Source: Escherichia coli (lineage in GTDB: Bacteria > Pseudomonadota > Gammaproteobacteria > Enterobacterales > Enterobacteriaceae). Taken from it: a stretch of DNA of 64,000 bases. The translations under genes were made by a program, and so were the position numbers. This document shows positions 1 to 64,000 of this stretch, piece by piece (the stretch's first letter is position 1; every line of letters begins with the position of its first letter). Under the pieces are notes generated by a model. The model saw only the letters and a program-made list of their open reading frames with translations, was not told the origin of the DNA and did not search any database. The stretch lies in NCBI RefSeq assembly GCF_013315695.1, contig NZ_CP054353.1; one strand, given 5' to 3'.

Positions 1-155
1 CAGGTGCGCAATTGATGACATGGTTCGGCGTGGCTTGCGAGCTGCACCGTGACTGGCGTAATGATATTGAAGGACTGGCGACGTTGTTCTCTAACCACAT
101 TCCTGATTATCGTAATTTGATGACCAGTTATGACACGTTAACGAAGCAGAAATAA
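1..155 (+). CDS. ycaC: 3' end of a gene convergent with dmsC (position of isochorismatase-family ycaC)
   Basis: Frame is open from the window edge (codons from nt 3): ...GAQLMTWFGVACELHRDWRNDIEGLATLFSNHIPDYRNLMTSYDTLTKQK, stop TAA 153-155. Synteny with dmsABC-ycaC in E. coli. Confidence 0.6.
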   Translation, partial: GAQLMTWFGVACELHRDWRNDIEGLATLFSNHIPDYRNLMTSYDTLTKQK

Positions 156-160
156 AAGAG

Positions 161-182
161 AACCGGGGCCGAAACCCCGGTT
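161..182. terminator. Bidirectional hairpin between ycaC and dmsC
   Basis: aaccgggg-ccgaaa-ccccggtt, a perfect 8-bp stem flanked by A and T runs. Confidence 0.6.
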
Positions 183-190
183 GTTACTGA

Positions 191-1054
191 TTAGCTTGCG
201 ACGGCCATCCCCACGGTCATATGCAAACCATAGAATACGCCGCGACCGATTAATTCCCCTGCCAGAAGCAGAATGAATGATACGGAAAGTAGCGGAACCG
301 CAGGCTGATAACCTTTTAGCTGTGGTGCAATCCACAAGCACAGGGCAACGGCCAAAAGCACAATCCGCCAGGACATCAGCGCACCATAGTCCGGCACCAG
401 CGCTGCGGCCTGCTGCACAGAGCTATGAATAGTCGCCAGCTCTGCGCCCTGCATCACTGACATCACGCCACTCACTACCAGTGCCAGAACAGAAATGGCT
501 GGCAGCAGACGCATCGCCCAGCCATCGACGCCAGCCAGACTCAGCAACAGGTAACCCAGTAACGGGCCGCCCATAAACATCGTCAGGAAGAAGCCCGTCG
601 GTGTCCAGATGCTGTACCAGGTGGGTACTGTATCGATGCTGTTATACACACGCACCATCATCCAGACAAAGACTGCGCCAAGAACCATCGTCACCACCAG
701 CCAAAGCGTACGCAATGCCGGTGAAAGCTTTTTCAGCATTGCCAGCAACCAGCCGATGCCACCAACAGCAAAAAAGATCGAACCGCTGGCGATTTCGTTA
801 CTGAGTGCTGAAGCCCCTACCCGATTGAGCGAGTTAAAAGCGCGCATCGGTGAACCAAGATGAAGCATAGAGGCGATAAAGCCAATGCCCATCAGCACCC
901 ATAAACCCAACATGCAGGCAATAACACGCTGCTGGGCTTCTGCTCGCAGGTCGCCTTTGAGCAGCGCCAAAGCCAGAACGATAAAACCCCCCGCTACACA
1001 TTGCCCGAAGACCGTGAAGATCATCAGCGGCCATTCATGCCATCCACTTCCCAT
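191..1054 (-). CDS. dmsC: DMSO reductase membrane anchor subunit
   Basis: ORF 191..1117. The internal start MGSGWHEWPLMIFTVFGQC gives the 287-aa polytopic membrane protein typical of DmsC. It abuts the dmsB stop. Confidence 0.95.
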   Translation of the reverse strand: MGSGWHEWPLMIFTVFGQCVAGGFIVLALALLKGDLRAEAQQRVIACMLGLWVLMGIGFIASMLHLGSPMRAFNSLNRVGASALSNEIASGSIFFAVGGIGWLLAMLKKLSPALRTLWLVVTMVLGAVFVWMMVRVYNSIDTVPTWYSIWTPTGFFLTMFMGGPLLGYLLLSLAGVDGWAMRLLPAISVLALVVSGVMSVMQGAELATIHSSVQQAAALVPDYGALMSWRIVLLAVALCLWIAPQLKGYQPAVPLLSVSFILLLAGELIGRGVFYGLHMTVGMAVAS

Positions 1055-1055
1055 C

Positions 1056-1673
1056 TCACACCTCCTTCGGGTTTGCCAGATAGCCAGTGGTATCCCCGGT
1101 CGGGCGGCTGTTGGCATTGGGTTTGATCACAATATTCGGTTTGGTAAAGTGAGCTCGCGGCAACGGCGCAACGGCCGCCAGATCGCCATGTTTTTTACGC
1201 AGCTCGTCGATAGGGCCGAAATCCAGCGCCCGCAGCGGGCAAGATTCAACACAGATCGGCTTTTTCCCCTCCGCAACACGGTCATAACAACCATCGCATT
1301 TGGTCATATGGCCTTTCGTTTCGTTATATTGCGGTGCGCCATACGGGCAAGCCATATGGCAGTAGCGGCAGCCAATGCACACATCTTCATCGACCACAAC
1401 AAAACCATCTTCACGTTTATGCATCGCACCGCTCGGGCAGACTTTAGTACAAGCCGGATCTTCGCAGTGGTTACATGAAATCGACAGATAGTAGGCAAAC
1501 ACGTTCTGGTGCCAGACACCGTTATCTTCCTGCCAGTCGCCGCCAGCATATTCATAAATGCGGCGGAAACTGACTTCTGGCGTCAAATCTTTGTAGTCTT
1601 TACAGGCCAGCTCGCAGGTTTTGCAACCGGTGCAACGGCTGGAATCAATAAAAAATCCATACTGGGTTGTCAT
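1056..1673 (-). CDS. dmsB: DMSO reductase 4x[4Fe-4S] subunit
   Basis: 205 aa with four Cys clusters (CTGCKTCELAC, CNHCEDPAC, CIGCRYCHMAC, CDGC...C). Confidence 0.97.
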   Translation of the reverse strand: MTTQYGFFIDSSRCTGCKTCELACKDYKDLTPEVSFRRIYEYAGGDWQEDNGVWHQNVFAYYLSISCNHCEDPACTKVCPSGAMHKREDGFVVVDEDVCIGCRYCHMACPYGAPQYNETKGHMTKCDGCYDRVAEGKKPICVESCPLRALDFGPIDELRKKHGDLAAVAPLPRAHFTKPNIVIKPNANSRPTGDTTGYLANPKEV

Positions 1674-1683
1674 CGGTTACTCC

Positions 1684-4128
1684 TTACACCTTTTCAACCT
1701 GAACAAGGTTTGTATGTGACGGATTCCCCTTAGCGAGAGGAGACGGACGTTGAGTGGTCAGTACGTTGATACAACCGCCCTTATCGACACGTTTTGTATC
1801 CGGGTCATACCAGGCACCTTCACCCAGTGCGACCACACCCGGCATCATTCGTGGCGTCACTTTCGCCTCAATATGAACCTCACCACGATCGTTAAAAATC
1901 CTGACTTTATCGCCGTTGTTGATACCGCGTTTTTGCGCATCAAGCGGGTTGATCCACATTTCCTGACGGCAAGCTGCTTTCAGCACATCAACGTTGCCGT
2001 AAGTTGAGTGAACGCGAGATTTATAGTGGAAACCCGTAAGCTGCAGCGGATACTGTTTGTTCAGCGGATCCTGATAACTTTCAAAGCCCGGCGTGTAGAT
2101 CGGCAGTGGATCGATCACATCACCTTCTGGCAATTCCCAGGTCGCGGCAATGTCAGCCAGCGCCTGCGAATAAATCTCAATTTTCCCCGATGGCGTGGTC
2201 AGTGGATTTGCCTGCGGATCTTCACGGAAAGCTTTATAAGCAACGTGATGCCCTTGTGGGTCGCGCTTTTTAAAGATCCCCTGCTTACGGAACTCTTCAA
2301 ACGTTGGCAGTTCAGGAATCGCTTCCCGCGACTGGGCATACAGATGCCGCATCCACTCTTCCTGGGTACGGCCCTCAGTAAACTGTTGCTCAACGCCAAG
2401 ACGTTTTGCCAGTTCGCTGGTCATTTCATAGATGGTCTTACATTCAAAGCGTGGTTTAATCACCTGATCGTTGAAAATCACGTAAGACATATTCCCGCAG
2501 GATGCATCCAGCGCAAAGTCCATCTGTTCGGAAGCGGTGCAGTCAGGCAGCAGGATGTCAGCGTATTTCGCCGATGAGGTCATGTGGCAGTCGATAACCA
2601 CAATCAGCTCGCACTTCTTATCATCCTGAAGGATTTCATGGGTACGGTTGATTTCAGAATGCTGATTAATCAGGCAGTTACCGGCATAGTTCCAGATCAT
2701 TTTGATCGGCACATCCAGCTTATCTTTCCCGCGCACACCATCACGCAGCGCTGTCATTTCCGGGCCACGTTCAATGGCATCGGTCCACATAAACATCGAA
2801 ATGCTGGTCTGGATCGGGTTTTCGAGGGTCGGCATACGGACAAACGGTAAGCTGTATGAACCTTCACGCGCGCCGCTGTTGCCTCCGTTAATACCAACGT
2901 TACCGGTCAGAATCGCCAGCATCGAGATAGCACGGGTTGCGATTTCACCGTTAGCGTGACGCTGCGGGCCCCATCCCTGGCTGATAAACGCCGGTTTGGT
3001 ACTACCGATTTCACGAGCCAATTTGATGATTTTGTCTGCCGGAACACCAGTGATTTGCGAGGCCCATTCCGGCGTTTTAGCCACGCCATCTGGCCCTTCA
3101 CCCAGAATATAAGCTTTATAGTGACCATTTTTCGGCGCACTGGCTGGCAGTGTTTTCTCGTCGTAGCCAACGCAATATTTATCGAGGAATGCCTGATCCA
3201 CCAGGTTTTCGGTGATCATGACATACGCCAGACCGTTAACCAGTGCGGCATCTGTTCCCGGACGAATAGGGATCCACTCATCTTCGCGCCCGGCACCGGT
3301 GTCGGTATAGCGCGGATCGATGATGATCATGCGAGCATTAGATTTCTGGCGCGCCTGTTCAAGATAGTAAGTCACCCCACCGCCACTCATTCGCGTTTCG
3401 CCAGGGTTATTACCAAACAGCACTACCAGTTTACTGTTTTCGATATCCGACGGGCTGTTACCATCTGCCCAGCCGCCGTAGGTATAGTTCAAACCTTCCG
3501 CAATTTGCGCGGAAGAGTAGTCACCGTAATGGTTCAGATAACCGCCGCAGCAGTTCATCAGGCGAGCGACCAGGGTATTTCCCGGCGGCCAGGAGCGGGT
3601 CATGGTGCCGCCCAGCGTACCGGTACCATAGTTCAGATAGATAGACTCGTTGCCGTACTCTTTGATCAGGCGCTGCATATTGGTCGCGATGATGTCGTAG
3701 GCTTCTTCCCAGCTAATGCGCTCGAATTTGCCTTCACCGCGCGCCCCGACTCGTTTCATCGGATATTTCAGGCGGTCCGGATTGTAGACACGGCGACGCA
3801 TGGAACGCCCACGCAGACAGGCGCGCACCTGGTGCAGGCCGTCATAGTTGTCATCGCCGGTATTATCCGTTTCAACATATTTAATTTCACCGTCCACAAC
3901 GTGCATACGTAGCGGGCAGCGGCTACCACAGTTAACTGTACAGGCGCTCCAGATTACCTTTTCGTCTGACTTTGCCGGAAGGGCACTATCAACAGCGTGC
4001 GCAATCCGACTAAAAGGTAATGTTAATGCGCTGCTGGCCATTGCCAGGCCGCCGATCGCTGTCGTTTTTACCAAACCACGGCGACTCACCTCAGCAGCCA
4101 ATACCGCATCAGGGATTTTCGTTTTCAT
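1684..4128 (-). CDS. dmsA: DMSO reductase molybdopterin catalytic subunit with Tat signal
   Basis: 814 aa. N-terminal twin-arginine leader (SRRGLVKTTAIGGLAMASSALTLPFSRIAHA) and a molybdopterin oxidoreductase fold. Confidence 0.97.
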   Translation of the reverse strand: MKTKIPDAVLAAEVSRRGLVKTTAIGGLAMASSALTLPFSRIAHAVDSALPAKSDEKVIWSACTVNCGSRCPLRMHVVDGEIKYVETDNTGDDNYDGLHQVRACLRGRSMRRRVYNPDRLKYPMKRVGARGEGKFERISWEEAYDIIATNMQRLIKEYGNESIYLNYGTGTLGGTMTRSWPPGNTLVARLMNCCGGYLNHYGDYSSAQIAEGLNYTYGGWADGNSPSDIENSKLVVLFGNNPGETRMSGGGVTYYLEQARQKSNARMIIIDPRYTDTGAGREDEWIPIRPGTDAALVNGLAYVMITENLVDQAFLDKYCVGYDEKTLPASAPKNGHYKAYILGEGPDGVAKTPEWASQITGVPADKIIKLAREIGSTKPAFISQGWGPQRHANGEIATRAISMLAILTGNVGINGGNSGAREGSYSLPFVRMPTLENPIQTSISMFMWTDAIERGPEMTALRDGVRGKDKLDVPIKMIWNYAGNCLINQHSEINRTHEILQDDKKCELIVVIDCHMTSSAKYADILLPDCTASEQMDFALDASCGNMSYVIFNDQVIKPRFECKTIYEMTSELAKRLGVEQQFTEGRTQEEWMRHLYAQSREAIPELPTFEEFRKQGIFKKRDPQGHHVAYKAFREDPQANPLTTPSGKIEIYSQALADIAATWELPEGDVIDPLPIYTPGFESYQDPLNKQYPLQLTGFHYKSRVHSTYGNVDVLKAACRQEMWINPLDAQKRGINNGDKVRIFNDRGEVHIEAKVTPRMMPGVVALGEGAWYDPDTKRVDKGGCINVLTTQRPSPLAKGNPSHTNLVQVEKV

Positions 4129-4298
4129 AATGGCTCACTCAAGCTTGCTCACGATTGATTCCAGTAACAAACCGTATTGTGTAATTATTTCTATAGCAGG
4201 TCGCTATATAGGATTGTATATATCGAATAATTTGAAAATCAAAGAGATAGGTAGATTTTCACTCGAAAGTAGTATTACGTGTAAGTGAGGAGTAATTA

Positions 4299-4312
4299 TT
4301 GTTCGGTATCAA
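4299..4312. promoter_or_regulatory. FNR box of the dmsA promoter
   Basis: The minus strand reads TTGATaccgAACAA (TTGAT-N4-ATCAA consensus). It is centred ~177 nt upstream of the dmsA ATG, consistent with the FNR-activated dmsA promoter. Confidence 0.6.
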
Positions 4313-4322
4313 AGGGAGACAA

Positions 4323-4338
4323 AAAAAGCGCCCGCAGG
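4323..4338. repeat. attL core (aaaaagcgcccgcagg)
   Basis: The identical 16-mer is found at 43150-43165. The right copy retains the full serS terminator hairpin. Confidence 0.75.
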
Positions 4339-4427
4339 AGATTTAACACACCTTACTCCCCTTGATGATTTACTTATTTTTCAATGACTAAATCAAAACA
4401 AGGGGAGCAAATTAACGCAAATTACAA

Positions 4428-5435
4428 CTAGTCAATGGACAGTTTATGGACACTATCAGCCAGCGGATTAAAGCTAATCGCATCCTGTAAAAAGTCCGGT
4501 GAAAAATGCGCATACGTCATCGTTTGTTGAATCGTGGCGTGCCCAAGGATTCGCTGTAACGTAACGATATTTCCGCCGTTCATCATGAAATGCGTGGCGA
4601 ACGTGTGACGCATAACGTGAGTCGCCTGACCTTTGGGTAAATCCGGTTTCACCTCCTGAAGGATATCCCGAAAACGGATGTAATCAGCCTGGTACAATAG
4701 CCCGGTTTTTCGGGTTTTTATCAACGAAAGCACCGTATCAGAAACAGGAACCGCGCGGGATTTTCCATTCTTTGTGTTAAAGAACATTACGCGGTTACCA
4801 ACGATATGCTCACCACGTAAGCCAGCTGCTTCCCCCCACCTTGCGCCAGTGGAAAGACACAGAACAGCAACACGACGCGCATCCCCCTCGAGTCGTTCAA
4901 GCAGCCGATCAATCTCATCATCTGAAAGAAAGGCCATTTCTGTATTCCTGACCTTGAGCTTACGTATTCCACGCACCGGGTTTTCGTTATGGAAAACCTC
5001 CGCATCAATCAACGCAGTAAACATTGCAGACAAGGCGCACAAATCACGATTAACACTGGAGGGCATTAATCCGGCCTGTAATTTGTCTGAACGATACCCG
5101 AGCATAAACTTTCGCGTCATCTCACTGGCGCGGGGGTCCCTCATCTCACGGTTTATTTTTTCCAGCCTGACCCTGTAAGTATCCCCGTAAGGCTGATTCC
5201 GGCCATCAAGCACCCACCAGGCATCTATCAGTTCGGATAACCGACGCTGATCAGCTGGCTTGGCCTGCCACGGTTTATCGTGGAAATTCTGCAAAACATA
5301 CCTTTCAAACTCCTGTGCCTTTGACTTCAGGGTAAAAATCTTACGGATCCGCTTTCCTTCCGTCCCTTGCGGTCTTACATCAACCTTATAACGCCCGTCT
5401 TTGAGTTGCTTAATCGACATGATTAGCCCCTCCAA
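4428..5435 (-). CDS. int: Tyrosine integrase, P2/186 Int family
   Basis: 335 aa. The C-terminal catalytic region HVMRHTFATHFMMNGGNIVTLQRILGHATIQQTMTYAH matches the P2/186 Int signature (R..HxxR..Y). Confidence 0.93.
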   Translation of the reverse strand: MEGLIMSIKQLKDGRYKVDVRPQGTEGKRIRKIFTLKSKAQEFERYVLQNFHDKPWQAKPADQRRLSELIDAWWVLDGRNQPYGDTYRVRLEKINREMRDPRASEMTRKFMLGYRSDKLQAGLMPSSVNRDLCALSAMFTALIDAEVFHNENPVRGIRKLKVRNTEMAFLSDDEIDRLLERLEGDARRVAVLCLSTGARWGEAAGLRGEHIVGNRVMFFNTKNGKSRAVPVSDTVLSLIKTRKTGLLYQADYIRFRDILQEVKPDLPKGQATHVMRHTFATHFMMNGGNIVTLQRILGHATIQQTMTYAHFSPDFLQDAISFNPLADSVHKLSID

Positions 5436-5489
5436 CGGATGAATCAGCCGTACACTCTCTACGGGATGAAACCCGCTCGATGTACAGCG

Positions 5490-5831
5490 TTAGCCAGCAT
5501 TGCGACGAGATCGGGGTGATTTTTGGGTAATGCCGATTGAAACCTGATCGCCCTCCGACTGAATGGAGCCATCAAGAGAGAGAGCCGGAGCTATCTGACC
5601 GGCAGCAGGCATTGTCTTATCTTTTATTAGCCACATCATGTATTTTTCAAACCGATCAACTTGGAGAACCATCTCAACAATTTTGGCTCTGGCGCTTTTT
5701 TGCCCTGATTCATAGTTCCTTATGGCAGCTAAAGACAACCCCGTAATATCCGCAAATTCCTTTTGCGTTAGCCCTTCAGCCTTGCGTATTTGACGTAGCT
5801 TTTTTGCATAGTCTATTGACAAGATAACCAT
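5490..5831 (-). CDS. CI-type immunity repressor (XRE-family HTH)
   Basis: 113 aa with HTH LTQKEFADITGLSLAAIRNYESG. Located between int and the divergent early operon. Confidence 0.8.
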   Translation of the reverse strand: MVILSIDYAKKLRQIRKAEGLTQKEFADITGLSLAAIRNYESGQKSARAKIVEMVLQVDRFEKYMMWLIKDKTMPAAGQIAPALSLDGSIQSEGDQVSIGITQKSPRSRRNAG

Positions 5832-5852
5832 TTGAGTATTAACCTCTCGCGA

Positions 5853-5874
5853 AAGATACTCGTGCGAGTATCTT
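5853..5874. promoter_or_regulatory. Candidate immunity operator overlapping the early promoter
   Basis: Palindrome aagatactcg-tg-cgagtatctt with an extra half-site gagtat at 5834-5839. A TATAAA -10-like hexamer follows at 5876-5881. Confidence 0.5.
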
Positions 5875-5935
5875 TTATAAACCTAAACAAACCTTCATGA
5901 GGCGCGACAAGCGCACCAACGCAAGAGGATAGCAA

Positions 5936-6460
5936 ATGCGGAAGTCAATTGCCGATAAAGAGTTATCTGACACACAAGCCCTTCAGGAAAACGACAGCAT
6001 CACCGAATCCGTTGGCGCGGCAAACGACGATGAACACCAAGAGGAAAAGAAAAAACGCACCTACAAAAAAGGGGCAACCTTGCGACTAGATGGCCCGGTA
6101 GCCGGACTTTGCTCACTTGAAAAAGGGGCAGCCTATATCGGGTTGACAAAAGCTGCATTGCGCGTGGCGCTTCAGCGAAATCAGATGCCTGGACACAAGA
6201 CCCGTTCAAACCCTGAAGATGAAAATTCGGATGGCGTGTGGTGGTTTAACGCCAGAGAGTGGGACAAGCTGGCTGACGAACTACCAGAATGCGAGCCGCC
6301 AGAATGGCACAACTGGAAAAGCTACTGGACATACGACCGACAGAAAAGAAAGTTTTCCCCGGCAAACAAAGAAGACTGCCAGACCATCAATGGAAAGCGG
6401 GTTTACACAGGAAGAAAGTCAAAACTGGAGCAACACCAATACAGTGGAGGCAACCAGTGA
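5936..6460 (+). CDS. First early-operon protein; possible Cox/Apl-like DNA-binding regulator with an acidic N-terminal extension
   Basis: 174 aa, SD agagga upstream. HTH-like stretch GAAYIGLTKAALRVALQRNQMPG. The function is inferred only from its position. Confidence 0.5.
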   Translation: MRKSIADKELSDTQALQENDSITESVGAANDDEHQEEKKKRTYKKGATLRLDGPVAGLCSLEKGAAYIGLTKAALRVALQRNQMPGHKTRSNPEDENSDGVWWFNAREWDKLADELPECEPPEWHNWKSYWTYDRQKRKFSPANKEDCQTINGKRVYTGRKSKLEQHQYSGGNQ

Positions 6461-6544
6461 CATCAAAACAAACCGGCAACAGCGAAATCCCAGGAATGAG
6501 ATTTCGCCGCAGATGCTGTGGAAAATGGTTGTTATGCAAGCAGC

Positions 6545-6955
6545 CTACCAGGCTGATGGATGATCATCATCAATATCAAACACATTTCTGTAAAAACGAG
6601 AATGTTGCAAGGGATGAATAAGCGACCCCCAACAATCATAAATATCAGCCAGTTCGAACACATCGTATGAGAGATGTTGAGCAAACGATTCGGCACCTTC
6701 AAAAGACTCAAACACCTCATCATACAAGTGAATGTTTTCAGGATACGAAAGTGACAAGCAAAAACCAGACGTAGATTCCGTAACCAAGAAGACAAGGTGA
6801 TATTTATCATTCACCAGTGACTGAGCACATTTTTTTACAGAGCGAAGAATCACAGGGGAACGCGCGCCAATACGAAAGAGTTCTGCATGAGCACGGGCAT
6901 CAACAAAACTGTGAAACCCCTCACTTCTTGCAAGCTCACGTTCGGCAGCACGCAA
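6545..6955 (-). CDS. Hypothetical protein, reverse-oriented cargo
   Basis: 136-aa ORF with a TTG start and no internal Met, in an AT-rich block, antisense to the early operon. No recognisable motif. Confidence 0.4.
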   Translation of the reverse strand: MRAAERELARSEGFHSFVDARAHAELFRIGARSPVILRSVKKCAQSLVNDKYHLVFLVTESTSGFCLSLSYPENIHLYDEVFESFEGAESFAQHLSYDVFELADIYDCWGSLIHPLQHSRFYRNVFDIDDDHPSAW

Positions 6956-7000
6956 AACCCAAAATCACCGCCCAGATTCGGATGTAAGGATAATTTTCAT

Positions 7001-7264
7001 ATGAATAAAGAGAAATCTCCGGATTATTTTGTGAAACGATTACAGGATGCAACAGAGTCAATGTTGATTGCCCTGAATAATTACTCTTACGAAGAGGCCG
7101 TAACGGTACTTGAGTGGATAAAGGAAAAAATAACGGAAGACAGCATCGTCAAGATGCAGAGTATCAACATCTCCCGTGACAAAACATTTCCACTGCGAAT
7201 ACCGCCAAAACGACGACTGGTTTACTCGATACCAGTCTCAATGCAGTGCAAATTGCCGAAATAG
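7001..7264 (+). CDS. Hypothetical protein (87 aa)
   Basis: ATG preceded by taagga. The long upstream ORF extension 6887.. lacks an SD. Confidence 0.5.
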   Translation: MNKEKSPDYFVKRLQDATESMLIALNNYSYEEAVTVLEWIKEKITEDSIVKMQSINISRDKTFPLRIPPKRRLVYSIPVSMQCKLPK

Positions 7265-7416
7265 TTTATGAGAAAACATAAATACTCCTTTGTGTGGTTG
7301 GTTATCGTTACAACAGTTCGGGCAAGAATTGCAAGGCGTAACGAAATTACCACAAAACCATGCGCCGGGCATGGCTAAAAACCCGGCACAAATTCACAGC
7401 AGCAGTAGGGATTTTT

Positions 7417-7761
7417 ATGAAGAAACCGGGAAATTTTTCACAGCAGAATTTTCGAACAAGTGCCGAACGCCACGTTGCACGCCAGCACTTCCGCAAAAAT
7501 AGTGCGACCACAACCACTGAAATCCATGCCACACCAGACGGTCACCCGGTAAAACAAACCGGCAAGCACACCTGGACGATTGGCGACACTGGCATCGTTA
7601 TTCACAAAAGTTTTCGCAGCCCTGTTACTGGCAGATTTAATTTCACCCTGACTCGCGGGGATGATTACTTCGGACAGGACTTCACATTTTTTGAAGCCTT
7701 AAGAACGGCAGACAGATTAATCAGCGGCCTGCGTTTTCAATATCCGGGAAGCAAGCACTGA
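7417..7761 (+). CDS. Hypothetical early protein (114 aa)
   Basis: Internal ATG (MKKPGNF...) with an aggga SD 7 nt upstream, within ORF 7360..7761. Confidence 0.5.
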   Translation: MKKPGNFSQQNFRTSAERHVARQHFRKNSATTTTEIHATPDGHPVKQTGKHTWTIGDTGIVIHKSFRSPVTGRFNFTLTRGDDYFGQDFTFFEALRTADRLISGLRFQYPGSKH

Positions 7762-7779
7762 TAAATAAAGGATTCAGCC

Positions 7780-8022
7780 ATGATCGAAGCCTACAAAATA
7801 CTTATCAATAACGCGTTGCAACGTTATCACTTTGAACTCGCAAACCGGGGCGTAACTAAGGATGAAAGCCTTCGTAACTCACTGCGCGGCGCAATTATGG
7901 GGCTATACAACTGCGCACTGGGCAGCGATGACCGTGAAGCGCTGGAAGAATTAAAGTCGATTATGACAGAACTGTTTGAAGGTGAAATTGTTGAGCCTTA
8001 CTTCACAGGGGTAGCCGCATGA
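7780..8022 (+). CDS. Hypothetical early protein (80 aa)
   Basis: Clean ORF with SD aaggattcagcc-ATG. Confidence 0.6.
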   Translation: MIEAYKILINNALQRYHFELANRGVTKDESLRNSLRGAIMGLYNCALGSDDREALEELKSIMTELFEGEIVEPYFTGVAA

Positions 8023-8144
8023 GCATATTTCTTTCATGGGTAATTCTGATTATCTCCGTGCTTATGGCAATCGGCATTATGCGAATTATCTACACACTGA
8101 AGGATATCGAATTATTCTTTACCGGCGATAAACGCCGTAAATAA
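8019..8144 (+). CDS. Small single-TM protein (41 aa)
   Basis: ATGA overlap with the preceding stop. MSIFLSWVILIISVLMAIGIMRIIYTLKDIELFFTGDKRRK. Below the ORF-track size cutoff. Confidence 0.4.
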   Translation: MSIFLSWVILIISVLMAIGIMRIIYTLKDIELFFTGDKRRK

Positions 8145-8156
8145 AGCGAAAACCTT

Positions 8157-8252
8157 ATGAAGAATGTAAAAGCAATACTCACCATCGCCACTGTATGGGT
8201 GATATTTCAGGTGAGTGCGCTTATCTGGTTAGCCCTGAAGATCTGGGAATAA
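8157..8252 (+). CDS. Possible 31-aa hydrophobic peptide
   Basis: MKNVKAILTIATVWVIFQVSALIWLALKIWE. No clear SD. Confidence 0.25.
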   Translation: MKNVKAILTIATVWVIFQVSALIWLALKIWE

Positions 8253-8357
8253 CCTGAAGCCGAAAGCAGGCGCGGAATAACACCAGAAAACACACGAGCA
8301 ATTAATTAAGGCATTCATGCCTTCGGGTTCCCTTTGTCTTTTTTCAGGAGTCAACAA

Positions 8358-8588
8358 ATGAGAACAGCCGAATCACCCGGCAGAAAAATAACCGCCAGAC
8401 CAGCTAACCATCATGCACATATCAGCATTGCCGCAAGAAAAGCCGAGCGTGCGCATATCTGCGAATTGCTGCATGACCTGGTTAACACAGCGAGAGAGAA
8501 GCACACCTCCCCGGAGGAAACCTGTTCATCCATTGAACGACTGATTGCAATACTCGCCAACCCAGACGAACTGAAGGGGTGCGCATAA
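8358..8588 (+). CDS. Hypothetical early protein (76 aa)
   Basis: ATG with SD caggag. Its stop overlaps the next start (TAATG). Confidence 0.55.
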   Translation: MRTAESPGRKITARPANHHAHISIAARKAERAHICELLHDLVNTAREKHTSPEETCSSIERLIAILANPDELKGCA

Positions 8589-9169
8589 TGAACCATCTCA
8601 TGATTGACACCGAAACACTGGGTAACGGACCGGACGCAGCCATATTCACGATTGGGGCGGTGTTTTTCGACCCGTTCACCGGAAAGCTGGGCAAGCAGTT
8701 TGAGAAATTCATCGACCCGGTGGATTCAGAACGCAACGGCGGAACCGTCAATGCAGCCACCGCTGTATGGTGGGCCGGACAATCCGTGGAAGCCAGAGCC
8801 TGCCTGCGCAACGCAGATGGAACAGAGCTGGCAGCAGTGACCGAATTTCTGGCGTTCATTTCACGCAATATGCATGACGAAAGCCCGGGCAATTCACTGA
8901 ACATATGGTGTAAGGGCGCATCCTTCGATTTCCCGATCCTGAAATCCGCCATAACACGCACAGCCGGAGAAAAAAGCATCCCCTGGTGCTACTGGAACGA
9001 GCGCTGTATGCGCCCGCTTATCGCCATGGCTGAATCAACTGGATGGAAAATGCCAGGCAGATCAGGCAAAGAGACCATTGCTCACACCGCGCTGGGCGAC
9101 GCCGTTTACCAGGCAAAGGTCGTGTCAGAAATCTGGCAGCGCTTCACAACACCATTCCTGAACATATGA
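8588..9169 (+). CDS. DnaQ/DEDD-like 3'-5' exonuclease
   Basis: MNHLMIDTETLGN... (DxE exo I motif) and a C-terminal HTALGDAVYQA (exo III H-x4-D). Confidence 0.75.
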   Translation: MNHLMIDTETLGNGPDAAIFTIGAVFFDPFTGKLGKQFEKFIDPVDSERNGGTVNAATAVWWAGQSVEARACLRNADGTELAAVTEFLAFISRNMHDESPGNSLNIWCKGASFDFPILKSAITRTAGEKSIPWCYWNERCMRPLIAMAESTGWKMPGRSGKETIAHTALGDAVYQAKVVSEIWQRFTTPFLNI

Positions 9170-9178
9170 GGTGAAGCC

Positions 9179-9406
9179 ATGGTCGCCATCCTGAATGTGT
9201 GTTGCTGCCCCCCCCTGAACGTGGAAAGAAAAGCCCGCGCATCGCTGCGTTTATTCCGCGACGGCGTGCGGAATTTTTCACGCATAAAACCCCACGACTA
9301 CCTGGTAATAAGAATCGGTTTTCGCTGGCGATTGCTGAGCAAAAACAACGGGGCGTCATGGGATTTATTAACGCACGAAACCTATAACAAAGAGGCCGCG
9401 TTATGA
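9179..9406 (+). CDS. Hypothetical protein (75 aa)
   Basis: SD gaggtga 5 nt upstream. It fills the gap exactly and ends in an ATGA overlap with the methylase start. Confidence 0.5.
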   Translation: MVAILNVCCCPPLNVERKARASLRLFRDGVRNFSRIKPHDYLVIRIGFRWRLLSKNNGASWDLLTHETYNKEAAL

Positions 9407-10347
9407 GCAAAGAACTGTTATCCGGCACGCCGCTTAAATGGGTGGGCGGAAAAAGTCGCATCATGAACACACTGAAGGCGCATCTGCCAGAAGCAGACTG
9501 CCTGGTTGAGCCGTTTGTGGGTGGCGCATCGGTATTCATGAACACCAGTTACAAGCGTTACATCCTGGGTGATTCCAATGGTGCGCTGATTAATTTCTAC
9601 CGGCAAGCCAGGGACAACACCGACAGCCTGATCGACGAGGCGAAAACCCTGTTCCTGAACCACAACAACAGGGGTGACTATCTCATCATTCGCGAAACCT
9701 TTAACGCAGAGAATCATGCCTTCCTGAACAGCAGAACGGGAATAAGCGACCGCCGTGAACTGCGACTGGCCGCCATGTTTTTGTACCTGAACCGACACAG
9801 CTTTAACGGTTTGTTCCGCGTGAACGGAAAAGGCGATTTTAACGTGCCTTTCGGCTGCTACCGCAAGCCCTACTTCCCTGAGCGTGAAATCCGCGCATTT
9901 GCAGACAAGGCAAACAGCACCCGAACGCTGCTTATCCACGCAGATTTTAAGGATACGCTGAACTCTGCCAGTCACCTGTTCGGCATGGGCAACACGCTTT
10001 GCGTGTACTGCGATCCCCCTTACCTGCAATTCAGTGGCCGGGACAATTTTACCGCCTACGGAAAACCATTCGATGAAGACGAGCACGTTCGTCTGAGGGC
10101 AGCGCTCGACCGCCTTTCACAGGAAACGGGCGGCATGACCAGCATCACCATCTCCAATTCCGACACACCGGAAACACGACGCATTTATCGGGGTTACCGG
10201 ATGAACTGCATACAGGCACCACGAAGCGTTGGCGCAAGAACCCGGGAATCAGCACCGGAGGTTATCGCCACCCTGAGATGCATCACATCCGCCTTATCAA
10301 CGGTTCGCACTTCTGCGCCACGAACATGGAAGAAGTACGCGTGCTGA
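9403..10347 (+). CDS. Dam-family N6-adenine DNA methyltransferase
   Basis: 314 aa with the N-terminal LKWVGGK...EPFVGGASV (SAM-binding) motif and the DPPY catalytic motif. Confidence 0.9.
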   Translation: MSKELLSGTPLKWVGGKSRIMNTLKAHLPEADCLVEPFVGGASVFMNTSYKRYILGDSNGALINFYRQARDNTDSLIDEAKTLFLNHNNRGDYLIIRETFNAENHAFLNSRTGISDRRELRLAAMFLYLNRHSFNGLFRVNGKGDFNVPFGCYRKPYFPEREIRAFADKANSTRTLLIHADFKDTLNSASHLFGMGNTLCVYCDPPYLQFSGRDNFTAYGKPFDEDEHVRLRAALDRLSQETGGMTSITISNSDTPETRRIYRGYRMNCIQAPRSVGARTRESAPEVIATLRCITSALSTVRTSAPRTWKKYAC

Positions 10348-10375
10348 CAGCAACACGCAATACGGGAGGTAAAGC

Positions 10376-10726
10376 ATGGCAGTGATTTATATCGCCGGTC
10401 CCATGACCGGATGCAAAGACCACAACAGGACGGCATTTTGCGTGGAGGACCTGAAACTTCGGTGCGCCGGAAACATCGTTCTTAATCCTGCCGTACTGCC
10501 TGACGGATTAAGCCAGCAGCAGTACATGAGTATTTGTATTCCGATGCTCATGTGCGCCGATGCCATTTACTTACTGGATGGATGGGAAGAGTCCGCTGGC
10601 GCACGGGCTGAGTACGCAATGGCGCTCAAACTGAACATGCATGTGTCATTCCCGGAAAACCGGGCAGCCGGCGAAACCGTCGCGCAGCTGCTTCACAAAT
10701 CAAAAGCCGCACAGGCGACTGAGTAA
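10376..10726 (+). CDS. DUF4406-like (nucleoside 2-deoxyribosyltransferase-fold) protein
   Basis: MAVIYIAGPMTG...DAIYLLDGWEESAGARAEYAMA pattern is typical of this phage family. Confidence 0.6.
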   Translation: MAVIYIAGPMTGCKDHNRTAFCVEDLKLRCAGNIVLNPAVLPDGLSQQQYMSICIPMLMCADAIYLLDGWEESAGARAEYAMALKLNMHVSFPENRAAGETVAQLLHKSKAAQATE

Positions 10727-11164
10727 CCGACCGGAGATCGAAACATGATTGCGCGCAGAGCTACCAACCGTCTCACAGGCTTTATTCCAGGCAAGGTTGA
10801 TCATGCACTCCATCACGGGGCTGTCACTTTCCTCAACAAAGGAGAGGCGCGCAATCATGCATTCCGGGGTGAGCATGTGGCGCTGGCTAATCAGTCTTTG
10901 ATAGCTAAGCGCCTGCCATTCAGCCTTTTCAGCTCTGATAGAAAGAGAGGAAGCCATGACCTGCCACACCAGAAAGAGCACCACACTGGCGAAAACAAAC
11001 GTTGCGCTGTCGCAAAAAATGAATGCGGCAACAATCGCAAGGAAAGCGCTAATCCTCAGAACCAAGGAAGCGCGACGGTGGAGAAGGCTTGTCATGTGTT
11101 CAAGCCAGTAGCTGTACCACAGGTCAAAAAGAATTTCGTAATCAGAAGGGAGCTTATCACTCAT
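10700..11164 (-). CDS. Reverse-oriented 2-TM membrane protein (154 aa)
   Basis: ATG (MSDKLPSDYEIL...) with a ggggtg SD. Hydrophobic helices ISAFLAIVAAFIF and FVFASVVLFLVWQVMA. Convergent, with a 27-nt overlap on the preceding gene. Confidence 0.55.
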   Translation of the reverse strand: MSDKLPSDYEILFDLWYSYWLEHMTSLLHRRASLVLRISAFLAIVAAFIFCDSATFVFASVVLFLVWQVMASSLSIRAEKAEWQALSYQRLISQRHMLTPECMIARLSFVEESDSPVMECMINLAWNKACETVGSSARNHVSISGRLLSRLCGF

Positions 11165-11348
11165 CAGAAACACCCCGCGTATGCAGACAATCACCAGTTG
11201 CCAGGTGATATTAATTCGCAACATTCTAACCACATCAGCACGCAACACAAAAACCGCTTGCCAGCGCTCGTCGTGTCAGGTTACATTTCCGCTGCACCTC
11301 ATAAAACGGGTGCCGGGTTTCGCAGCCTGCTGACAACCAAAGCGCACA

Positions 11349-11368
11349 ACCGCGCCAGCGGTTTTTTT
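11349..11368 (+). terminator. Terminator-like hairpin plus T7 (copy 2 at 12178-12197)
   Basis: accgc-gcca-gcggt followed by ttttttt. It is nested inside a longer cgcacaa/ttgtgcg stem. Confidence 0.3.
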
Positions 11369-11380
11369 GTGCGTACTGTA

Positions 11381-11409
11381 TTGCCACGTCTTTTTCGCGT
11401 CAGAATTAT
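11381..11409 (+). promoter_or_regulatory. Sigma70-like promoter TTGCCA-17-AATTAT (copy 2 at 12210-12238)
   Basis: 5/6 match at -35, 17-nt spacer, 4/6 match at -10. It fires into the structured element. Confidence 0.35.
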
Positions 11410-11485
11410 GGCGGGGCGTACGGGGCCGACTTCGGTCGGGCCGGGTTCTTTGCTAGCCGGTACTGCGAACCTCGTACGTCTCGCC
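11410..11485 (+). ncRNA. Candidate structured RNA element (three-way junction), copy 1
   Basis: A 13-bp closing stem ggcggggcgtacg/cgtacgtctcgcc (2 G-U pairs) encloses a UUCG-tetraloop hairpin (ggccgac-ttcg-gtcgggcc) and a second hairpin (gggttc...gaacct). No convincing ORF. Confidence 0.3.
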
Positions 11486-11547
11486 ACCCACAGTTTCGCA
11501 GCTCTGGATGGTGAGTTTTCACAACTTACTAGCAAAGAGGCCACACC

Positions 11548-11769
11548 ATGGCAAACCGCAAGCAACAGCGCGCCCGCGCTGAGCGTCTTCACATCCGCAG
11601 CGAAATCAACCGCAGACTTTTCCGCGCAACACGCGTCGCGCAAATCATGCATATCAACATGCTGCATGAGCGCACGCACGCACTATCAAACCGTTACTGC
11701 GCTGCTGTCTTCAGCTATCTCGCCGAAGATCTGGCAGAACTGCAAAGCCTCATCAACCAGCACCGATAA
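11548..11769 (+). CDS. Hypothetical basic helical protein (73 aa), copy 1
   Basis: MANRKQQRARAERLHIRSEINRR..., SD agagg. Confidence 0.6.
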   Translation: MANRKQQRARAERLHIRSEINRRLFRATRVAQIMHINMLHERTHALSNRYCAAVFSYLAEDLAELQSLINQHR

Positions 11770-11837
11770 ACCACATCCGGAAGCTATCCCACACCTGCAC
11801 GCGGGAGGCTTCCGCACGTCTGTTACCGGAGGTTCTC

Positions 11838-12008
11838 ATGAAGAGCGTTAAGGGACTTTCAGATATTCAGGACTTCTTTAACTGGATGTGGGCGGTGGAT
11901 CCCCTGCTGGCTTCCCGCCTGAACAACTGGCACGACTATTACCGCCGCGCCTGTAAACAGGCTGCCCGCAGCGTCACCACATACGGGGCTTTCTCCTTCA
12001 CCGTTGAC
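11838..12008 (+). pseudogene. 5' fragment (57 codons) of the 138-aa gene, truncated at the duplication joint
   Basis: Identical to the start of 12667..13083 up to ...TTYG(A/D)FSFTV, then it runs into the repeated non-coding sequence. Confidence 0.7.
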
Positions 12009-12238
12009 TATGCAGACAATCACCAGTTGCCAGGTGATATTAATTCGCAACATTCTAACCACATCAGCACGCAACACAAAAACCGCTTGCCAGCGCTCGT
12101 CGTGTCGGGTTACATTTCCGCTGCACCTCATAAAACGGGTGCCGGGTTTCGCAGCCTGCCGACTAGCAAAGCGCACAACCGCGCCAGCGGTTTTTTTGTG
12201 CGTACTGTATTGCCACGTCTTTTTCGCGTCAGAATTAT

Positions 12239-12314
12239 GGCGGGGCGTACGGGGCCGACTTCGGTCGGGCCGGGTTCTTTGCTAGCCGGTACTGCGAACC
12301 TCGTACGTCTCGCC
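12239..12314 (+). ncRNA. Candidate structured RNA element, copy 2
   Basis: Identical to 11410-11485 (offset 829). Confidence 0.3.
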
Positions 12315-12376
12315 ACCCACAGTTTCGCAGCTCTGGATGGTGAGTTTTCACAACTTACTAGCAAAGAGGCCACACC

Positions 12377-12598
12377 ATGGCAAACCGCAAGCAACAGCGC
12401 GCCCGCGCTGAGCGTCTTCACATCCGCAGCGAAATCAACCGCAGACTTTTCCGCGCAACACGCGTCGCGCAAATCATGCATATCAACATGCTGCATGAGC
12501 GCACGCACGCACTATCAAACCGTTACTGCGCTGCTGTCTTCAGCTATCTCGCCGAAGATCTGGCAGAACTGCAAAGCCTCATCAACCAGCACCGATAA
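12377..12598 (+). CDS. Hypothetical basic helical protein (73 aa), copy 2
   Basis: Identical to 11548..11769. Confidence 0.6.
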   Translation: MANRKQQRARAERLHIRSEINRRLFRATRVAQIMHINMLHERTHALSNRYCAAVFSYLAEDLAELQSLINQHR

Positions 12599-12666
12599 AC
12601 CACATCCGGAAGCTATCCCACACCTGCACGCGGGAGGCTTCCGCACGTCTGTTACCGGAGGTTCTC

Positions 12667-13083
12667 ATGAAGAGCGTTAAGGGACTTTCAGATATTCAGG
12701 ACTTCTTTAACTGGATGTGGGCGGTGGATCCCCTGCTGGCTTCCCGCCTGAACAACTGGCACGACTATTACCGCCGCGCCTGTAAACAGGCTGCCCGCAG
12801 CGTCACCACATACGGGGATTTCTCCTTCACCGTGGACGGTCGTTACCGCGTGGACGTGAAAGGTGATGGTGATGGACTGGGTTTATTTCACATCAACGGC
12901 ACCGACAGTACCGCCATCAGCTGGTCGTCATCAGAGATGGCGCTGGTTCTGGAAATGACAACCCACAGCGTGGCCGTGAAAGGTATATACACCGCAGAAG
13001 GTTTTATCGGCGAATACCAGCGCCTTCTCGTGCTGTACCGCGCGGCGTTTCAGGTGGCAACTGCCGGGGAGTGCGACGCATGA
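12667..13083 (+). CDS. Hypothetical early protein (138 aa), intact copy
   Basis: SD ggaggt. The stop overlaps the gpA start (ATGA). Confidence 0.65.
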   Translation: MKSVKGLSDIQDFFNWMWAVDPLLASRLNNWHDYYRRACKQAARSVTTYGDFSFTVDGRYRVDVKGDGDGLGLFHINGTDSTAISWSSSEMALVLEMTTHSVAVKGIYTAEGFIGEYQRLLVLYRAAFQVATAGECDA

Positions 13084-15593
13084 GCGACCATAACGCACAA
13101 CTGGCGTACCCGTGGAACGCCCCGCTACCGGTTATCGATCCTGAAACGTTCGGCAGAGCACAGCCAACCGCATTACGCCAGGCCATTCAGAGCTACATCA
13201 ACGAGGACATTCGCATTGATGCCAGACTGGATGAAGAAACCGTCGCCTTTCTGACAACCACAGACGAAGGGAAGCGAATTAATTCGCACCTTCACCACAA
13301 CGAAGAGCGTCGGATCAGACTGGAAAAACTGGCGCGGCACAAACGCGAGAATCCGCCCACGGTGGTATCGGAAGCCATGGCAGAACTTCGCGCCCTGCCC
13401 TCGTTTCTTGGCAACGCGCTCATTCGTGATCTGGCGCGTTTAAACCGCAAACAGCAAAGCGCCCGCCATGAAGGCGTGAAAAACAACAATACACACGTGG
13501 CTGATAACTTTGTTCGCCGTGGACTGCGCACACGCCTGAAACGCATCGAACAGGTGAATGAATGCTTCGCCACGACGGCATTCAAAGCCACCGCAGCACG
13601 CCATCGCCTTGATGAATTACTCATGCTGCCACAACTCAACCGTGATCAAATTCAGCGCCTTGCCACACTAACGGCGGCGGCATTTTCCACCGAACTGGAA
13701 CGCATATGTGATGAAGTTACTGAGCGGACAGGAAAAGGCGACGATAACCTGTTTACCTGGTTGCTGACTTACCAGCAGCTGGCGCGCATGGCAATAAAAC
13801 TGGGCGTGAACCCACCATACTGGCCGTCACTCGAGATCAGACGTGACCGCCGCACGGCACCAGACCCTGAACTGGTACCGGGCGCGGTAATGCGTATCAC
13901 CTGCGCCACCTGGTGGAACAACCAGCTGCGCCACCTCGCTGATCTCTGGCGGGAGGAATTACTGCGTGCCGCCGGAAGAGTATCGCGCAAGGCATCCCCC
14001 TACATCAGCCATGAGTCACTCCAGGAATTCCGGGAGAAACGCCAGCGCACCCGTGATTTTCTCAAAAGCTGGGACATTGAAAACGAAGACGGTGAACGCC
14101 TGAGCCTGGAGGACGTGTACTGGTCAGGGCTGGGGAATCCGCGCAACCGCCGCAACGAGATGATGGCCTGCGTCAGAGGGATGGAACAGGTCGCCGAATC
14201 GCGTGGTGACTCCGCGTTCTTCGTGACAGTGACCTGCCCTTCCCGCTTTCACAGCGTAAACGAGGACGGCAGCCTGAACCCGAAATACAACGGTGCCACC
14301 GTGCGCGATGCCAGTGATTATCTGGTTTACGACGTCTTTGCAGCTGCAAGAAAAAAACTCAACAAAGAAGGCCTGAGCTGGTACGGGGTGCGCACCGTTG
14401 AGCCACACCATGACGGCACACCGCACTGGCACATGCTGGTATTCACCGCCCCGGACAATGAAGAACGCATCATTGAAATCATGCGTGACGCAGCAATCAA
14501 ATCAGATCGCGCAGAACTGGGGAATGATATTTCTCCGCGCTTCAAGTGCGAAAAAATCGACCCGGCAAAAGGCACACCGGCAAGCTACATCGCAACCTAT
14601 ATTGGCAAGAACCTGGACGCCAGCACCTTTCACGACAATGACCCGAAAACCGGCAAACCTTACGCCGATAAAGAATCGGGAAAAACCATGGCGGAAACCG
14701 TGGAAAACGCCATTGCCTGGGCGAGTCTCCACCGCATCCGGCAGTTCCAGTTCTTCGGTATCCCGCCCCGCCAGGTATGGCGTGAACTCCGCCGCCTTGC
14801 CGGACAAATGGAGCGTAACCCCGCATCACCGAAGCGCCTGGACCATGACGACATTGACGCCATTCTGGCCGCCGCTGACGTGGGGTGTTTTGCCACCTAC
14901 ATCAACCGTCAGGGCGGCGTGCTCATTCCACGCAACCTGTACCTGATCCGCACCGCATACGAAACCGCAGATGAGGCCAACGACTACGGCGAATTCCCGC
15001 AGCGCATCTACGGAATTTGTGCCCCGTCGCTCGGCGAGCGCTACACCATCTGCACCCATCCGGACGAGTGGAAACTGGTCAGAAAAGAAGCGAAAGCCGA
15101 CAACAGCACGGACGAGGATTTTGACGTTGGGGGCGGCTTCGCCGCACCTTGGACTCGTGGCAATAACTGTCGCCATGATGAAAAAACAGACACCGAAGAG
15201 GGTAAAAACCCACCACCGGAAACCAGGAAAGAACAAAAACTGGTCGTCCCGGAAGGTGATTTGGGCGAGTGGTTAAGGTCACTGACCCCCACAGAGCGAA
15301 AACAACTCACCAGGCAGCTGAAAGATGCGCCATCTGACACAAAAACCGTGAAAACCGGCGGCCCCACCACGCCCGATGACGTCATACATGTGCGTACCGC
15401 ATTGCCGCTGGCTGACGTCACCACCACCGTGATCAAGTCGGCACTGAGCACGACGGGCGAGGAGCTGCACAGTGGCGCGGCACTTTCCGTACACAGAGGT
15501 GCACGCGTTCGCCTGCCTGACGGGCGGATTGTGCACTGGGATGAGAAATCACGAAGCCTGGTGGCAGCAGATCAACCGGAGGTGAACCCATGA
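13080..15593 (+). CDS. gpA: Rolling-circle replication initiator endonuclease, P2 gpA family
   Basis: Motifs AYPWNAP, VEPHHDGTPHWHMLVF (HUH) and YIATYIGKN (catalytic Tyr pair) as in P2 A. Start MSDHNAQ is coupled to the upstream stop. Confidence 0.93.
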   Translation: MSDHNAQLAYPWNAPLPVIDPETFGRAQPTALRQAIQSYINEDIRIDARLDEETVAFLTTTDEGKRINSHLHHNEERRIRLEKLARHKRENPPTVVSEAMAELRALPSFLGNALIRDLARLNRKQQSARHEGVKNNNTHVADNFVRRGLRTRLKRIEQVNECFATTAFKATAARHRLDELLMLPQLNRDQIQRLATLTAAAFSTELERICDEVTERTGKGDDNLFTWLLTYQQLARMAIKLGVNPPYWPSLEIRRDRRTAPDPELVPGAVMRITCATWWNNQLRHLADLWREELLRAAGRVSRKASPYISHESLQEFREKRQRTRDFLKSWDIENEDGERLSLEDVYWSGLGNPRNRRNEMMACVRGMEQVAESRGDSAFFVTVTCPSRFHSVNEDGSLNPKYNGATVRDASDYLVYDVFAAARKKLNKEGLSWYGVRTVEPHHDGTPHWHMLVFTAPDNEERIIEIMRDAAIKSDRAELGNDISPRFKCEKIDPAKGTPASYIATYIGKNLDASTFHDNDPKTGKPYADKESGKTMAETVENAIAWASLHRIRQFQFFGIPPRQVWRELRRLAGQMERNPASPKRLDHDDIDAILAAADVGCFATYINRQGGVLIPRNLYLIRTAYETADEANDYGEFPQRIYGICAPSLGERYTICTHPDEWKLVRKEAKADNSTDEDFDVGGGFAAPWTRGNNCRHDEKTDTEEGKNPPPETRKEQKLVVPEGDLGEWLRSLTPTERKQLTRQLKDAPSDTKTVKTGGPTTPDDVIHVRTALPLADVTTTVIKSALSTTGEELHSGAALSVHRGARVRLPDGRIVHWDEKSRSLVAADQPEVNP

Positions 15594-15994
15594 CACGATT
15601 CCATTGCGTACTCCAGCGCCATGATTTCAGCACCATCATGAGTGGACGCATTCCGGCACTGACGCTGAGCGGCGTCAGTGTTCGGCCACAGCCAGGCGAC
15701 GAACTGGAGATCACGATCGCAAACCCCGATCGCAGCACAGATACCGTCATGACCGACATCCTGACTGCAAGAATCAACGCCGACAGAAGCGCATTCATCG
15801 TTGCCGTGCGTCCTCGTCGCGCCATATCAGAGCCTGAACCACTGACCCCCGTCGGAAAAATCATGCAGGCATACCACGAAAAACAGACCAGAAAACTCAA
15901 TGAAGAGCTGGCAAGAACGTTGGCCGTCGTTAACCGAAAAGCGGCAATTGCCCGCTATGTGCATTCAGCCGCCAACAGGCAATCACGCAGGTAA
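15590..15994 (+). CDS. Hypothetical protein (134 aa)
   Basis: ATGA overlap with the gpA stop. Confidence 0.6.
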   Translation: MTRFHCVLQRHDFSTIMSGRIPALTLSGVSVRPQPGDELEITIANPDRSTDTVMTDILTARINADRSAFIVAVRPRRAISEPEPLTPVGKIMQAYHEKQTRKLNEELARTLAVVNRKAAIARYVHSAANRQSRR

Positions 15995-16003
15995 CAAAAG
16001 ACC

Positions 16004-16213
16004 ATGAACATGACCAAAAACACCAAACTGAAGGAGCACACCATGAACGACATCAGGAAGATCAGCGACAAAGACCTGAAGAAAATGATTGAGTCGGCGC
16101 AGCAGCTGCTCTCACGACGAAATCCGGTTGTGGAAGAAACATGGTGGGAAAATTTACTGGCAGCGCTGACCGAACTCCGCGAACGCCGGAACAACGAAGG
16201 AGCTGCCAAATGA
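16004..16213 (+). CDS. Hypothetical protein (69 aa)
   Basis: Compact ORF in the operon. The exact start (M1, M3 or M14) is uncertain. Confidence 0.5.
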   Translation: MNMTKNTKLKEHTMNDIRKISDKDLKKMIESAQQLLSRRNPVVEETWWENLLAALTELRERRNNEGAAK

Positions 16214-16548
16214 AGACACCCAGAATGACCGGAAAGGAAATCATTTTACGCTACCTGAAAACGCACGCACGCTTCAGCGCACCAGAGCTGGTTGAAAAAC
16301 TGGGCGTGAAAAGGACCGTCATTAATCAGGCTGCCGGAAAGATGGTGCGCGAAGGGCTGCTGGTTGTGGATGGGTACACGGACAAGATAACGCATTACCG
16401 GAAGCCAACGAAAAAGGAGCTGCGGGAGCTGAAACGACGGGCAGAATGGCAACAGGAGCCGTCAGTAATTGAAGCCTGCAAGCGCAGCGAAATCATGAAG
16501 AGAATTCTGTTTATCTACGGCGCTGGCGAAGAGCTGCCCGTCATCTGA
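16210..16548 (+). CDS. Winged-helix DNA-binding protein (112 aa)
   Basis: MKTPRMTGKEIILRYLKTHARFSAPELVEKLGVKRTVINQAAGKMVREGLL is wHTH-like. ATGA overlap with the upstream gene. Confidence 0.55.
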   Translation: MKTPRMTGKEIILRYLKTHARFSAPELVEKLGVKRTVINQAAGKMVREGLLVVDGYTDKITHYRKPTKKELRELKRRAEWQQEPSVIEACKRSEIMKRILFIYGAGEELPVI

Positions 16549-16580
16549 ACCCAACAATAAAACCAACACGGGAGACAAAT

Positions 16581-16898
16581 ATGCCAACACAGGTTGCAAC
16601 AGAGGGACGACTGGCAGCAGACCCGAACACAAGGAGAACAGCCAAAGGTACCAGCGTCACAACAGCACAACTGGCGGTATCACTACCCTGCCATGGCGCA
16701 GAACAGCCAACCACAATGTGGCTTTACCTTATCGCGTTCGGGAAGCAACACGAAGAACTGGCAAAACACAGAAAAGGCGATCTGATCCTGGTGCACGGGA
16801 ACTTGCAGGTAAACAGGTATCAGGACAAGTACGAGCAACAGAAAGAGGGCTGGCAGCTGCTGACGCAAAGCATTATCAGCTCAAGAACCGGGCGATGA
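16581..16898 (+). CDS. Short SSB-like OB-fold protein
   Basis: 105 aa. The pattern GRLAADPNTRRTAKGTSVTTAQLAV...WLYLIAFGKQHEELAKHRKGDLILVHGNLQ is typical of ssDNA-binding OB folds. Confidence 0.6.
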   Translation: MPTQVATEGRLAADPNTRRTAKGTSVTTAQLAVSLPCHGAEQPTTMWLYLIAFGKQHEELAKHRKGDLILVHGNLQVNRYQDKYEQQKEGWQLLTQSIISSRTGR

Positions 16899-16908
16899 CT
16901 TCACGCAT

Positions 16909-16934
16909 GTTACCCTCAGCAGCGAGGGTAACAC
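16909..16934 (+). terminator. Early-operon terminator
   Basis: tgttaccctc-agcagc-gagggtaaca followed by a T-rich run. Confidence 0.55.
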
Positions 16935-16947
16935 AGGATTTCTTTTT

Positions 16948-17592
16948 TCAGTCAAACCGAAATCGGCCGCTTGTCGCGTATGCATAGGTGACCACCGCAC
17001 CCAGCGCATTCACACGCTTCTTCACATAAATCACATTACCATCCTGATAGTCACCGTATGGGTAGCAAATAAAGATTGTTTTTTGCAAATCAGGATCATC
17101 AACAAATGCCCCTGAACAACTTTTTGAGCTACCGCGACTGTACTCATAGGGAGCGGAATAGAATGAATCTTCACCCGGAAGAAAATATATCAGCGTAACC
17201 AGGAGGGTAAACAGAATCATCCAGGTAAGAAGGCACATACCCGAAAAAAACTTAAGATACGATGTAACCCCGGTAAATTTAGACCGATCAACCAGGTTCT
17301 TTTTCAACAGGCACAGTGAGACAAAAACCGAAAGCACCACAGACACTGAAACAAGGCAGTTTGTCGTGAACGAATAAAGGTAGGTAATTCTGTAAACATC
17401 GTTTCGCCACCAAATAAAAAGAAAAATCCCCCCCAAAACAGAAAGCGTGACAAAAGTTAAATAAGGATATGAGTAATTTTTCACAGTTCTCACCCGGCAA
17501 TACACCACTGATTCAGACAGATGATTATCATCACCACCCACCCCCAAAAATCGCAAGATAAAAAATGCACAAAAGCGCACGAAATTGCACAA
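16948..17592 (-). CDS. AT-rich cargo gene: 3-TM membrane protein with a ~75-aa soluble C-terminal domain
   Basis: 214-aa ORF. A GTG at 17483 with a ggtga SD is a more likely start. Lies next to cos, the position of old/tin in P2, on the strand opposite the phage operons. Confidence 0.6.
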   Translation of the reverse strand: MCNFVRFCAFFILRFLGVGGDDNHLSESVVYCRVRTVKNYSYPYLTFVTLSVLGGIFLFIWWRNDVYRITYLYSFTTNCLVSVSVVLSVFVSLCLLKKNLVDRSKFTGVTSYLKFFSGMCLLTWMILFTLLVTLIYFLPGEDSFYSAPYEYSRGSSKSCSGAFVDDPDLQKTIFICYPYGDYQDGNVIYVKKRVNALGAVVTYAYATSGRFRFD

Positions 17593-17688
17593 TTTTTCTT
17601 ATGTGTTTCATCCCCATTCAGCCCAGTAACGGCGCTGGCTGAGGCCGGTTTGCACGGTGCACGAAAAACGAGGCAATTGCAGCGCGCA

Positions 17689-17707
17689 GGCGACGAGGGA
17701 AGGGCGC
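17689..17707. other. Putative P2-type cos cohesive-end sequence
   Basis: GGCGACGAGGGAAGGGCGC resembles the 19-nt P2/186 cohesive ends (GGCGAGGCGGGGAAAGCAC, as remembered; 13/19). It lies just upstream of the portal operon, as in P2. Confidence 0.45.
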
Positions 17708-18038
17708 CCGAATTGAGGGGTGGAAGGCAGGTTGCTTTATTTGGGGTCGTATTGCGCGTGATACGCACGCAGTGAAGCCGGTTCTGAAAAAACCACACCG
17801 AAACAGAGTCAGAAAAACAGGCCGCCAGAATGCGTCTGGTTGAGTTTTACGGGGTCGGGATTAAATGCGGAAACATCACACCGCAGGCATGACGCGAAAA
17901 AGAGAAAAACCACAGCAAAACATAATGTTAAATGTTATTGATGAGTTGAGAAGCGAGAGGTGTATTGCGTTGACAGAGCTGGAGAGTCGGGGCATAAATT
18001 TTTTATGCCCCGGCGAAGCAGCCGACAAGCGAAGCGCG

Positions 18039-19082
18039 TCAGCTGGCGTTATCCTGAAGCAACGCATAGGGGTTAAAGCGCATTACCTCGCTTCCCAGCC
18101 ATTCATTGACATGCTTCATGGCCTCCATGACAGGTTGCAGCTCGTTGATGAAAAACACCCTCGCCGCTTTCTCAACGTCACCGAGCGCCGCGTTCCCGTC
18201 AGGCATTGCCCCCATCAGCTGAGGCGGTACACGGTGAGCCGCAAGGATATCGTCACGGGCGGTACCCTTGATGTTAAGGAATTCGTCCTTCGCGGTGATT
18301 TGCTGGAACGGCAGTATTTGCACACCATCCTTGCCGCCACCTGGCGCGTGCAGAAGGATATTGCGGAACGCCCCCTTGCCACGGGATTCCGTGAGGGTTT
18401 TCTTTACCGCCTCCACGCTTTCAGCGTTTGCCTGGGCGGCCCCGACATAGACAATGCACCCGGCATGTGAGCCGTTGTCATAGTAGAGCTTGCGGAACGT
18501 GTCCGCCGAGTTCGACAGGCTCACCGACAGCAGCCCACCGATATACTCCGGCATCCCGTAGATTTCCTGGTTGATATCAGGGTTCAGAACATGGCACACA
18601 GCCCCCTTCCGGAACGCGAATTCAGAACCATCATCATTGAGGTACCAGTACGTATCGAGATCACTGCCCCGCCGCGTGTATTTCGCCAGCGCCGGGCGGA
18701 GCGCAATGGGCTCACCGAACCTGTTACGGCGCACCTCAAGATAGGCATTACCGAACACAAACCAGTCGAGTGCAAACGCTGAAAACGCCTGGCGGGACAG
18801 GAGCGGATGAGGAACAAAGCACCCGTTCAGGGCGTTGCGCTTAAAATACAGGGCCGACTGGTGCCATGACGCACGACGGGAGGCGCGAGCAATGGCGTTC
18901 CAGTCCATGGGGGTGTCATAGTAGCGGCCATTATCGGCGCACGACATATTATCAAGAAGATCAAGACGGCTTGCTTCATAAGGACCGTCAAACGTGAAAG
19001 CACTGAGTGACGGCGCTGATTTCAGTGCATCGGCCAGTGAGCCCGTGCCGCGCTTTCCGGTGTATTTTTTACGTTTACTCAT
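18039..19082 (-). CDS. gpQ: Portal protein (P2 gpQ family)
   Basis: 347 aa, at the P2 Q position, transcribed together with the terminase. Confidence 0.9.
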   Translation of the reverse strand: MSKRKKYTGKRGTGSLADALKSAPSLSAFTFDGPYEASRLDLLDNMSCADNGRYYDTPMDWNAIARASRRASWHQSALYFKRNALNGCFVPHPLLSRQAFSAFALDWFVFGNAYLEVRRNRFGEPIALRPALAKYTRRGSDLDTYWYLNDDGSEFAFRKGAVCHVLNPDINQEIYGMPEYIGGLLSVSLSNSADTFRKLYYDNGSHAGCIVYVGAAQANAESVEAVKKTLTESRGKGAFRNILLHAPGGGKDGVQILPFQQITAKDEFLNIKGTARDDILAAHRVPPQLMGAMPDGNAALGDVEKAARVFFINELQPVMEAMKHVNEWLGSEVMRFNPYALLQDNAS

Positions 19083-19087
19083 TGTGT

Positions 19088-20821
19088 TCAGAACTCCATT
19101 GCAAAGCCACGATTATCCTCACGCTCTGCGCCGATTGGCTCATTGATAACAGCAAGCATGGTTGCCCAGGCGAGATCACCATGACTGACACCCCGGGAGC
19201 GGTCAGTGTCATAGGTGATATAGCCGCCGGGCGTCTGTATTTTTCGCACCGATGAAAATGCCTGTATCAGGTCGCGTTCGCTGCGGTCATACTCCCACCG
19301 TCCGGCGCGGACCACCTGAAGCATCTTCATGACCAGCGCCCGTTTGGACGCGATATTGAAGTTGTACGGAACAGCCAGGGGGAAGAGCTTTTTCACAATC
19401 TGATAAACCCCTTCGCCGTTACCACCGGTCACATCAATACCAATATGTTTCACGTTATATTTCTTCGTGTACTCCTCGATCAGGGCAGCTTGTTGTTCAA
19501 ACTCCATACCCTGAACCCTGACTGTCTCCACCGTGCGAAAACGCCCACCGGCAACAAGGGGTGGCACGCACACCGACAGCGCCCCGCAGTCCCCTTTCCC
19601 GCTGCTGCCGTTGGCATCATAGCCAAGCCAGACCTCCCGAACGCCCATCGGACGGGACGCAAAAGGTTTCCAGTCAGGCCATTCATCGTAACCATCCACG
19701 CCGCAGCCGATGAGCGCATTCAGGCTGAAGGCCGCCTCACCATCACGGACAAATTCGCACATGTACAGATTGCGAAATTCACTTTCTGTATTCTCATCGC
19801 GAATATCATCAATACTGGTGAACTGCCATCCGTTAGCGACAGCATCCTCGATAGTGACAATCTGCCGCCACGTTTTATCGGGAAAGAGCACGCCCCCCTT
19901 CAGGTGGGCATGTGAAACATCAAATTCATTGCGTTTTGAGCGCGGCCGCTCGCTGTTCCAGCGGTCCCCTGTCCAGAACTGATACGCCTCATGCGTCTCA
20001 CCTGACGGCGTAGAGAAGTAAGTGCGCGTAAGCCCTTTCAGCGTCGCCATTGCCCCGGCAACCTTCCTGAGGTTCACAAAGTTACTGACCCAGAAAAATT
20101 CGTCGAATTTCAGATGACCGGTATAGGACTGCGCGGTGGCAGCTGACGTACCGAGGAAGTGCAGCTCGGCACCGTTGGACAGCACAATTTTGTCGCCGCC
20201 TTTGAGCTCAACATCCACCTCCTGAGCAGCCTGCTGAATGAAATGCTTGAACTGATACGCCTGACGACGGGAGGCGGACAAAAATATCTGGTTGCGCTGA
20301 TACCCGGCGGAGACATCATCACGCAGTGCATCAAGGAGCGCCTCGCGCGCAAAATACCAGGTCGCACCAATCTGACGCGACTTCAGGATCATGCGGTTGC
20401 GGTGGTGGCGGTTTTCGTACCATTCGCGTTGATGCCAGGCCAGTGACGGCAGGATTTTTTCCCTGAGCGCAGCAATCTGTTCTTCGGTGAAGTGATTTTT
20501 CAGTCTGCGTTTACGGGGCTTTTTACCGGAAACGGCATGCTCTCCCTGACTGTCATTCAGTTTTTTCAGCTGGCGCGTGAGAAGGTCAATTTCCTTAAAA
20601 TCGCTGCCGCTTTTCTCTGTTTTTGTGGTGAGCTGGATGAGGCGCGCATCAATGGACTGGGTGACCCGCTGGATCGGGGGGGTGGCATCCCACTCATCGC
20701 GTTTTTTCCATGAGTAAATCGTGTTCTGGCTGATCCCCATCAGTTGCGAGATTTCCGCAGGCGTGTACCCTTGCCAGTAAAGTTGTCTCGCTCCTATGCG
20801 GACAAATGCATCCTGAATCAT
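19088..20821 (-). CDS. gpP: Terminase large (ATPase) subunit (P2 gpP family)
   Basis: 577 aa. The N-terminus ...LYWQGYTPAEISQLMGISQNTIYSWKKRDEWD is as in P2 P. Confidence 0.93.
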   Translation of the reverse strand: MIQDAFVRIGARQLYWQGYTPAEISQLMGISQNTIYSWKKRDEWDATPPIQRVTQSIDARLIQLTTKTEKSGSDFKEIDLLTRQLKKLNDSQGEHAVSGKKPRKRRLKNHFTEEQIAALREKILPSLAWHQREWYENRHHRNRMILKSRQIGATWYFAREALLDALRDDVSAGYQRNQIFLSASRRQAYQFKHFIQQAAQEVDVELKGGDKIVLSNGAELHFLGTSAATAQSYTGHLKFDEFFWVSNFVNLRKVAGAMATLKGLTRTYFSTPSGETHEAYQFWTGDRWNSERPRSKRNEFDVSHAHLKGGVLFPDKTWRQIVTIEDAVANGWQFTSIDDIRDENTESEFRNLYMCEFVRDGEAAFSLNALIGCGVDGYDEWPDWKPFASRPMGVREVWLGYDANGSSGKGDCGALSVCVPPLVAGGRFRTVETVRVQGMEFEQQAALIEEYTKKYNVKHIGIDVTGGNGEGVYQIVKKLFPLAVPYNFNIASKRALVMKMLQVVRAGRWEYDRSERDLIQAFSSVRKIQTPGGYITYDTDRSRGVSHGDLAWATMLAVINEPIGAEREDNRGFAMEF

Positions 20822-20887
20822 GCGCCCCCCTTCATTAGCTGAAACAAAGAGTAAACGCCCCGCCCTTTACCGGATATTCGGCGCCGT

Positions 20888-20905
20888 TGTAGCGGTGTTC
20901 TTACA
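20888..20905. promoter_or_regulatory. Ogr/Delta-type late activator box TGT-N12-ACA between the P and O operons
   Basis: tgtagcggtgttcttaca, with a -10-like CATGAT 44-49 bp to the right. Confidence 0.6.
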
Positions 20906-20977
20906 ACAACCCCGCCTTGAGATGCCATCCCCTCCCCCCGCATGATGGAATACACCATTCCGGAAAGGAGATTTTTC

Positions 20978-21814
20978 ATGGCATCCAAAAACGCGCCAGT
21001 ACGAAAAAAATTCCGCGTCGCCGTCTCGGGCACAACCATCGACGGACGTGAAATTTCAGGCCAGATGTTGCGTCAGGCCGCAGAGAACTACGACCCGGAC
21101 GTGTGGGGATCACGGGTGAACGTGGAGCATATGCTTTCACGAATGCCGTCCAGTGAATTCAGTGCTGTGGGGGATGTGATTTCACTCTCCACCAAAGAAA
21201 TCACGGAAGGCAAGCTGGCCGGTCGCACCGCACTGTATGCCGAAATAGAGCCAACCCACCGTATGACGGAGATGTTGCGAGACGGCAAGAAAATCTACTC
21301 AAGCATCGAGCTTGAACCCAACATTGATGCCGTTGGCGGACCTTACGTAACCGGCCTGGCAATGACCGACACCCCGGCAAGTCTCGGCACTGAACGACTG
21401 AAATTTGCCGCTCAACAGCGCGCCAGCATCATGCAGTTCAGCAACCGCGCCGGTGAAGTTGCCATGTTCACCGAATGCATGGAAGCGGAACTGGTGGCAT
21501 CCGTCCAGGACAGCAGCGAAGAAAGCCGGAAGTGGTTTTCGCGCGTCATGGCACTCATCAGCAAAACCCGTGACACGGACAGCGAGCAGTTCGCTCACGT
21601 GCGCGAAGCCGTCGAGAGCATTGCCACGGAACAGGCCGGCCTTCTGGATCGCTTCCATGCGATGGAAGAGCAACAGCGCAGTGATAAGGCATCAATGGAA
21701 GCCCTGACCCGCGAACTGACTGAACTGAAGGCGCAGCTGAAAACCGAAGACGCAGACAAGGAACAGCGCTTTGCTTCAACCGGTGGCAACAGCCACGCCC
21801 TGGCTGATTTTTAA
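20978..21814 (+). CDS. gpO: Capsid scaffold protein (P2 gpO family)
   Basis: Start MASKNAPVRKKFRVAVSGTTIDGREI with an aaggag SD. GLAMTDTPASLGTE is as in P2 O. Confidence 0.92.
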   Translation: MASKNAPVRKKFRVAVSGTTIDGREISGQMLRQAAENYDPDVWGSRVNVEHMLSRMPSSEFSAVGDVISLSTKEITEGKLAGRTALYAEIEPTHRMTEMLRDGKKIYSSIELEPNIDAVGGPYVTGLAMTDTPASLGTERLKFAAQQRASIMQFSNRAGEVAMFTECMEAELVASVQDSSEESRKWFSRVMALISKTRDTDSEQFAHVREAVESIATEQAGLLDRFHAMEEQQRSDKASMEALTRELTELKAQLKTEDADKEQRFASTGGNSHALADF

Positions 21815-21829
21815 CAGAGGAACAAAATC

Positions 21830-22924
21830 ATGGGAAACCGCTTAACGCTTTCTCGCGAAGGCCGCAGCAATCTTGAGGCCTATCTTGCACGCCAGGCAGA
21901 ACTGGCCGAAACCACCGTAGAACGACTGGGGAAAACCTTCAGCGTTGATCCGGCTGTTCATCAGAAGATGGAAAACGCCATCAAAGAGAGCGACGAGCTG
22001 CTGAAAAGAATCAACAGCATCGGAGTTGACGATCAGGAGGGTGAAAAAGTCCTGGTGAATACCAGCGGCCCCATCGCCAGCACCAACTCAACCAGTGACG
22101 GCGTGAAGCGACGCAATCCAGCTGACGTCTCTGATCTGGCATCACGTCGTTATCGCTGCGAACAGGTGAACTACGACACTTTCATCAGCTACGCACAGAT
22201 TGACGCGTGGAGCAGCCAGAAAAACTTCCAGCAACTGCTGAGTGCACAAATCACCCGACAGATTGCACTGGACCGTATCATGATTGGCTTTAACGGTGAG
22301 TCGCACGCCCTCATCTCCGATCGTTCTGCCAACCAGAAACTTCAGGACGTTAACACCGGGTGGCTGAAACACATCCGTGAACACGCCGCGACGCGTGTCG
22401 TGAAGGCAATGACGCTGACCCGTCGCGATCATGAAAACAAACTGGTTGCAAAAGGCGACTACGGCAACGCTGACGCGATGGTTAACGACATTCGCTCTTC
22501 CGTACTGGATGAGTGGCACAAGGACGCCCCGGATCTGGTTGTTGTCATGGGCCGCAACCTGTTCAACACGCTGCGTCTGCCTATGATTAACGCCATCAGC
22601 ACCACCAACCCGAACACGGAGCTGGTCGCTGGACAGCTGATTACAGCCTCCCGCACCATTGGCGCGCTGCCAACCTTCTTTGCGCCGTACTTCCCGGACG
22701 ATGCCATGCTGATCACGTCGTTCAGCAACCTTTCGGTGTACTTCCAGAAAGGGTCACTGCGTCGCTTCATCCGTGAAGAGCCGGAGTACAACCGCATCGC
22801 CACCTACCAGTCCATGAACGACTGCTACGTGGTGGAAGACTACGGCAAATGTGCGCTGATTGAGGGTATTTCTTTCGCCGGTGAAGATCCGGAAGACAAG
22901 GAAGAGCCAGAAGAACGGGCGTAA
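21830..22924 (+). CDS. gpN: Major capsid protein (P2 gpN family)
   Basis: 364 aa, in the position after the scaffold gene. Confidence 0.92.
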   Translation: MGNRLTLSREGRSNLEAYLARQAELAETTVERLGKTFSVDPAVHQKMENAIKESDELLKRINSIGVDDQEGEKVLVNTSGPIASTNSTSDGVKRRNPADVSDLASRRYRCEQVNYDTFISYAQIDAWSSQKNFQQLLSAQITRQIALDRIMIGFNGESHALISDRSANQKLQDVNTGWLKHIREHAATRVVKAMTLTRRDHENKLVAKGDYGNADAMVNDIRSSVLDEWHKDAPDLVVVMGRNLFNTLRLPMINAISTTNPNTELVAGQLITASRTIGALPTFFAPYFPDDAMLITSFSNLSVYFQKGSLRRFIREEPEYNRIATYQSMNDCYVVEDYGKCALIEGISFAGEDPEDKEEPEERA

Positions 22925-22973
22925 CGCATCATGGCGGGCACATGCGCCCGCCGGTTAATCAGGAGTCGAACAC

Positions 22974-23783
22974 ATGCTGACACCGGCACAACGATACCTT
23001 CAGCGCACGATGGCGCATCATAGGGCTGATCCATTCAATCGCGAAGAGCAGAGAACACGAACGGCACATGAACAGGTTCTTCACCAGTTACGCCTCGCAC
23101 AGTTGCAGCTGAAGGGCGTGCAGTCAAACATCGCGAAAGCGGAGCTGAAGAAGCACCTGATACCGAATTTTGAAGGCTGGATCGACGGCACACTGGCAGG
23201 CGACAGCGGACGCCAGGACGAAGTCATTACCACCATGATGGTGTGGGCCATTGACTGCCGGGATTATCCGCTGGCGCTGCGTATCGGTGAGTACGTTATT
23301 CGTCACCGGCTGGCACTGCCGGACAACTTCGGGCGCGATGCGGCGACCGTACTCACCGAAGAAATTGCCGAAGTTGTGCTGACAGAAGCCGCCACCAACA
23401 GCGAAACCGACTTATCCGGCTATATCCGTATGCTGGACGAGCTGGATGCACTGGTTCACGACCAGGACATGCCGGATCAGGTCCGTGCAAAACTGCATAA
23501 GGCGCGGGCATTTTCACGACGCGCATCAGGCAGCACGGAAGACCTGACTGTGTCGCTTGGTCTGCTGCGTGAAGCCATGCGCATCAATCCGGCTGCGGGC
23601 GTGAAACGTGAAATCGCCACGCTGGCCAGAAAAGTGTCAAAGGTTCAGCCGGAACAGGAAAAACCGGCAGAAGAGAAAAGTAAATCGAAAGCAACATCAG
23701 GGCGCAAAAAGCCGGCTACAAAAGCGACGGCCAGAAAAGCCACGAAAAAAACCGCCGCAAAAGCGGCGCGTAAGGCGACCTGA
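22974..23783 (+). CDS. gpM: Terminase small/endonuclease subunit (P2 gpM family)
   Basis: MLTPAQRYL... with a Lys-rich C-terminal tail, as in P2 M. Confidence 0.88.
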   Translation: MLTPAQRYLQRTMAHHRADPFNREEQRTRTAHEQVLHQLRLAQLQLKGVQSNIAKAELKKHLIPNFEGWIDGTLAGDSGRQDEVITTMMVWAIDCRDYPLALRIGEYVIRHRLALPDNFGRDAATVLTEEIAEVVLTEAATNSETDLSGYIRMLDELDALVHDQDMPDQVRAKLHKARAFSRRASGSTEDLTVSLGLLREAMRINPAAGVKREIATLARKVSKVQPEQEKPAEEKSKSKATSGRKKPATKATARKATKKTAAKAARKAT

Positions 23784-23891
23784 TAACACCGGACCCGACC
23801 TCGTCGGCAGGCGGCGCGACCGGTGATCTGATCGCTGACTCCCGGTCATTTTCACCAGTCGCCCACCGCCTGATCTACAGGAGAAGACACC

Positions 23892-24386
23892 ATGAGCATG
23901 GTAGCCAGACCCCGTGTGAACGACGCCACGGATGACACGACAGACACCGAAGACGGCGAAGCGCGCATCAGTACAGACGCGTTCTGGCCGGATATCGTGC
24001 TGAAGGAGCTGCGGCTTGCCATGCGTATCCCGGGGCGAACCACAACGTCACGTCTGCTGCATGCCGCCACCGAAGCTGTTGCTCATGTGACGGCAGAGCT
24101 TGACGCCTGGAAGCAGGAACAGGAGGCGGCGGGACGGTCGACACTGGCGGACGTTCCGGCAGCACACATCAACGGTGAGAGCGTGAACGTGCACCGGTAC
24201 CGCCGGGCGGTGTATGCACTGACCCGTGCGGGTGTTCTTGAGCGTTCCCGGGATGTGGACACCACCGACAAAGGTGATCGCCGTGCCGATGCCCTGGACA
24301 TGCAGATTGAAGATATGTGGCGCGATGCGCGATGGGCCATATCGGACATCCGGGGCGTGAAACGGATTTATGCGGAGCTGATTTAA
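23892..24386 (+). CDS. gpL: Head completion protein (P2 gpL family)
   Basis: LADVPAAHINGESV...WRDARWAIS resembles P2 L. Confidence 0.85.
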   Translation: MSMVARPRVNDATDDTTDTEDGEARISTDAFWPDIVLKELRLAMRIPGRTTTSRLLHAATEAVAHVTAELDAWKQEQEAAGRSTLADVPAAHINGESVNVHRYRRAVYALTRAGVLERSRDVDTTDKGDRRADALDMQIEDMWRDARWAISDIRGVKRIYAELI

Positions 24387-24586
24387 TGAAAGTGATAGCG
24401 CAGGATGGCGACACCGTTGATTTACTCTGCCAGCGTCATTACGGCATGACAAAAGGCGTGACGGAGCGCGTCCTGGCAGCCAATCCGGGGCTGAGCAGCA
24501 CCGTATTTCTGGCGACAGGTCAGGAAGTGGAGCTGCCGGAAATCACACAGGAAAAACAGCGCGAAACCGTTCAGTTGTGGGATTGA
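24386..24586 (+). CDS. gpX: Tail protein X (LysM-like)
   Basis: MKVIAQDGDTVDLLCQRHYG...VLAANPGL...VELP resembles P2 X. TAATG overlap with L. Confidence 0.88.
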   Translation: MKVIAQDGDTVDLLCQRHYGMTKGVTERVLAANPGLSSTVFLATGQEVELPEITQEKQRETVQLWD

Positions 24587-24588
24587 TT

Positions 24589-24879
24589 ATGTTTCAGAGA
24601 ATTTACGACCACATTACGTTTTTCACATCCGTCATGGTCACCGGTATAGGGGTTATGACGCTGAGCGAGAAGATGGCGCTGGCCGGGCTGATTCTGGGGG
24701 CTCTTTCTCTGCTGCGTGGATGGATGCACAGAACACGTATGGAGCAGGCACAGGAGCGCCGCAACGAGCTTATTGCACGCATAGCCGACCAGATGCAGCA
24801 ACGACCACTAAAAGGCAGCGAGAAACGCGCTCTGGAGGCGCTGAAAGCAGACGGAGATACTCATGGGAAACCAGGTTAA
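24589..24879 (+). CDS. Holin/pinholin-like 2-TM protein
   Basis: Two hydrophobic helices and a charged C-terminus, immediately before the endolysin gene. Confidence 0.65.
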   Translation: MFQRIYDHITFFTSVMVTGIGVMTLSEKMALAGLILGALSLLRGWMHRTRMEQAQERRNELIARIADQMQQRPLKGSEKRALEALKADGDTHGKPG

Positions 24880-25402
24880 ACGTTATACCGTTGCCGCCAT
24901 CGTGGCGCTGGGTTTTTCGCTGGCCCCCGGGGAACTGAGAACCTCACAGGAGGCACAGGAAAAAATAGCCACGTGGGAAGACTGCCGGGCCGTTCCGTAC
25001 AGGGATATCGCCGGGGTGAAAACCGTGGGCTGCGGCTCAACGGGAAACGTGCCCGACCGCCACCACACCCAACAGGAGGTTGCCGGTCGCTGGGTGAATG
25101 ATTTGCGACGGGCAGAGAACTGCATCAATCAGAACTTCAATGGCCGCGACATGCCACAGCGCCACTTCGAGGCAATGACGGATGCCGCCTTTAATCTGGG
25201 GTGCAAAGGTCTGATGTGGTTTAAGGGGCGTGACGGGAGAATGCACAGAACAACCATCTGGAAGTTCGCTCAGGGAAAGAACTGGAACGCAATGTGCGGC
25301 AGGCTGACGGATTTTGTGAACAGCGGCGGACGCTATTCACAGGGGCTGTTTAACCGACGGGACGACTTCCGGAAATGGTGTTCACAGGAGAACAAAACAT
25401 GA
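24863..25402 (+). CDS. GH24 lysozyme-type endolysin with an N-terminal signal-anchor (SAR-like)
   Basis: N-terminus YTVAAIVALGFSLAPG followed by WEDCRAVPYRDIAGVKTVGCGSTG (E-D-T catalytic pattern). Confidence 0.85.
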   Translation: MGNQVKRYTVAAIVALGFSLAPGELRTSQEAQEKIATWEDCRAVPYRDIAGVKTVGCGSTGNVPDRHHTQQEVAGRWVNDLRRAENCINQNFNGRDMPQRHFEAMTDAAFNLGCKGLMWFKGRDGRMHRTTIWKFAQGKNWNAMCGRLTDFVNSGGRYSQGLFNRRDDFRKWCSQENKT

Positions 25403-25842
25403 GAGTCACCGTCATCATTGTCTGGCTGGTTGTGACGCTTCTGTTATGTGGGCTGGTCGGCTGGGAAGCATACCGCAAGGGGCAGGAAAGTCTGGGGAGA
25501 CAACAAATGATGGATGTCATCGAGGACAACCGGGCCGCCATGCATGAAGTCCGCGAGGCATACAGCGATTTTTCGCGGGTGATTAACATCATCCGGATCC
25601 TGGACCAGCAACGCATCACCGAAGGAGAGCAACGACGTGAAGCTATGCAGAAGGCCGCACAGAATGATGCGTGTGCTGGCGCTCATCCTCCTGGCGCTGT
25701 CACTGAGCGGCTGCAACAGCACATCGCACACGTTGAAAACCAGACTCGTTTACGAGCCGGTGCCGGAAGTACTGACAAGGCAGACGCCGATCCCCTTTCT
25801 GGAGCGACCGGTGACCTGGTACCGGATAACCGAATGGAGTGA
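25399..25842 (+). CDS. i-spanin (Rz/LysB-like)
   Basis: N-terminal TM VIIVWLVVTLLLCGLVG plus a coiled-coil region. ATGA overlap with the endolysin stop. Confidence 0.75.
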   Translation: MRVTVIIVWLVVTLLLCGLVGWEAYRKGQESLGRQQMMDVIEDNRAAMHEVREAYSDFSRVINIIRILDQQRITEGEQRREAMQKAAQNDACAGAHPPGAVTERLQQHIAHVENQTRLRAGAGSTDKADADPLSGATGDLVPDNRME

Positions 25843-25948
25843 CCAGTTACTGGCTGCGCTGGATACATGCAACACAGACAAAGCCGCAATAGCCTGGCTG
25901 GACAAGCAGAGGGCAGAACGGGCGCAAGATGCACCCAATCAGGAGTAG
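25664..25948 (+). CDS. o-spanin lipoprotein (Rz1/LysC-like), partly embedded in the i-spanin gene
   Basis: Lipobox LLALSLSGC and a Pro-rich mature part. Confidence 0.7.
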   Translation: MMRVLALILLALSLSGCNSTSHTLKTRLVYEPVPEVLTRQTPIPFLERPVTWYRITEWSDQLLAALDTCNTDKAAIAWLDKQRAERAQDAPNQE

Positions 25949-25951
25949 ACG

Positions 25952-27889
25952 ATGAGCAAAAAACATTTTGAGTTGATTACCGCCATGAGCCGTACGGAGC
26001 TGGCTGAGAAAGTTAACGAACGTCTGGCGCTGGGCTGGCAGCTTCAGGGCGACGCACAGGTTGCGTCAGAGCCGGGCGTGCCGTGGTATTTGATGCAGGC
26101 CATGACCGGTGATCAGCCCGTCACCGACGAGCCGCAAATTGCTGTGGATGACGAAGGGAACACAATCAACGAACCGGAATACTACTTCGTCATTGCTCTG
26201 GCCGGGCAATCCAACGGCATGGCGTATGGCGAAGGTCTGCCGCTGCCTGAGACATACGATCGCCCCGATCAGCGCATTAAGCAACTGGCACGCCGCAGTA
26301 CTGTCACGCCGGGTGGTGCGTCCTGTAATTACAACGACATTATTCCTGCGGACCACTGCCTGCATGATGTTCAGGATTTGAGTAAGTTTTCACACCCGAA
26401 AGCCAGCGCAGCTCAGTATGGATGCGTGGGGCAGGGATTACATATCGCGAAGAAATTGTTGCCGTTTATTCCGGCGAATGCGGGCATTCTTCTGGTTCCG
26501 TGCTGTCGTGGTGGATCTGCGTTTACTACAGGGGGTGATGGCGCTTTCAGTGAAACAACCGGTGCAACAGAAGCATCGTCTCGTTGGGGGGTCGATAAAC
26601 CGTTATACAAGGATCTACTCACCCGAACAAAAGCCGCACTGAAAACCAACCCTAAAAACATTCTGCTTGCAGTGGTCTGGATGCAGGGCGAGTTTGACTT
26701 AAAACAAACAACGGCATATTCCAACCAGCCAGCGGCGTTTGATGCCATGGTGGCAAAATACCGCTCCGATCTGGCGGGCGTATCAGGTCAGTGCGTTGGT
26801 GGCTCTTCATCATCAGTACCCTGGATTTGTGGTGATACAACTTATTACTGGAAAGAGACATATCCAACCGAGTACGGTGTTGTCTATGGCGCATACAAAA
26901 ACAAGCAGGCTAAAAACATCTTCTTTGTGCCGTTTATGACGGATGAAAACGGTCAGAATGTTGGCACCAACGAGCCAGATGAAGATCCTGATATCACTGA
27001 AATCGACTATTACGGTTCTGGATGGCGCAAAGATAAAACCACATGGACAACGGCAGATCGTAAAACTCACTTTGGCTCATGGGCACGTCGGGGAATTATT
27101 TCAGATCGTCTTGCTACAGCAATAATTGAGCATGCAGGTAAAACGGAAGCACTTGTTTATGGCAGGGTAACGCTCAGTAAAGAGGAAGAGCGCCCGGAAG
27201 AGGAAGATGAACCCATTGTAAAACCCACAGCTGAACAGTCAGTTATACTTTACGACGCTAAAAATGCCTCAGATACCAATTTACAGGCGCTGAACTGGGA
27301 GTTGAAGGATGTCACCCCCTCTCTGATTCAGGAGGGAAGTAATAAGGCGTTGCGTCTTGAGAAAAGCAACAGTGCGAAACCATGGTCATTACTTCATAGT
27401 ATTGCAGCCGAAAAATCAGGACAACTTCTGGAAAAAGGCGGAGAAATTTCCGTTCGCTTCAAAATACCTGAAAACACCTCTCTTGATACAGGAAAAAATA
27501 AGTATGTGTTAGGGCTGTACTGGAAAATAGCGGGATGGCCAGGTGATGGCGGAGAAGGCTATCTGAGTTCTTTTCTTGTTCAGACAGATAAAGCAAACCT
27601 GGATGTTGTTTACCATTACAACAGTAATCAACTGAAAGATATTGGTACATTTGATGAGTTTGATCATGACTGGCATACGCTCGCATTCAGGTTTGAAGGC
27701 GGTAACAGCCTCAGCGTTACACCGGTGCTCGATGGTAAAGATGGTCAGGCGTTTGATCTTGTTAAGTGGACTAATTCAGCTAATGAGGCCAATAAGTTTA
27801 TTTTGACCGATATTACTGGCACAGCTGAAACGTATCCTGTCCTTATTGAGACAATCGAAGTTAAAGCAAACCAGGCAGCAGCGAAATAA
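25952..27889 (+). CDS. NanS-p-like sialate O-acetylesterase (DUF1737 + SASA/GQSN esterase + C-terminal lectin-like domain)
   Basis: 645 aa. N-terminal DUF1737-like MSKKHFELITAMSRTELAEKVNERLALGWQLQG, esterase block FVIALAGQSNGMAYGEG and VVWMQGEFD. Confidence 0.75.
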   Translation: MSKKHFELITAMSRTELAEKVNERLALGWQLQGDAQVASEPGVPWYLMQAMTGDQPVTDEPQIAVDDEGNTINEPEYYFVIALAGQSNGMAYGEGLPLPETYDRPDQRIKQLARRSTVTPGGASCNYNDIIPADHCLHDVQDLSKFSHPKASAAQYGCVGQGLHIAKKLLPFIPANAGILLVPCCRGGSAFTTGGDGAFSETTGATEASSRWGVDKPLYKDLLTRTKAALKTNPKNILLAVVWMQGEFDLKQTTAYSNQPAAFDAMVAKYRSDLAGVSGQCVGGSSSSVPWICGDTTYYWKETYPTEYGVVYGAYKNKQAKNIFFVPFMTDENGQNVGTNEPDEDPDITEIDYYGSGWRKDKTTWTTADRKTHFGSWARRGIISDRLATAIIEHAGKTEALVYGRVTLSKEEERPEEEDEPIVKPTAEQSVILYDAKNASDTNLQALNWELKDVTPSLIQEGSNKALRLEKSNSAKPWSLLHSIAAEKSGQLLEKGGEISVRFKIPENTSLDTGKNKYVLGLYWKIAGWPGDGGEGYLSSFLVQTDKANLDVVYHYNSNQLKDIGTFDEFDHDWHTLAFRFEGGNSLSVTPVLDGKDGQAFDLVKWTNSANEANKFILTDITGTAETYPVLIETIEVKANQAAAK

Positions 27890-27896
27890 TAAAAAA

Positions 27897-27919
27897 CCCC
27901 CTCCGGCATTCGGAGGGGG
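27897..27919. terminator. GC-rich hairpin after the esterase gene
   Basis: ccccctccg-gcatt-cggaggggg. The A6 run is upstream on the plus strand, so the T-tract is on the minus strand. Confidence 0.45.
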
Positions 27920-28189
27920 AGAGAAACTAACCATTAAAAACGAATATCTATAAGCATCTCAATTCTGGCGTTTTACACCATCACACGCAATGCAAAGGAG
28001 CAATGTATGAATTTATTTCAACAGTCCATGTTGTATTTCAGTGCTGCAGTATGCGTCATATGGGTGTGATAAGGCAGACAGAACTTCCGGAACAAAAAAC
28101 AAATAAGGCAGCAGTAAGAAAAGCAGCTGGCGGTACAACTAACCGATCCTGAAATAGCCTGCCATACACAACAAACAGACGGTGTTTTT

Positions 28190-28660
28190 ATGCTGAAAAT
28201 GAACTCATTACGCGAAGCACTGACCAGCAACTGCCGGTGGTGCAAAGCCAATCCGGAAAAATTCACGGTATTCACTGAGTCCGGAGGCATTGAGACCACC
28301 GCAGAAAGACCGTCATTTCTGTATCGCTACAACCTGGTCGTTTTCATCATGGATTTCACGGAAAGCATCGACAACATCATGCTGCCGGTAATGGCGTGGC
28401 TGTACCGCAACCAGCCTGACCTGCTGCTTAATCCGGAGAAGAACAAAAGCATTAAATTTTCGACGGCCATTAACGACGATGACAGCGCCGATATCCTGCT
28501 GGAAATCCCGGTATGGGAACGCGTGATTGTACGCCGCAACGATGACGGCACGGTAACGGCAGAGCATATCGGTGAGCCACCGATAAGCCGGGCACTGGAA
28601 GCATGGCGAGTGGTCTTTGAAGACATGACATGGAAAACCGCAGAAGAGGCCGGGGCATGA
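28190..28660 (+). CDS. gpR: Tail completion protein (P2 gpR family)
   Basis: MLKMNSLREALT... compared with P2 R MLKPDSLRRALT.... Confidence 0.88.
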   Translation: MLKMNSLREALTSNCRWCKANPEKFTVFTESGGIETTAERPSFLYRYNLVVFIMDFTESIDNIMLPVMAWLYRNQPDLLLNPEKNKSIKFSTAINDDDSADILLEIPVWERVIVRRNDDGTVTAEHIGEPPISRALEAWRVVFEDMTWKTAEEAGA

Positions 28661-29292
28661 GAGACGCTCACGAACTGGATGCCATCTTTCAGGATATTCT
28701 TTCCGGCCTGTCGGCTGCTGGCATTCAGCGCACAGCAATGAACGTGGGTAAGATTATCCGGCAGCAACAGGCCAGGCGCATCAGAAACCAGGTATCCCCG
28801 GAAGGCCAGCCCTGGGAGAAACGAAAACGCCGCATAATGCGTATACAAAAAGGCGTGAAGTTTATCTGGAAAGACGGACAGGTGAGAAACCTGAAAAACT
28901 GGAGCACATCCCGGGGACGGTTCGGGCAGAAAATTACCGGCTACGATACAGACACCGGGGGTATCCGGACGTTTTACAAAGCGGATATCGAAGATTACCT
29001 GGAAATTAACACTCTGCGTGTTGGCGCGAAAACAACTCGCCCTTCCCCCATGTTTGAAAAGCTGAGAACGCCGCGCTTCATGAAAATAACCCCGGCTCCT
29101 GACGGCGTAAGCGTTGGGTTTCAGGGGCGGGCCGCGCGTATTGCCAGGGTACATCAGTTCGGAGAAGTGAGCCTGGTATCACCCGGGAACGCCACGAAAT
29201 ACCCCGTGCGCGAGCTGCTGGGCCTGAACGGGAAAGACAAACAGCAAATCACAGAAACCGTGATAGCCGGACTGGGGAAAGCGACGAAATGA
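28657..29292 (+). CDS. gpS: Virion morphogenesis/tail completion protein (P2 gpS family)
   Basis: Start MRDAHELD via an ATGA overlap with R. Position and size match P2 S. Confidence 0.8.
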   Translation: MRDAHELDAIFQDILSGLSAAGIQRTAMNVGKIIRQQQARRIRNQVSPEGQPWEKRKRRIMRIQKGVKFIWKDGQVRNLKNWSTSRGRFGQKITGYDTDTGGIRTFYKADIEDYLEINTLRVGAKTTRPSPMFEKLRTPRFMKITPAPDGVSVGFQGRAARIARVHQFGEVSLVSPGNATKYPVRELLGLNGKDKQQITETVIAGLGKATK

Positions 29293-29870
29293 ACATCGAG
29301 CTTATGCGACTGCTGCACAACATTGTCCGCATTGGCGTGGTCACAGAAATCAACACCGACAACTGGGAGGTTCGCGTGCAGAGCGGCGGACTGACCACCA
29401 ACTGGATCAGATGGAACTGCGGGCGGGCCGGAAAATTCAGAATCTGGATCCCGCCATCACCGGGCGAACAGGTGCTTATCCTGTGCCCCGGCGGCAACCC
29501 GGAAACCGCCGTCAGCGCGGGTAGCCTGTACAGTAATGACAACCCACCGCCGGACTCGCTGGAAAACGAAATGGTCATCACCGCACCGGACGGTGCAGTG
29601 TTTCGCTATAACGCACAGGAAAGCGCGCTGACTGCAACAGGCATTAAAACCGCAACCATCACAGCGGAAACCCGCATCACGCTGGACACGCCAAGGGTGG
29701 AATGCACGCAGCACCTGAAGGCAAAAACATTCGAGCTGACCGAAGGCGGGAAGATGACCGGTAACATCACGCACACCGGAGGAAGCCTGACCTCCAACGG
29801 CATCACGGTACACAGCCACGTACACGGCGGAGTCAGAAGCGGCGGAGACACAAGCGGAGGTCCACAGTGA
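29289..29870 (+). CDS. gpV: Baseplate spike/assembly protein (P2 gpV family)
   Basis: 193 aa, with a C-terminal HSHVHGGV...GG motif typical of spike apex proteins. Confidence 0.88.
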   Translation: MNIELMRLLHNIVRIGVVTEINTDNWEVRVQSGGLTTNWIRWNCGRAGKFRIWIPPSPGEQVLILCPGGNPETAVSAGSLYSNDNPPPDSLENEMVITAPDGAVFRYNAQESALTATGIKTATITAETRITLDTPRVECTQHLKAKTFELTEGGKMTGNITHTGGSLTSNGITVHSHVHGGVRSGGDTSGGPQ

Positions 29871-30235
29871 GCATTGACTACACCGGCATGAATCCGCACG
29901 GCACGGGAACAATTTCAGGGCACGAACACCTGAAGAACGCCATCATGGACATCATCATGACACCTGTCGGAACACGCGTCATGAGACGGGACTATGGCAG
30001 CCTGGTTCCCGGACTCATCGACAGCCCGATGAATGATGTAACCCGCCTTCAGTGCATGAGTGCAGCTGTAATAGCAATCAGCCGCTGGGAGCCGCGCGTG
30101 GCCGTGAGCGCCGTTGATGTGGCATGGGATAAACAGGGGCGGGCCATGCTGTCCCTGAACTGCCTGATTGTAAACACCATGGAAAAACTGGAGTTTTCTG
30201 TAGAGATGGGAGGAAAGGCGGATGCCGGCCATTGA
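29867..30235 (+). CDS. gpW: Baseplate wedge protein (P2 gpW / gp25-like)
   Basis: 122 aa with the pattern GTRVMRRDYGS. Confidence 0.88.
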   Translation: MSIDYTGMNPHGTGTISGHEHLKNAIMDIIMTPVGTRVMRRDYGSLVPGLIDSPMNDVTRLQCMSAAVIAISRWEPRVAVSAVDVAWDKQGRAMLSLNCLIVNTMEKLEFSVEMGGKADAGH

Positions 30236-31118
30236 TTTATCTGAACTGCCAAAACCGAACGTTATCGAAACGCTGGATTACGAGGTGATACTGGCAGAAA
30301 CGAAAGCATTCATCACCGGTCTTTACCCGGCAGAAATGCAGGCAGCCGTCACTGCCGCAATGACGCTGGAATCAGAACCCCTGAACATTATTGCCCAGGG
30401 CATGGCTTTTCGTGAGCTCATTATTCGCCAGAGAATCAATGACGCCGCAGGTGCCGTTTTGCTGAGCCATGCGGTATCCACAGACCTGGATCATGTTGCC
30501 GCGAACCTGAACACCATTCGCCTTGTCACCACACCTGCAACAGATACCCGTGACGCCATCATGGAAAGTGATACCGCTCTGCGTCTTCGGGCACAGTCTG
30601 CCTTTGACGGACTGAGTGTTGCCGGACCGGCAGGTGCATATGAGTATTTTGCCCGAAGTGTGAGCGGAAGCATTGCCGATGTAAGGGCGACGAGCCCATC
30701 CCCCGCCCAGGTCACCGTGGCAGTATTGTCCACTGACGGCGACGGCAGAGCTTCCGAAGACTTGATCGAAAAAGTCAGAACCGCACTGAGCGCGGAGGAC
30801 GTCCGCCCGGTGGGAGACCGTCTTACCGTAAAGAGCGCTGAAATCATTAACTACCAAATCAACGCCAGACTCTATTTTTATCCGGGACCGGAATCAGAGC
30901 CGATACTGAATGCGGCAAAAAACAACCTGGAAGCCTGGATCAGGGAGCAAAGAAAGATAGGCCGTGACGTTGCGCTTTCGGCCATCATGGCGGTACTGCA
31001 TGTTCAGGGGGTTCAGCGGGTGGAGCTGATTGAGCCAAAGCAAAACATTACCGTCAGTGATGTGCAGTCAGCCTATTGCACGTCATTCAATGTAAGCACC
31101 GGGGGAACCAATGAATAA
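30222..31118 (+). CDS. gpJ: Baseplate protein (P2 gpJ family)
   Basis: 298 aa, in the conserved order. Confidence 0.88.
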   Translation: MPAIDLSELPKPNVIETLDYEVILAETKAFITGLYPAEMQAAVTAAMTLESEPLNIIAQGMAFRELIIRQRINDAAGAVLLSHAVSTDLDHVAANLNTIRLVTTPATDTRDAIMESDTALRLRAQSAFDGLSVAGPAGAYEYFARSVSGSIADVRATSPSPAQVTVAVLSTDGDGRASEDLIEKVRTALSAEDVRPVGDRLTVKSAEIINYQINARLYFYPGPESEPILNAAKNNLEAWIREQRKIGRDVALSAIMAVLHVQGVQRVELIEPKQNITVSDVQSAYCTSFNVSTGGTNE

Positions 31119-31644
31119 GACATCATTGCTGCCCCCTTCCGCCACAGAATTCATACGCAAAGCAGAGCGTGGCGGTGAACGGTTAATGGCGCTGCCCGTC
31201 GGTATTCGCCATCTCTGGGATCCTGACTCATGCCCCGTGCAGCTGCTGCCTTATCTGGCATGGGCGTTGTCGGTTGACAGATGGGATCAGAACTGGCCGG
31301 AGGAAACCAAGCGGCAGGTCATTCGCGATTCATGGGATATTCACCGGCATAAAGGCACCATCAAAGCCATTCGCCGGGTTGTTGAGCCGTTTGGTTATGT
31401 GATCAGGGTAACCGAATGGTGGGAAACCAACGAAACACCAGGAACATTCCGGCTGGATATCGGCGTACTGGATATCGGGATCACCGAAGAGATGTACAGG
31501 GAAGTCGAACGCCTGGTGGCCGACGCGCGCCCGGTCAGTCGCCACCTGATCGGCCTGAACATCATTCAGGACGTACCGGGTTACATGTACACCGGCGGCA
31601 TCGCCTACGACGGCGACATCATTACAATTTATCCGGCAGAGTAG
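31111..31644 (+). CDS. gpI: Baseplate/tail protein (P2 gpI family)
   Basis: 177 aa, with LLPYLAWALSVD as in P2 I. Confidence 0.88.
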   Translation: MNKTSLLPPSATEFIRKAERGGERLMALPVGIRHLWDPDSCPVQLLPYLAWALSVDRWDQNWPEETKRQVIRDSWDIHRHKGTIKAIRRVVEPFGYVIRVTEWWETNETPGTFRLDIGVLDIGITEEMYREVERLVADARPVSRHLIGLNIIQDVPGYMYTGGIAYDGDIITIYPAE

Positions 31645-31650
31645 AGCACT

Positions 31651-34632
31651 ATGAGCGTGAAATTTAAAACTGTGATCACTAAAAGCGGCGCAGCAAAAAT
31701 CGCCGCAGCGACCAGCGCATCAGGAAAAAAAGTCAACATCACGCACATGGCCGTTGGTGATGGTGACGGTAATTTACCTACCCCCTCCTCATCCCAGAAA
31801 AAACTTATTCGTGAGGTCTGGCGCGGCACACCAAATAAGGTCGTTCAGGACAGCAAAAAACCAAACCAGATTATTGCTGAGCTGGTCATCCCTCCTGATG
31901 CCGGTGGATTCTGGATGCGTGAAATTGGGTTGTTTGATGACTCGGGAACGCTGATCGCTGTTGCCAATATGGCCGAAAGCTACAAACCGCTGCTGTCTGA
32001 AGGTTCCGGCAGGGCGATGACATGCCGCATGGTTATTGTCATCAGCGATGTAAGCGCGGTGAAGGTGTCTGTGGACACCACGACGATTATGGCAACCCAG
32101 GATTACGTTGATGATAAAATCGCTGAGCATGAGCAGTCGCGCCGACATCCCGATGCCACCCTGACCCAGAAAGGCTTCACCCAACTGGACAGCTCGGTAA
32201 ACAGTAGCAGTGAGGCGAAAGCTGCAACACCAAAAGCAGTAAAAACACTGAACGATACAAAGGCCCCGCTGAACAGCCCTAAGCTGACCGGAACACCGAC
32301 TGCCCCCACGGCAGCAAAAGGGGTCAACAACACCCAGATAGCGACAACCGCTTACGTGATGGCAGCAATCGCTAATTTAGTGGACTCATCACCGGACGCC
32401 CTGAATACGCTGAACGAGCTGGCGCAGGCGCTGGGAGATGACCCAAACTTTTCTGCCACCATGACAAAGGCACTGGCCGGAAAGCAACCCCTTGACGCCA
32501 CGCTGACAGCAATAGCAGCACTGGCTACAGCAGCTGATAAACTGCCTTACTTCACCGGAAGCGACAAGGCAGCACTGACAGCGCTGACGAAAGTTGGCCG
32601 GGACATTCTCGGGAAGGCATCCGTCAGTGAGGTCATTACATACCTGGGCCTCACTAACACCATCACGCAGGCATCGGGCGCACTTCAGAAAGCACAGAAC
32701 GGTAAAGACATCCCGAATAAAGCAACTTTTCTGACGAACATTGGCGTTACCAGCCAGACATTCATGAAGCACAACGGAGAACTGCCCGAAGATGCGGACC
32801 TGAATACCTATGGCCCGGTTGCGGCAACACTGGGAACATGGGGAAAAGCCTCATCAACCAATGCAACGATCGCTAAAAATTTCCCGGAAGAGAGCGCTGT
32901 GGGGATACTGGAAGTCCTTACTGGCGGATCATTTAACGGAACGCAAAGGTACACCTGCCGCAGCGGGAATATTTATGTTCGGACCCTGACCGCCAGATGG
33001 AACGGTACAAACGGACCATGGGGAGTGTGGCGAAACGTACAGATGGCGACCAGGCCACTTAGCACAACCATTGATCTGAATACCCTGGGGAATGCAGGTG
33101 ATATCGGCATATGGAGGAACAGTAACGCCAGTATTGCTTCATTCACCAGAAACTACCCCGAAGAAGGCAATAATGCCCAGGGGATTCTCGAGCTTATGGA
33201 AGGGGGTGCGTATGGGCGAACCCAGCGCTACACGACCATTCTCGGGAACGTGTATATTCGCACCCTTACAACAACATGGGACGCGTCCGCGCCGAAATGG
33301 GGAGGGTGGCACAGAGTCGGACATCAGTCTGACGGGGCATATCGTGATGATGACCTGAACACCATGAAAACGCCGGGCATTTACAGTGTGACCAACAAGG
33401 CAAAAAACGGCCCCATGAAGAGCGGAAATGAAAATTTGCTGGGGATCCTTGAAGTCATAAGGCGACTGGATGGCAGAACCTTTGTGCAGCGTTACACCAC
33501 AGCCGGAACGGCGACACTGACCCGGGGGCGATCTTTTGAAAGAACCTTCAGCGGTGACGCCTGGACAGAATGGCGGGAAATCTATAACTCATTCAGTCTT
33601 GCCCAGAGTCTGGGGATGGGTCGTGCGGTAGCAAGACTATCCAGCCTGGACTGGCAGACCTACGACTTTGTACCTGGCAGTTTGATCACCGTTCGGCTGG
33701 ATGACATGACCAACATTCCTGACAGCATGGACTGGGGGGTTATCGATGGCAACATAATAAATATTGCCGTTGGCCCGAGTGAGGATTCAGGTTCTGGCAG
33801 GTCAGTAATGGTATGGCGCGGTACAGTAAGTAAAGCGAACTACCGTTTCTTTATGGCACGAATTGCCGGGAATCCGGGAAATCGCACGATCACAACAAGA
33901 CGAGTACCAATTATTGATGAAGCCCAGACGTGGGGGGCAAAACAGATATTCAGTTCTGGCCTTTCAGGTGAGTTATCCGGCAACGCATCAACTGCAACAA
34001 AACTTAAAACCGCTCGCAAGATTAACGGCGTTGCGTTTGATGGTTCGGCAAATATTGAAGCGTTTCCCCCCGGCGTTCCACTGCCGTGGCCATCAGATAC
34101 ACCACCTGCTGGCTATGCCATTATGCAGGGGCAAACCTTCGACAAGGCAAAATACCCGAAACTTGCCATTGCCTACCCGTCAGGAAAGCTTCCTGATATG
34201 CGGGGATGGACAATCAAGGGGAAACCCGCCAGCGGTCGGGCGGTATTATCGCAGGAGCAGGACGGTATTAAATCGCATACCCATACGGCCAGCGTGTCAA
34301 AGACCGATCTGGGTTCGAAAACGACCAGTTCATTTAATTATGGAACCAAAACAACCAGCACAGGCGGGAGACACGAGCATGATGTTCCGCTCAAGTATCA
34401 GAACGGTGGCGGTGTAAACTTTGACTGGCTGGACGGAGCATCAAACAGTGGTGTTATTGCATACGGTAAAGTACCTGCCGCCGGTGAACACACCCACACC
34501 GTGGCAATCGGGGAGCACACTCATACCGTCCCATTGGGATCACACGGGCACGGCGTGACCGTTAACGCCACAGGCAACACGGAAAACACCGTGAAAAACA
34601 TTGCGTTTAACTACATCGTGAGGCTTGCATAA
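31651..34632 (+). CDS. gpH: Tail fiber protein (P2 gpH family, long variant)
   Basis: 993 aa. Conserved N-terminus ([20 protein letters not shown]...) and a C-terminal HxH-repeat receptor-binding tip ([25 protein letters not shown]). Confidence 0.92.
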
Positions 34633-35378
34633 TGACCTTTACAATGGAAGACGAAGCCAGAATGCTTCACGTATTTCATATTCACCCGGAAACCAGCGAA
34701 CTGACTGGAGAAAGCGACGTATATATCCCACCGTATACCGGGTTGCCCGCAGGCTGTACGACGACCGAGCCGCCACATATCCCGGAAGGGTTCGTGGCGC
34801 TTTTTGATGACGTGCGCCAGCGCTGGGAGCTTGCAGAAGATCACCGGGGAAAAGTGGTGTGGAATACGGCATCCGGGGATGAGATCGCAATTACGGAAAT
34901 CGGACCGCTACCTGAAAATACAACAACGGCAGCCCCGTCAACAGCCGCAGACAAGTTTATTGATGGCGAGTGGAGAGAAGATCGCAGTCTGGCAATCAGC
35001 ATAAAAAATAACGAGATAAACGAATGGCGAAGCACCATGGAAGCCGCGAATTACGTTTTCACGTTCAATGGTCGTAGCTGGGATTACGGAAAAGAAACCC
35101 AGTCCCGGCTGGATCCATCAGTGACAGCCGCAAAGTCCGGGTTATTACCGGAGGGATTTTTCTGGACGGATGCCGATAACAACGATATCCCGGTTACCGC
35201 AGATGAATTGATCGCACTGAGCAATGCTGCATCTGCTGCAATGTTTACCAAGGGAATGGAAATACATATCCGGCAACGGGAAATGAAAAAAGCCATAGAG
35301 GAATTACAGGACCCCGGCGAAATCATGGCATACCCGGTGGGATGGAAAACAGATACCGGAGACGGTGCCGGTGAGTGA
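34632..35378 (+). CDS. gpG: Tail fiber assembly chaperone (gpG/Tfa-like, extended)
   Basis: 248 aa with a Tfa-like N-terminus (IPPYTGLPAGCTTTEPP). Overlaps the H stop. Confidence 0.8.
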   Translation: MTFTMEDEARMLHVFHIHPETSELTGESDVYIPPYTGLPAGCTTTEPPHIPEGFVALFDDVRQRWELAEDHRGKVVWNTASGDEIAITEIGPLPENTTTAAPSTAADKFIDGEWREDRSLAISIKNNEINEWRSTMEAANYVFTFNGRSWDYGKETQSRLDPSVTAAKSGLLPEGFFWTDADNNDIPVTADELIALSNAASAAMFTKGMEIHIRQREMKKAIEELQDPGEIMAYPVGWKTDTGDGAGE

Positions 35379-35383
35379 AAGTT

Positions 35384-35408
35384 AAAACGCCCGACTGACG
35401 GGCGTTTT
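35384..35408. terminator. Bidirectional terminator between convergent G and U
   Basis: aaaacgcccg-actga-cgggcgtttt, perfect 10-bp arms. Confidence 0.8.
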
Positions 35409-35410
35409 AA

Positions 35411-35878
35411 TTATCTTACCAGCGCCAGCGCAGAACTGATGCCGGACTTAATATTATTTGTCAGATCTCCCAGAGATGAAGACTGAAGACGTTCGCGGAG
35501 ATCTTCATTCACACGCTGAAAGGTCACCGTAAACTCAATCTTCCGCGCCTTGCCATAGCGATCAAGCTCTGAACGCGTGGTATTCAGAGCGGTAATAACG
35601 TACATACCGTAAATCTGCCCGACACCATCAATCAGCGGCCATGGACGTCCAGCATACGCCTGAGTTGTCAGCGCGGTAAGTGAGACTTCACCGCCTGTAA
35701 TTTCCGGGTAGAGAAGACCGGAAAGCGTGATGGTATCGTCACCCGCGCCGATATACTGCCAGCTGGCCGAGCGATTGATTCGCTCATTCTTCACGTGGCG
35801 CCAGTTACGGGACTGCTGTATTTGTTGGTGTGGCAGCGTGCTTAACTGAAAAACAAACATGCCGTAAATCATCATCAT
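35411..35878 (-). CDS. gpU: Tail protein (P2 gpU family)
   Basis: MMMIYGMFVFQLSTLPHQQIQ... compared with P2 U MMMVLGLFVFMLRTVPYQELQ. aggag SD. Confidence 0.9.
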   Translation of the reverse strand: MMMIYGMFVFQLSTLPHQQIQQSRNWRHVKNERINRSASWQYIGAGDDTITLSGLLYPEITGGEVSLTALTTQAYAGRPWPLIDGVGQIYGMYVITALNTTRSELDRYGKARKIEFTVTFQRVNEDLRERLQSSSLGDLTNNIKSGISSALALVR

Positions 35879-35889
35879 AATCACCACTC

Positions 35890-38748
35890 CTAATCACGAT
35901 CGCGGAAGCTGTTCATCCCGGCGGATTGTCTGCGAATTTCTTCCCGTACAGCCTCCCCCACCATTCTGGCAAGGTCGCGCGGGTTCTGCGTCGCCACGTT
36001 GTGAAGATGAACGTGGATTTCCCCACCGAACACAGACGACGGTTCAGGAGAGCGCGAAGCCTCCCGGGTAGCCGGGGAGACTGGCGCCCACTGCTTAACC
36101 TCCACGGAACGGGAAGCATCCCGGGAGACCTCCGGAGGCACAGGCGAAACCGGAGGCATAACCGGTAGTCCTGGCGCAACAGTCGGCTCATTCCACTGCC
36201 CGCGAACAGCCAGCGCACGGGGGAGGTTTTTAAACACGATATCGCCGGGACCGATACGCTTGCGGGCTTCATGAAGCATGCCCGACGTATTACCCTCGAT
36301 ACCTTTAAGCCTGCGAAGAACGGCGCTGTTACCGCTGGTTATGCCGGGGGGATTGCTGGTTTTACCGTCATTCTGTGGATTACCATTCCCGTTGTTATTA
36401 TTGCTGACAGGAGCGGCCGGAGTGGGTACCCAGGACTTCTGAACCATTTTTTTCTGAACAGGGTCCCACTCCCACATAACCGGAGCCTTTGCAACTGCCT
36501 CAGCACGATTTTTCGCCCGCTCAACTTCAGAAGGGAGCACGCCGAGTTTTTCCAGCACCCATGCCAGGCCGTCCATCAACGCCTGAAGAGGAGTAAGCGC
36601 AAGCGATATCGCCCCGCTGAGCACGCGACCAAAAGTTTCCCCGACCGAGGCACACCGTTCAAGAGATTCATGGCTGGTCTGAACAGGTGTGAGTAACCGC
36701 CTGAACCAGTCATACACCGTGGACACCGCACCCGATACCAGATCAAACAGCGGCGCAAACTGAGCAACACCTTCACGAACAGGCGCAAGGCCAGCCCACA
36801 GCGCCCGGAATGTTCCGAGCATAAAAGCCTTAACCTGTTCCCAGTGACGCCATATGAGCAGCGCTCCACCGGCAAGGGCAGCAACCACGAGACCAACAGG
36901 ACTGAGAAGACCGGCAAGCGCCCCGCCCAGCACTGAAACCGCACCGGATACCATCCCCCACAGTGCCGGAAGGCCAGACAGGCGAAGGGCAAGACCACCA
37001 ACGCCAGTTGCAACAGAGGAAAACCCGCCACCAAGAAGCGCAGAGCCAAGCTGAAGTTTTGCAAAAATACCGGTCAGCACCCCGGAGGTCAGGGACAACG
37101 CCCCAAGGGCTGTCGTGGCCGCAAGAACACCACCGGCAACAATCGCCAGAGTACGCACCAGTTGCGGATTATCCTGAACCCATCCTCTGAGCCGTTCACC
37201 CCATGATACCGCTACCTGAACAAGTTCGCGGAGGTCATCGGTGACAAGGGCAACGACATCACTGCGTATACCGGAGAAGACACCAGACAGGCGATCGGCA
37301 TCACCGCCAAGGTTATCCCGCAGAACATCACCCATACGCCGGGCGGTTCCCTGCACCTGCCCCATACGGTCAGACACCGTTGCCAGCGAGCGGAGAAAAT
37401 CCGGGATCTGATCAACGGCCAGATCTTCGATGGGTGTGCCGAACAGCGCTATCGCCGCATTGGCTCGTTCCGCAGGATCCTGAATCTTCAGCAGCCCGGC
37501 AGCCGTTCGCTGCATTGCCTCGCGAGCAGCCGCGCCTCCGCTGGCAATCGCTGACAACATTTTTTCCGCATTAAGGCCAATCAGCCCATAAGCCTCAACG
37601 CTTGCTTTGGACATATCCGAGCCACGAATACTGAATTCCTTGACGGCATCGCCGGTTTTATCCAGGGCGAATTTCCCCTGCTGCGCCATGCTGACAAGCA
37701 GCGTCATGGTTTCAGAGCCGGAGAGCCCCATATTGCGGAAATGCGTGGAATACTCATGCAGAATTTCAGGAAGTTCGCCGCGCATTTCGGCGGACATTTT
37801 CTGCATGCCTGCCGCCATCAGGTCCACGGCCTCACCTGCATTTGCAGCGAGACCGTTTTTCAGCATGATGCCGGCCGCCTGAACCTGTTCAGCCACATTA
37901 CCGCCGGTGACCTGAGCAAGATCGATTGCCTGCCGTGTCACCCTCTCTAGTTCTTCAGTCCCTACAGTACCCAGTGCGCCAAGCGTGCTTTGCGCCGCAG
38001 CTGCCGCTTCGGAAATCATCGCGATATCCGTAGCCGCACCTGACGCACGGATGTTCTGAATCATACGGCTGTAGCGCTGGCCGTCTTCTGCGCTGCCTCC
38101 ACTCTGTGCCGCAATGAGCGCACCCTGCCGTTGCTCTTCAACAACAGGTGCAACCGCACGTCCGGCGGCGTACAGACCAGCACTGCCCGCTGCCATGGCA
38201 AGCGCACCGCGCTGGCTGAGTTTACCGGCGATATCCTGAACACGATCGTAACGTTGTTGTGCCTGCGTGACGCGCGCAAGCTGAGCCTGCTGGCGCTCAA
38301 GCTGATCGTTGTATTCCTGCGTTCGCCTGATTGCTTCTTCAGTGGTGCGGTTACTTCCGTCCGCCCGTATACCGTGAGACTCCAGCTCACGACCGGCTTC
38401 CCGTAGCCGGGACTGGTGAAGGGCGTAAACGGTATTAAGACGCTCAATCTTTGCAGTCAGTGAGCGGATAGCTTCCTGCTGTTTTTCCGTCAGTGTCGTG
38501 CCAGTACGCTGGACCTCCAGGAGGCGCTGAAGTCGCCCACGCGCCTCGTTCAGGCTGTTTTCAGTCGAGGCAACCTGCTGACGGGCACGGGAAAACGCAT
38601 CACTGCTTCGCTGGAGTGACTTAAGAGCGTTCTGCGTGGAGGAAAGAGATTCGGAAAGCGCGCCGGTCATTTCCCGGGCGCGCCTGACGGGTTGGGTGAG
38701 ACGGTCGACCGCAGTGAGGGCTACACGTATCTGGAGATTATTACTCAT
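35890..38748 (-). CDS. gpT: Tail tape measure protein (P2 gpT family)
   Basis: About 952 aa from MSNNLQIRVALTAV. Long coiled-coil and Ala/Gly-rich TM-like segments. Confidence 0.92.
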   Translation of the reverse strand: MSNNLQIRVALTAVDRLTQPVRRAREMTGALSESLSSTQNALKSLQRSSDAFSRARQQVASTENSLNEARGRLQRLLEVQRTGTTLTEKQQEAIRSLTAKIERLNTVYALHQSRLREAGRELESHGIRADGSNRTTEEAIRRTQEYNDQLERQQAQLARVTQAQQRYDRVQDIAGKLSQRGALAMAAGSAGLYAAGRAVAPVVEEQRQGALIAAQSGGSAEDGQRYSRMIQNIRASGAATDIAMISEAAAAAQSTLGALGTVGTEELERVTRQAIDLAQVTGGNVAEQVQAAGIMLKNGLAANAGEAVDLMAAGMQKMSAEMRGELPEILHEYSTHFRNMGLSGSETMTLLVSMAQQGKFALDKTGDAVKEFSIRGSDMSKASVEAYGLIGLNAEKMLSAIASGGAAAREAMQRTAAGLLKIQDPAERANAAIALFGTPIEDLAVDQIPDFLRSLATVSDRMGQVQGTARRMGDVLRDNLGGDADRLSGVFSGIRSDVVALVTDDLRELVQVAVSWGERLRGWVQDNPQLVRTLAIVAGGVLAATTALGALSLTSGVLTGIFAKLQLGSALLGGGFSSVATGVGGLALRLSGLPALWGMVSGAVSVLGGALAGLLSPVGLVVAALAGGALLIWRHWEQVKAFMLGTFRALWAGLAPVREGVAQFAPLFDLVSGAVSTVYDWFRRLLTPVQTSHESLERCASVGETFGRVLSGAISLALTPLQALMDGLAWVLEKLGVLPSEVERAKNRAEAVAKAPVMWEWDPVQKKMVQKSWVPTPAAPVSNNNNGNGNPQNDGKTSNPPGITSGNSAVLRRLKGIEGNTSGMLHEARKRIGPGDIVFKNLPRALAVRGQWNEPTVAPGLPVMPPVSPVPPEVSRDASRSVEVKQWAPVSPATREASRSPEPSSVFGGEIHVHLHNVATQNPRDLARMVGEAVREEIRRQSAGMNSFRDRD

Positions 38749-39288
38749 CGTTATGATTCCCGGATCTGGCAGCCGCCCGCTCTCGCCAGGCAACAACCTC
38801 ACCAGGACTCATACCGAATATCTCTGCGGGCGACCAGTTAAAGACAACAGCGATATCAGCGACAAGCTCTTCGATATCGTCAAACAGGAGACGAATTACA
38901 TCACACCTGTATTCGTCTTTTTCTTGCCGGGCAAGGCCTTCGGCGAGAAAAAATACGTTGCCGCCGTGGAAAGCGCCCCGAAATCCTCCGTGCGCATGGT
39001 CGACAGTTCCGCTTCAGTAAGGCGGGGCTCTGTAACACGGCTGAGATAAACGCACATCGCGTTAAAGTTCAGGCTGTACAGGTGAGCCAGAGACAGACCA
39101 CGCAGTGAACCACTCTGACGGGCACGTTCGCCAATCTTCACATGTGTAATAACCTGTTCACCACGGACAACCGGAACGGTTAACTCAATGGGCTCACCGT
39201 TATAGGCAACCTCATTACCATCAGCAACATCAAAGTTGTCGACGTTATCAGCACCGGCAACCAGTACTTCGTTTTGTTTTTTTGACAT
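38741..39288 (-). CDS. gpE+E' produced by a programmed -1 frameshift
   Basis: Slippery T TTT TTC (complement of 38947-38953) in the 0-frame tat ttt ttc. The -1 frame continues ...LAEGLARQEKDEY...FNWSPAEIFGMSPGEVVAWRERAAARSGNHNDE* and ends overlapping the T start (gATGAGTAA). Confidence 0.75.
38896..39288 (-). CDS. gpE: Tail assembly chaperone (P2 gpE family)
   Basis: 130 aa, located between the tube and tape-measure genes. Confidence 0.85.
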   Translation of the reverse strand: MSKKQNEVLVAGADNVDNFDVADGNEVAYNGEPIELTVPVVRGEQVITHVKIGERARQSGSLRGLSLAHLYSLNFNAMCVYLSRVTEPRLTEAELSTMRTEDFGALSTAATYFFSPKALPGKKKTNTGVM

Positions 39289-39333
39289 TGTGAAATTCTC
39301 CTGGCGGCCACACGACCGCCGTCAGTCAGTTAA

Positions 39334-39846
39334 TCAGCCAAGTCCCAGCATGGAGCGGGTGCGATCAGGCAGCACATCCTTGCCATCAACGCGCCAGATG
39401 AAGTTCAGCACGTCGATTTCAATAACATCGCTGTTATCAACGCTGAGCTTGTACCAGGTGCATTTCATCGCGTAGGTGTGTTCGGTATCTTCACCCTGTT
39501 TGGCCTCGCCCTTGTCGATTTCGACAATGCGACCACGGGCTTCAATATCGACGTACTCAATCCCTTCTTCGGAATAGTATTCACCCGAGAAGCGCACGCG
39601 TACCGCATCAATGCCAGCGGCATATTTGGCAAAGATGTGACGATCCATACCGCCAACCGCAAAGGAGAGATCCAGCGCACCATCATCAAGACCGAGATCC
39701 ACCGCCGCAGAGCCTGGCATACCCGCACCACGATATGCTTCCGTCTTGCGGGTCAGTTTCGGTGGGGTGAAGGAGGTCACCTTACCCAGTTTGTTGTCAC
39801 CGTCCACAAAGACGGTAAACACACGAAGTTTTTTTGGTACGGCCAT
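39334..39846 (-). CDS. gpFII: Tail tube protein (P2 gpFII family)
   Basis: 170 aa, immediately after the sheath gene. Confidence 0.9.
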   Translation of the reverse strand: MAVPKKLRVFTVFVDGDNKLGKVTSFTPPKLTRKTEAYRGAGMPGSAAVDLGLDDGALDLSFAVGGMDRHIFAKYAAGIDAVRVRFSGEYYSEEGIEYVDIEARGRIVEIDKGEAKQGEDTEHTYAMKCTWYKLSVDNSDVIEIDVLNFIWRVDGKDVLPDRTRSMLGLG

Positions 39847-41039
39847 CAGCTACCTCCCAGAGATGCAAAAGCAGAGCCAAAGAACTCGTCGGTAAACGTC
39901 TGATAGAGTTCCATGCATTCCATCGGTGGTACGGGCGTGTATTTGTAGCGAATGCGCACAATGCCCTGACGAAGACTGGTCGTGTTGTTGTCGACAATAT
40001 CGAACCAGCATTCCGCCCCAATGAGTTTTCCGGCCGTGACCAGGGAATCCAGTTTCGCCTTGATGGCACTTACTGCATCTTTCGCATTGGAAGGTGTCAG
40101 AGGCGAATCCACCACCTGAAGCTGCGCCTCTGCGATACTGTCAGCCAGTTGTTGCGCCGTGCGGGTGTACACCTCAAAGATATACTCCGCTGTTTCCGGC
40201 GTACGGTTCCCCCAGAAACGGAAGGAGCCGTCACCCTGGTGAATAATCGTGGTCACCTCACTGCTGTTCAGCGTGTTGGCATCGCTGTTTTCATCCTGAA
40301 GCGACCAGGAAACCGACGCAGAGATCCCGAGAACATTCTTCACAGGGATGTTTGAAAGAGAGCGATGCCAGCCCTGTTCGTGGTCGATTCGGGCACGAAG
40401 ACCGCACGCATACGCCGCAGCCGGGAAAGTTTCACTTTTACCGGACACGGGGTTGAACGCCGTGAAATCAGGCCACAGGAGCATGATTTCACGCCCGGAA
40501 ATCTTTTTGCGGAATGCAATGGCATCGGACGGTTTTGTGCATGCCGGACAGCCGGAATACGCAAAAGCTCGCATTTTGCCCGCAATCGTCACCAGTGCCG
40601 CCGTAACGGCATCGGACTCAAGACCGGGCGCTGCCAGGATACGCGGACGACAGCCAATCCCCTCCATCTGTTCAGCGACCAGAAGGGCCTGCATCCCCGT
40701 GTAACTGCCATCAGACTCCACAGTACCAATAACAAGCTGGTCCTGTGTCTTCTGGTCTTCCGCCTCCTTCGCTTCGGCAACACGCACGACGATAACGCGC
40801 GTGCTGACCTGATCGGAGATAGCCTTAAGGGATTTGTAGAGCGTCCCCTTTGTGCCAGCCTTACCCAGAACATTATTGACTCGTGTTAACAGCACCGGCG
40901 TGTCAAGCGGGAACTGCTCTTCGTCAGCATCATCTGCAACAGCAATAAGCCCAATGACGCTGGAATCAACGTCATTAATTGCCGTCACCAGATCGGTGTT
41001 TTCCCTGACGCGCACACCGTGAAATCGTGTTTCAGCCAT
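39846..41039 (-). CDS. gpFI: Contractile tail sheath protein (P2 gpFI family)
   Basis: MAETRFHGVRV... aligns with P2 FI (HHGVQV..., PRILAAPGL, GWHRSLSN). The ORF could also start at 41051. Confidence 0.92.
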   Translation of the reverse strand: MAETRFHGVRVRENTDLVTAINDVDSSVIGLIAVADDADEEQFPLDTPVLLTRVNNVLGKAGTKGTLYKSLKAISDQVSTRVIVVRVAEAKEAEDQKTQDQLVIGTVESDGSYTGMQALLVAEQMEGIGCRPRILAAPGLESDAVTAALVTIAGKMRAFAYSGCPACTKPSDAIAFRKKISGREIMLLWPDFTAFNPVSGKSETFPAAAYACGLRARIDHEQGWHRSLSNIPVKNVLGISASVSWSLQDENSDANTLNSSEVTTIIHQGDGSFRFWGNRTPETAEYIFEVYTRTAQQLADSIAEAQLQVVDSPLTPSNAKDAVSAIKAKLDSLVTAGKLIGAECWFDIVDNNTTSLRQGIVRIRYKYTPVPPMECMELYQTFTDEFFGSAFASLGGS

Positions 41040-41114
41040 ACGATTCACCATCAGTTGTGTTTATGTTCGCCGGAATCATCCATGACTGGCGCGCAGATCT
41101 CACGCGTTGGGGGG

Positions 41115-41132
41115 TGTGAGGGGGTTCTTACA
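41115..41132. promoter_or_regulatory. Ogr/Delta-type late activator box TGT-N12-ACA shared by divergent FI and D
   Basis: tgtgagggggttcttaca, with GATGAT -10-like hexamers at mirrored offsets (41167-41172 on the plus strand; complement of 41075-41080). Confidence 0.6.
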
Positions 41133-41191
41133 ACAGAACCGAACGGAAACGACCGGAACTGCGTGGGATGATACGTATACGGGAGGGCTGC

Positions 41192-42337
41192 ATGAACATC
41201 ACTGAATCACTGACACTTCACATCAACAGTGCACTGGATACCGCAGAAGACACAGTGCGGGTACCGGATTTCAGTATCACACTGGAAGGGCGGGATGCCA
41301 GCCTGAAAAACATCACGCAGCGCATCATGCGTCTCACCATGACAGACAACAGGGGATTTGAGGCCGACAGGGTGACACTGGAAATCGACGACGCTGACGG
41401 TGAGGTGGTTCTTCCGGAACGCGGCACCCGATTATCGCTGACCATGGGATGGAAAGGGGGAAGCCTGACAAACAAAGGGACGTTTGTTGTGGATGAAGTG
41501 GCGCACGACGGACCACCGGATAAGCTCACCATCTCCGCGAACAGCGCGGATTTTCGCGAAGAGTTTAACGTGAAACGCGAAGTCTCCTGGCATGACGTGA
41601 CGGTGGAGCGCGTGGTGTCTGCCATTGCCCACCGTTACGGACTGAAGGCACAAATCAGCGAGATGTTGATGGATATTGAAATCGACCATGCAGACCAGAC
41701 AGAGGAAAGTGATATGTCATTCCTCACTCGCATGGCCGACATGCTGGGTGCAATAGCCACCGTAAAAAACGGGTGTCTGCTGTTCATTCTGCCGGGAGGC
41801 GGCGTCACCGCCAGCGGTCGCGCCCTCCCCTCATTCGCCCTGACCCGCTCTGACGGAGACGGCCACCGCTTTCGCATTGCTGACAGAAACGCCTATACCG
41901 GAGTGAAGGCCCACTGGCTGGATTTAAAGTTCGGTCAGAAGAAGGCCGTGAACGTGAAAAAGCGAAACGCGCAAACCACGAAGAAGCCGGAGAAAAGCAG
42001 TGCGCGGGAAGGTGGTTACATGGAAGGCGCAGAGGGTAACGTGTATGTACTGAGAAAAACCTACCCGAACGAAGAAGCCGCGCGTCGTGCAGCTGCCGCA
42101 CGCTGGCAGCAACTTCAGCGGGGCGCAGCGGAATTCAGTATCACGCTGGCGCGCGGACGTGCTGACCTGTATCCGGAGATGCACGGCACGGTATCCGGAT
42201 TCAAGAGCGACATTGACAACCAGGACTGGATTATTTCGCGCATTGAGCACGTCATCGACGACAGCGGCTTCACCACCAGACTGGAGCTGGAAGCAAAAAT
42301 CGCAGACTGGATAGCAGAGAGTAACACGACTGGCTAG
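41192..42337 (+). CDS. gpD: Tail protein / late control protein D (P2 gpD family)
   Basis: About 381 aa from MNITESL with a gggaggg SD. Confidence 0.9.
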   Translation: MNITESLTLHINSALDTAEDTVRVPDFSITLEGRDASLKNITQRIMRLTMTDNRGFEADRVTLEIDDADGEVVLPERGTRLSLTMGWKGGSLTNKGTFVVDEVAHDGPPDKLTISANSADFREEFNVKREVSWHDVTVERVVSAIAHRYGLKAQISEMLMDIEIDHADQTEESDMSFLTRMADMLGAIATVKNGCLLFILPGGGVTASGRALPSFALTRSDGDGHRFRIADRNAYTGVKAHWLDLKFGQKKAVNVKKRNAQTTKKPEKSSAREGGYMEGAEGNVYVLRKTYPNEEAARRAAAARWQQLQRGAAEFSITLARGRADLYPEMHGTVSGFKSDIDNQDWIISRIEHVIDDSGFTTRLELEAKIADWIAESNTTG

Positions 42338-42378
42338 AATGAGCGCGAGCCCACCCCGTTTCAGCCAGGGGGACCATC

Positions 42379-42681
42379 ATGCATCCTTGCCCATACTGCG
42401 GAGCAAGCACCCGCACCAGAACAAGCCGCAACGCCAACGACACAGGAACAATCAGGGAGAAATACTATCAGTGCAACAACATTGAATGCAGCGCAACCTT
42501 TGTGACGCACGAGTTTGTCGTGAGAACCGTATGCCGTCCGCAACCCACCGAAGAACGGGGAATCATCCCCACAGACGCTTTCAAATCATGCCACCGGGGA
42601 AGGGAACAACTCAGCCTCCCCCTGGGCGATTGCTCCTCCCAGTCAAAAACTGTACATTACGCGCGGGTGCCTTTCGGCTGA
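42379..42681 (+). CDS. ogr: Ogr/Delta zinc-finger late transcription activator
   Basis: MHPCPYCGASTRTRTSR...YYQCNNIECSATFVTHE compared with P2 Ogr CPLC...YHQCQNVNCSATF. Confidence 0.9.
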   Translation: MHPCPYCGASTRTRTSRNANDTGTIREKYYQCNNIECSATFVTHEFVVRTVCRPQPTEERGIIPTDAFKSCHRGREQLSLPLGDCSSQSKTVHYARVPFG

Positions 42682-42812
42682 CGGCTGGAAGGATTACCTG
42701 AAGGCCGGATGTGGAAAGGCCCCGAGTCAAACATATTGTTTAACCCGAGGCCCTAACCATCCAACCGTGACAAGTGGAAGGTTAGCGCCTCTTTGAAAAA
42801 GGAGCAAGCGCT

Positions 42813-42953
42813 ATGCCGCAAAAAACGATCATCGTGAGCATTTTATGCTTAACCATGTTGTTGACCGTCTGGATGATACACCGTTCGCCGTGTGAATTCA
42901 GACTTAACATCATGTGGTCAGAATTTGCGGCGTTCTTGCAGTGTAAACCGTAA
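42813..42953 (+). CDS. Hok/Gef-family type I toxin (46 aa)
   Basis: MPQKTIIVSILCLTMLLTVWMIHRSPCEFRLNIMWSEFAAFLQCKP has a TM helix plus the R-S-x-C-E-x-R ... E-x-AAF pattern of Hok. aaggag SD. Below the ORF-track cutoff. Confidence 0.7.
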   Translation: MPQKTIIVSILCLTMLLTVWMIHRSPCEFRLNIMWSEFAAFLQCKP

Positions 42954-43048
42954 GAAACCGCAGCGGGGGTGAAAGCCCCCGCTATCCGGTTGTTAAAGGT
43001 TCAGTCGAAAGTCGCACCCTTGCATGCAAGTCACAAAGAAAAAACAAA

Positions 43049-43078
43049 GCCCGTAGCGTAAAAACTGCGGGCTTTTTT
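43049..43078 (+). terminator. Intrinsic terminator at the end of the hok-like transcript
   Basis: gcccgtag-cgtaaaaa-ctgcgggc followed by tttttt. Confidence 0.65.
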
Positions 43079-43149
43079 GTTTCAAAGATGGACGTTATAT
43101 GGACACCTGAAAATAAATTCCTTTTATTTTCAATTAATTAACATAATGC

Positions 43150-43165
43150 AAAAAGCGCCCGCAGG
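43150..43165. repeat. attR core inside the serS terminator
   Basis: aaaaagcgcccgcagg, which continues as the hairpin gcgcccgcaggcgc plus ttttt (terminator for minus-strand serS). Confidence 0.75.
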
Positions 43166-43193
43166 CGCTTTTTAGATTCAGAAAAATTGGGTA

Positions 43194-44507
<1,314 letters not shown>

Positions 44508-44576
44508 TTAAATGGGAGATGTGGCCACAGCCTGCGACCACAGGGATACAGTAACAACATTACCGCAACGATAACA

Positions 44577-45920
44577 TTAACGGTAGCGTTTTATGGGGCT
44601 ATTTTGATCCTGTTCAGCCAGCCAGGCGAGCTTTTCGCCAATCTTGCCTTCAAGGCCCCTGTTTGTCGGGAAATAATAGCGTGTTTGTGCTATTTCCGGC
44701 GGGAAATAAACCTCACCGGCAGCATAAGCGTTTGCTTCATCATGAGCGTAACGATATTCCTGCCCGTAGCCCATTTCCTTCATTAATTTCGTCGGCGCAT
44801 TACGCAAATGAACCGGCACGTCATAATCCGGACGTTCGCGAGCATCGGCCAGCGCGGCTTTAAACGCGGTGTAGACAGCGTTGCTTTTTGGCGCGCAGGC
44901 GAGGTAAACAATCGCCTGAGCAATGGCGCGTTCACCTTCCGCCGGGCCAACGCGAGTAAAGCAATCCCAGGCCGCAATTGCCACCTGCATCGCTCGTGGA
45001 TCAGCATTACCCACATCTTCCGACGCTATCGCCAGACAGCGACGCGCGACATATAACGGATCGCCTCCGGCAGTAATAATTCGCGCATACCAGTACAGCG
45101 CCGCATCGGGTGCGCTACCACGTACCGACTTATGCAGTGCGGAAATGAGATCGTAAAAGCGATCGCCTTTGTTATCAAAGCGGGCGCTACGTTCACCGGC
45201 GATTTCGGTCAGTAATTCAGGTTTCAGGACCCGCTTACCGCTATCATCGACTTCGGCCATATCCGCCATCATTTCCAGCGTATTTAACGCCCGGCGCGCG
45301 TCGCCATTCACCAGTTCAGCAATGGCGCGTCGTGTTTCATCTGGCAGAACAATATCCTGACCACCATAGCCACGGGTCTTGTCTTCCATCGCCTGAGTTA
45401 GTACTTGCTCAATATCCTTTGTACTGAGGGATTTCAGCAGATAGACACGGGCACGGGAAAGCAGTGCCGAATTAAGCTCAAATGACGGGTTTTCAGTGGT
45501 TGCGCCAATAAAAGTGATGGTGCCGTCTTCAATATGTGGCAGAAATGCATCCTGCTGGCTTTTGTTGAAACGGTGAACTTCGTCAACAAAAAGAATAGTG
45601 CGGCGACCTGCATTGCGGTTTTGCCGAGCGCGCTCAATCGCCTCGCGAATCTCTTTCACGCCAGAGGTGACAGCAGAAATACGTTCCACATCAGCGTTCG
45701 CATAGCGGGCAATCACTTCAGCGAGGGTTGTTTTGCCGGTACCCGGTGGCCCCCAGAGGATCATAGAATGCAAATGCCCGGCTTCGATAGCGCGCGGCAA
45801 CGGCTTCCCCGCAGCCAGCAAATGTTGCTGGCCGATATACTGTGCTAAATTTTCTGGCCGCATACGCGCGGCCAGAGGTTGAAAAGTATTATCCGAAAAA
45901 TCGAGCGACAGATTGCTCAC
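44577..45920 (-). CDS. rarA: Replication-associated recombination protein A (AAA+ ATPase)
   Basis: 447 aa with Walker [10 protein letters not shown]. Confidence 0.97.
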
Positions 45921-45930
45921 TCAGGTGCCT

Positions 45931-46542
45931 CTACTTACGTTGATCATCTACCGTGACGCCTTGCGGCGGGGTGAAGGTAAATTTCGCTGCATCCACAGCC
46001 CCATTTTGCTGGGATTTCAGCTGATAACTGCTGCGCTGATCGTCCTGCTCCACCGCGCTAAACTGATGGATTGTGCCATCACGTCCCACGTTAATGGTGA
46101 ACTGCTTCAGATTGCCATTGCTGGCTTTCGGCGTCAGGACAAAGTCATCGCCATTCTGTTTGATATTGTACTGCTGCCAGTCGCTGGACTGGTTGCGGGC
46201 AATCAGCATAAACGGCGTATTACCGGTGGCATCTTTCAGCCAGGTTGCCGTAGCTTGCTCAACGAACGGGTTATAGAACCACAGTGTTTTACCGTCAGAA
46301 ACCAGAATGCTTTCGTCAGGTTGAGTCATATGCCAGTTGAATAAGTTTGGACGTTTCACCCACAGATCGCCCTGACCTTCCTGCACCGCCGCGCCGCTAC
46401 CGTCAGTCACTTTTTGTGTGAAGCTGGCGTGGAAGCTGCTGACTTTATCCAGGCGGCTTTTCAGATCGCTTGCGGCATCAGCCCAAACGCTGCTTGCTAC
46501 TAAGCTTGAGAGTAATGCACAGGTGATAGCAATTTTTTTCAT
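45931..46542 (-). CDS. lolA: Outer-membrane lipoprotein carrier protein
   Basis: [21 protein letters not shown] signal peptide, 203 aa. Confidence 0.97.
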
Positions 46543-46652
46543 CATTATTCCTCAAATTACGTCACTCCCGACCGGGAGCTCCCTCTACTCTCTATTCCAG
46601 GCTAATAATCAGCTTGAGGAAAGAAGAAAATACTGAATTTTCAGTTGATAGA

Positions 46653-46690
46653 GTGCCGGATGCGACGCTACCGCGCCTTTTCCGGCATAC
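46653..46690. repeat. REP (BIME) element
   Basis: gtgccggatgcgacgctaccgcgccttttccggcatac, a canonical REP-type imperfect palindrome. Confidence 0.7.
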
Positions 46691-46700
46691 GATGCATTAA

Positions 46701-49700
46701 TTAGTCAAACGGCGGTGGGGCCAGCACTTCACGATTACCGTTGTGCCCCTGTTCGCTGACAATCCCCTGCGCTTCCATCTGTTCGATAATACGCGCTGCA
46801 CGGTTATAACCAATGCGGAACTGACGCTGTACGCCAGAAATTGATGCTTTGCGTTTTTCAGTGACAAACTGCACCGCCTGATCGAACAACGGATCCAGTT
46901 CTTCAGCGCCATCGAAACCGCCCGCGCCACCTTCGCTTTCACTGTCGGAGGTGATGCCATCAACATACTGTGGGCGGCCACGCGCTTTCCAGTCCTGCAC
47001 CACGGCATGAACTTCCTGATCGCGAACAAAAGCACCATGAACACGTACCGGCAACGTGGAGTTCGGCCCAGAGTAAAGCATATCCCCCATACCCAGCAGT
47101 GATTCCGCGCCAGCCTGATCAAGAATGGTACGTGAGTCAATCTTACTGGATACGGTAAAGGCGATACGGGTCGGAATATTCGCTTTAATCAGACCAGTAA
47201 TAACATCAACCGATGGACGCTGCGTTGCCAGTACGAGGTGGATACCCGCGGCACGGGCTTTTTGCGCCAGACGTGCTATCAGCTCTTCCACTTTTTTACC
47301 TACCGTCATCATCAGGTCGGCAAATTCGTCCACCAACACCACAATGTACGGTTCTTTTTTCAGCACCGGATGCTGGGCATCCATACTGTCACCCGGCTTC
47401 CAGTACGGGTCTGGAATCGGACGCATCATCCTATCGGCTTCAGCAATTTTTTCGTTATAACCCGCCAGATTACGCACACCCAGCGCAGACATCAGTTTAT
47501 AACGACGCTCCATCTCGTTAACACACCAGCGCAGCGCGTTGGCGGCATCTTTCATATCAGTAACGACTTCCGTTAACAGATGCGGAATGCCTTCATAAAC
47601 CGAAAGCTCCAGCATTTTCGGGTCGATCATGATGAAACGAACATCTTCTGGCTGTGCTTTATAAAGCATGCTCAGGATCATCGCGTTCACACCGACAGAC
47701 TTACCGGAACCGGTAGTCCCCGCAACCAACAAGTGCGGCATTTTTGCCAGATCGGCAACCACCGGCTCACCGGCGATATCTTTACCCAGCACCACGGTTA
47801 ATGGCGACGGATTATCGCGGAATTTGGCGTTATCCAAAACTTCGCGCAGATAAACGGTTTGTCGTTTTTTATTCGGTAACTCCAGACCTACATAGGGTTT
47901 GCCAGGAATAACTTCAACGACACGCACCGCCACCGTCGAAAGTGAACGGGCAAGGTCCCGTGACAAGTTAGAAATGCGCGCCGCTTTTACGCCAGGTGCC
48001 AGGTTAAGTTCAAAGCGAGTGATAACTGGCCCCGGAGAGTAATTGACGACATCGGCTTTAATACGGAAATCAGCCAGACGCGCTTCCACCAGACGCGCCA
48101 TTTGTTCAAGCGCAAAGGTATCTACCGGCTCCACTTCGCTCGGCGGAGGTGTCAACAAATCCAGAGAAGGCAGCGGCGTCGTCGGTTTATGCAACGGACG
48201 GCTGTCGCCATTACGCATCAACAGCGGATGAAGCAGGGTATCCTGCGGCTGTGGCGCAACTGGCTGTTGTGGCTGCTGATACTGCGGCTGCGGCGCAACT
48301 GGCTGTTGTGGCTGCTGATATTGCTGCTGCGGCGCAACCGGTTGTTGTGGCTGCTGATACTGCGGCTGCGGCGCAACTGGCTGTTGCGGCTGCTGATATT
48401 GCGGCTGTGGTGCAACCGGCTGTTGCGGCTGCTGATATTGCTGCTGCGGTGCAACCGGCTGTTGCGGCTGCTGATATTGCTGCTGCGGTGCAACCGGCTG
48501 TTGCGGCTGCTGATACTGCGGCTGCGGCGCAACTGGTTGCTGCGGCTGCTGATACTGTTGCTGCGGTGCAATCGGTTGTTGCGGCTGCTGTACAGGTTCA
48601 ACAATTGGCGTAAACAGCGGTTCGTGTGGACCATCATCCAGCAATGCTTTCATTGGCGAAAATTCAAAATCATCCAGAGTGAACGGATTCGCCCCAGCCG
48701 GTTGTTCGCCGGAATAACGTTGTTGTTGAGTTTGAGCAAACTGACGAGCCAGTTCAGCCTCTGCCGCAGCATCTGCATCTTCTGCGTTCACGGGCACATC
48801 ATGTTGATACTGTTCGCCGTAGCGTTGCTGCTGTGTCTGGGCGAATTGACGCGCCAGTTCATCCTGCTGCATCGCATCGATTTCATCATCGTTATACTGA
48901 TCGCCAGAATCATACTGATTGCGCTGGGCTTCACGGGCTTTTTCTTCTGCCGCACGCTGTGAGGGCAGCTTAATACCGTAAGACGCCAGTTCACGACGAG
49001 TTGGCACGCGGATGCGTTTCGGTCGTGGCAACTGGGGGCCAATCCCCTCTTTGACCTGTGGACGCGGTCCACCGCTATTTGCCAGACTGAAGACTGGCGC
49101 GGCAACGGTTGCGGCAGCCCCCGTCGCCAGTGTCGCTTTTTTCACGCCAGATGCCAGCGGAGAAACGGCGGCAGCGGCTTCCACTGGAGGTACTGCTGCA
49201 ACAGAAGGTGCTTTTAGCGAAGATTTGATCGGTTCTGGTTCTTTAACAGGTTCTGGAATCGGTTGATACCAGGCCGCAAGTTGTTCACGTTCACGGGCAC
49301 GCTTCTCTTCCACTTCTTCAAAATAGTAAAGCGGCGGACGCGCGGGTTTTGTCTCTTCTACAACGGGTTCAGGCTCCACAACAGGCTGCTGTTCAACGGG
49401 TTGCGGCTGTTGGTACAACGGCTCCTGAGCGGCTGGCTGCTGATAAGTTTGCTCCGTCTGGTATGTAGACTGTGGAGCAAAAGTGGATTGCTGCTCTTCG
49501 GCTTGCCAGGCGTTACCTGCCACCGATTGTTCTGGCGCAGGGGCGTAATACGGCTGTTGCGCAGACTGTTCCGGCGCAGGAGCGTAGTAAGGTTGTTGCG
49601 CAGATTGTTCAGCTGCAGGTGCATAATACGGCTGCTGTGGCTGTACTGGTTGTTGCAGCGGCTCATTATATTGCACTGCAGGCTGCGCATATTGTGGCTG

Positions 49701-50849
49701 CTGTGGGTAACCTTCCGGTGCAGGAGCAATAACCGGCTCTCCCGTTTGTGGCCCCGGTACAGGCTGCCAGGCTACTGTAGGTTGTGCAGGTGGAACATCA
49801 ACAGAGGCAACAGGCGGCGTCTGAGTCACAGGTTCAACCGGCGCAGCCCAGCTTTGTGTCGCCGTGGTAGCAGCAGCTGCTACAGCAACAGGTTCGGTAA
49901 TTGGCGCACCGTTTAATAATGGATCGTACTCGTCATATTCTGGCTGCGTTGCACGATTGCCCGAAAAGAGGACGTCGTCAGGGTCGGCAGCCACACCGCG
50001 TGCAGTGTAGGTAATCTCTTCGTCATCATCCATCCGCTTACCGGAGAACAACGCAGCGTCTGTTTGCCGCCCCATCGGATTAATGAATTTTTCCGCCAAC
50101 CGTTTACGACGCGCTAGCGCGCCGCGAAGAATACGGGCACGGCGTGATTCATGCTGTTTGCCGTGACTTTCATCTTCTTCATATTCTTCGTCGTCTTCAT
50201 ACTCATCTTCATCGACCCAGGTATCATCGCGACGGGTACGATTACTGGCGAAGGTAAGAATATTTAAAATCCAGCCGCCGAGTTTTTCAGCAATGGTCAC
50301 CCATGACCAACCGGTGAACAGCGTCAGGCCCGCTGCCCAAACGCAGAGCAGTGCAATAGTTCCCCCGCTACTGTGTAGCAGTGGTTGTAGCGTAGTGCTC
50401 AGTAAGCTGCCAATGACGCCACCGGAGGCAAAATACCAGATATCGTCAGCGTTGATTGCCGCCAGACCACAGGAGGTAAGGATGAGCGCCAAAACGCCAA
50501 TGATGCGTAGCGAAACGGCAAAATAATCAATGTATTCGTCGCTGGACTGATGACGCCAGGCAAACCAACAACCGCCGACAATAATGACGGGAATGGTGTA
50601 AGCCATCACGCCAAAAATAAAGAACAGCGTATCTGCCAGCCATGCACCGGGCATCCCACCTAAATTATGGATAGGTTCATGCCAGGCCGTTTGCGACCAG
50701 CTGGGGTCCGAAGGGTTAAAGCTTAGTAAGGCAGCCATCAACCAGACGGCAAACAGGACAATAAGGATCAGCAACGCCTCCAGAAGGCGGCGGCCGCTAC
50801 TTAACTTTGTCAATGTGACTTCTTTGTCTTCAGTGTATTCCTGGCTCAA
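46701..50849 (-). CDS. ftsK: DNA translocase FtsK (long-linker allele, 1382 aa)
   Basis: N-terminal 4-TM domain, a Pro/Gln-rich linker, the C-terminal motor with Walker A GTTGSGKS, and the gamma domain. Confidence 0.98.
48244..48594. repeat. In-frame 39-bp tandem repeat x9 inside the ftsK linker
   Basis: Encodes nine units of [10 protein letters not shown](P/Q)QY. Confidence 0.9.
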
Positions 50850-50983
50850 GAAAGGCTCTCCAGGTTACAGGCTTTTCCTGCCCGATGCTAAAACGGACAA
50901 CAGTACCAGGTTACCCCAGTACTGTTGCTGTATGGATTAACAGGAGTGTAATCAAAATACGCCGATTTTGCACCTGTTCCGTG

Positions 50984-51478
50984 TTAGCGCGTCTTAATAA
51001 CCAGACGATTACTCTGCTTGACTTCTTCCATAACAACGTATGTCCGTGTGTCATTGACGCCAGGCAGACGCAGCAGGGTTTCCCCCAGCAACTTACGGTA
51101 AGCTGACATATCCGGCACGCGTGTTTTCAACAGGTAGTCGAAATCACCGGACACTAAATGACACTCCTGAATTTCTTCAAGTTTTTGTACAGCGGTATTG
51201 AATTGTTCAAACACATCCGGTGCGCCACGATTCAGAGTAATCTCAACGAATACCAGAAGTGATGCATCCAGATAATGGGGGTTCAGCAGCGCCGTATAGC
51301 CCTGAATAAACCCTTGTCTTTCCAGCCGACGCACACGCTCAAGGCACGGCGTTGGGGAAAGTCCCACACGTTTAGAAAGCTCGACGTTAGAAATACGCCC
51401 ATCCTTTTGCAACTCATTAAGAATGTTACGATCGATACGGTCGAGATCTTTGCCAGGGCGCTTCTTGCTATCTACCAT
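50984..51478 (-). CDS. lrp: Leucine-responsive regulatory protein
   Basis: MVDSKKRPGKDLDRIDRNILNELQKDGRISNVELSKRVGLS..., 164 aa. Confidence 0.98.
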   Translation of the reverse strand: MVDSKKRPGKDLDRIDRNILNELQKDGRISNVELSKRVGLSPTPCLERVRRLERQGFIQGYTALLNPHYLDASLLVFVEITLNRGAPDVFEQFNTAVQKLEEIQECHLVSGDFDYLLKTRVPDMSAYRKLLGETLLRLPGVNDTRTYVVMEEVKQSNRLVIKTR

Positions 51479-51905
51479 TATTATTGTCTCTCTGTATTCC
51501 TTCCCTACTCCTGTCTGACCCTGAAACATCACTGTTCAGAGTCGCTACCCGTCACGATAGACCGAAATCATGAAGATTCACGGCGCGCAATGCCTGGGTC
51601 TACGGTGAGAAGACCGTTGCCTTGTGGCAGCTATCGACATCACGAATGGCGTCTGTCCACGCCATACGTAGATTTCACTAGCACGGTAAACATGGTATTT
51701 ACATGCATGATTATGCGCATATAAGAATACTGTTTTTTTTCTTCCTAGAATGTTTTCGCAAAACACCAGGGGATTGTCAAAGCAAAACATCGATTTTTAG
51801 TACAACATGCCAGATATTCATTAACAGGGGCGTTTATTCATCATTTAATCGGCTTATAAAGCGGGAAATTTAAGTAGCAGAGGTGATAATGACGGGAGAA
51901 TTTGA

Positions 51906-52988
<1,083 letters not shown>

Positions 52989-53110
52989 TTTTACAAATCA
53001 GTAACAAAAGTAAAGAAGGCGACACCATGCGACTATGGGTCGCCTTTATTTTTTCCTCGTTGTAACATTGCTCTGCAAATAATTCTGATAACTCACCTGC
53101 TAAGCGTGCA

Positions 53111-54877
53111 ATGAATAAATCCCGTCAAAAAGAGTTAACCCGCTGGTTAAAACAGCAAAGCGTCATCTCCCAACGTTGGCTGAATATTTCTCGTCTGCTG
53201 GGCTTTGTGAGCGGCATATTGATCATTGCCCAGGCCTGGTTCATGGCGCGAATTCTGCAACATATGATTATGGAGAATATTCCCCGTGAAGCCCTGCTGC
53301 TTCCCTTTACGTTACTGGTTCTGACCTTTGTACTGCGCGCATGGGTGGTCTGGTTACGCGAACGGGTGGGTTATCACGCCGGGCAGCATATCCGCTTTGC
53401 CATCCGCCGTCAGGTTCTCGACCGTCTGCAACAAGCAGGGCCAGCGTGGATTCAGGGTAAACCGGCGGGGAGCTGGGCGACGCTGGTACTCGAGCAAATT
53501 GACGATATGCATGATTACTATGCACGCTACCTGCCGCAAATGGCGCTGGCAGTGTCGGTGCCGTTGCTGATTGTGGTGGCTATCTTCCCCTCTAACTGGG
53601 CTGCGGCGCTCATTCTGCTGGGCACTGCTCCGTTAATTCCGTTGTTTATGGCGCTGGTTGGAATGGGGGCTGCCGATGCTAACCGACGTAACTTTCTCGC
53701 TCTTGCTCGCTTAAGTGGGCATTTTCTCGATCGCCTGCGCGGCATGGAAACATTGCGTATTTTTGGTCGTGGTGAAGCTGAAATTGAAAGTATTCGTTCT
53801 GCTTCGGAAGATTTCCGCCAACGGACAATGGAAGTGCTACGGCTGGCGTTTTTATCCTCCGGCATTCTCGAATTTTTTACCTCGCTGTCAATTGCTCTGG
53901 TGGCGGTCTACTTTGGTTTTTCCTACCTCGGCGAGCTGGATTTTGGTCACTACGATACTGGCGTGACGCTGGCTGCGGGTTTTCTGGCCCTGATCCTTGC
54001 GCCAGAGTTTTTCCAGCCATTACGCGATCTCGGTACGTTTTATCATGCTAAAGCCCAGGCTGTTGGTGCAGCTGACAGTTTGAAAACGTTTATGGAAACC
54101 CCGCTCGCCCATCCGCAGCGCGGTGAGGCGGAATTAGCATCGACCGAGCCGGTGACCATTGAAGCCGAGGATCTGTTTATCACGTCGCCGGAAGGTAAAA
54201 CGCTGGCCGGACCGCTGAATTTTACTTTGCCAGCAGGCCAACGAGCAGTGTTGGTTGGTCGCAGCGGTTCAGGTAAAAGTTCACTGTTGAACGCGCTTTC
54301 TGGTTTTCTCTCATATCAGGGATCGCTACGAATCAACGGGATAGAATTACGCGATTTATCACCGGAATCATGGCGTAAGCATCTCTCCTGGGTTGGGCAA
54401 AACCCACAATTACCGGCAGCAACACTACGGGATAACGTACTACTGGCACGACCTGATGCCAGCGAACACGAGTTACAAACAGCGCTGGATAACGCTTGGG
54501 TCAGTGAGTTTCTACCGCTCCTGCCACAAGGCGTTGATACGCCTGTTGGCGACCAGGCTGCCCGCCTTTCCGTGGGGCAGGCACAGCGCGTGGCGGTGGC
54601 CCGTGCGTTACTAAATCCCTGTTCGCTATTACTGTTGGATGAACCCGCTGCCAGCCTTGATGCTCACAGTGAACAGCGCGTAATGGAGGCGCTGAATGCC
54701 GCCTCTCTGCGCCAGACAACGTTAATGGTCACCCACCAGTTAGAAGATCTTGCTGACTGGGATGTCATTTGGGTAATGCAGGATGGTCAGATTATTGAGC
54801 AAGGACGTTACGCGGAATTAAGCGTGGCTGGTGGTCCTTTCGCCACATTGCTGGCCCATCGTCAGGAGGAGATTTAA
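53111..54877 (+). CDS. cydD: Glutathione/cysteine ABC exporter subunit CydD
   Basis: 588 aa, TMD plus NBD (GRSGSGKSS). Confidence 0.97.
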   Translation: MNKSRQKELTRWLKQQSVISQRWLNISRLLGFVSGILIIAQAWFMARILQHMIMENIPREALLLPFTLLVLTFVLRAWVVWLRERVGYHAGQHIRFAIRRQVLDRLQQAGPAWIQGKPAGSWATLVLEQIDDMHDYYARYLPQMALAVSVPLLIVVAIFPSNWAAALILLGTAPLIPLFMALVGMGAADANRRNFLALARLSGHFLDRLRGMETLRIFGRGEAEIESIRSASEDFRQRTMEVLRLAFLSSGILEFFTSLSIALVAVYFGFSYLGELDFGHYDTGVTLAAGFLALILAPEFFQPLRDLGTFYHAKAQAVGAADSLKTFMETPLAHPQRGEAELASTEPVTIEAEDLFITSPEGKTLAGPLNFTLPAGQRAVLVGRSGSGKSSLLNALSGFLSYQGSLRINGIELRDLSPESWRKHLSWVGQNPQLPAATLRDNVLLARPDASEHELQTALDNAWVSEFLPLLPQGVDTPVGDQAARLSVGQAQRVAVARALLNPCSLLLLDEPAASLDAHSEQRVMEALNAASLRQTTLMVTHQLEDLADWDVIWVMQDGQIIEQGRYAELSVAGGPFATLLAHRQEEI

Positions 54878-56599
54878 ATGCGCGCTTTGCTACCCTATCT
54901 GGCACTGTATAAACGTCATAAATGGATGTTAAGTCTTGGTATTGTGCTGGCAATTGTCACGCTGCTCGCCAGTATCGGTCTGTTGACACTTTCCGGCTGG
55001 TTCCTCTCCGCCTCAGCGGTAGCGGGGGTTGCCGGACTGTACAGCTTCAACTATATGCTACCCGCTGCGGGCGTGCGTGGCGCAGCAATCACCCGTACTG
55101 CCGGGCGCTATTTTGAACGTCTGGTAAGTCACGACGCGACTTTCCGCGTGTTGCAGCATCTGCGCATTTATACCTTCAGCAAATTGCTGCCCCTCTCCCC
55201 TGCCGGACTGGCGCGCTATCGTCAGGGCGAATTGCTCAACCGCGTGGTGGCGGATGTTGATACGCTCGATCATCTTTACCTGCGCGTTATCTCGCCGCTG
55301 GTGGGCGCTTTTGTGGTGATTATGGTGGTGACAATCGGGTTAAGTTTCCTTGATTTCACCCTCGCCTTTACGCTGGGCGGCATTATGTTACTGACGCTTT
55401 TCCTTATGCCACCACTGTTTTATCGTGCGGGAAAAAGCACCGGGCAAAATCTGACTCATCTTCGCGGGCAGTATCGCCAACAACTGACGGCCTGGCTGCA
55501 AGGGCAAGCTGAGCTGACCATTTTTGGTGCCAGCGATCGTTATCGCACGCAGTTAGAGAATACCGAAATTCAGTGGCTGGAAGCGCAACGTCGTCAATCT
55601 GAACTCACCGCATTGTCGCAAGCGATAATGCTGCTCATTGGCGCGTTAGCGGTGATCCTGATGCTGTGGATGGCGTCTGGCGGCGTTGGCGGCAATGCTC
55701 AACCCGGCGCGTTAATTGCCCTGTTTGTCTTCTGCGCGTTAGCCGCGTTTGAAGCACTGGCACCAGTAACGGGTGCATTTCAGCATCTGGGGCAAGTCAT
55801 TGCCTCTGCCGTACGGATCACTGACTTAACGGATCAAAAACCGGAGGTCACCTTCCCTGATACCCAAACTCGTGTTGCCGATCGCGTTTCGCTGACGTTA
55901 CGGGATGTTCAGTTCACTTATCCGGAGCAATCCCAACAGGCACTTGAAGGGATTTCTCTTCAGGTAAACGCCGGAGAACATATAGCGATTCTCGGGCGAA
56001 CCGGATGCGGCAAATCAACATTGTTACAACTGCTGACCCGCGCATGGGACCCGCAACAGGGCGAGATTTTGCTTAACGATAGCCCCATAGCCAGCCTGAA
56101 TGAAGCGACTCTACGACAGACCATCAGCGTTGTGCCACAGCGAGTGCATCTGTTTAGCGCCACGCTGCGTGATAATCTGTTACTCGCCTCACCTGGCAGT
56201 AGTGATGAGGCTCTGGCGGAGATCTTACGTCGCGTTGGTCTGGAGAAGCTGCTCGAGGATGCAGGTCTCAACAGTTGGTTAGGTGAAGGCGGACGCCAGC
56301 TCTCCGGTGGTGAACTGCGCCGTCTGGCTATCGCCCGTGCGCTGTTACATGATGCGCCGCTGGTATTGCTGGATGAACCTACAGAAGGCTTAGATGCCAC
56401 AACCGAAAGTCAGATCCTTGAATTGCTTGCAGAAATGATGTGCGAGAAAACGGTGTTAATGGTCACCCATCGACTTCGCGGACTCTCTCGTTTCCAACAA
56501 ATAATAGTGATGGACAACGGGCAAATTATTGAGCAAGGTACTCACGCAGAACTGCTTGCCAGACAGGGGCGTTATTACCAGTTTAAGCAGGGTTTGTAA
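54878..56599 (+). CDS. cydC: Glutathione/cysteine ABC exporter subunit CydC
   Basis: 573 aa, TMD plus NBD (GRTGCGKST). Abuts cydD. Confidence 0.97.
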   Translation: MRALLPYLALYKRHKWMLSLGIVLAIVTLLASIGLLTLSGWFLSASAVAGVAGLYSFNYMLPAAGVRGAAITRTAGRYFERLVSHDATFRVLQHLRIYTFSKLLPLSPAGLARYRQGELLNRVVADVDTLDHLYLRVISPLVGAFVVIMVVTIGLSFLDFTLAFTLGGIMLLTLFLMPPLFYRAGKSTGQNLTHLRGQYRQQLTAWLQGQAELTIFGASDRYRTQLENTEIQWLEAQRRQSELTALSQAIMLLIGALAVILMLWMASGGVGGNAQPGALIALFVFCALAAFEALAPVTGAFQHLGQVIASAVRITDLTDQKPEVTFPDTQTRVADRVSLTLRDVQFTYPEQSQQALEGISLQVNAGEHIAILGRTGCGKSTLLQLLTRAWDPQQGEILLNDSPIASLNEATLRQTISVVPQRVHLFSATLRDNLLLASPGSSDEALAEILRRVGLEKLLEDAGLNSWLGEGGRQLSGGELRRLAIARALLHDAPLVLLDEPTEGLDATTESQILELLAEMMCEKTVLMVTHRLRGLSRFQQIIVMDNGQIIEQGTHAELLARQGRYYQFKQGL

Positions 56600-56640
56600 G
56601 CTATTATTGAACGATCCGACTTGCGTGGAGTTTTGCGGTC

Positions 56641-57345
56641 ATGCGCCTGGTTCAGCTTTCTCGCCATTCAATAGCCTTCCCTTCCCCGGAAGGCGCATTA
56701 CGTGAGCCTAACGGCCTGCTGGCACTGGGGGGCGATCTTAGCCCTGCGCGCCTGTTAATGGCTTATCAGCGTGGTATTTTCCCGTGGTTTTCTCCAGGCG
56801 ACCCCATCCTCTGGTGGTCGCCCGATCCTCGCGCGGTACTATGGCCTGAATCATTGCATATCAGCCGTAGTATGAAACGATTTCATAAACGCTCGCCCTA
56901 TCGTGTCACGATGAATTACGCCTTTGGTCAGGTCATTGAAGGCTGTGCCAGCGATCGCGAAGAAGGAACCTGGATCACGCGTGGCGTGGTCGAAGCCTAC
57001 CATCGTCTTCACGAACTCGGTCATGCCCACTCCATCGAAGTCTGGTGTGAAGATGAGCTTGTTGGCGGTATGTACGGTGTGGCCCAGGGAACACTATTTT
57101 GTGGCGAGTCCATGTTCAGCCGGATGGAAAATGCGTCTAAAACGGCGCTTCTGGTATTCTGTGAGGAATTTATCGGTCATGGCGGTAAACTTATCGACTG
57201 CCAGGTCCTTAACGATCACACAGCGTCGCTTGGTGCCTGCGAAATTCCCCGCCGGGATTACCTCAATTATCTCAATCAAATGCGCCTCGGACGATTGCCG
57301 AATAATTTCTGGGTACCACGGTGCTTGTTTTCACCACAAGAATGA
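56641..57345 (+). CDS. aat: Leucyl/phenylalanyl-tRNA--protein transferase
   Basis: 234 aa, [31 protein letters not shown]... Confidence 0.97.
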
Positions 57346-57625
57346 ATGTTTTCGGCACATTTCTCCCCAGAGTGTTATAATTGCGGTCGCAGAGTTGGTT
57401 ACGCTCATTACCCCGCTGCCGATAAGGAATTTTCGCGTCAGGTAACGCCTATCGTTTATCTCACCGCTCCCTTATACGTTGCGCTTTTGGTGCGGCTTAG
57501 CCGTGTGTTTTCGGAGTAATGTGCCGAACCTGTTTGTTGCGATTTAGCGCGCAAATCTTTACTTATTTACAGAACTTCGGCATTATCTTGCCGGTTCAAA
57601 TTACGGTAGTGATACCCCAGAGGAT

Positions 57626-57847
<222 letters not shown>

Positions 57848-58100
57848 TTGTTTTACCGCCTGATGGGCGAAGAGAAAGAACGAGTAAAAGGTCGGTTTAA
57901 CCGGCCTTTTTATTTTGTGATATGTAGGAAGTACTTTGGAAGTATAAGTCCATAACTTGTCTCGATGTAGATATACTGCACAACTTGTTTACAGTATGAG
58001 CAAACAATAATTATCATTAAAATTCTTCTTGACCGTTTTACTCCAACTCCCTATAGTAGCGCCCCGTTGCCCCCCATGAGGTCAGGCAGCAAAACAATTT

Positions 58101-58188
58101 GGTGAGGTGTCCGAGTGGCTGAAGGAGCACGCCTGGAAAGTGTGTATACGGCAACGTATCGGGGGTTCGAATCCCCCCCTCACCGCCA
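58101..58188 (+). tRNA. serW: tRNA-Ser (anticodon GGA)
   Basis: GGTGAGGTGTCCGAGTGGCTGAAGGAGCACGCCTGGAAAGTGTG...GGTTCGAATCCCCCCCTCACCGCCA. It has a long variable arm, a T-loop and a CCA end. Confidence 0.97.
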
Positions 58189-58202
58189 TATTCAAAGAAG
58201 AG

Positions 58203-58228
58203 CTCGTACGAAAGTACGAGTTTTTTTT
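58203..58228 (+). terminator. serW intrinsic terminator
   Basis: ctcgtac-gaaa-gtacgag plus T8. Confidence 0.85.
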
Positions 58229-58230
58229 CG

Positions 58231-58318
58231 CATTTTATCTGCCTGTACGGCAGTGAACGGTATAAAAATCGAGTTTTTCTTTCGGTTGGCTTTCTAAGCT
58301 GCCTGTACGGCAGTGAAC
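58231..58318 (-). CRISPR. Orphan type I-F mini-array: 2 repeats, 1 spacer
   Basis: Minus-strand repeat GTTCACTGCCGTACAGGCAGCTTAGAAA is perfect at 58291-58318. The copy at 58231-58258 is degenerate in its last 8 nt. The spacer is 32 nt (58259-58290). No cas genes in the window. Confidence 0.8.
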
Positions 58319-58529
58319 TCAAATACTACACGTTTAGCTCGTTGTTGATAAAGAAAAATCATCTCATTTTCCTGCCGCACCCTTTTTTATTCTTACCTTC
58401 CAGCACCATTAATTATCAACAACTTACCTTCACATCCAAAAATAGGGTTTTCACCGTTCCACCCTACAAACAAAAAGTCCGTAACCTCTTTCGAGATTAC
58501 GGACTTCACCAACCTACCTAACAATTAGA

Positions 58530-60806
58530 TTAATGCGCTGCTTCCGCCTTGTGCTTTTGTGCACTCTGGAATCCGTAAGTCAGCTCATTTTTCTCTTTAT
58601 CCAGCGCAACCGTCACCTGACCGCCGTCCACCAGCGAACCAAACAACAGTTCGTTGGCGAGCGGTTTTTTCAGGTTGTCCTGGATGACACGCGCCATCGG
58701 ACGTGCGCCCATTGCCCGGTCGTAACCTTTCTCGGCCAGCCAGTTACGCGCTTCCTGGCTCACTTCCAGAGAAACACCTTTCTGATCCAGCTGAACCTGC
58801 AACTCGACGATGAATTTATCCACTACCTGATGGATCACGTCGGTGGAGAGATGATCGAACCAGATAATGTTGTCGAGACGGTTACGAAACTCCGGCGTAA
58901 AGATCTTCTTGATCTCTTCCATCGCATCGGTGCTGTTGTCCTGGTGGATAAGACCAATCGATTTACGCTCAGTTTCTCGTACCCCAGCGTTGGTGGTCAT
59001 CACCAATACCACGTTACGGAAGTCCGCTTTGCGTCCGTTGTTATCGGTCAGCGTACCGTTGTCCATCACCTGCAACAGAATATTGAACACGTCCGGATGC
59101 GCTTTCTCGATTTCGTCCAGCAGCAGTACCGCGTGCGGATGCTTGATTACCGCATCGGTCAGCAGCCCCCCCTGATCAAAACCAACGTATCCCGGAGGCG
59201 CACCAATCAGACGGCTGACGGTATGGCGTTCCATATACTCGGACATATCAAAGCGCAGAAGCTCAATGCCCAAAGCTTTCGAAAGCTGTACCGTCACCTC
59301 TGTTTTCCCGACCCCGGTAGGGCCGGCAAACAGGAACGAACCGACCGGTTTATGTTCGTGACCTAAACCTGCACGCGCCATCTTAATGGCTTCAGTCAGC
59401 GCCTCAATGGCTTTATCCTGACCGAAGACCAGCATTTTCAGGCGATCGCCGAGGTTTTTCAGGGTATCGCGGTCACTCTGAGAAACACTCTTCTCTGGAA
59501 TGCGTGCAATACGGGCCACCACGGACTCAATATCCGCCACATTAACGGTTTTCTTGCGTTTGCTGACCGGCATCAGACGCGCGCGAGCGCCCGCTTCGTC
59601 GATAACATCAATCGCTTTATCCGGCAGATGACGATCGTTAATGTATTTCACCGCCAACTCTACCGCCGCACGCACCGCTTTTGCGGTATAACGCACGTCG
59701 TGGTGCGCTTCATACTTCGGTTTCAGGCCATTGATGATTTGAACAGTTTCTTCGATCGACGGTTCAGTAATATCAATTTTCTGGAAGCGACGCGCCAGAG
59801 CACGGTCTTTCTCGAAAATGTTGCTGAACTCCTGATAGGTTGTCGAACCAATTACGCGAATTTTACCGCTGGAGAGCAGCGGTTTGATCAGGTTAGCCGC
59901 ATCGACCTGGCCACCAGACGCTGCACCCGCACCGATAATGGTGTGGATCTCATCAATAAACAGGATGCTGTTAGTGTCCTGCTCCAGCTGCTTGAGCAAC
60001 GCTTTAAAACGTTTTTCAAAGTCGCCGCGATATTTTGTGCCCGCTAACAGAGAACCGATATCGAGAGAGTAAATCGTACAGTCAGCCATCACTTCCGGCA
60101 CATCGCCCTGAACAATTCGCCAGGCAAGACCTTCCGCAATCGCGGTTTTACCGACACCAGACTCCCCCACCAGCAGCGGGTTGTTTTTACGGCGACGGCA
60201 GAGAACCTGAATAGCACGCTCCAGCTCCTTCTCACGACCAATCAGTGGGTCGATTCCGCCCACTCGCGCAAGCTGATTCAGGTTCGTCGTGAAATTCTCC
60301 ATACGTTCCTCCCCACCAGCTTGTTCTTCGCTGTTTGGCTGGCTGCCAGGATCAGAAGACTGTGTCGGCTCGTCTTTACGCGTGCCATGAGAGATAAAGT
60401 TCACCACATCGAGACGGCTGACTTCATGTTTACGCAACAGATATGCCGCCTGCGACTCCTGTTCGCTAAAGATAGCGACCAGAACGTTTGCACCGGTAAC
60501 CTCATTGCGACCGGAGGACTGGACATGGAAGACCGCACGTTGCAGTACACGCTGAAAACTCAGCGTCGGCTGTGTGTCGCGCTCCTCTTCACTGGCAGGC
60601 AGAACGGGTGTGGTTTGTTCAATAAAGGCTTCCAGTTCCTGACGGAGCGCAACCAAATCCACAGAACACGCTTCCAGCGCCTCCCGGGCAGATGGGTTAC
60701 TGAGCAGCGCCAGTAACAAGTGCTCGACGGTCATAAACTCATGACGGTGCTCGCGCGCTCTGGCGAAAGCCATATTTAAACTGAGTTCCAGTTCTTGATT
60801 GAGCAT
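58530..60806 (-). CDS. clpA: ATP-dependent Clp protease ATPase subunit ClpA
   Basis: [24 protein letters not shown]..., 758 aa, with two AAA+ modules. Confidence 0.98.
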
Positions 60807-60836
60807 AGGCACCTCCCCCAATTTTTATGCCTGCAT

Positions 60837-61157
60837 TCAGGCTTTTTCTAGCGTACACAGCAATGGATGCTCATTCTCCCTCGCGTACTTGTTCACCATC
60901 GCCACTTTGGTTTCTGCAACCTCGGCGGTAAAGACTCCGCAAATGGCCTTCCCCTGGTAGTGAACAGCGAGCATCAATTGCGTTGCACGTTCTACATCAT
61001 AAGAAAAGAATTTTTGTAACACGTCAATAACAAACTCCATCGGAGTGTAATCATCATTGACTAATATCACTTTATACATAGATGGCGGTTTTAGCGCGTC
61101 GCGAACTTTTTCTTCCGCCAGTTGATCAAAGTCCAGCCAGTCGTTCGTTTTACCCAT
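60837..61157 (-). CDS. clpS: ClpA adaptor ClpS
   Basis: 106 aa, [43 protein letters not shown]... Confidence 0.98.
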
Positions 61158-61330
61158 TGTCAGTTATCATCTTCGGTTACGGTTATCGGCAGAACGCCCT
61201 GCCGCTGACAAGAGCTTATTTGCCTGACCAATCTACTCCACATGATAGATAACTATCATTTATAACATCTCATTGATTAGTCTTTATTTTTCATTGTGTT
61301 ACAAATAACAGCTCTGTCAAAAACAGCGAA

Positions 61331-61727
61331 ATTAACTACACCATTAACTACACCGTTTCACGAACAATATCGAACAACCACGAACAAAGATCAACACGCT
61401 TTAACCGTTATCATTTTCCGGCTATCCGTTATGAAGCTGGTGGATGTTCCCCGATATGGGGATCCCCACCTACCGGAATTTTTGCCAGGTTAAATGTTAA
61501 CCTCTGCCCTGTTAACATTTTTACCAAAAAGGTAGTTAACATTTTTTGCACGCAACCAGATGAATCATAAAGAAAAAATCAACAACAACGCTTCATCAGG
61601 CAGTTAACATGTTAACTACTACGAAACGGTAATTTTTTCTCTGCGTGAGAGGGGGCGCGGTGTCCAGCTTATTCGTTGTTCGTGGCTAACCACTCCCCCC
61701 CCATGCCGGATTTTTTTTCCGGTTAAC
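61331..61727. repeat. Iteron-like field of three short repeat families
   Basis: ATTAACTACACC x2 (61331, 61344). CGAACAA x3 at exact 10-bp phase (61361, 61371, 61381) plus one inverted copy (61676-61682). GTTAAC x6 (61496, 61511, 61535, 61603, 61611, 61722). Confidence 0.8.
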
Positions 61728-61748
61728 TGTTAATCAGGCTGGTGGGTT

Positions 61749-62037
61749 TTACATACCCTTGATCACCGTAATGATGATCCAGATCTGCACATTTCCACCA
61801 ATGGTGGAAAAGCCCACAGCAGGCCGCCCAGCCTCCACCAATGGGGTAAAAGCATCAACCGTAACGAAAGTCGTTATGGTTGCCACCGATACCCCAAATT
61901 TGGGTATCACGAGTAAGCCCCAAAATCTGGGTGTTACTCTTACCACCCAAACTACGGGTAGTTTCCGTAGTTTCATGGTCGAGTTGCAGATCTGCAACTC
62001 CCCCATTAACCACAGGCGAATTTCCGCCTTCGGTCAT
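61749..62037 (-). pseudogene. Small ORF split by a frameshift (60-aa plus ~38-aa parts)
   Basis: MTEGGNSPVVNGGVADLQLDH...GNHNDFRYG* continues in the +1 frame as VTVDAFTPLVEAGRPAVGFSTIGGNVQIWIIITVIKGM*. It contains the 20-bp palindrome at 61981-62000. Confidence 0.3.
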
Positions 62038-62293
62038 TCCTTAATCATCTGCGTAATCATAATGATTATTCAGCAAGCGCAATTTTGCGCTTTGCTTAAA
62101 GTTCAGCGAGTTACCGCGCCGACTTCCTCAAATTGAGGTTTCCGAAAATATCAGCGGGTTAGCGATTAAGCTGATCATTAATTAAACTGCGAAAATTTCG
62201 TAGTTTGTGACTGTCTTTCAGGCAGCTTGTTAACAGTCCTCAGAAGCGAGGGATGTAGCCACCCATTTTTGGTCCGTCGGGAATATCAACCAG

Positions 62294-62575
62294 TTACCGC
62301 CGCAACCGCTCCGGCTTCTTCCAGTGGTACGTTATTTTCTCCTTCTCCCGATACATCTCCACGCGGCGACGGTAGGCCAGCAACTCAAGAACTCTGGTTC
62401 GTATGTTGCGCATATCCACGCCATTAAGTTCTATACCATCACGGCGCATCACCTCCGCAACAACACGCGCATAATTTTCAGCGGTCACGCTGTCCGGCTG
62501 CGTGGCCTGTTCGTCAACCTGCTGGCTGATTCCGGCAACGCGGCGGATTAATCCCAGTATTTCGGCTTCTGTCAT
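62294..62575 (-). CDS. Hypothetical protein (93 aa) adjacent to cos-1
   Basis: Clean ORF MTEAEILGLIRRVAG...; its start lies 65 nt from the cos-1 cohesive-end sequence. Confidence 0.55.
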   Translation of the reverse strand: MTEAEILGLIRRVAGISQQVDEQATQPDSVTAENYARVVAEVMRRDGIELNGVDMRNIRTRVLELLAYRRRVEMYREKEKITYHWKKPERLRR

Positions 62576-62609
62576 TGTGCCCCCATCGTTCTGATAGTCT
62601 GGTGTCGTC

Positions 62610-62835
62610 GGGTCCTTCCTGGAATTATGGCCCGTTACGGGGCGGCGACCTCGCGGTTTTTCGCTATTTATGAGATTTTTTGAGGGGGTGGTTGTTGTTT
62701 AATTGTTTGGTATATCTAATTGATAAGTAAGGTAAAAATAAAATAAATACAACAACCTTACGATGTATTTTGATGTCATTAATGTGAAAAAATTCAATGA
62801 TATCAAATGGTTTTGTAAAAACACATGGTTGTTGT
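62610..62835 (+). other. Lambda-type cos site 1 (cosQ-cosN-cosB-like)
   Basis: gggtccttcctggaattatggcccgttacg|GGGCGGCGACCT(62640-62651)|cgcggtttttcgctatttatgag, followed by GGTTGTTGT at 62690(+), 62749(-) and 62827(+). Confidence 0.7.
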
Positions 62836-63028
62836 ATCGCGTATTTGATGGCGTAACAGAAAGTGATTTTTAACTTTACCGCTCTGTAACTACGGATTAT
62901 TCCATGCTGGCACGGAGAACGGCTACGGCATGACGCCACCCAGCCTATACAGCACAGTAAAGCCGATAAATTGTTAATCACGCGCAGCAATGCGTGTGAT
63001 TTTTGCACACTTCCGGTTAACGGGTACG

Positions 63029-63206
63029 ATGTCCGGTTTTAGTGTCTGTTTTTTGCGCATGTCCGGTTCATAGAAAGCATGTTTTTATATTTTTCATATG
63101 GTTAACTTGCAGAGAAACCGGACATGGATCCCGGAAAATTTTCATAAATAGTGAAAACGCGCGAGGTCGCCGCCCCGTAACGGGTCCATATGCCGGAAAG
63201 GACCCG
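63029..63206 (-). other. Lambda-type cos site 2 (cosQ-cosN-cosB-like), opposite orientation
   Basis: The minus strand reads cgggtcctttccggcatatggacccgttacg|GGGCGGCGACCT(63175-63164)|cgcgcgttttcactatttatgaaaattttccgg. Then ATGTCCGGTT motifs follow at 63116-63125 (inverted), 63059-63068 and 63029-63038. Confidence 0.75.
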
Positions 63207-63207
63207 T

Positions 63208-63233
63208 AAAAAAAAGCCGGATTTCTCCGGCCT
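63208..63233 (-). terminator. Intrinsic terminator between the 137-aa gene and cos-2
   Basis: The minus strand reads ggccggag-aaa-tccggc plus T8. Confidence 0.7.
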
Positions 63234-63237
63234 TGTC

Positions 63238-63651
63238 TCAGATGGTTTTCAGTATGCGATCGATGTCGCCGTCATCGCCCTGGTTTCTGCCATCGTACGC
63301 CATGCCAGCTGATACGGCTTGCGGGCTGTGCATGTCCATAAAGTTTTCAAAGGCTGCGGTAAGCTCTGGTGCAACCTTTGGGCGCTCCTGCTCTATGGTC
63401 ATGTTCAGGATTTCACGAGCATTATCGACGCTAATACATGGCACGTTTGCCATTGCACGTAACAGCGGCTGATAGTCGTTATGTTCATGAAGCGCCATAA
63501 TCGCATCAGCGCGCGGCTTGTCCTGTTCTTCCAGTTTGTTGAGTTGATATACGGCCTCGTAGGTTGATAAACCTCTGTCAGCCATTGCCCGCGCTTCTGC
63601 TTTAAATTTACTCGCCAGCGGTAGCGCCATGATGCTTTCATTCGTTGCCAT
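63238..63651 (-). CDS. Hypothetical helical protein (137 aa), last gene before cos-2
   Basis: Clean ORF MATNESIMALPLASKFKAEARAMADRGL... No recognisable motif. Confidence 0.6.
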   Translation of the reverse strand: MATNESIMALPLASKFKAEARAMADRGLSTYEAVYQLNKLEEQDKPRADAIMALHEHNDYQPLLRAMANVPCISVDNAREILNMTIEQERPKVAPELTAAFENFMDMHSPQAVSAGMAYDGRNQGDDGDIDRILKTI

Positions 63652-63663
63652 CGTTTCCCCTGC

Positions 63664-63999
63664 TTATCGCGCCAGCGGCTGAACGGATACGCCAGAACCC
63701 GCAAAGGCGGCGCATTTTTTCGCGTCAGTGTCGGCGCTCTCAGGCCAGTTTACGGCGGCGATATTAAATATCCCCGTCTTGTAACACTGTGCTGATTTCT
63801 GCTTTGACGTGTCCACGGGGTACGAAGTCAGATAAACAGCCTTGCCAGATTCCTGACCATCCCACGGCTTAAACTCGCCATTGTCCGCCAGCATCAGCGG
63901 GGTAAATTCCTGAATAACGCCAGCATCAGCGGCAAAATGTACCAGCGTCGTGGATACCTGCTGACTGCCTGCAAATAACTCAATGTATGGAGTGTCCAT
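63664..63999 (-). CDS. Head decoration protein, lambda gpD family
   Basis: 111 aa. TPLML, WDG, YKTGIF, WPE and KK..AFAG blocks align with remembered lambda gpD (TPLML..WDG..YKSGTF..WPE..KKRTAFAG). The start is 1 nt from the window edge. Confidence 0.75.
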   Translation of the reverse strand: MDTPYIELFAGSQQVSTTLVHFAADAGVIQEFTPLMLADNGEFKPWDGQESGKAVYLTSYPVDTSKQKSAQCYKTGIFNIAAVNWPESADTDAKKCAAFAGSGVSVQPLAR

Positions 64000-64000
64000 A

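Follow-up and report, generated by a model that had tools for sequence, protein, structure and literature searches.

The clpS-cspD site of an Escherichia coli genome very probably carries the integrase-distal end of an EcCICFT073-type PICI

Genes and features beyond clpS

The window analyzed here is a 64,000-nucleotide stretch of an E. coli genome, the last 2.8 kb of which lie beyond clpS. The following features were identified in and next to this part.

60837-61157, minus strand: clpS, an intact host gene flanking the insertion (ORF and clpS annotation in matching genomes)
61158-61248, strand not applicable: native DNA upstream of clpS, kept, with zero mismatches to K-12
61249-61259, strand not applicable: att core ATAACTATCAT, the copy on the clpS side, an 11-mer duplicated in relatives
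61260-61449, strand not applicable: integrase-distal attachment arm (93% identity to the corresponding end of EcCIIHE3034)
61333-61342 and 61345-61354: tandem TAACTACACC repeats in the arm
61360-61366 and 61380-61386: ACGAACA repeats in the arm
61485-61700, plus strand: repeat-dense non-coding block with GTTAAC(A) repeats and a 44-nt block, 43 of 44 bases of which equal phage sequence
61779-62010, strand not applicable: run of short palindromes (inverted repeats I1-I4, I8 and I21)
62294-62575, minus strand: conserved 93-aa PICI gene, the last gene of the island (phrog_1561, E = 3e-57)
62609-62680, plus strand: left lambda-type cos (cosQ-cosN), with cosN at 62640-62651, aligned with lambda, PhiR12_1 and both EcCICFT073 cos sites
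62681-63134, strand not applicable: AT-rich segment between the cos sites (38.8% G+C), with no intact Rpp or TerS gene
62879-62944, minus strand: rppA remnant of 22 codons (tblastn with RppA, residues 123-144 only)
about 63030-63160: phage-type cosB with three CCGGACAT repeats
63135-63206, minus strand: right lambda-type cos, with cosN at 63164-63175, repeating the left cos in inverted orientation
63213-63234, minus strand: terminator-like hairpin after the 137-aa gene (9-bp stem, five G-C pairs, then a T run)
63238-63651, minus strand: 137-aa PICI gene with a Nu3-like scaffold-type domain (phrog_1999, E = 4e-64)
63664-63999, minus strand: lambda gpD-like head decoration gene (Pfam HDPD, E = 1e-17; phrog_49)

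The gpD-like gene had been recognized from the letters of the sequence in the original prediction, and the Pfam match bears this out. Its product is 97% identical to a CFT073 protein and is the counterpart of c1500, the head decoration gene of EcCICFT073 (Fillol-Salom 2018). The 137-aa protein is 93% identical to its CFT073 homologue, corresponds to the gene after the decoration gene in EcCICFT073, and also matches the C-terminal part of phrog_53, a head maturation protease family (positions 494-567 of 583, E = 7e-10). The 93-aa product is 85% identical to the 93-aa product encoded at the same position in EcCICFT073. In strain NCTC9112, this gene is frameshifted by a 1-bp insertion, which is absent from the window.

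No PHROG families were matched by the ORFs in 61296-62290 or by those between the cos sites, and the DNA of both regions was therefore treated as non-coding. The Rfam scan of 61100-64000 gave nothing meaningful (a single match at E = 0.93), and a promoter scan returned no more sites than in shuffled sequence.

Junction with K-12 sequence and state of the site

The last base matching the clpS-yljB-cspD region of K-12 is 61259, which places the breakpoint at 61259/61260, 102 bp upstream of the clpS ATG. The BLAST alignment with K-12 extends to 61263 with one mismatch, and the similarity ends there. The original prediction of foreign DNA in place of the expected cspD neighbour thus holds, although the turn had been placed about 30 bp too far to the right, at about 61290. 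The G+C content changes from 52.8% left of the junction to 47.0% right of it. The distance between cspD and clpS in K-12, predicted as about 0.3 kb, was measured to be 322 bp. The reported lack of a CspD-like ORF in the 2.8 kb beyond clpS extends to all 64 kb of the window, in which a tblastn search with K-12 CspD gave a chance match only (E = 6.9).

An att core lies directly beside the breakpoint. The 11-bp core ATAACTATCAT overlaps the stop codon of yljB and lies within an extended imperfect repeat, TGATAGATAACTATCAT, at 61243-61259. The islands of NCTC9112 (L001, 31570-31580), CEA601S and IHE3034 have a further copy on their integrase side, so that three genomes carry the core at both island ends, as compared to a single copy in K-12. 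The core ATGATAGTTAT published for EcCIIHE3034 and EcCI18098 at cspD-clpS (Fillol-Salom et al. 2018, ISME J, Table S1) is the reverse complement of window positions 61249-61259.

The empty K-12-type site was observed in 5058 of 5426 complete E. coli genomes and the junction of the window in 365 (about 7%), showing that the window sequence is not the usual clpS-cspD intergenic region of the species. Among the interrupted clpS-yljB sites, all except one (365 of 366) have a junction identical to that of the window.

Attachment arm and repeat-rich block

The arm repeats TAACTACACC / TGACTACACC occur again, in direct orientation, beside int in NCTC9112 (L001, 31422-31443) and also at both ends of EcCICFT073. 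Together with the ACGAACA repeats, they are candidate arm-type binding sites, probably for the integrase or an excisionase. The original prediction had read the repeats near 61290-61700 as iterons. We rejected this reading for two reasons: the replication iterons of NCTC9112 adjoin its primase gene, beyond the window end, and the junction-proximal repeats are found again at the opposite end of the islands, as expected of arm sites. They are more likely to represent integrase arm-type sites together with packaging-site repeats.

The block at 61485-61700 resembles the intergenic, packaging-site region between the HNH and terS genes of Stx-converting lambdoid phages, making it a candidate extra packaging site. 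Over 175 bp, it shows approximately 80% identity to YYZ-2008, BP-4795 and phage 1717, as well as to about 90 further phage records, and its counterpart in YYZ-2008 is located between the genes for an HNH endonuclease and the terminase small subunit. The repeats and the long block are kept between island and phage, whereas the intervening spacers differ. Half of the 16 matches to GTTAACA in the window (8/16) fall within 61495-62235. Alignment of the block with the HNH-terS junction of HK97 gave no usable similarity from which to locate a cleavage site, and no phage record has its termini inside the block, every match being internal. Further to the right, positions 61713-61846 are 95.5% identical to EcCICFT073.

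Cos sites and the segment between them

The cos sites claimed in the original prediction were recovered as two lambda-type cosN, both with the sequence GGGCGGCGACCT, one on each strand. The left and right cos form an inverted repeat with 86% identity over 73 bp. The cosB side of the left cos extends rightward to about 62758 and shares 79% identity with the EcCIIHE3034 cos located before the terS-like gene. The phage-type cosB region has its counterpart in phage PhiR12_1, with 94% identity over 184 bp to the cos region immediately before Nu1. The TerS-like protein of IHE3034 has no match in the window.

Both cos sites of EcCICFT073 were shown to be functional, and its rpp gene is required for efficient transfer (Fillol-Salom). 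By analogy, an element with neither an intact Rpp nor a TerS gene may be impaired or use another route. Thirteen genomes carry the cos segment lacking Rpp, at several positions in the chromosome, a distribution that suggests spread.

A separate observation concerns the orientation of the cos-bounded segment. Compared with the JNEC-KY203 island inserted at this site, positions 62609-63206 run in the opposite direction between collinear flanks (97.8% identity over 600 bp), and the cos-proximal part is inverted relative to EcCICFT073. Neither an inverted cos segment nor an HNH-type cos is mentioned for E. coli PICIs in the searched literature, which included both PICI papers.

The complete element in close relatives

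Window positions 61158-64000 are 99.8% identical to NCTC9112 and 99.9% identical to CEA601S, in which the island spans 11.15 kb between the core copies. The window shows one junction only. As had been predicted, the integrase and far junction of the element would lie past the window end, where the relatives carry AlpA, a tyrosine integrase, the second core copy, yljB and cspD. Read from clpS, the order in complete islands is cos, the 93-aa, 137-aa and gpD-like genes, a gpE-like capsid gene, PerC, SSB, the DUF927 primase, a DUF4222 (RgdR-type) gene, an Icd-like gene, AlpA and the integrase, followed by yljB and cspD. The integrase of the relatives contains the Pfam domains Phage_integrase and Arm-DNA-bind_3, and the regulator contains Phage_AlpA; both genes lie beyond the window end. 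The primase of NCTC9112 (DUF927; phrog_1139, E = 7.5e-177) is directly followed by about 12 GTYGTCCCA iterons in 360 bp, likewise outside the window.

These features agree with the published description of PICIs. The islands of NCTC9112 and CEA601S fall within the size range of approximately 8-12 kb, and short direct repeats mark their two ends at a specific attC, a type of site that by this description is not shared with prophages. An integrase followed by AlpA at one end was observed only in the near-identical relatives, and a primase-replicase with an iteron-type origin 3' of the gene is encoded in NCTC9112. Transcription is one-stranded except for one annotated gene in NCTC9112 and two in CEA601S, and the annotations of both islands are free of genes for lysis, tail, portal and large terminase. 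The window itself contributes the helper-type cos sites, the two cosN being equal to the 12-nt cohesive end of lambda, with cosQ-like flanks. It contains no Rpp or TerS homologue beyond the 22-codon rppA remnant, which was not counted as disqualifying because terS is present in some but not all PICIs (Fillol-Salom 2018).

Taken together, we conclude with a probability of about 0.93 that the 2.7 kb at window positions 61260-64000 form the integrase-distal end of an EcCICFT073-type Gram-negative PICI, a satellite of lambdoid phages. The insertion is real but ordinary, as both the satellite family and the site it occupies have already been published.

The composition of the remaining 8.4 kb is suggested by the relatives. 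The family is mosaic, with NCTC9112 and CEA601S sharing only 81% of the island, at 97% identity, and the remaining part of the window island can therefore not be specified. It could be truncated, by analogy with the JNEC-KY203 island at the same site, which is interrupted by IS1 and Mu-like genes.

Alternative explanations

The lambda-type cosN, the gpD-, gpE- and Nu3-like genes and the cosB region shared with PhiR12_1 would also fit a lambdoid prophage, either complete or defective, that ends here and by chance has its head genes (D, E and Nu3) and cos beside clpS. This is very improbable, given that the element in the near-identical relatives is only 11.15 kb, without portal, terminase, tail or lysis genes, as compared to about 40-60 kb for a lambdoid genome with its immunity, replication, lysis, head and tail modules. 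Moreover, the gene order E-D-Nu3-cos is unlike that of lambda, the overlap of any phage record with the island DNA is at most 2%, and published PICIs have the same layout, running from int and alpA via the primase to the capsid-like genes and on to cos. Of the two options named in the original prediction, an island or a prophage, the island stands, as a PICI-type phage satellite, and the prophage does not. A P4-like satellite with an integrase, a primase and a P2-type helper is an even poorer candidate. The integrase is indeed P4-type (Arm-DNA-bind_3 and a tyrosine recombinase domain), and AlpA, the Icd-like gene and a large primase are common to P4 relatives, but neither the annotations of NCTC9112 and CEA601S nor the Pfam and PHROG scans of the listed island ORFs contain Psu, Sid or Delta. 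The cos sites are lambda-type and not P2-type, and the published comparison sets these islands apart from P4 (Fillol-Salom 2018, discussion).

The genes for a major capsid homologue, a decoration protein and a scaffold-like protein raise the question of a capsid-forming PICI (cf-PICI), which makes its own small capsids and borrows tails. We give this explanation very little credence, since the complete relatives encode only these three products of a full capsid and packaging set and no portal, protease, head-tail connector or large terminase. According to published data, EcCICFT073 mutants without the capsid or the decoration homologue are transferred at levels within about twofold of the parent, with no phenotype reported for c1499. 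An inert PICI remnant that is no longer mobile is a more serious alternative, although still unlikely. It would be consistent with the reduction of rppA to 22 codons, the missing terS-like gene, the frameshifted 93-aa gene of NCTC9112 and the breakage of another island at the clpS-cspD site by IS1. However, the 93-aa, 137-aa and gpD-like ORFs, the cos pair, the arm repeats and the core are all intact in the window, the presence of the Rpp-less cos segment in 13 genomes suggests spread, and the CEA601S island genes are all annotated as intact.

Proposed life cycle and implications

For the EcCICFT073-type PICI, we propose that the tyrosine integrase inserted the island at the 11-bp core overlapping the yljB stop, between clpS and cspD. 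The insertion would shift yljB and cspD about 11.2 kb away, past the window end, with clpS, yljB and cspD all staying intact. Helper-dependent induction, excision, replication and high-frequency transfer, together with interference against the helper, have been demonstrated for EcCICFT073 only. If the island behaves in the same way, its induction would depend on a helper prophage. Excision via the duplicated core would be carried out by AlpA and Int, and replication by the primase-replicase, starting at the iterons adjoining the primase gene. The helper terminase would then cut the lambda-type cos sites, and the DNA would be packaged into helper-made capsids. The part visible in the window is the packaging and capsid-like end, with the gpD-like and Nu3-like genes, the terminator, the inverted cos pair and the 93-aa gene. 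Beyond the latter, toward clpS, repeat-rich non-coding DNA extends for about 1 kb and is followed by the attachment arm and then the core.

Taken alone, the junction is of little importance; the side observations, if they are confirmed, could be of greater interest. A tentative and rather doubtful idea is that a PICI variant without Rpp or TerS relies on several helper-type packaging signals, namely a cos-bounded 0.6-kb cassette present in two orientations and a copy of the HNH-terS region of Stx1/Stx2 phages. Flipping the cassette would exchange which cosB, that of the PhiR12-phage type or that of the PICI type, adjoins which cosQ-cosN. If the sites work, direct packaging by two unrelated terminase systems would be possible, including those of Shiga-toxin phages, and inversion could switch the packaging direction or the choice of helper. 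A satellite with Stx-phage packaging sites would, if true, link PICI spread to the induction of Shiga-toxin phages.

For annotation, it is useful to recognize clpS-cspD as a PICI hotspot, as RefSeq still labels such islands as hypothetical or phage genes. This island family carries PerC- and RgdR-type regulators, encoded outside the window. Regulators of these types have been reported to affect LEE type III secretion in EHEC.

Comparison with known systems

The gene order of the relatives' islands equals that of EcCICFT073 and EcCIIHE3034, with protein identities of 77-97% except for AlpA (about 61% to that of CFT073) and the primase (about 61% over the N-terminal 227 residues). EcCIIHE3034 and EcCI18098 have the same attachment site and 11-bp core as the window island. 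The integrase of EcCIIHE3034 is 93% identical to that of NCTC9112, its gene order is equal, and its clpS-side arm is 93% identical over 61158-61449. It differs in having a 180-aa terS-like gene between its cos sites, where the window has none, and in lacking a counterpart of window positions 61450-62070, including the Stx-phage-like block. Its annotation also lacks the DUF927-type primase and perC, both of which are present in the relatives of the window island.

EcCICFT073, the prototype Gram-negative PICI, has the same architecture with two inverted lambda-type cos sites, capsid (c1499), decoration (c1500), 137-aa and 93-aa products that are 85-97% identical, and the TAACTACACC arm repeats in common. 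It is however inserted at ycfD-phoQ with the core GGACATATTT, its integrase is only 77% identical, its cos-bounded segment is in the opposite orientation, and it encodes an intact 144-aa rppA, of which the window retains only the last 22 codons.

The SaPIbov5-type cos SaPIs of staphylococci are unrelated in sequence, host and helpers, and the E. coli capsid homologue has no demonstrated role in size redirection. They likewise combine a helper-type cos and a capsid homologue with no terminase subunit of their own, a likeness drawn by Fillol-Salom 2018 itself.

Junction with the host chromosome and attachment site

Comparison with the clpS-yljB-cspD region of K-12 MG1655 showed agreement from clpS to position 61259 and complete divergence beyond, which places the breakpoint at 61259/61260; the BLAST alignment to K-12 stops at 61263, with one mismatch. 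The original prediction that foreign DNA begins near clpS was correct, although the true start lies approximately 30 bp to the left of the 61290 it had proposed. The tRNA-Ser(GGA) gene is located to the left of clpA/clpS, 102 bp of native DNA upstream of clpS are retained, and the G+C content changes from 52.8% to 47.0% across the junction. A tblastn search with K-12 CspD against all 64 kb gave only a chance match (E = 6.9), and thus cspD is missing from the entire window.

Features of the window at the junction and in the foreign DNA
58530-60821, minus strand: clpA
60837-61157, minus strand: clpS
61260-61449: attachment arm, conserved with IHE3034
61485-61700: Stx-phage-like block of GTTAAC(A) repeats and a 44-nt block
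62640-62651, plus strand: left lambda-type cosN
63164-63175, minus strand: right lambda-type cosN

The 11-mer ATAACTATCAT is located at 61249-61259, at the clpS-side junction. It is present as a single copy in K-12, and a second copy was found at the integrase-side junction of NCTC9112, CEA601S and IHE3034. The repeat extends to 17 bp if one mismatch is allowed (TGATARATAACTATCAT). The core overlaps the TGA stop codon of yljB (24 codons), which remains intact after insertion because the integrase-side copy restores the stop codon. The phage-inducible chromosomal islands (PICIs) EcCIIHE3034 and EcCI18098 are located at "cspD-clpS" with the att core ATGATAGTTAT (Fillol-Salom et al. 2018, Table S1, PMC6092414), which is the exact reverse complement of the window core.

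In the attachment arm, TAACTACACC is repeated twice in tandem and ACGAACA several times. The tandem TAACTACACC pair was found again, in direct orientation, next to int in NCTC9112 and at either end of EcCICFT073, the Gram-negative PICI prototype, and the integrase has an arm-DNA-binding domain. We infer that these repeats are putative arm-type recombination sites. The original prediction of iterons near the junction was not upheld: the replication iterons proper, about 12 copies of GTYGTCCCA, adjoin the primase gene outside the window. A 26-bp sequence, AATTAACTACACCATTAACTACACCG, was also observed near both island ends (window 61333-61354; 31422-31443 in the NCTC9112 stretch, L001; 884-935 in stretch L003). 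It is the reverse complement of the EcCIDI14 "att site core" in the 2018 Table S1. In appearance, it is closer to an internal arm repeat of this integrase family than to a chromosomal core.

At the clpS side (window 61158-61320), the insertion separates clpS from yljB, whose K-12 position is upstream of clpS and on its strand. With one or two exceptions, the island genes are transcribed in the direction of clpS-clpA. On the minus strand, a promoter-like hexamer pair (61320-61293) faces clpS; in the promoter scan, hexamer pairs were no more common than in shuffled sequence.

The complete island in related genomes

In a megablast search with 60837-64000, at least 80% of the query was covered in only five of 5426 complete E. 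coli genomes. NCTC9112 and CEA601S were 99.8-99.9% identical over the island part of the window, with four base differences and one 1-bp indel in NCTC9112. Both carry the foreign DNA as an island of 11.15 kb, with gene assignments backed by Pfam and PHROG scans. Going outward from clpS, non-coding DNA of approximately 1 kb is followed by a 93-aa gene, two cos sites and a 137-aa gene, and then by gpD-like decoration and gpE-like major capsid genes. Next come a 68-aa gene, perC, ssb, the gene for a DUF927 primase, a gene of the DUF4222 family, to which RgdR belongs, and an Icd-like gene. A YlcI/YnfO gene on the other strand precedes alpA and a tyrosine integrase. Beyond the integrase are yljB, cspD and macB, as in K-12. 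In these two genomes, the integrase and cspD were both found at the far junction, where the original prediction had suggested looking for them.

The window has an intact 93-aa gene, which in NCTC9112 is frameshifted by a 1-bp insertion (L001 21655-21656; window 62491). The JNEC-KY203 island at the clpS site, an example of decay in these islands, is broken by IS1. No alpA or integrase is annotated in it up to the end of the stretch examined (L009), the last part of which is filled by Mu-like transposase genes; the interruptions concern 15143-15840 and 20766-22117 of that stretch.

Judged by its sequence, the foreign DNA belongs to the EcCICFT073-type PICI family and occupies a published site. 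This assignment is based on the gene order, which is the same in EcCIIHE3034 and EcCICFT073, on protein identities, on the published core, and on the DNA comparison with phage records, each of which shares at most 2% of the island. The integrase of NCTC9112 shares 93% identity with its IHE3034 counterpart and 77% with that of CFT073; for the decoration, capsid, 137-aa and 93-aa proteins, identity to CFT073 is 85-97%. The original prediction had left open an island or a prophage; the edge is that of an island. The annotation of the island in the relatives lists no portal, protease or terL and no psu, sid or delta, and the element is judged to be neither a prophage nor a capsid-forming PICI nor a P4-like satellite.

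Cos sites and packaging

The predicted cos sites are present as two mutually inverted lambda-type cosN. EcCICFT073 has two functional lambda-type cos sites, and its capsid (c1499) and decoration (c1500) homologues gave no clear phenotype (Fillol-Salom et al. 2018, PMC6092414). Between the cos sites of the window (62681-63134) there is no gene for Rpp (redirecting phage packaging protein) or the small terminase TerS. The last 22 codons of rppA remain on the minus strand (62879-62944), adjoining approximately 190 bp of AT-rich DNA without a family match. Of the 5426 genomes, 13 have this Rpp-less arrangement, which occurs at several different places in the chromosome.

The cosB region of the right-hand cos (63030-63214) contains three CCGGACAT repeats and is 94% identical to the cos region directly upstream of Nu1 in the lambdoid phage PhiR12_1. 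EcCICFT073 carries PhiR12_1-like cosB sequence too; according to the paper, phage cosB is not recognised there, a comparison made with lambda and phi80. The 0.6-kb segment 62609-63206 is inverted relative to the JNEC-KY203 island (97.8% over 600 bp, with collinear flanks), and the same holds for its cos-proximal part when compared with EcCICFT073, so the cos-bounded segment exists in both orientations in nature. Inversion exchanges which cosB adjoins which cosQ-cosN, and is not mentioned in the PICI literature searched.

The block at 61485-61700 shows approximately 80% identity with the intergenic DNA that separates the HNH endonuclease gene from the small terminase gene in Stx1/Stx2-converting phages (such as YYZ-2008, BP-4795 and 1717). 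The repeats and the 44-nt block (43/44 bases matching the phage) are conserved and the spacers divergent, which fits the pattern of protein-binding sites. A version at least 95% identical to that of the window, taken to be the PICI copy, occurs in approximately 47 genomes; about 1240 have only a version below 90%, as in the phages. With modest confidence, we regard the block as a candidate additional (third) packaging site. Nearby, 61713-61846 is 95.5% identical to EcCICFT073, and 61779-62010 is dense in short palindromes (e.g. CCACCAATGGTGG, CCCCAAATTTGGG, TGCAGATCTGCA) and has no supported ORF.

By analogy with EcCICFT073, the island would be induced by a helper prophage, excised through the core by Int and AlpA and replicated by the primase, after which the helper terminase would cut its cos sites for packaging into helper capsids. 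Rpp in EcCICFT073 retargets the helper TerS to the island's own cosB. Since Rpp is missing here, packaging would have to use the phage-type cosB or the Stx-phage-like site, or be inefficient.

Frequency in E. coli and comparison with known islands

A 300-bp K-12 probe across the site was uninterrupted in 5058 of 5426 genomes, and the window junction (61158-61449) was found in 365. Of the 5424 genomes with any match, these two groups make up 5423; where the clpS-cspD site is interrupted, it is in essentially all cases by this kind of island, and the window sequence is not the normal intergenic region of E. coli. Some part of the NCTC9112 island was present in 2829 genomes, and at least 80% of it in only two. 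The island family is thus widespread and mosaic, and because of this mosaicism the 8.4 kb of the window's element that lie beyond position 64000 may differ from those of the relatives.

The literature searched contained no description of the missing Rpp, the invertible cos segment or the Stx-phage-like block. EcCICFT073 and EcCIIHE3034 carry an Rpp/TerS gene between the cos sites, whereas the window does not, and both lack the block at 61485-61700. The insertion beside clpS is otherwise an ordinary case, in which both the satellite family and its site were already known.

Follow-up and report, generated by a model that had tools for sequence, protein, structure and literature searches.

Two inverted lambda-type cos sites with cosB regions resembling those of different phage groups on an Rpp-less satellite island of Escherichia coli

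Why should the chromosome of E. coli carry two lambda-type cos sites that face each other, with no terminase gene at hand to use them? We followed this question in a 64-kb stretch of DNA (the window), in which an initial annotation had pointed out the pair. All of its coordinates were correct: the 12-nt cosN sequence GGGCGGCGACCT is present in exactly two copies, which lie 512 nt apart on opposite strands (Table 1), and the positions of six repeat motifs between them were reproduced. When at most one mismatch was allowed, three occurrences of GGGCGGCGACCT were observed in the window against 0.40 expected, and none of 100 shuffled sequences reached this number. The two sites, designated cos-1 and cos-2, form an inverted repeat of 72 nt whose arms, at first estimated to be about 80% identical, are 83% complementary and are separated by 454 nt. 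Inward of cos-1 there are three copies of the motif GGTTGTTGT and inward of cos-2 three copies of ATGTCCGGTT; each set lies above every shuffle. If cos-2 is read from cosN on the minus strand, its R3 site has the opposite orientation to R2 and R1.

The heptamer GGGTCCT, which corresponds to cosQ as defined in work of the Feiss laboratory, precedes cosN at a distance of exactly 30 nt in cos-1 as well as in cos-2, a spacing identical to that of lambda (NC_001416). In the alignment to the lambda genome cosN matches at 12 of 12 positions in cos-1 and in cos-2, and the following 35 nt (+13 to +47) are 77% identical in cos-1 and 89% identical in cos-2. Beyond +48, in the cosB part, identity falls to the chance level of 24–30%. 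All six R sites, both cosN and both cosQ are intact. Judged by its sequence each site is a lambda-type cos, as had been proposed, with cosN, cosQ, an I2 segment and a cosB of three R sites that are predicted to bind TerS. In these features the pair resembles the cos of lambda and of cosmids; unlike lambda, the window has unrelated cosBs, two sites in inverted arrangement and no nu1 or A gene after either of them. Two reading frames between the sites were rejected as genes, both spanning phage cosB DNA: the 114-aa minus-strand frame 62664-63008, which had already been regarded as noise, and a 36-aa plus-strand frame 62763-62873, whose start codon and residues vary among relatives (ATG to GTG in survey locus L007, Tyr to Cys in L006 and two changes in L012). 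An Rfam scan of 61200-64000 gave a chance-level match only.

Table 1 Features of the cos region and its surroundings in the window.
Feature	Position	Strand	Remarks
att core repeat AAATTAACTACACCATT	61329..61345		clpS-side island boundary; island extends rightwards past the window end
93-aa conserved PICI gene	62294..62575	-	b-side cos flank; phrog_1561, E 3e-57, unknown function
Arm 1 of inverted repeat (cos-1)	62609..62680	+	cosQ GGGTCCT 62610-62616, cosN 62640-62651 (+), I2-like segment
cosB of cos-1, type T6	62652..62841	+	GGTTGTTGT sites: R3 62690-62698 (+), R2 62749-62757 (inverted, -), R1 62827-62835 (+)
rpp remnant, last 22 codons	62879..62944	-	tblastn match to RppA residues 123-144, 73% identity, E 9e-5
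Final rpp codons, stop and terminator hairpin (~62976-63004)	62945..63019	+	from RppA/T2-type island
cosB of cos-2, type T2	63020..63163	-	ATGTCCGGTT sites: R3 63116-63125 (-), R2 63059-63068 (+), R1 63029-63038 (+)
Arm 2 of inverted repeat (cos-2)	63135..63206	-	cosQ GGGTCCT = complement of 63199-63205, cosN 63164-63175 (-), I2-like segment
Terminator-like hairpin and T-run	63207..63232	-	3' of the 137-aa gene; unique a-side cos flank, kept beside EcCICFT073 cos1
137-aa PICI protein, scaffold/Nu3-like	63238..63651	-	phrog_1999, E 4e-64
gpD-like head decoration protein	63664..63999	-	Pfam HDPD PF02924, E 1e-17; EcCICFT073 counterpart c1500

The window leads from the chromosomal genes cydC, aat, infA, serW, clpA and clpS into foreign DNA. 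In the nearest complete genome, strain CEA601S (L001), which is 99.8–99.9% identical to the window, this foreign DNA is a single island of about 10.95 kb between clpS and cspD with the 17-mer AAATTAACTACACCATT at both ends (L001 positions 19830 and 30779) and an integrase at the far end. Beginning with the latter, the island encodes a tyrosine integrase, an AlpA-type HTH regulator, an Icd-like protein, a DUF4222 protein, a DUF927 primase, SSB and PerC, followed by a capsid protein, the gpD-like decoration protein, the 137-aa protein, the two cos sites and the 93-aa protein; read in this way it runs from right to left on the plus strand of the window. The same gene order was found for EcCICFT073, which we located at NC_004431 1377930-1389000 in the CFT073 genome. 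Neither the window nor the complete island contains terS or terL, and phage tail and lysis genes are likewise absent from the island. We thus have a discrete element with its own integrase, att repeats, an AlpA-type regulator, a primase/replication module and, downstream of a block of capsid genes, two lambda-like cosQ-cosN sites whose arms match cos1 and cos2 of EcCICFT073. The locus is a single phage-inducible chromosomal island (PICI) of the EcCICFT073 family inserted between clpS and cspD, in agreement with the earlier suspicion of a cos-type satellite without terminase. Its capsid, decoration and scaffold-like genes are not accompanied by a portal, terL or HNH gene as they would be in a capsid-forming PICI (cf-PICI). 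Residues 45-119 of the 137-aa protein match the C-terminus, the scaffold part, of the head maturation protease family phrog_53 (E 7e-10). In sequence searches neither the 137-aa nor the 93-aa protein gave a Pfam match or a useful PDB match.

These boundaries bear on an alternative explanation of the pair, namely that two satellites or remnants with one cos each abut here, as had been considered at the outset, or that the assembly is wrong. Both would account for the convergent orientation and for nothing further. The presence of one integrase, one att pair and one unit of about 10.95 kb contradicts abutting satellites. Moreover, EcCICFT073 contains the same pair, as do 44 of the 86 loci of our survey, and the two-cos structure recurs in many independent complete genomes and is identical in several of them, which argues against a mis-assembly. 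We give practically no credence to either explanation.

The head-to-head pair had also been thought to be without a described example, and in this point the first assessment has to be corrected. Two cos sites, named cos1 and cos2, are present in EcCICFT073 and both are functional (Fillol-Salom et al. 2018 ISME J, PMC6092414; 2019 Mol Cell, PMC6739421); in the CFT073 genome they are positioned head-to-head with cosN at L004 42559 (+) and 43309 (-), a 77-nt inverted repeat and rppA in between. The convergent pair is a feature of the published EcCICFT073-type family and not a new arrangement; the available portions of the main texts and supplements of both papers make no mention of the inverted orientation. 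According to the sequences of the supplement, cos1 is the arm beside the gene of the 137-aa protein (a-side) and cos2 the arm beside the gene of the 93-aa protein (b-side). Deletion of cos1 reduced the transfer of EcCICFT073 by lambda and phi80, deletion of cos2 increased lambda-mediated transfer and deletion of both abolished transfer (PMC6092414), and a cloned cos2 enabled lambda and phi80 to transfer a plasmid (PMC6092414, PMC6739421). RppA (c1503, 144 aa) binds the TerS of the helper, which is thereby redirected to the cos1 cosB (PMC6739421). The published model of E. coli cos-PICIs is therefore one of Rpp-mediated hijacking through cos1 that leaves the role of cos2 open (PMC6092414, PMC6739421); a later review treats cos1 alone (Murialdo & Feiss 2022, PMC9026076).

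The island of the window shares with EcCICFT073 the family, the gene order, the cosQ-cosN arms on the same flanking genes, the head-to-head orientation and the lack of terL, and the cosB of cos-2 is of the type published for EcCICFT073 cos2. It differs in the absence of rppA and of the Rpp-specific T3-type cosB, which are replaced by a second phage-type cosB (T6), in the location of the ATGTCCGGTT cosB on the opposite arm, and in an inner segment of 512 bp that is gene-less, compared to 727 bp with rppA. As rppA is missing, the Rpp mechanism with its redirection of TerS and its block of the helper cannot operate. As far as the literature could be checked, the variant seen here (Rpp-less, with two phage-type cosBs on a recurrently inverted 512-bp cassette) is undescribed.

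How did such a cassette come about? A tblastn search of the window and of the whole island with RppA, the PICI TerS, two phage TerS and lambda Nu1 yielded as its only match a remnant of 22 RppA codons, which aligns collinearly to the b-side half of RppB-type islands. BLAST comparison resolved the cassette into two b-side halves that are joined within the 3' end of rpp, one from an RppA/T2-type island (inverted) and the other from an RppB/T6-7-type island; cassette positions 50-315 are a 94%-identical inverted match to the b-side half of EcCICFT073. The inner cassette is a gene-less segment of two complete phage cosB regions back to back, and in every case its length is exactly 512 bp. The rpp remnant shows that a rearrangement that destroyed a gene gave rise to the cassette, and decay looks alike. 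An ancestral cos1-rpp-cos2 module might have lost rpp and the Rpp-specific cosB, leaving an island that is poorly or not mobile and one or two cos relics. The gene remnant and the head-to-head join of two b-side halves would be in line with this, as would a relative (L095) with a degenerate b-side cosN and a frameshifted gene of the 93-aa protein, and the cassette (at least 80% of the query) is found in just 13 of 5426 complete E. coli genomes. However, a relic should hardly have all of its R sites, cosN and cosQ in order and cosBs that are still 97–98% identical to those of phages, and the remaining genes of the island are annotated as intact in CEA601S. In addition, the cassette occupies at least four integration sites (between clpS and cspD, at thiM, at tRNA-Pro/yejO and between roxA and phoQ) on PICI backbones that differ in their integrases and replication proteins; this requires continued mobility or selection for the module. 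We regard decay as unlikely.

For the T6-type cosB of cos-1, identity is 97.9% over 189 nt with the cos region of one prophage (L008) and 92% over 206 nt with that of another (L009); in both prophages the start codon of terS follows about 25 nt after R1, and terL and portal genes are located downstream. The T2-type cosB of cos-2 matches the isolated phage PhiR12_1 at 97.0% identity over 135 nt and the cos of the potB prophage of CFT073 at 86.7%. For T6 and T2 the homology to the phages extends from cosN to just past R1 and ends before the phage terS (Nu1 in the case of T2), whereas the Rpp-specific T3 cosB of cos1 has only the first ~36 nt next to cosN in common with any of these phages. The two repeat sets, originally compared with the R3-R2-R1 sites of lambda and suspected to differ in specificity, are near-copies of cosBs from different lambdoid phage groups and are predicted to be bound by the respective TerS proteins. 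When the TerS proteins from the two phage groups are compared, their first ~60 residues, which correspond to the winged-helix DNA-binding domain, are unrelated, but the sequences become near-identical at about residue 65 and reach 100% identity in the last 62 aa. A TerS pair that differs in the DNA-binding domain alone points to two DNA specificities with the same TerL partner, as would be expected if a single TerL type served two kinds of cosB.

We consider that the two sites and the cassette between them are probably the packaging module of one satellite whose DNA is packaged directly by helpers of two specificities, one in each direction. That a single element might serve two helpers or be packaged either way was among the first suggestions, and it is the reading favoured by the two phage-type cosBs and by TerS proteins that differ in the N-terminal DNA-binding domain. 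Since the island has neither an Rpp nor a TerS, its concatemers would be recognised directly by the helper's own TerS. We infer the firing of both sites with their cognate helpers, the directions of packaging and the mechanism of recombination from the sequences as follows. After induction of a helper the island would excise and replicate into concatemers. The TerS of a T6-type helper would bind the GGTTGTTGT sites and place TerL on the cosN at 62640, so that packaging would proceed rightwards on the plus strand; the TerS of a T2-type helper, specific for ATGTCCGGTT sites, would start at cos-2 (63175) and packaging would proceed leftwards. In either case packaging would end at the next cosQ-cosN in the same orientation and the inverted site would be passed over. 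Given that EcCICFT073 is packaged in phage-sized capsids (PMC6092414, PMC6739421), about four copies of an ~11-kb island are expected per head. Helper packaging would not be blocked through capture of TerS, as no Rpp is made. The cassette would flip, and would be exchanged among islands and phages, via recombination inside a 25-bp core, cccgttacgGGGCGGCGACCTcgcg. By analogy to the increased lambda-mediated transfer of EcCICFT073 after deletion of cos2, the second cos can be a cost with a non-cognate helper.

To place the cassette in its family we surveyed 86 loci with the gene of the 93-aa protein as an anchor, 80 of them from IMG/VR and the others from genomes (a search of the genome contigs with the 93-aa protein returned one locus, and a search of IMG/VR 80). 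The 44 loci with an inverted cos pair fall into three cassette classes. In 23 loci the a-side combines a T1 cosB with a full-length Nu1-like TerS (180 aa, Pfam Phage_Nu1), and the b-side is T4 or T5. In 13 loci the a-side has a T3 cosB and an Rpp of 144-146 aa, and the b-side is T2 or T7. The remaining 8 loci have the gene-less 512-bp cassette with T2 or T6 on the a-side and T6 or T2 on the b-side. Phage relatives were also found for the other b-side types: T5 has 88% identity over 76 nt with the icd prophage of CFT073, T4 has 81% over 57 nt with lambda, and T7 has 80% with prophage L008. The general design is that one arm provides a satellite-private cos together with a specificity protein and the other arm a cos that mimics a phage; in the class of the window both arms are phage mimics. 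The arm beside the gene of the 93-aa protein generally carries a copy of a genuine helper-phage cosB, in at least four to five specificity types, and would be a helper-range module, which may answer the question of what cos2 is for. The window is the extreme case in which the Rpp module is gone and each arm mimics a different phage.

The class with its own TerS raises the question whether the GGTTGTTGT cosB is read by a protein of another satellite, i.e. by an Rpp or a Nu1-like TerS from a co-resident PICI, instead of the TerS of a helper phage. Sister islands such as L005 (NZ_CP116067) have the inverted cos arms, and their 93-aa, 137-aa, decoration and capsid proteins are identical in sequence to the CEA601S proteins, but they differ from the island of the window by their own 180-aa TerS (Phage_Nu1, E 3e-23), a private T1 cosB and T4 or T5 on the other arm. 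The N-terminal domain of this TerS resembles that of the T6-type phage TerS, the T1 cosB (GGTGGTGGTGG) matches T6 with 77% identity over 108 nt, and genomes with two such islands exist, for example strain GF4. On the other hand, T6 has 98% identity to a cosB that immediately precedes a phage terS, which makes the phage TerS the simpler reader, the repeats of T1 and T6 themselves differ, and the window shows no second island. Dependence on a co-resident satellite is very improbable in our opinion, and direct reading of both cosBs by helper phages remains our preferred interpretation.

The gene-less cassette is found in both orientations. Each cosQ arm, a-side or b-side, is always found beside its own flanking gene, but T2 and T6 occur on either arm. 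Among the complete genomes, cassette and flanks are collinear with the window in 8, and 3 have the flipped form. Compared to the window, strain STEC2018-607 (L094) has both 300-nt flanks in direct orientation with 99.7% identity and the inner 512 bp inverted with 99.4% identity. Strain GF4 has two islands at different sites (L007 and L095), the inner segments of which are 100% identical and in opposite orientation. The window/L094 pair and the GF4 pair represent two lineages whose cassettes differ by ~2.5–3%, so at least two independent flips must have occurred, as judged across different genomes and not within one population. The switch point is located within the 25-nt core cccgttacgGGGCGGCGACCTcgcg, which surrounds cosN and is identical in both arms. 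A small T6-like patch just past cosN on the T2 arm of L014 and a b-type cosQ on the a-side arm of L044 suggest that the arms have undergone homologous recombination or gene conversion with each other. The flipped form was found in 2 of the 8 gene-less cassettes versus none of 36 with rpp or terS (hypergeometric probability ~0.03). This fits the idea that flipping is tolerated only if no gene is turned against its operon.

A short segment that lies between inverted repeats and occurs in either orientation is reminiscent of the invertible segments of Hin, Gin and Cin. Unlike these, the window lacks a serine invertase gene and hix/gix-type sites, and its repeats are cos sites. Neither an invertase gene nor another recombinase was detected in or next to the cassette, and no open reading frame inside it matches a family; a classical invertase switch was therefore rejected. 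In lambda, according to the genetics of the Stahl laboratory, terminase cutting at cos stimulates Red-mediated recombination nearby, and with this precedent recombination at cos is plausible. The recurrent flip and the cassette exchange at cosN point to cos as a recombination hotspot at which packaging specificity is shuffled between phages and satellites, which bears on the prediction of which prophages mobilise which islands in pathogenic E. coli.

A more far-reaching variant is that the inverted cos pair is an invertible switch driven by the helper itself, without a dedicated recombinase, and that cosB cassettes are swapped with phages exactly at cosN. If both cosN were nicked by the helper terminase, an inner 512-bp fragment with two identical left-end 5' overhangs (GGGCGGCGACCT) and outer DNA with two right-end overhangs would result, and the inner fragment could re-anneal either way. 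Exchange with phages would use the same cohesive-end chemistry or recombination stimulated by cutting at cos. The purely cohesive-end route of flipping is chemically possible but unproven, and we hold the switch as a whole to be improbable. If it were true, satellites could re-tune their helper range quickly.

Direct packaging by helper terminase, as we prefer to read the pair, has counterparts in the cos-type SaPIs (SaPIbov5, SaPIbov4) and in 11capE, which are likewise devoid of terS, carry a copy of the helper cos and are packaged directly by the helper terminase. The helper-embedded PICI 11capE has 258 bp at 90% identity in common with the cos of its helper (PMC10111431), and two putative cos sites have been reported for SaPIbov4, a comparison already drawn in PMC6092414. 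These elements, however, are described with one helper specificity, and the accessible part of the literature on SaPIs and 11capE contains no report of two different phage cosBs on one invertible cassette. An island like that of the window should be mobilised by two helper groups without interference by TerS capture.

T6-type and T2-type cosBs are each found in ~4% of complete E. coli genomes, prophages and islands taken together. Searches of the CEA601S genome found no second cos-like place, and a helper is thus not necessarily resident in the same cell. In other strains the only hints of a co-resident helper are indirect. The potB prophage of CFT073 matches cos2 of the EcCICFT073 island in the same genome, a hint of a co-resident cognate helper, and three T6 places are present in STEC2018-607 and three T2 places in S1-CAM-02-A.

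The cosB of EcCICFT073 cos2 has been described as unlike phage cosB in published papers (PMC6092414, PMC6739421). It is matched by the cosB of the cos site in the co-resident potB prophage of CFT073, whose TerS is identical to that of PhiR12_1, an isolated phage with a T2-type cosB. The cosB of the icd prophage is T5-like and did not match that of EcCICFT073 cos2.

Many sister islands carry a Nu1-like TerS, not Rpp, between their cos sites, namely the sister PICI L005 and 23 IMG/VR loci. The N-terminal domain of this TerS is similar to that of the TerS of phages with the T6 type of cosB, and the cosB going with it (GGTGGTGGTGG) is a relative of T6.

The genome of strain GF4 (NZ_CP172217) harbours two islands, L007 and L095, whose 512-bp cassettes are 100% identical and lie in opposite orientations. 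Three of their four cosN copies share the G6T variant GGGCGTCGACCT, while the remaining one is degenerate (GGGCGTGGAACC) and adjoins a frameshifted 93-aa gene. The identical, oppositely oriented cassettes and the common cosN variant suggest that the two islands have exchanged sequence.

The 137-aa protein is matched by the last ~75 residues, at the C-terminus, of phage head-maturation protease/scaffold proteins (phrog_53, E 7e-10). Counting the capsid and gpD homologues as well, the island in the window thus possesses a small capsid-assembly gene set. For c1499 and c1500 of EcCICFT073 no phenotype was found in the 2018 paper (PMC6092414). Short repeats, both direct and inverted, lie in the interval that separates the att core, the boundary repeat of the island, from the 93-aa gene.

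Features of the islands and of the CFT073 prophage
Feature	Location	Strand	Remark
Nu1-like TerS gene	L005:2831-3373	-	full-length (180 aa), sharing 36% identity with lambda Nu1
potB prophage cos	L004:3534		
EcCICFT073 cos2	L004:43309		
137-aa protein gene	window 63238-63651	-	beside cos-2
Direct repeat	within window 61749-62140		TCCACCAATGGNGNAAAAGC, two copies
Palindrome	window 61972-62009		
Hypothetical ORF	within window 61749-62140		annotated, 52 aa

Further variation was seen among the IMG/VR loci. Upstream of the 93-aa gene in L041, L042, L046 and L056, the b-side cos is cut off within cosN (cccgttacgGGGCGGCG|gttactcgcc...), where it meets the 3' end of a putative terS-like gene read from the sequence; this is a further rearrangement with its breakpoint inside cosN. 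At the corresponding place in L081, L084 and L088, another cos-like core (…ccacgGGGCGGGAGCATcgcgg…) stands in for the lambda-type cosN, a replacement which suggests that members of this island family are adapted to helpers with a different cohesive-end sequence. Single-base cosN variants, for example GGGCGACGACCT, GGGCGGAGACCT and GGGCGGCGGCCT, occur in only one of the two arms in L033, L034, L036, L037, L050 and L052.

Follow-up and report, generated by a model that had tools for sequence, protein, structure and literature searches.

A capsid, decoration and Nu3-like gene module beside a lambda-type cos site in an EcCICFT073-type phage satellite of Escherichia coli

Introduction

At the end of a 64,000-nucleotide stretch of Escherichia coli DNA (contig NZ_CP054353.1, hereafter the window), a gene for a gpD-type head decoration protein is followed by a gene for a 137-aa protein and then by a cos site. 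This arrangement raises two questions: what kind of element places such genes against a packaging site, and what do their products do there? The answer to the first is an element of an already known kind, a well-studied EcCICFT073-type E. coli phage satellite. EcCICFT073 itself, from E. coli CFT073, is the prototype Gram-negative cos-type PICI (Fillol-Salom et al.: ISME J 2018, PMC6092414; Mol Cell 2019, PMC6739421). The answer to the second turns on the relationship of the 137-aa protein to the Nu3 scaffold of lambdoid phages.

An island between clpS and yljB

The element extends past the window, as had been predicted, and its sequence beyond position 64000 was read from two other genomes in which it occupies the same site on the chromosome and which are 99.8-99.9% identical over the 2.9-kb tail of the window. 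The distal modules of the window's own island could differ, because the chromosomal flank of these strains is only ~98% identical to the window. In these two genomes the island is 11.16 kb long and is inserted between clpS and yljB/cspD. The empty site of K-12 aligns up to window position 61263 and picks up again past the island with a 21-bp overlap, and this 21-bp att core (direct repeat D11) is present at both island ends. The attL core, TGATAGATAACTATCATTTAT, occupies 61243..61263 (no strand assigned); 61264 is the first position of the island, which continues for ~11.16 kb, past the window end. A 73-nt repeat (D1) was also considered as the att site and was ruled out by the same empty-site comparison.

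On the minus strand, from the int end, the gene order is int, alpA, an icd-like gene, a DUF4222 gene, a DUF927 replication gene, an iteron ori, ssb and perC. A terminator, a 68-aa gene, a gpE-type major capsid gene, the gpD-type gene, the 137-aa gene and a further terminator come next. Past this second terminator lie the cos site next to the 137-aa gene (cos-2), a 0.5-kb spacer, a convergent second site (cos-1), a 93-aa gene, ~1 kb of DNA that appears to be non-coding, and att. The integrase, which lies outside the window and was read from the near-identical genomes, is a tyrosine integrase with an arm-binding domain. Downstream of int, AlpA matches PF05930 Phage_AlpA (E 1.7e-16), the replication gene encodes a 710-aa DUF927 protein, and an SSB is also encoded. 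Iterons (TGCGGGTTAT) and inverted repeats lie directly 3′ of the DUF927 gene in the island continuation (L001 25375-25703), and this region is the likely replication origin. The annotation tables hold no portal, terminase, tail or lysis genes for the 11.16-kb island, and protease and head-tail connector genes were neither annotated nor found in it.

The marks by which Gram-negative PICIs are recognised (Fillol-Salom et al. 2018) are present here: an integrase with direct repeats, alpA, a replication gene with an ori, a small size (about 10-20 kb), unidirectional genes and an absence of lysis and tail genes. The original prediction of a satellite-type rather than lambdoid gene order thus held up in the continuation, which has integrase, AlpA, DUF927, SSB and PerC and is free of portal, terminase, tail and lysis genes; the extension it had proposed, in search of integrase, alpA, primase and capsid genes, yielded int, alpA, the DUF927 gene and the gpE-type gene. 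The island is a Gram-negative cos-type PICI of the EcCICFT073 family, and the genes at 63664-63999 and 63238-63651 are the last two of its capsid module. It is assigned to the family by its architecture but is an rpp-less variant, in which rpp is a 15-codon relic and the CACCACCACCAC-type cosB is absent. Helper-induced excision, replication and high-frequency transfer have been demonstrated only for the relative EcCICFT073 (PMC6092414).

Overlapping ORFs at 61749-62136 and a 114-aa GTG ORF across the inter-cos spacer (62664-63008, minus strand) have no family matches and are unannotated in relatives, and are therefore treated as non-coding. A search of Rfam over 61100-64000 gave nothing credible, and there is no helper prophage within the window.

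Capsid, decoration and Nu3-like genes

The gpD-type gene lies at 63664..63999 on the minus strand, with the ORF as originally described, and encodes a 111-aa protein. Over residues 8-103 this protein matches Pfam PF02924 HDPD (E 1e-17; 64.7 bits, gathering cutoff 29.1); it also matches PHROG 49 'head decoration' (4e-27) and the solved structures (PDB 1TD0 and 1C5E) of phage 21 SHP (6e-13) and lambda gpD (1e-9). It is 37% identical to lambda gpD and 97% identical to c1500 of EcCICFT073, and on these matches is a member of the lambda gpD/SHP decoration family PF02924. In the extension genomes the major capsid gene is found directly upstream of it, just past the window end. Over its full length the island capsid protein is 43-47.5% identical to gpE of lambda (43%), phage 4 and PhiR12, and 95% identical to c1499 of EcCICFT073. 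The 68-aa protein was tried as lambda gpW, which it equals in length, and was set aside for want of a supporting Pfam match. NCBIfam returned no match for the gpD-type, 137-aa, 93-aa, 68-aa or capsid proteins.

The 137-aa gene (63238..63651, minus strand) encodes a protein 93% identical to c1501 of EcCICFT073. The 137-aa protein had been taken as unrelated to head genes and is instead Nu3-like: hhalign against an alignment that includes lambda Nu3 gives 96.3% (E 1.6e-9). It matches PHROG 1999 and, at positions 494-567 of 583, PHROG 53 head maturation protease. BLASTP aligns it at 36-37% identity over 83 aa with residues 416-493 of the 501-aa gpC of CFT073 phage 4/PhiR12 (2e-10), and exhaustive HMMER pairs it with a stand-alone Nu3-like repeat protein (E 7e-5). 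Direct BLASTP against lambda Nu3 is not significant, and the homology is visible only via the phage 4/PhiR12 gpC comparisons and the profile comparison. The 137-aa protein and Nu3/gpC have in common a repeat motif (IMAL..E.......A..P..SV..AR.IL) and a FE.FM..HSP tail. One clear Nu3 repeat plus the tail can be recognised in the island protein, against three or four repeats in gpC, and its N-terminal 44 residues show weak repeat similarity (p about 0.01). At the extreme C-terminus of the family, DRILKTI is invariant and PICI-specific.

Homologues of the 137-aa protein were confined to close E. coli relatives in a word-indexed protein search, and exhaustive HMMER recovered 8 representatives; by tblastn, none of 50,697 phage records held a PICI-type homologue of either the 137-aa or the 93-aa protein. 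A single-sequence AlphaFold model was unusable (pLDDT 41). Judged by these alignments, the 137-aa protein is homologous to the C-terminal scaffolding region of Nu3/gpC and is a putative mini-scaffold. PGAP names some of its homologues 'phage head-tail connector protein', a name without model support in our scans; it probably echoes 'head-tail preconnector', an old name of gpC/Nu3.

The 93-aa protein and the Rpp question

The 93-aa gene (62294..62575, minus strand) encodes a PICI-specific protein of PHROG 1561 (1027 clusters), which every relative examined retains on the far side of the second cos. Against phage records it has one marginal partial match only (E 9e-4). Its model is a predicted three-helix protein (pLDDT 66), for which Foldseek found no match with E below 3 and no fold match to 6HLK or Nu1.

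According to the original prediction, the 137-aa and 93-aa proteins are of Rpp type and retarget the helper small terminase to the island cos. Both genes flank cos sites, where EcCICFT073 has its packaging functions, both are PICI-specific and under purifying selection, and the 93-aa protein is without an assigned function. However, Rpp of EcCICFT073 is a separate gene, c1503 (144 aa), between the two cos sites (PMC6739421), and Rpp in relatives is likewise a separate 137-146-aa HTH protein encoded between cos sites. Rpp proteins are marked by an N-terminal Nu1-like winged-HTH domain, and neither the 137-aa nor the 93-aa protein has an HTH Pfam match. Moreover, a search of the PDB with the two proteins found nothing, whereas an RppA query retrieves the solved RppC structure at 5e-31, and hhalign against the Rpp alignment assigns them probabilities of 0.3% and 0.1%, respectively. 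When each post-ori gene of EcCICFT073 was over-expressed, lambda was blocked only by c1503 (PMC6739421). The Nu3 likeness of the 137-aa protein also speaks against this role, which we consider very unlikely; placing the island in a known satellite family removes the false lead of an Rpp-like 137-aa protein.

Two convergent cos sites

Transcription of the capsid module is closed by an intrinsic terminator at 63213..63234 on the minus strand, identified by consensus scan. Its hairpin, running from 63234 to 63213, has a 9-bp stem (dG -17.9 kcal/mol, z -3.4) and is followed by a T-run; it is the same element as the strong terminator predicted at 63208-63233. A near-copy lies upstream of the capsid module in the island continuation (L001 24385-24411; repeat family D8).

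Two lambda-type cos sites are present, with exact cohesive-end 12-mers at 62640-62651 (plus strand) and 63164-63175 (minus strand) and conserved flanks. The chance expectation for an exact 12-mer on both strands of the window is ~0.008 (128,000 positions / 4^12). The core of cos-2 (63164..63207, minus strand) has lambda spacing. Its cosQ side, the lambda-identical 15-mer ACGGGTCCTTTCCGG (63207 to 63193), comes directly after the terminator, and its cohesive end is the exact lambda 12-mer GGGCGGCGACCT (63175 to 63164); the predicted site just past the 137-aa gene is therefore there, and it is 96% identical to lambda over +1..+45.

The cosB of cos-2 (63012..63163, minus strand) is of the PhiR12 and EcCICFT073 cos2 type. 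Within it, R-like ACCGGACAT repeats occupy 63117-63125 (inverted), 63059-63067 and 63029-63037; a fourth, partial R-like copy, AACCGGA, lies at 63012-63018, outside the PhiR12 match. The 184 nt from 63212 to 63029 match, at 94.1% identity, the cos region that lies directly upstream of the Nu1 gene in PhiR12_1. The same cosB is 94% identical to that of the second cos of the CFT073 island, in inverted orientation (EcCICFT073 cos2 sequence for comparison from Fig. S1A of PMC6739421). The likeness of the cos-2 cosB to that of PhiR12 suggests direct helper mimicry. At the position of EcCICFT073 cos2, another relative has a CFT073 phage-4-like cosB. In strain CEA601S the PhiR12-type cosB occurs at one place in the record, with no second copy; like the absence of a helper prophage from the window, this counts against the explanation proposed below.

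The core of cos-1 (62608..62651, plus strand), convergent with cos-2, consists of a cosQ-like TCGGGTCCTTCCTGG and the cohesive-end 12-mer. Together the two sites form a 72-nt inverted repeat whose arms are 83% complementary and separated by 454 nt. Next to this core, at 62652..62875 on the plus strand, lies a cosB-like AT-rich segment (30% GC) common to other PICIs; GGTTGTTGT occurs in it at 62690, at 62827 and, in inverted form, at 62749. The segment is 98.3% identical in a PICI of strain Ch1 and 84% identical in many others, and past the cos core it has no phage match.

Between the sites, at 62897..62944 on the minus strand, tblastn with RppA uncovered a relic of the rpp 3′ end, AGWRHAVAVLRASME*. 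It corresponds to residues 123-145 (74% identity); neither the window nor the rest of the island has another match. Intact rpp has been lost, and a 15-codon relic remains. The rpp-less state does not stem from a one-off deletion: the same gene-less inter-cos cassette is found, 97-99.8% identical, in 10 genomes, among them PICIs that sit at the tRNA-Pro/yejM site and carry a different integrase and other replication modules.

Conservation and possible role of the capsid module

Of 5426 complete E. coli genomes, 596 contain the segment with the gpD-type and 137-aa genes, 590 of them with coverage of 80% or more, and among the relatives examined the module sits at four different chromosomal sites. 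The order 68aa-E-D-134aa-Rpp-94aa persists even where a relative's homologue of the 137-aa protein has dropped to 41% identity. For the four genes tested, median dN/dS lies at 0.10-0.27 (gpD-type ~0.10, 137-aa ~0.24, 93-aa ~0.27), and the capsid, decoration and scaffold-like genes are under purifying selection.

Lambdoid ancestry is common to the cos sites and to the E, D and Nu3-like genes, as would be expected of a degraded or rearranged prophage head operon. That the region is such a remnant is nonetheless extremely improbable: every ORF is intact under the selection just described, the same module recurs across genomes and sites, the 11.16-kb unit is compact, is bounded by precise 21-bp att repeats and has an int, an alpA, a replication gene and an ori to itself, and the close relative EcCICFT073 has been mobilised experimentally (PMC6092414).

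Since the 137-aa protein is a Nu3 homologue, the PICI encodes capsid, decoration and scaffold-like proteins, and since the c1501 family is of Nu3 type, the unexplained PICI capsid genes become a coherent capsid-decoration-scaffold module. The gpD homologue may, as originally hypothesised, decorate hijacked capsids. In EcCICFT073, deletion of c1500 left transfer and interference both unchanged, transfer and lambda interference also survived a c1499 deletion and the insertion of tetA into c1501, and lambda-packaged EcCICFT073 DNA was phage-sized (PMC6092414).

We propose that upon helper induction the island would excise, replicate and form concatemers. The helper terminase would start at cos-2, whose cosQ-cosN-cosB appears to copy that of a PhiR12-type lambdoid phage, and packaging would proceed towards the 93-aa gene and around the unit; because of this direction the gpD-type and 137-aa genes would be packaged last. 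A lambda-sized head would be full with about four units (44.6 kb). The three structural products (capsid, decoration and mini-scaffold) would form a cognate shell kit and co-assemble with portal, protease, terminase and tail from the helper; in this kit the 137-aa protein would chaperone the capsid protein of the island, and the lattice so formed would be stabilised by the gpD homologue. This shell-kit step is the least secure part. We hold the full explanation, that is, an EcCICFT073-family cos PICI with a Nu3-like 137-aa protein, packaging from cos-2 and a shell kit, to be highly probable.

The module might instead redirect capsid size or build its own capsids in the manner of Ccm, so that with a natural helper the capsids would be small or island-specific and exclude the helper genome. 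The three proteins that define shell geometry are island-encoded, the module is co-conserved as a unit, and the scaffold homologue, with its single clear repeat, is shorter than that of the helper. Moreover, there are precedents for satellite capsid homologues that give small capsids, namely SaPIbov5 Ccm and PmCI172 (PMC8569155, PMC6092414). With lambda as helper, however, all packaged EcCICFT073 DNA was phage-sized, and loss of c1499 or c1500 neither relieved interference nor reduced transfer (PMC6092414); the sequence itself gives no pointer to a T number. We regard this alternative as unlikely.

A more far-reaching reading, to which we give only a small chance, has two separate parts. In the first, the conserved capsid, gpD and mini-Nu3 genes, together with the 68-aa gene, may be a minimal shell kit that builds island-specific, possibly smaller capsids on the helper portal with natural lambdoid helpers, and not with lambda. 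Were this so, these islands would be intermediate between classical PICIs and capsid-forming PICIs (cf-PICIs). In the second, terminase retargeting may have been given up entirely by the rpp-less lineage, which would spread purely through its cos, copied almost exactly from a PhiR12-type phage; if true, the second cos of EcCICFT073-type islands would generally be a swappable helper-mimic cassette.

In summary, three points go beyond the literature searched: the c1501-family protein as a homologue of Nu3-type scaffolding proteins, the Rpp-independent EcCICFT073 cos2 as a near-copy of a lambdoid phage cosB (PhiR12 type), and rpp-less islands with the PhiR12-type cos at several chromosomal sites. 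Taken together, these points open testable ideas on helper range and on the reason for which PICIs retain capsid genes that have no laboratory phenotype.

Comparison with known systems

The island differs from the lambda head genes in its order, E-D-Nu3-like against C/Nu3-D-E, and in lacking a protease domain, portal, terminase, FI/FII and tail genes. Its scaffold homologue has 137 aa, compared with 201 aa for Nu3 or about 170 aa for the C-terminus of gpC. The cf-PICI set comprises portal, protease, head-tail connectors and terminase. The island has only capsid, decoration and scaffold-like proteins and is not a cf-PICI, although it encodes capsid proteins of its own, as cf-PICIs do; the latter are described in bioRxiv 10.1101/2022.09.08.507074 as encoding every protein for capsid production and packaging. 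With SaPIbov5 it has in common a helper cos copy together with a homologue of the helper major capsid protein (Ccm) in a satellite (PMC8569155). However, Ccm demonstrably redirects capsid shape and size, whereas the E. coli module is not known to have a phenotype, and SaPIbov5 is without a gpD-type or Nu3-type gene. The match of cos-2 to PhiR12_1 (PV340549) includes R3-like, AT-rich and two R-like ACCGGACAT elements; the island lacks a terminase gene after cos and diverges past the last common R element into the antisense rpp tail.

The differences from EcCICFT073 lie in the site, the replication gene and the packaging region. The CFT073 island sits beside phoQ, here the site is clpS/yljB, and the replication gene here is of DUF927 type. 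Neither rppA (c1503) nor an Rpp-dependent cos1 cosB (CACCACCACCAC type) is present; the phage-type cosB is at the cos after the 137-aa gene, inverted relative to CFT073, and the cos beside the 93-aa gene has an AT-rich GGTTGTTGT-type cosB. The layout of alpA, replication gene, ori and perC is the same in EcCICFT073, as is the module order 68aa, c1499, c1500, c1501, cos, convergent second cos, 93-aa. Both islands have two convergent cos sites with a cosN cohesive-end 12-mer identical to that of lambda (PMC6092414), and homologues of c1499, c1500 and c1501 are all present, with proteins 95, 97 and 93% identical.

Results and Discussion

The ORF, homology, hairpin and cos data agree at the end of the window; therefore the original prediction was correct in placing a gpD-like gene, a 137-aa gene, a terminator and a cos site there. 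The ORF list holds a minus-strand ORF of 111 aa (63664-63999) whose product is by homology clearly a gpD-family protein, hitting Pfam HDPD (1e-17) and PHROG 49 (4e-27), matching the solved structures of phage 21 SHP and lambda gpD, and sharing 37% identity with lambda gpD. The 137-aa ORF (63238-63651, minus strand) lies 12 nt away, preceded by the RBS AGGGGA. After its stop codon comes a terminator hairpin (63234->63213, minus strand) with a 9-bp GC-rich stem and a T-run (dG -17.9 kcal/mol, z -3.4). Directly beyond is cos-2, an exact lambda cohesive-end 12-mer (63175->63164, minus strand) preceded by a cosQ-side 15-mer identical to lambda. A second, convergent copy, cos-1 (62640-62651), was found by sequence match to lambda cos, beside the gene for a 93-aa protein.

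We followed the sequence past 64000 via two near-identical genomes, the last 2.9 kb of the window being 99.9% identical to E. coli CEA601S and 99.8% to NCTC9112. In both, the next gene encodes a 351-aa gpE-type major capsid protein (aligning with lambda E along its entire length at 43% identity) and lies beside a 68-aa gene. Further on are perC, ssb, a replication gene for a 710-aa DUF927 protein, immediately followed by TGCGGGTTAT iterons, DUF4222, an icd-like gene, alpA (product PF05930, 1.7e-16), a tyrosine integrase and finally yljB and cspD. Since the chromosome flanking the island in the window is just ~98% identical to CEA601S, the distal island is counted as read from other strains. 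Against the empty K-12 site, the island is 11.16 kb long and ends in a 21-bp direct repeat (61243-61263, with a copy past int); its gene content, taken from CEA601S and NCTC9112, includes no portal, terminase, tail or lysis genes. This layout is that of a canonical Gram-negative phage-inducible chromosomal island (PICI), and the integrase, alpA and replication gene of the continuation bear out the earlier proposal of a satellite rather than a lambdoid phage.

Just within both island ends is a 73-nt imperfect direct repeat (AAATTAACTACACCATTAACTACACCG...; window 61324-61396, and 31174-31246 of L001, a locus from a relative genome), which was rejected as the att core, this being the 21-bp repeat, and whose sequence may represent integrase arm-type binding sites. 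The ~1 kb from attL to the 93-aa gene (61264-62293) contains no convincing gene; a family search with the overlapping ORFs at 61749-62136 (54-125 aa, either strand) gave no match, and the sole annotation is a 52-aa hypothetical protein in CEA601S and NCTC9112, with none in the other relatives examined. This interval is partly mosaic and common to many other islands, with 61713-61846 being 95.5% identical to the end of EcCICFT073, the PICI of strain CFT073. Outside the window, L001 has a perfect 15-bp palindrome (AATCATAACTGGATG / CATCCAGTTATGATT; 24203-24234) just 5′ of the 68-aa gene and a near-copy of the post-137-aa terminator between perC and the capsid module (24385-24411), which together give the module the look of a transcription unit under its own control.

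The 137-aa and 93-aa proteins had been proposed to retarget the helper small terminase (TerS) in the manner of Rpp, the redirecting phage packaging protein. Rpp has been identified as c1503 of EcCICFT073 (Fillol-Salom et al. 2019, PMC6739421), and when each post-ori gene was over-expressed, lambda was blocked by c1503 alone (PMC6739421). This 144-aa protein has the published R21-T22 and L51 residues and matches the solved RppC structure 6HLK (5e-31). PDB searches with the 137-aa and 93-aa proteins gave no match for either, a Pfam scan found no HTH domain in them, and hhalign against four aligned Rpp proteins returned probabilities of 0.3% and 0.1%, respectively. An Rpp-type role for the two proteins is thus unsupported. 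Moreover, intact rpp is absent from the window and from the entire CEA601S island; the sole trace in either is a relic of the final 15 codons (AGWRHAVAVLRASME and stop; 62944->62897, minus strand). The island is therefore without any Rpp.

Searches with the 137-aa protein point instead to the head scaffold. Its match to PHROG 53 (head maturation protease) is confined to the C-terminal end of the profile, and BLASTP aligned 83 residues, at 36-37% identity, with positions 416-493 of a gpC-type protease/scaffold (501 aa) in CFT073 prophage 4 and phage PhiR12. Lambda Nu3, the head scaffolding protein, is known to correspond to the C-terminal portion of the gpC protease gene, read in the same frame, and nu3 is annotated as nested. 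An exhaustive HMMER scan matched just 8 proteins among 1.84 billion representatives, one being a 195-aa stand-alone Nu3-like repeat protein (E 7e-5), and profile-profile comparison of the 137-aa family with an alignment including lambda Nu3 gave 96.3% probability (E 1.6e-9). The 137-aa protein and Nu3/gpC share a repeat and an FE.FM..HSP tail; residues 45-92 score z 4 to 10 against the helper repeats, and the N-terminal 44 residues bear a weak likeness to a second, degenerate repeat. With the Nu3-like 137-aa protein beside the capsid protein and gpD, the island therefore encodes the three proteins defining a lambda-type shell: capsid, decoration and a putative short scaffold. We found no published statement of a Nu3-like assignment for the family of c1501, the EcCICFT073 homologue, in the searchable literature, and regard it as an incremental addition. 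Many homologues (proteins P0001, P0004, P0007 and others; loci L002, L005 and L007) are labelled 'phage head-tail connector protein' in RefSeq, with no Pfam or NCBIfam model behind the label, which probably comes from the old 'head-tail preconnector' name of gpC/Nu3.

In a relative whose 137-aa homologue is just 41% identical, gene order is unchanged, including Rpp and a 94-aa gene. Median dN/dS values were 0.12 (capsid gene), 0.10 (gpD), 0.24 (137-aa gene) and 0.27 (93-aa gene). Selection thus maintains the module, despite the lack of phenotype in laboratory knockouts of close homologues. The 93-aa protein is PICI-specific, with 1027 clusters and a sole match among phage records that is marginal and partial (E 9e-4); a three-helix fold is predicted with modest confidence, and a search with this model gave no significant match.

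The inter-cos segment (62652-63163) contains no gene. It comprises a PhiR12/EcCICFT073-cos2-type cosB, a short antisense rpp tail, the 15-codon sense relic and an AT-rich GGTTGTTGT-type cosB, and is partly inverted relative to EcCICFT073. Among relatives this segment is a variable cassette. CFT073, NCTC86 and Ch1 have rpp between the cos sites, whilst SCU-106 (L002 13707-14249) has a full 180-aa Nu1-like TerS (34% identity with lambda Nu1) and, at the other of its two cos sites, a cosB similar to the one in CFT073 helper phage 4. GB089 (L007 2730-2939) has a Nu1::Rpp chimeric stub, a 69-aa ORF with a PhiR12 Nu1-like start that runs on as a mid-Rpp stretch, and so resembles a scar left by recombination between phage and PICI. 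The cassette without a gene recurs in 10 complete genomes with 97-99.8% identity, occupying two or more attachment sites; among them are PICIs at tRNA-Pro/yejM whose integrase and replication genes are different, and therefore it is no private deletion.

EcCICFT073 cos1 is Rpp-dependent, lies directly upstream of rppA and has a cosB of CACCACCACCAC type, whilst cos2 has ACCGGACAT repeats (Fig. S1A, PMC6739421). In the window, the cos after the 137-aa gene has the cos2-type cosB, in the opposite orientation to that in CFT073. Over 184 nt, its cosQ-cosN-cosB shares 94.1% identity with the PhiR12_1 (lambdoid phage) cos region, which adjoins the Nu1 gene of that phage, directly upstream. At the 62640 cos, the cosB-like segment is AT-rich and bears three GGTTGTTGT elements; it is common to other PICIs (98% in strain Ch1, 84% in many others) and without a match in the phage collection. 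A phage origin of the cos2-type cosB, of which the searchable literature yielded no published statement, is likewise an incremental addition. We infer that packaging dispenses with Rpp and relies on helpers able to recognise PhiR12-type cosB through their own small terminase; it would run from cos-2 towards the 93-aa gene and finish after gpD and the 137-aa gene, and a lambda-sized head would take four units (44.6 kb).

Of 5426 complete E. coli genomes, 596 contain the gpD+137 segment, with up to 5 module copies in one genome by the same query. STEC2018-607 (L012) has two related PICIs, at clpS/yljB and tRNA-Pro/yejM, whose inter-cos cassettes are unlike each other.

In CFT073, the end of EcCICFT073 reads 68-aa gene, capsid c1499, decoration c1500, 137-aa c1501, cos, rppA (c1503, 144 aa), inverted cos and 93-aa gene, and this module order matches that of our island, with identities of 95% (capsid), 97% (decoration) and 93% (137-aa). 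The capsid and head-decoration homologues and two functional cos sites of EcCICFT073 have already been described (Fillol-Salom et al. 2018, PMC6092414). Transfer and lambda interference were both unaffected when c1499 or c1500 was deleted, a c1501::tetA island retained transfer, and EcCICFT073 DNA packaged by lambda was phage-sized (PMC6092414). The element is an rpp-less variant within this known, experimentally studied PICI family.
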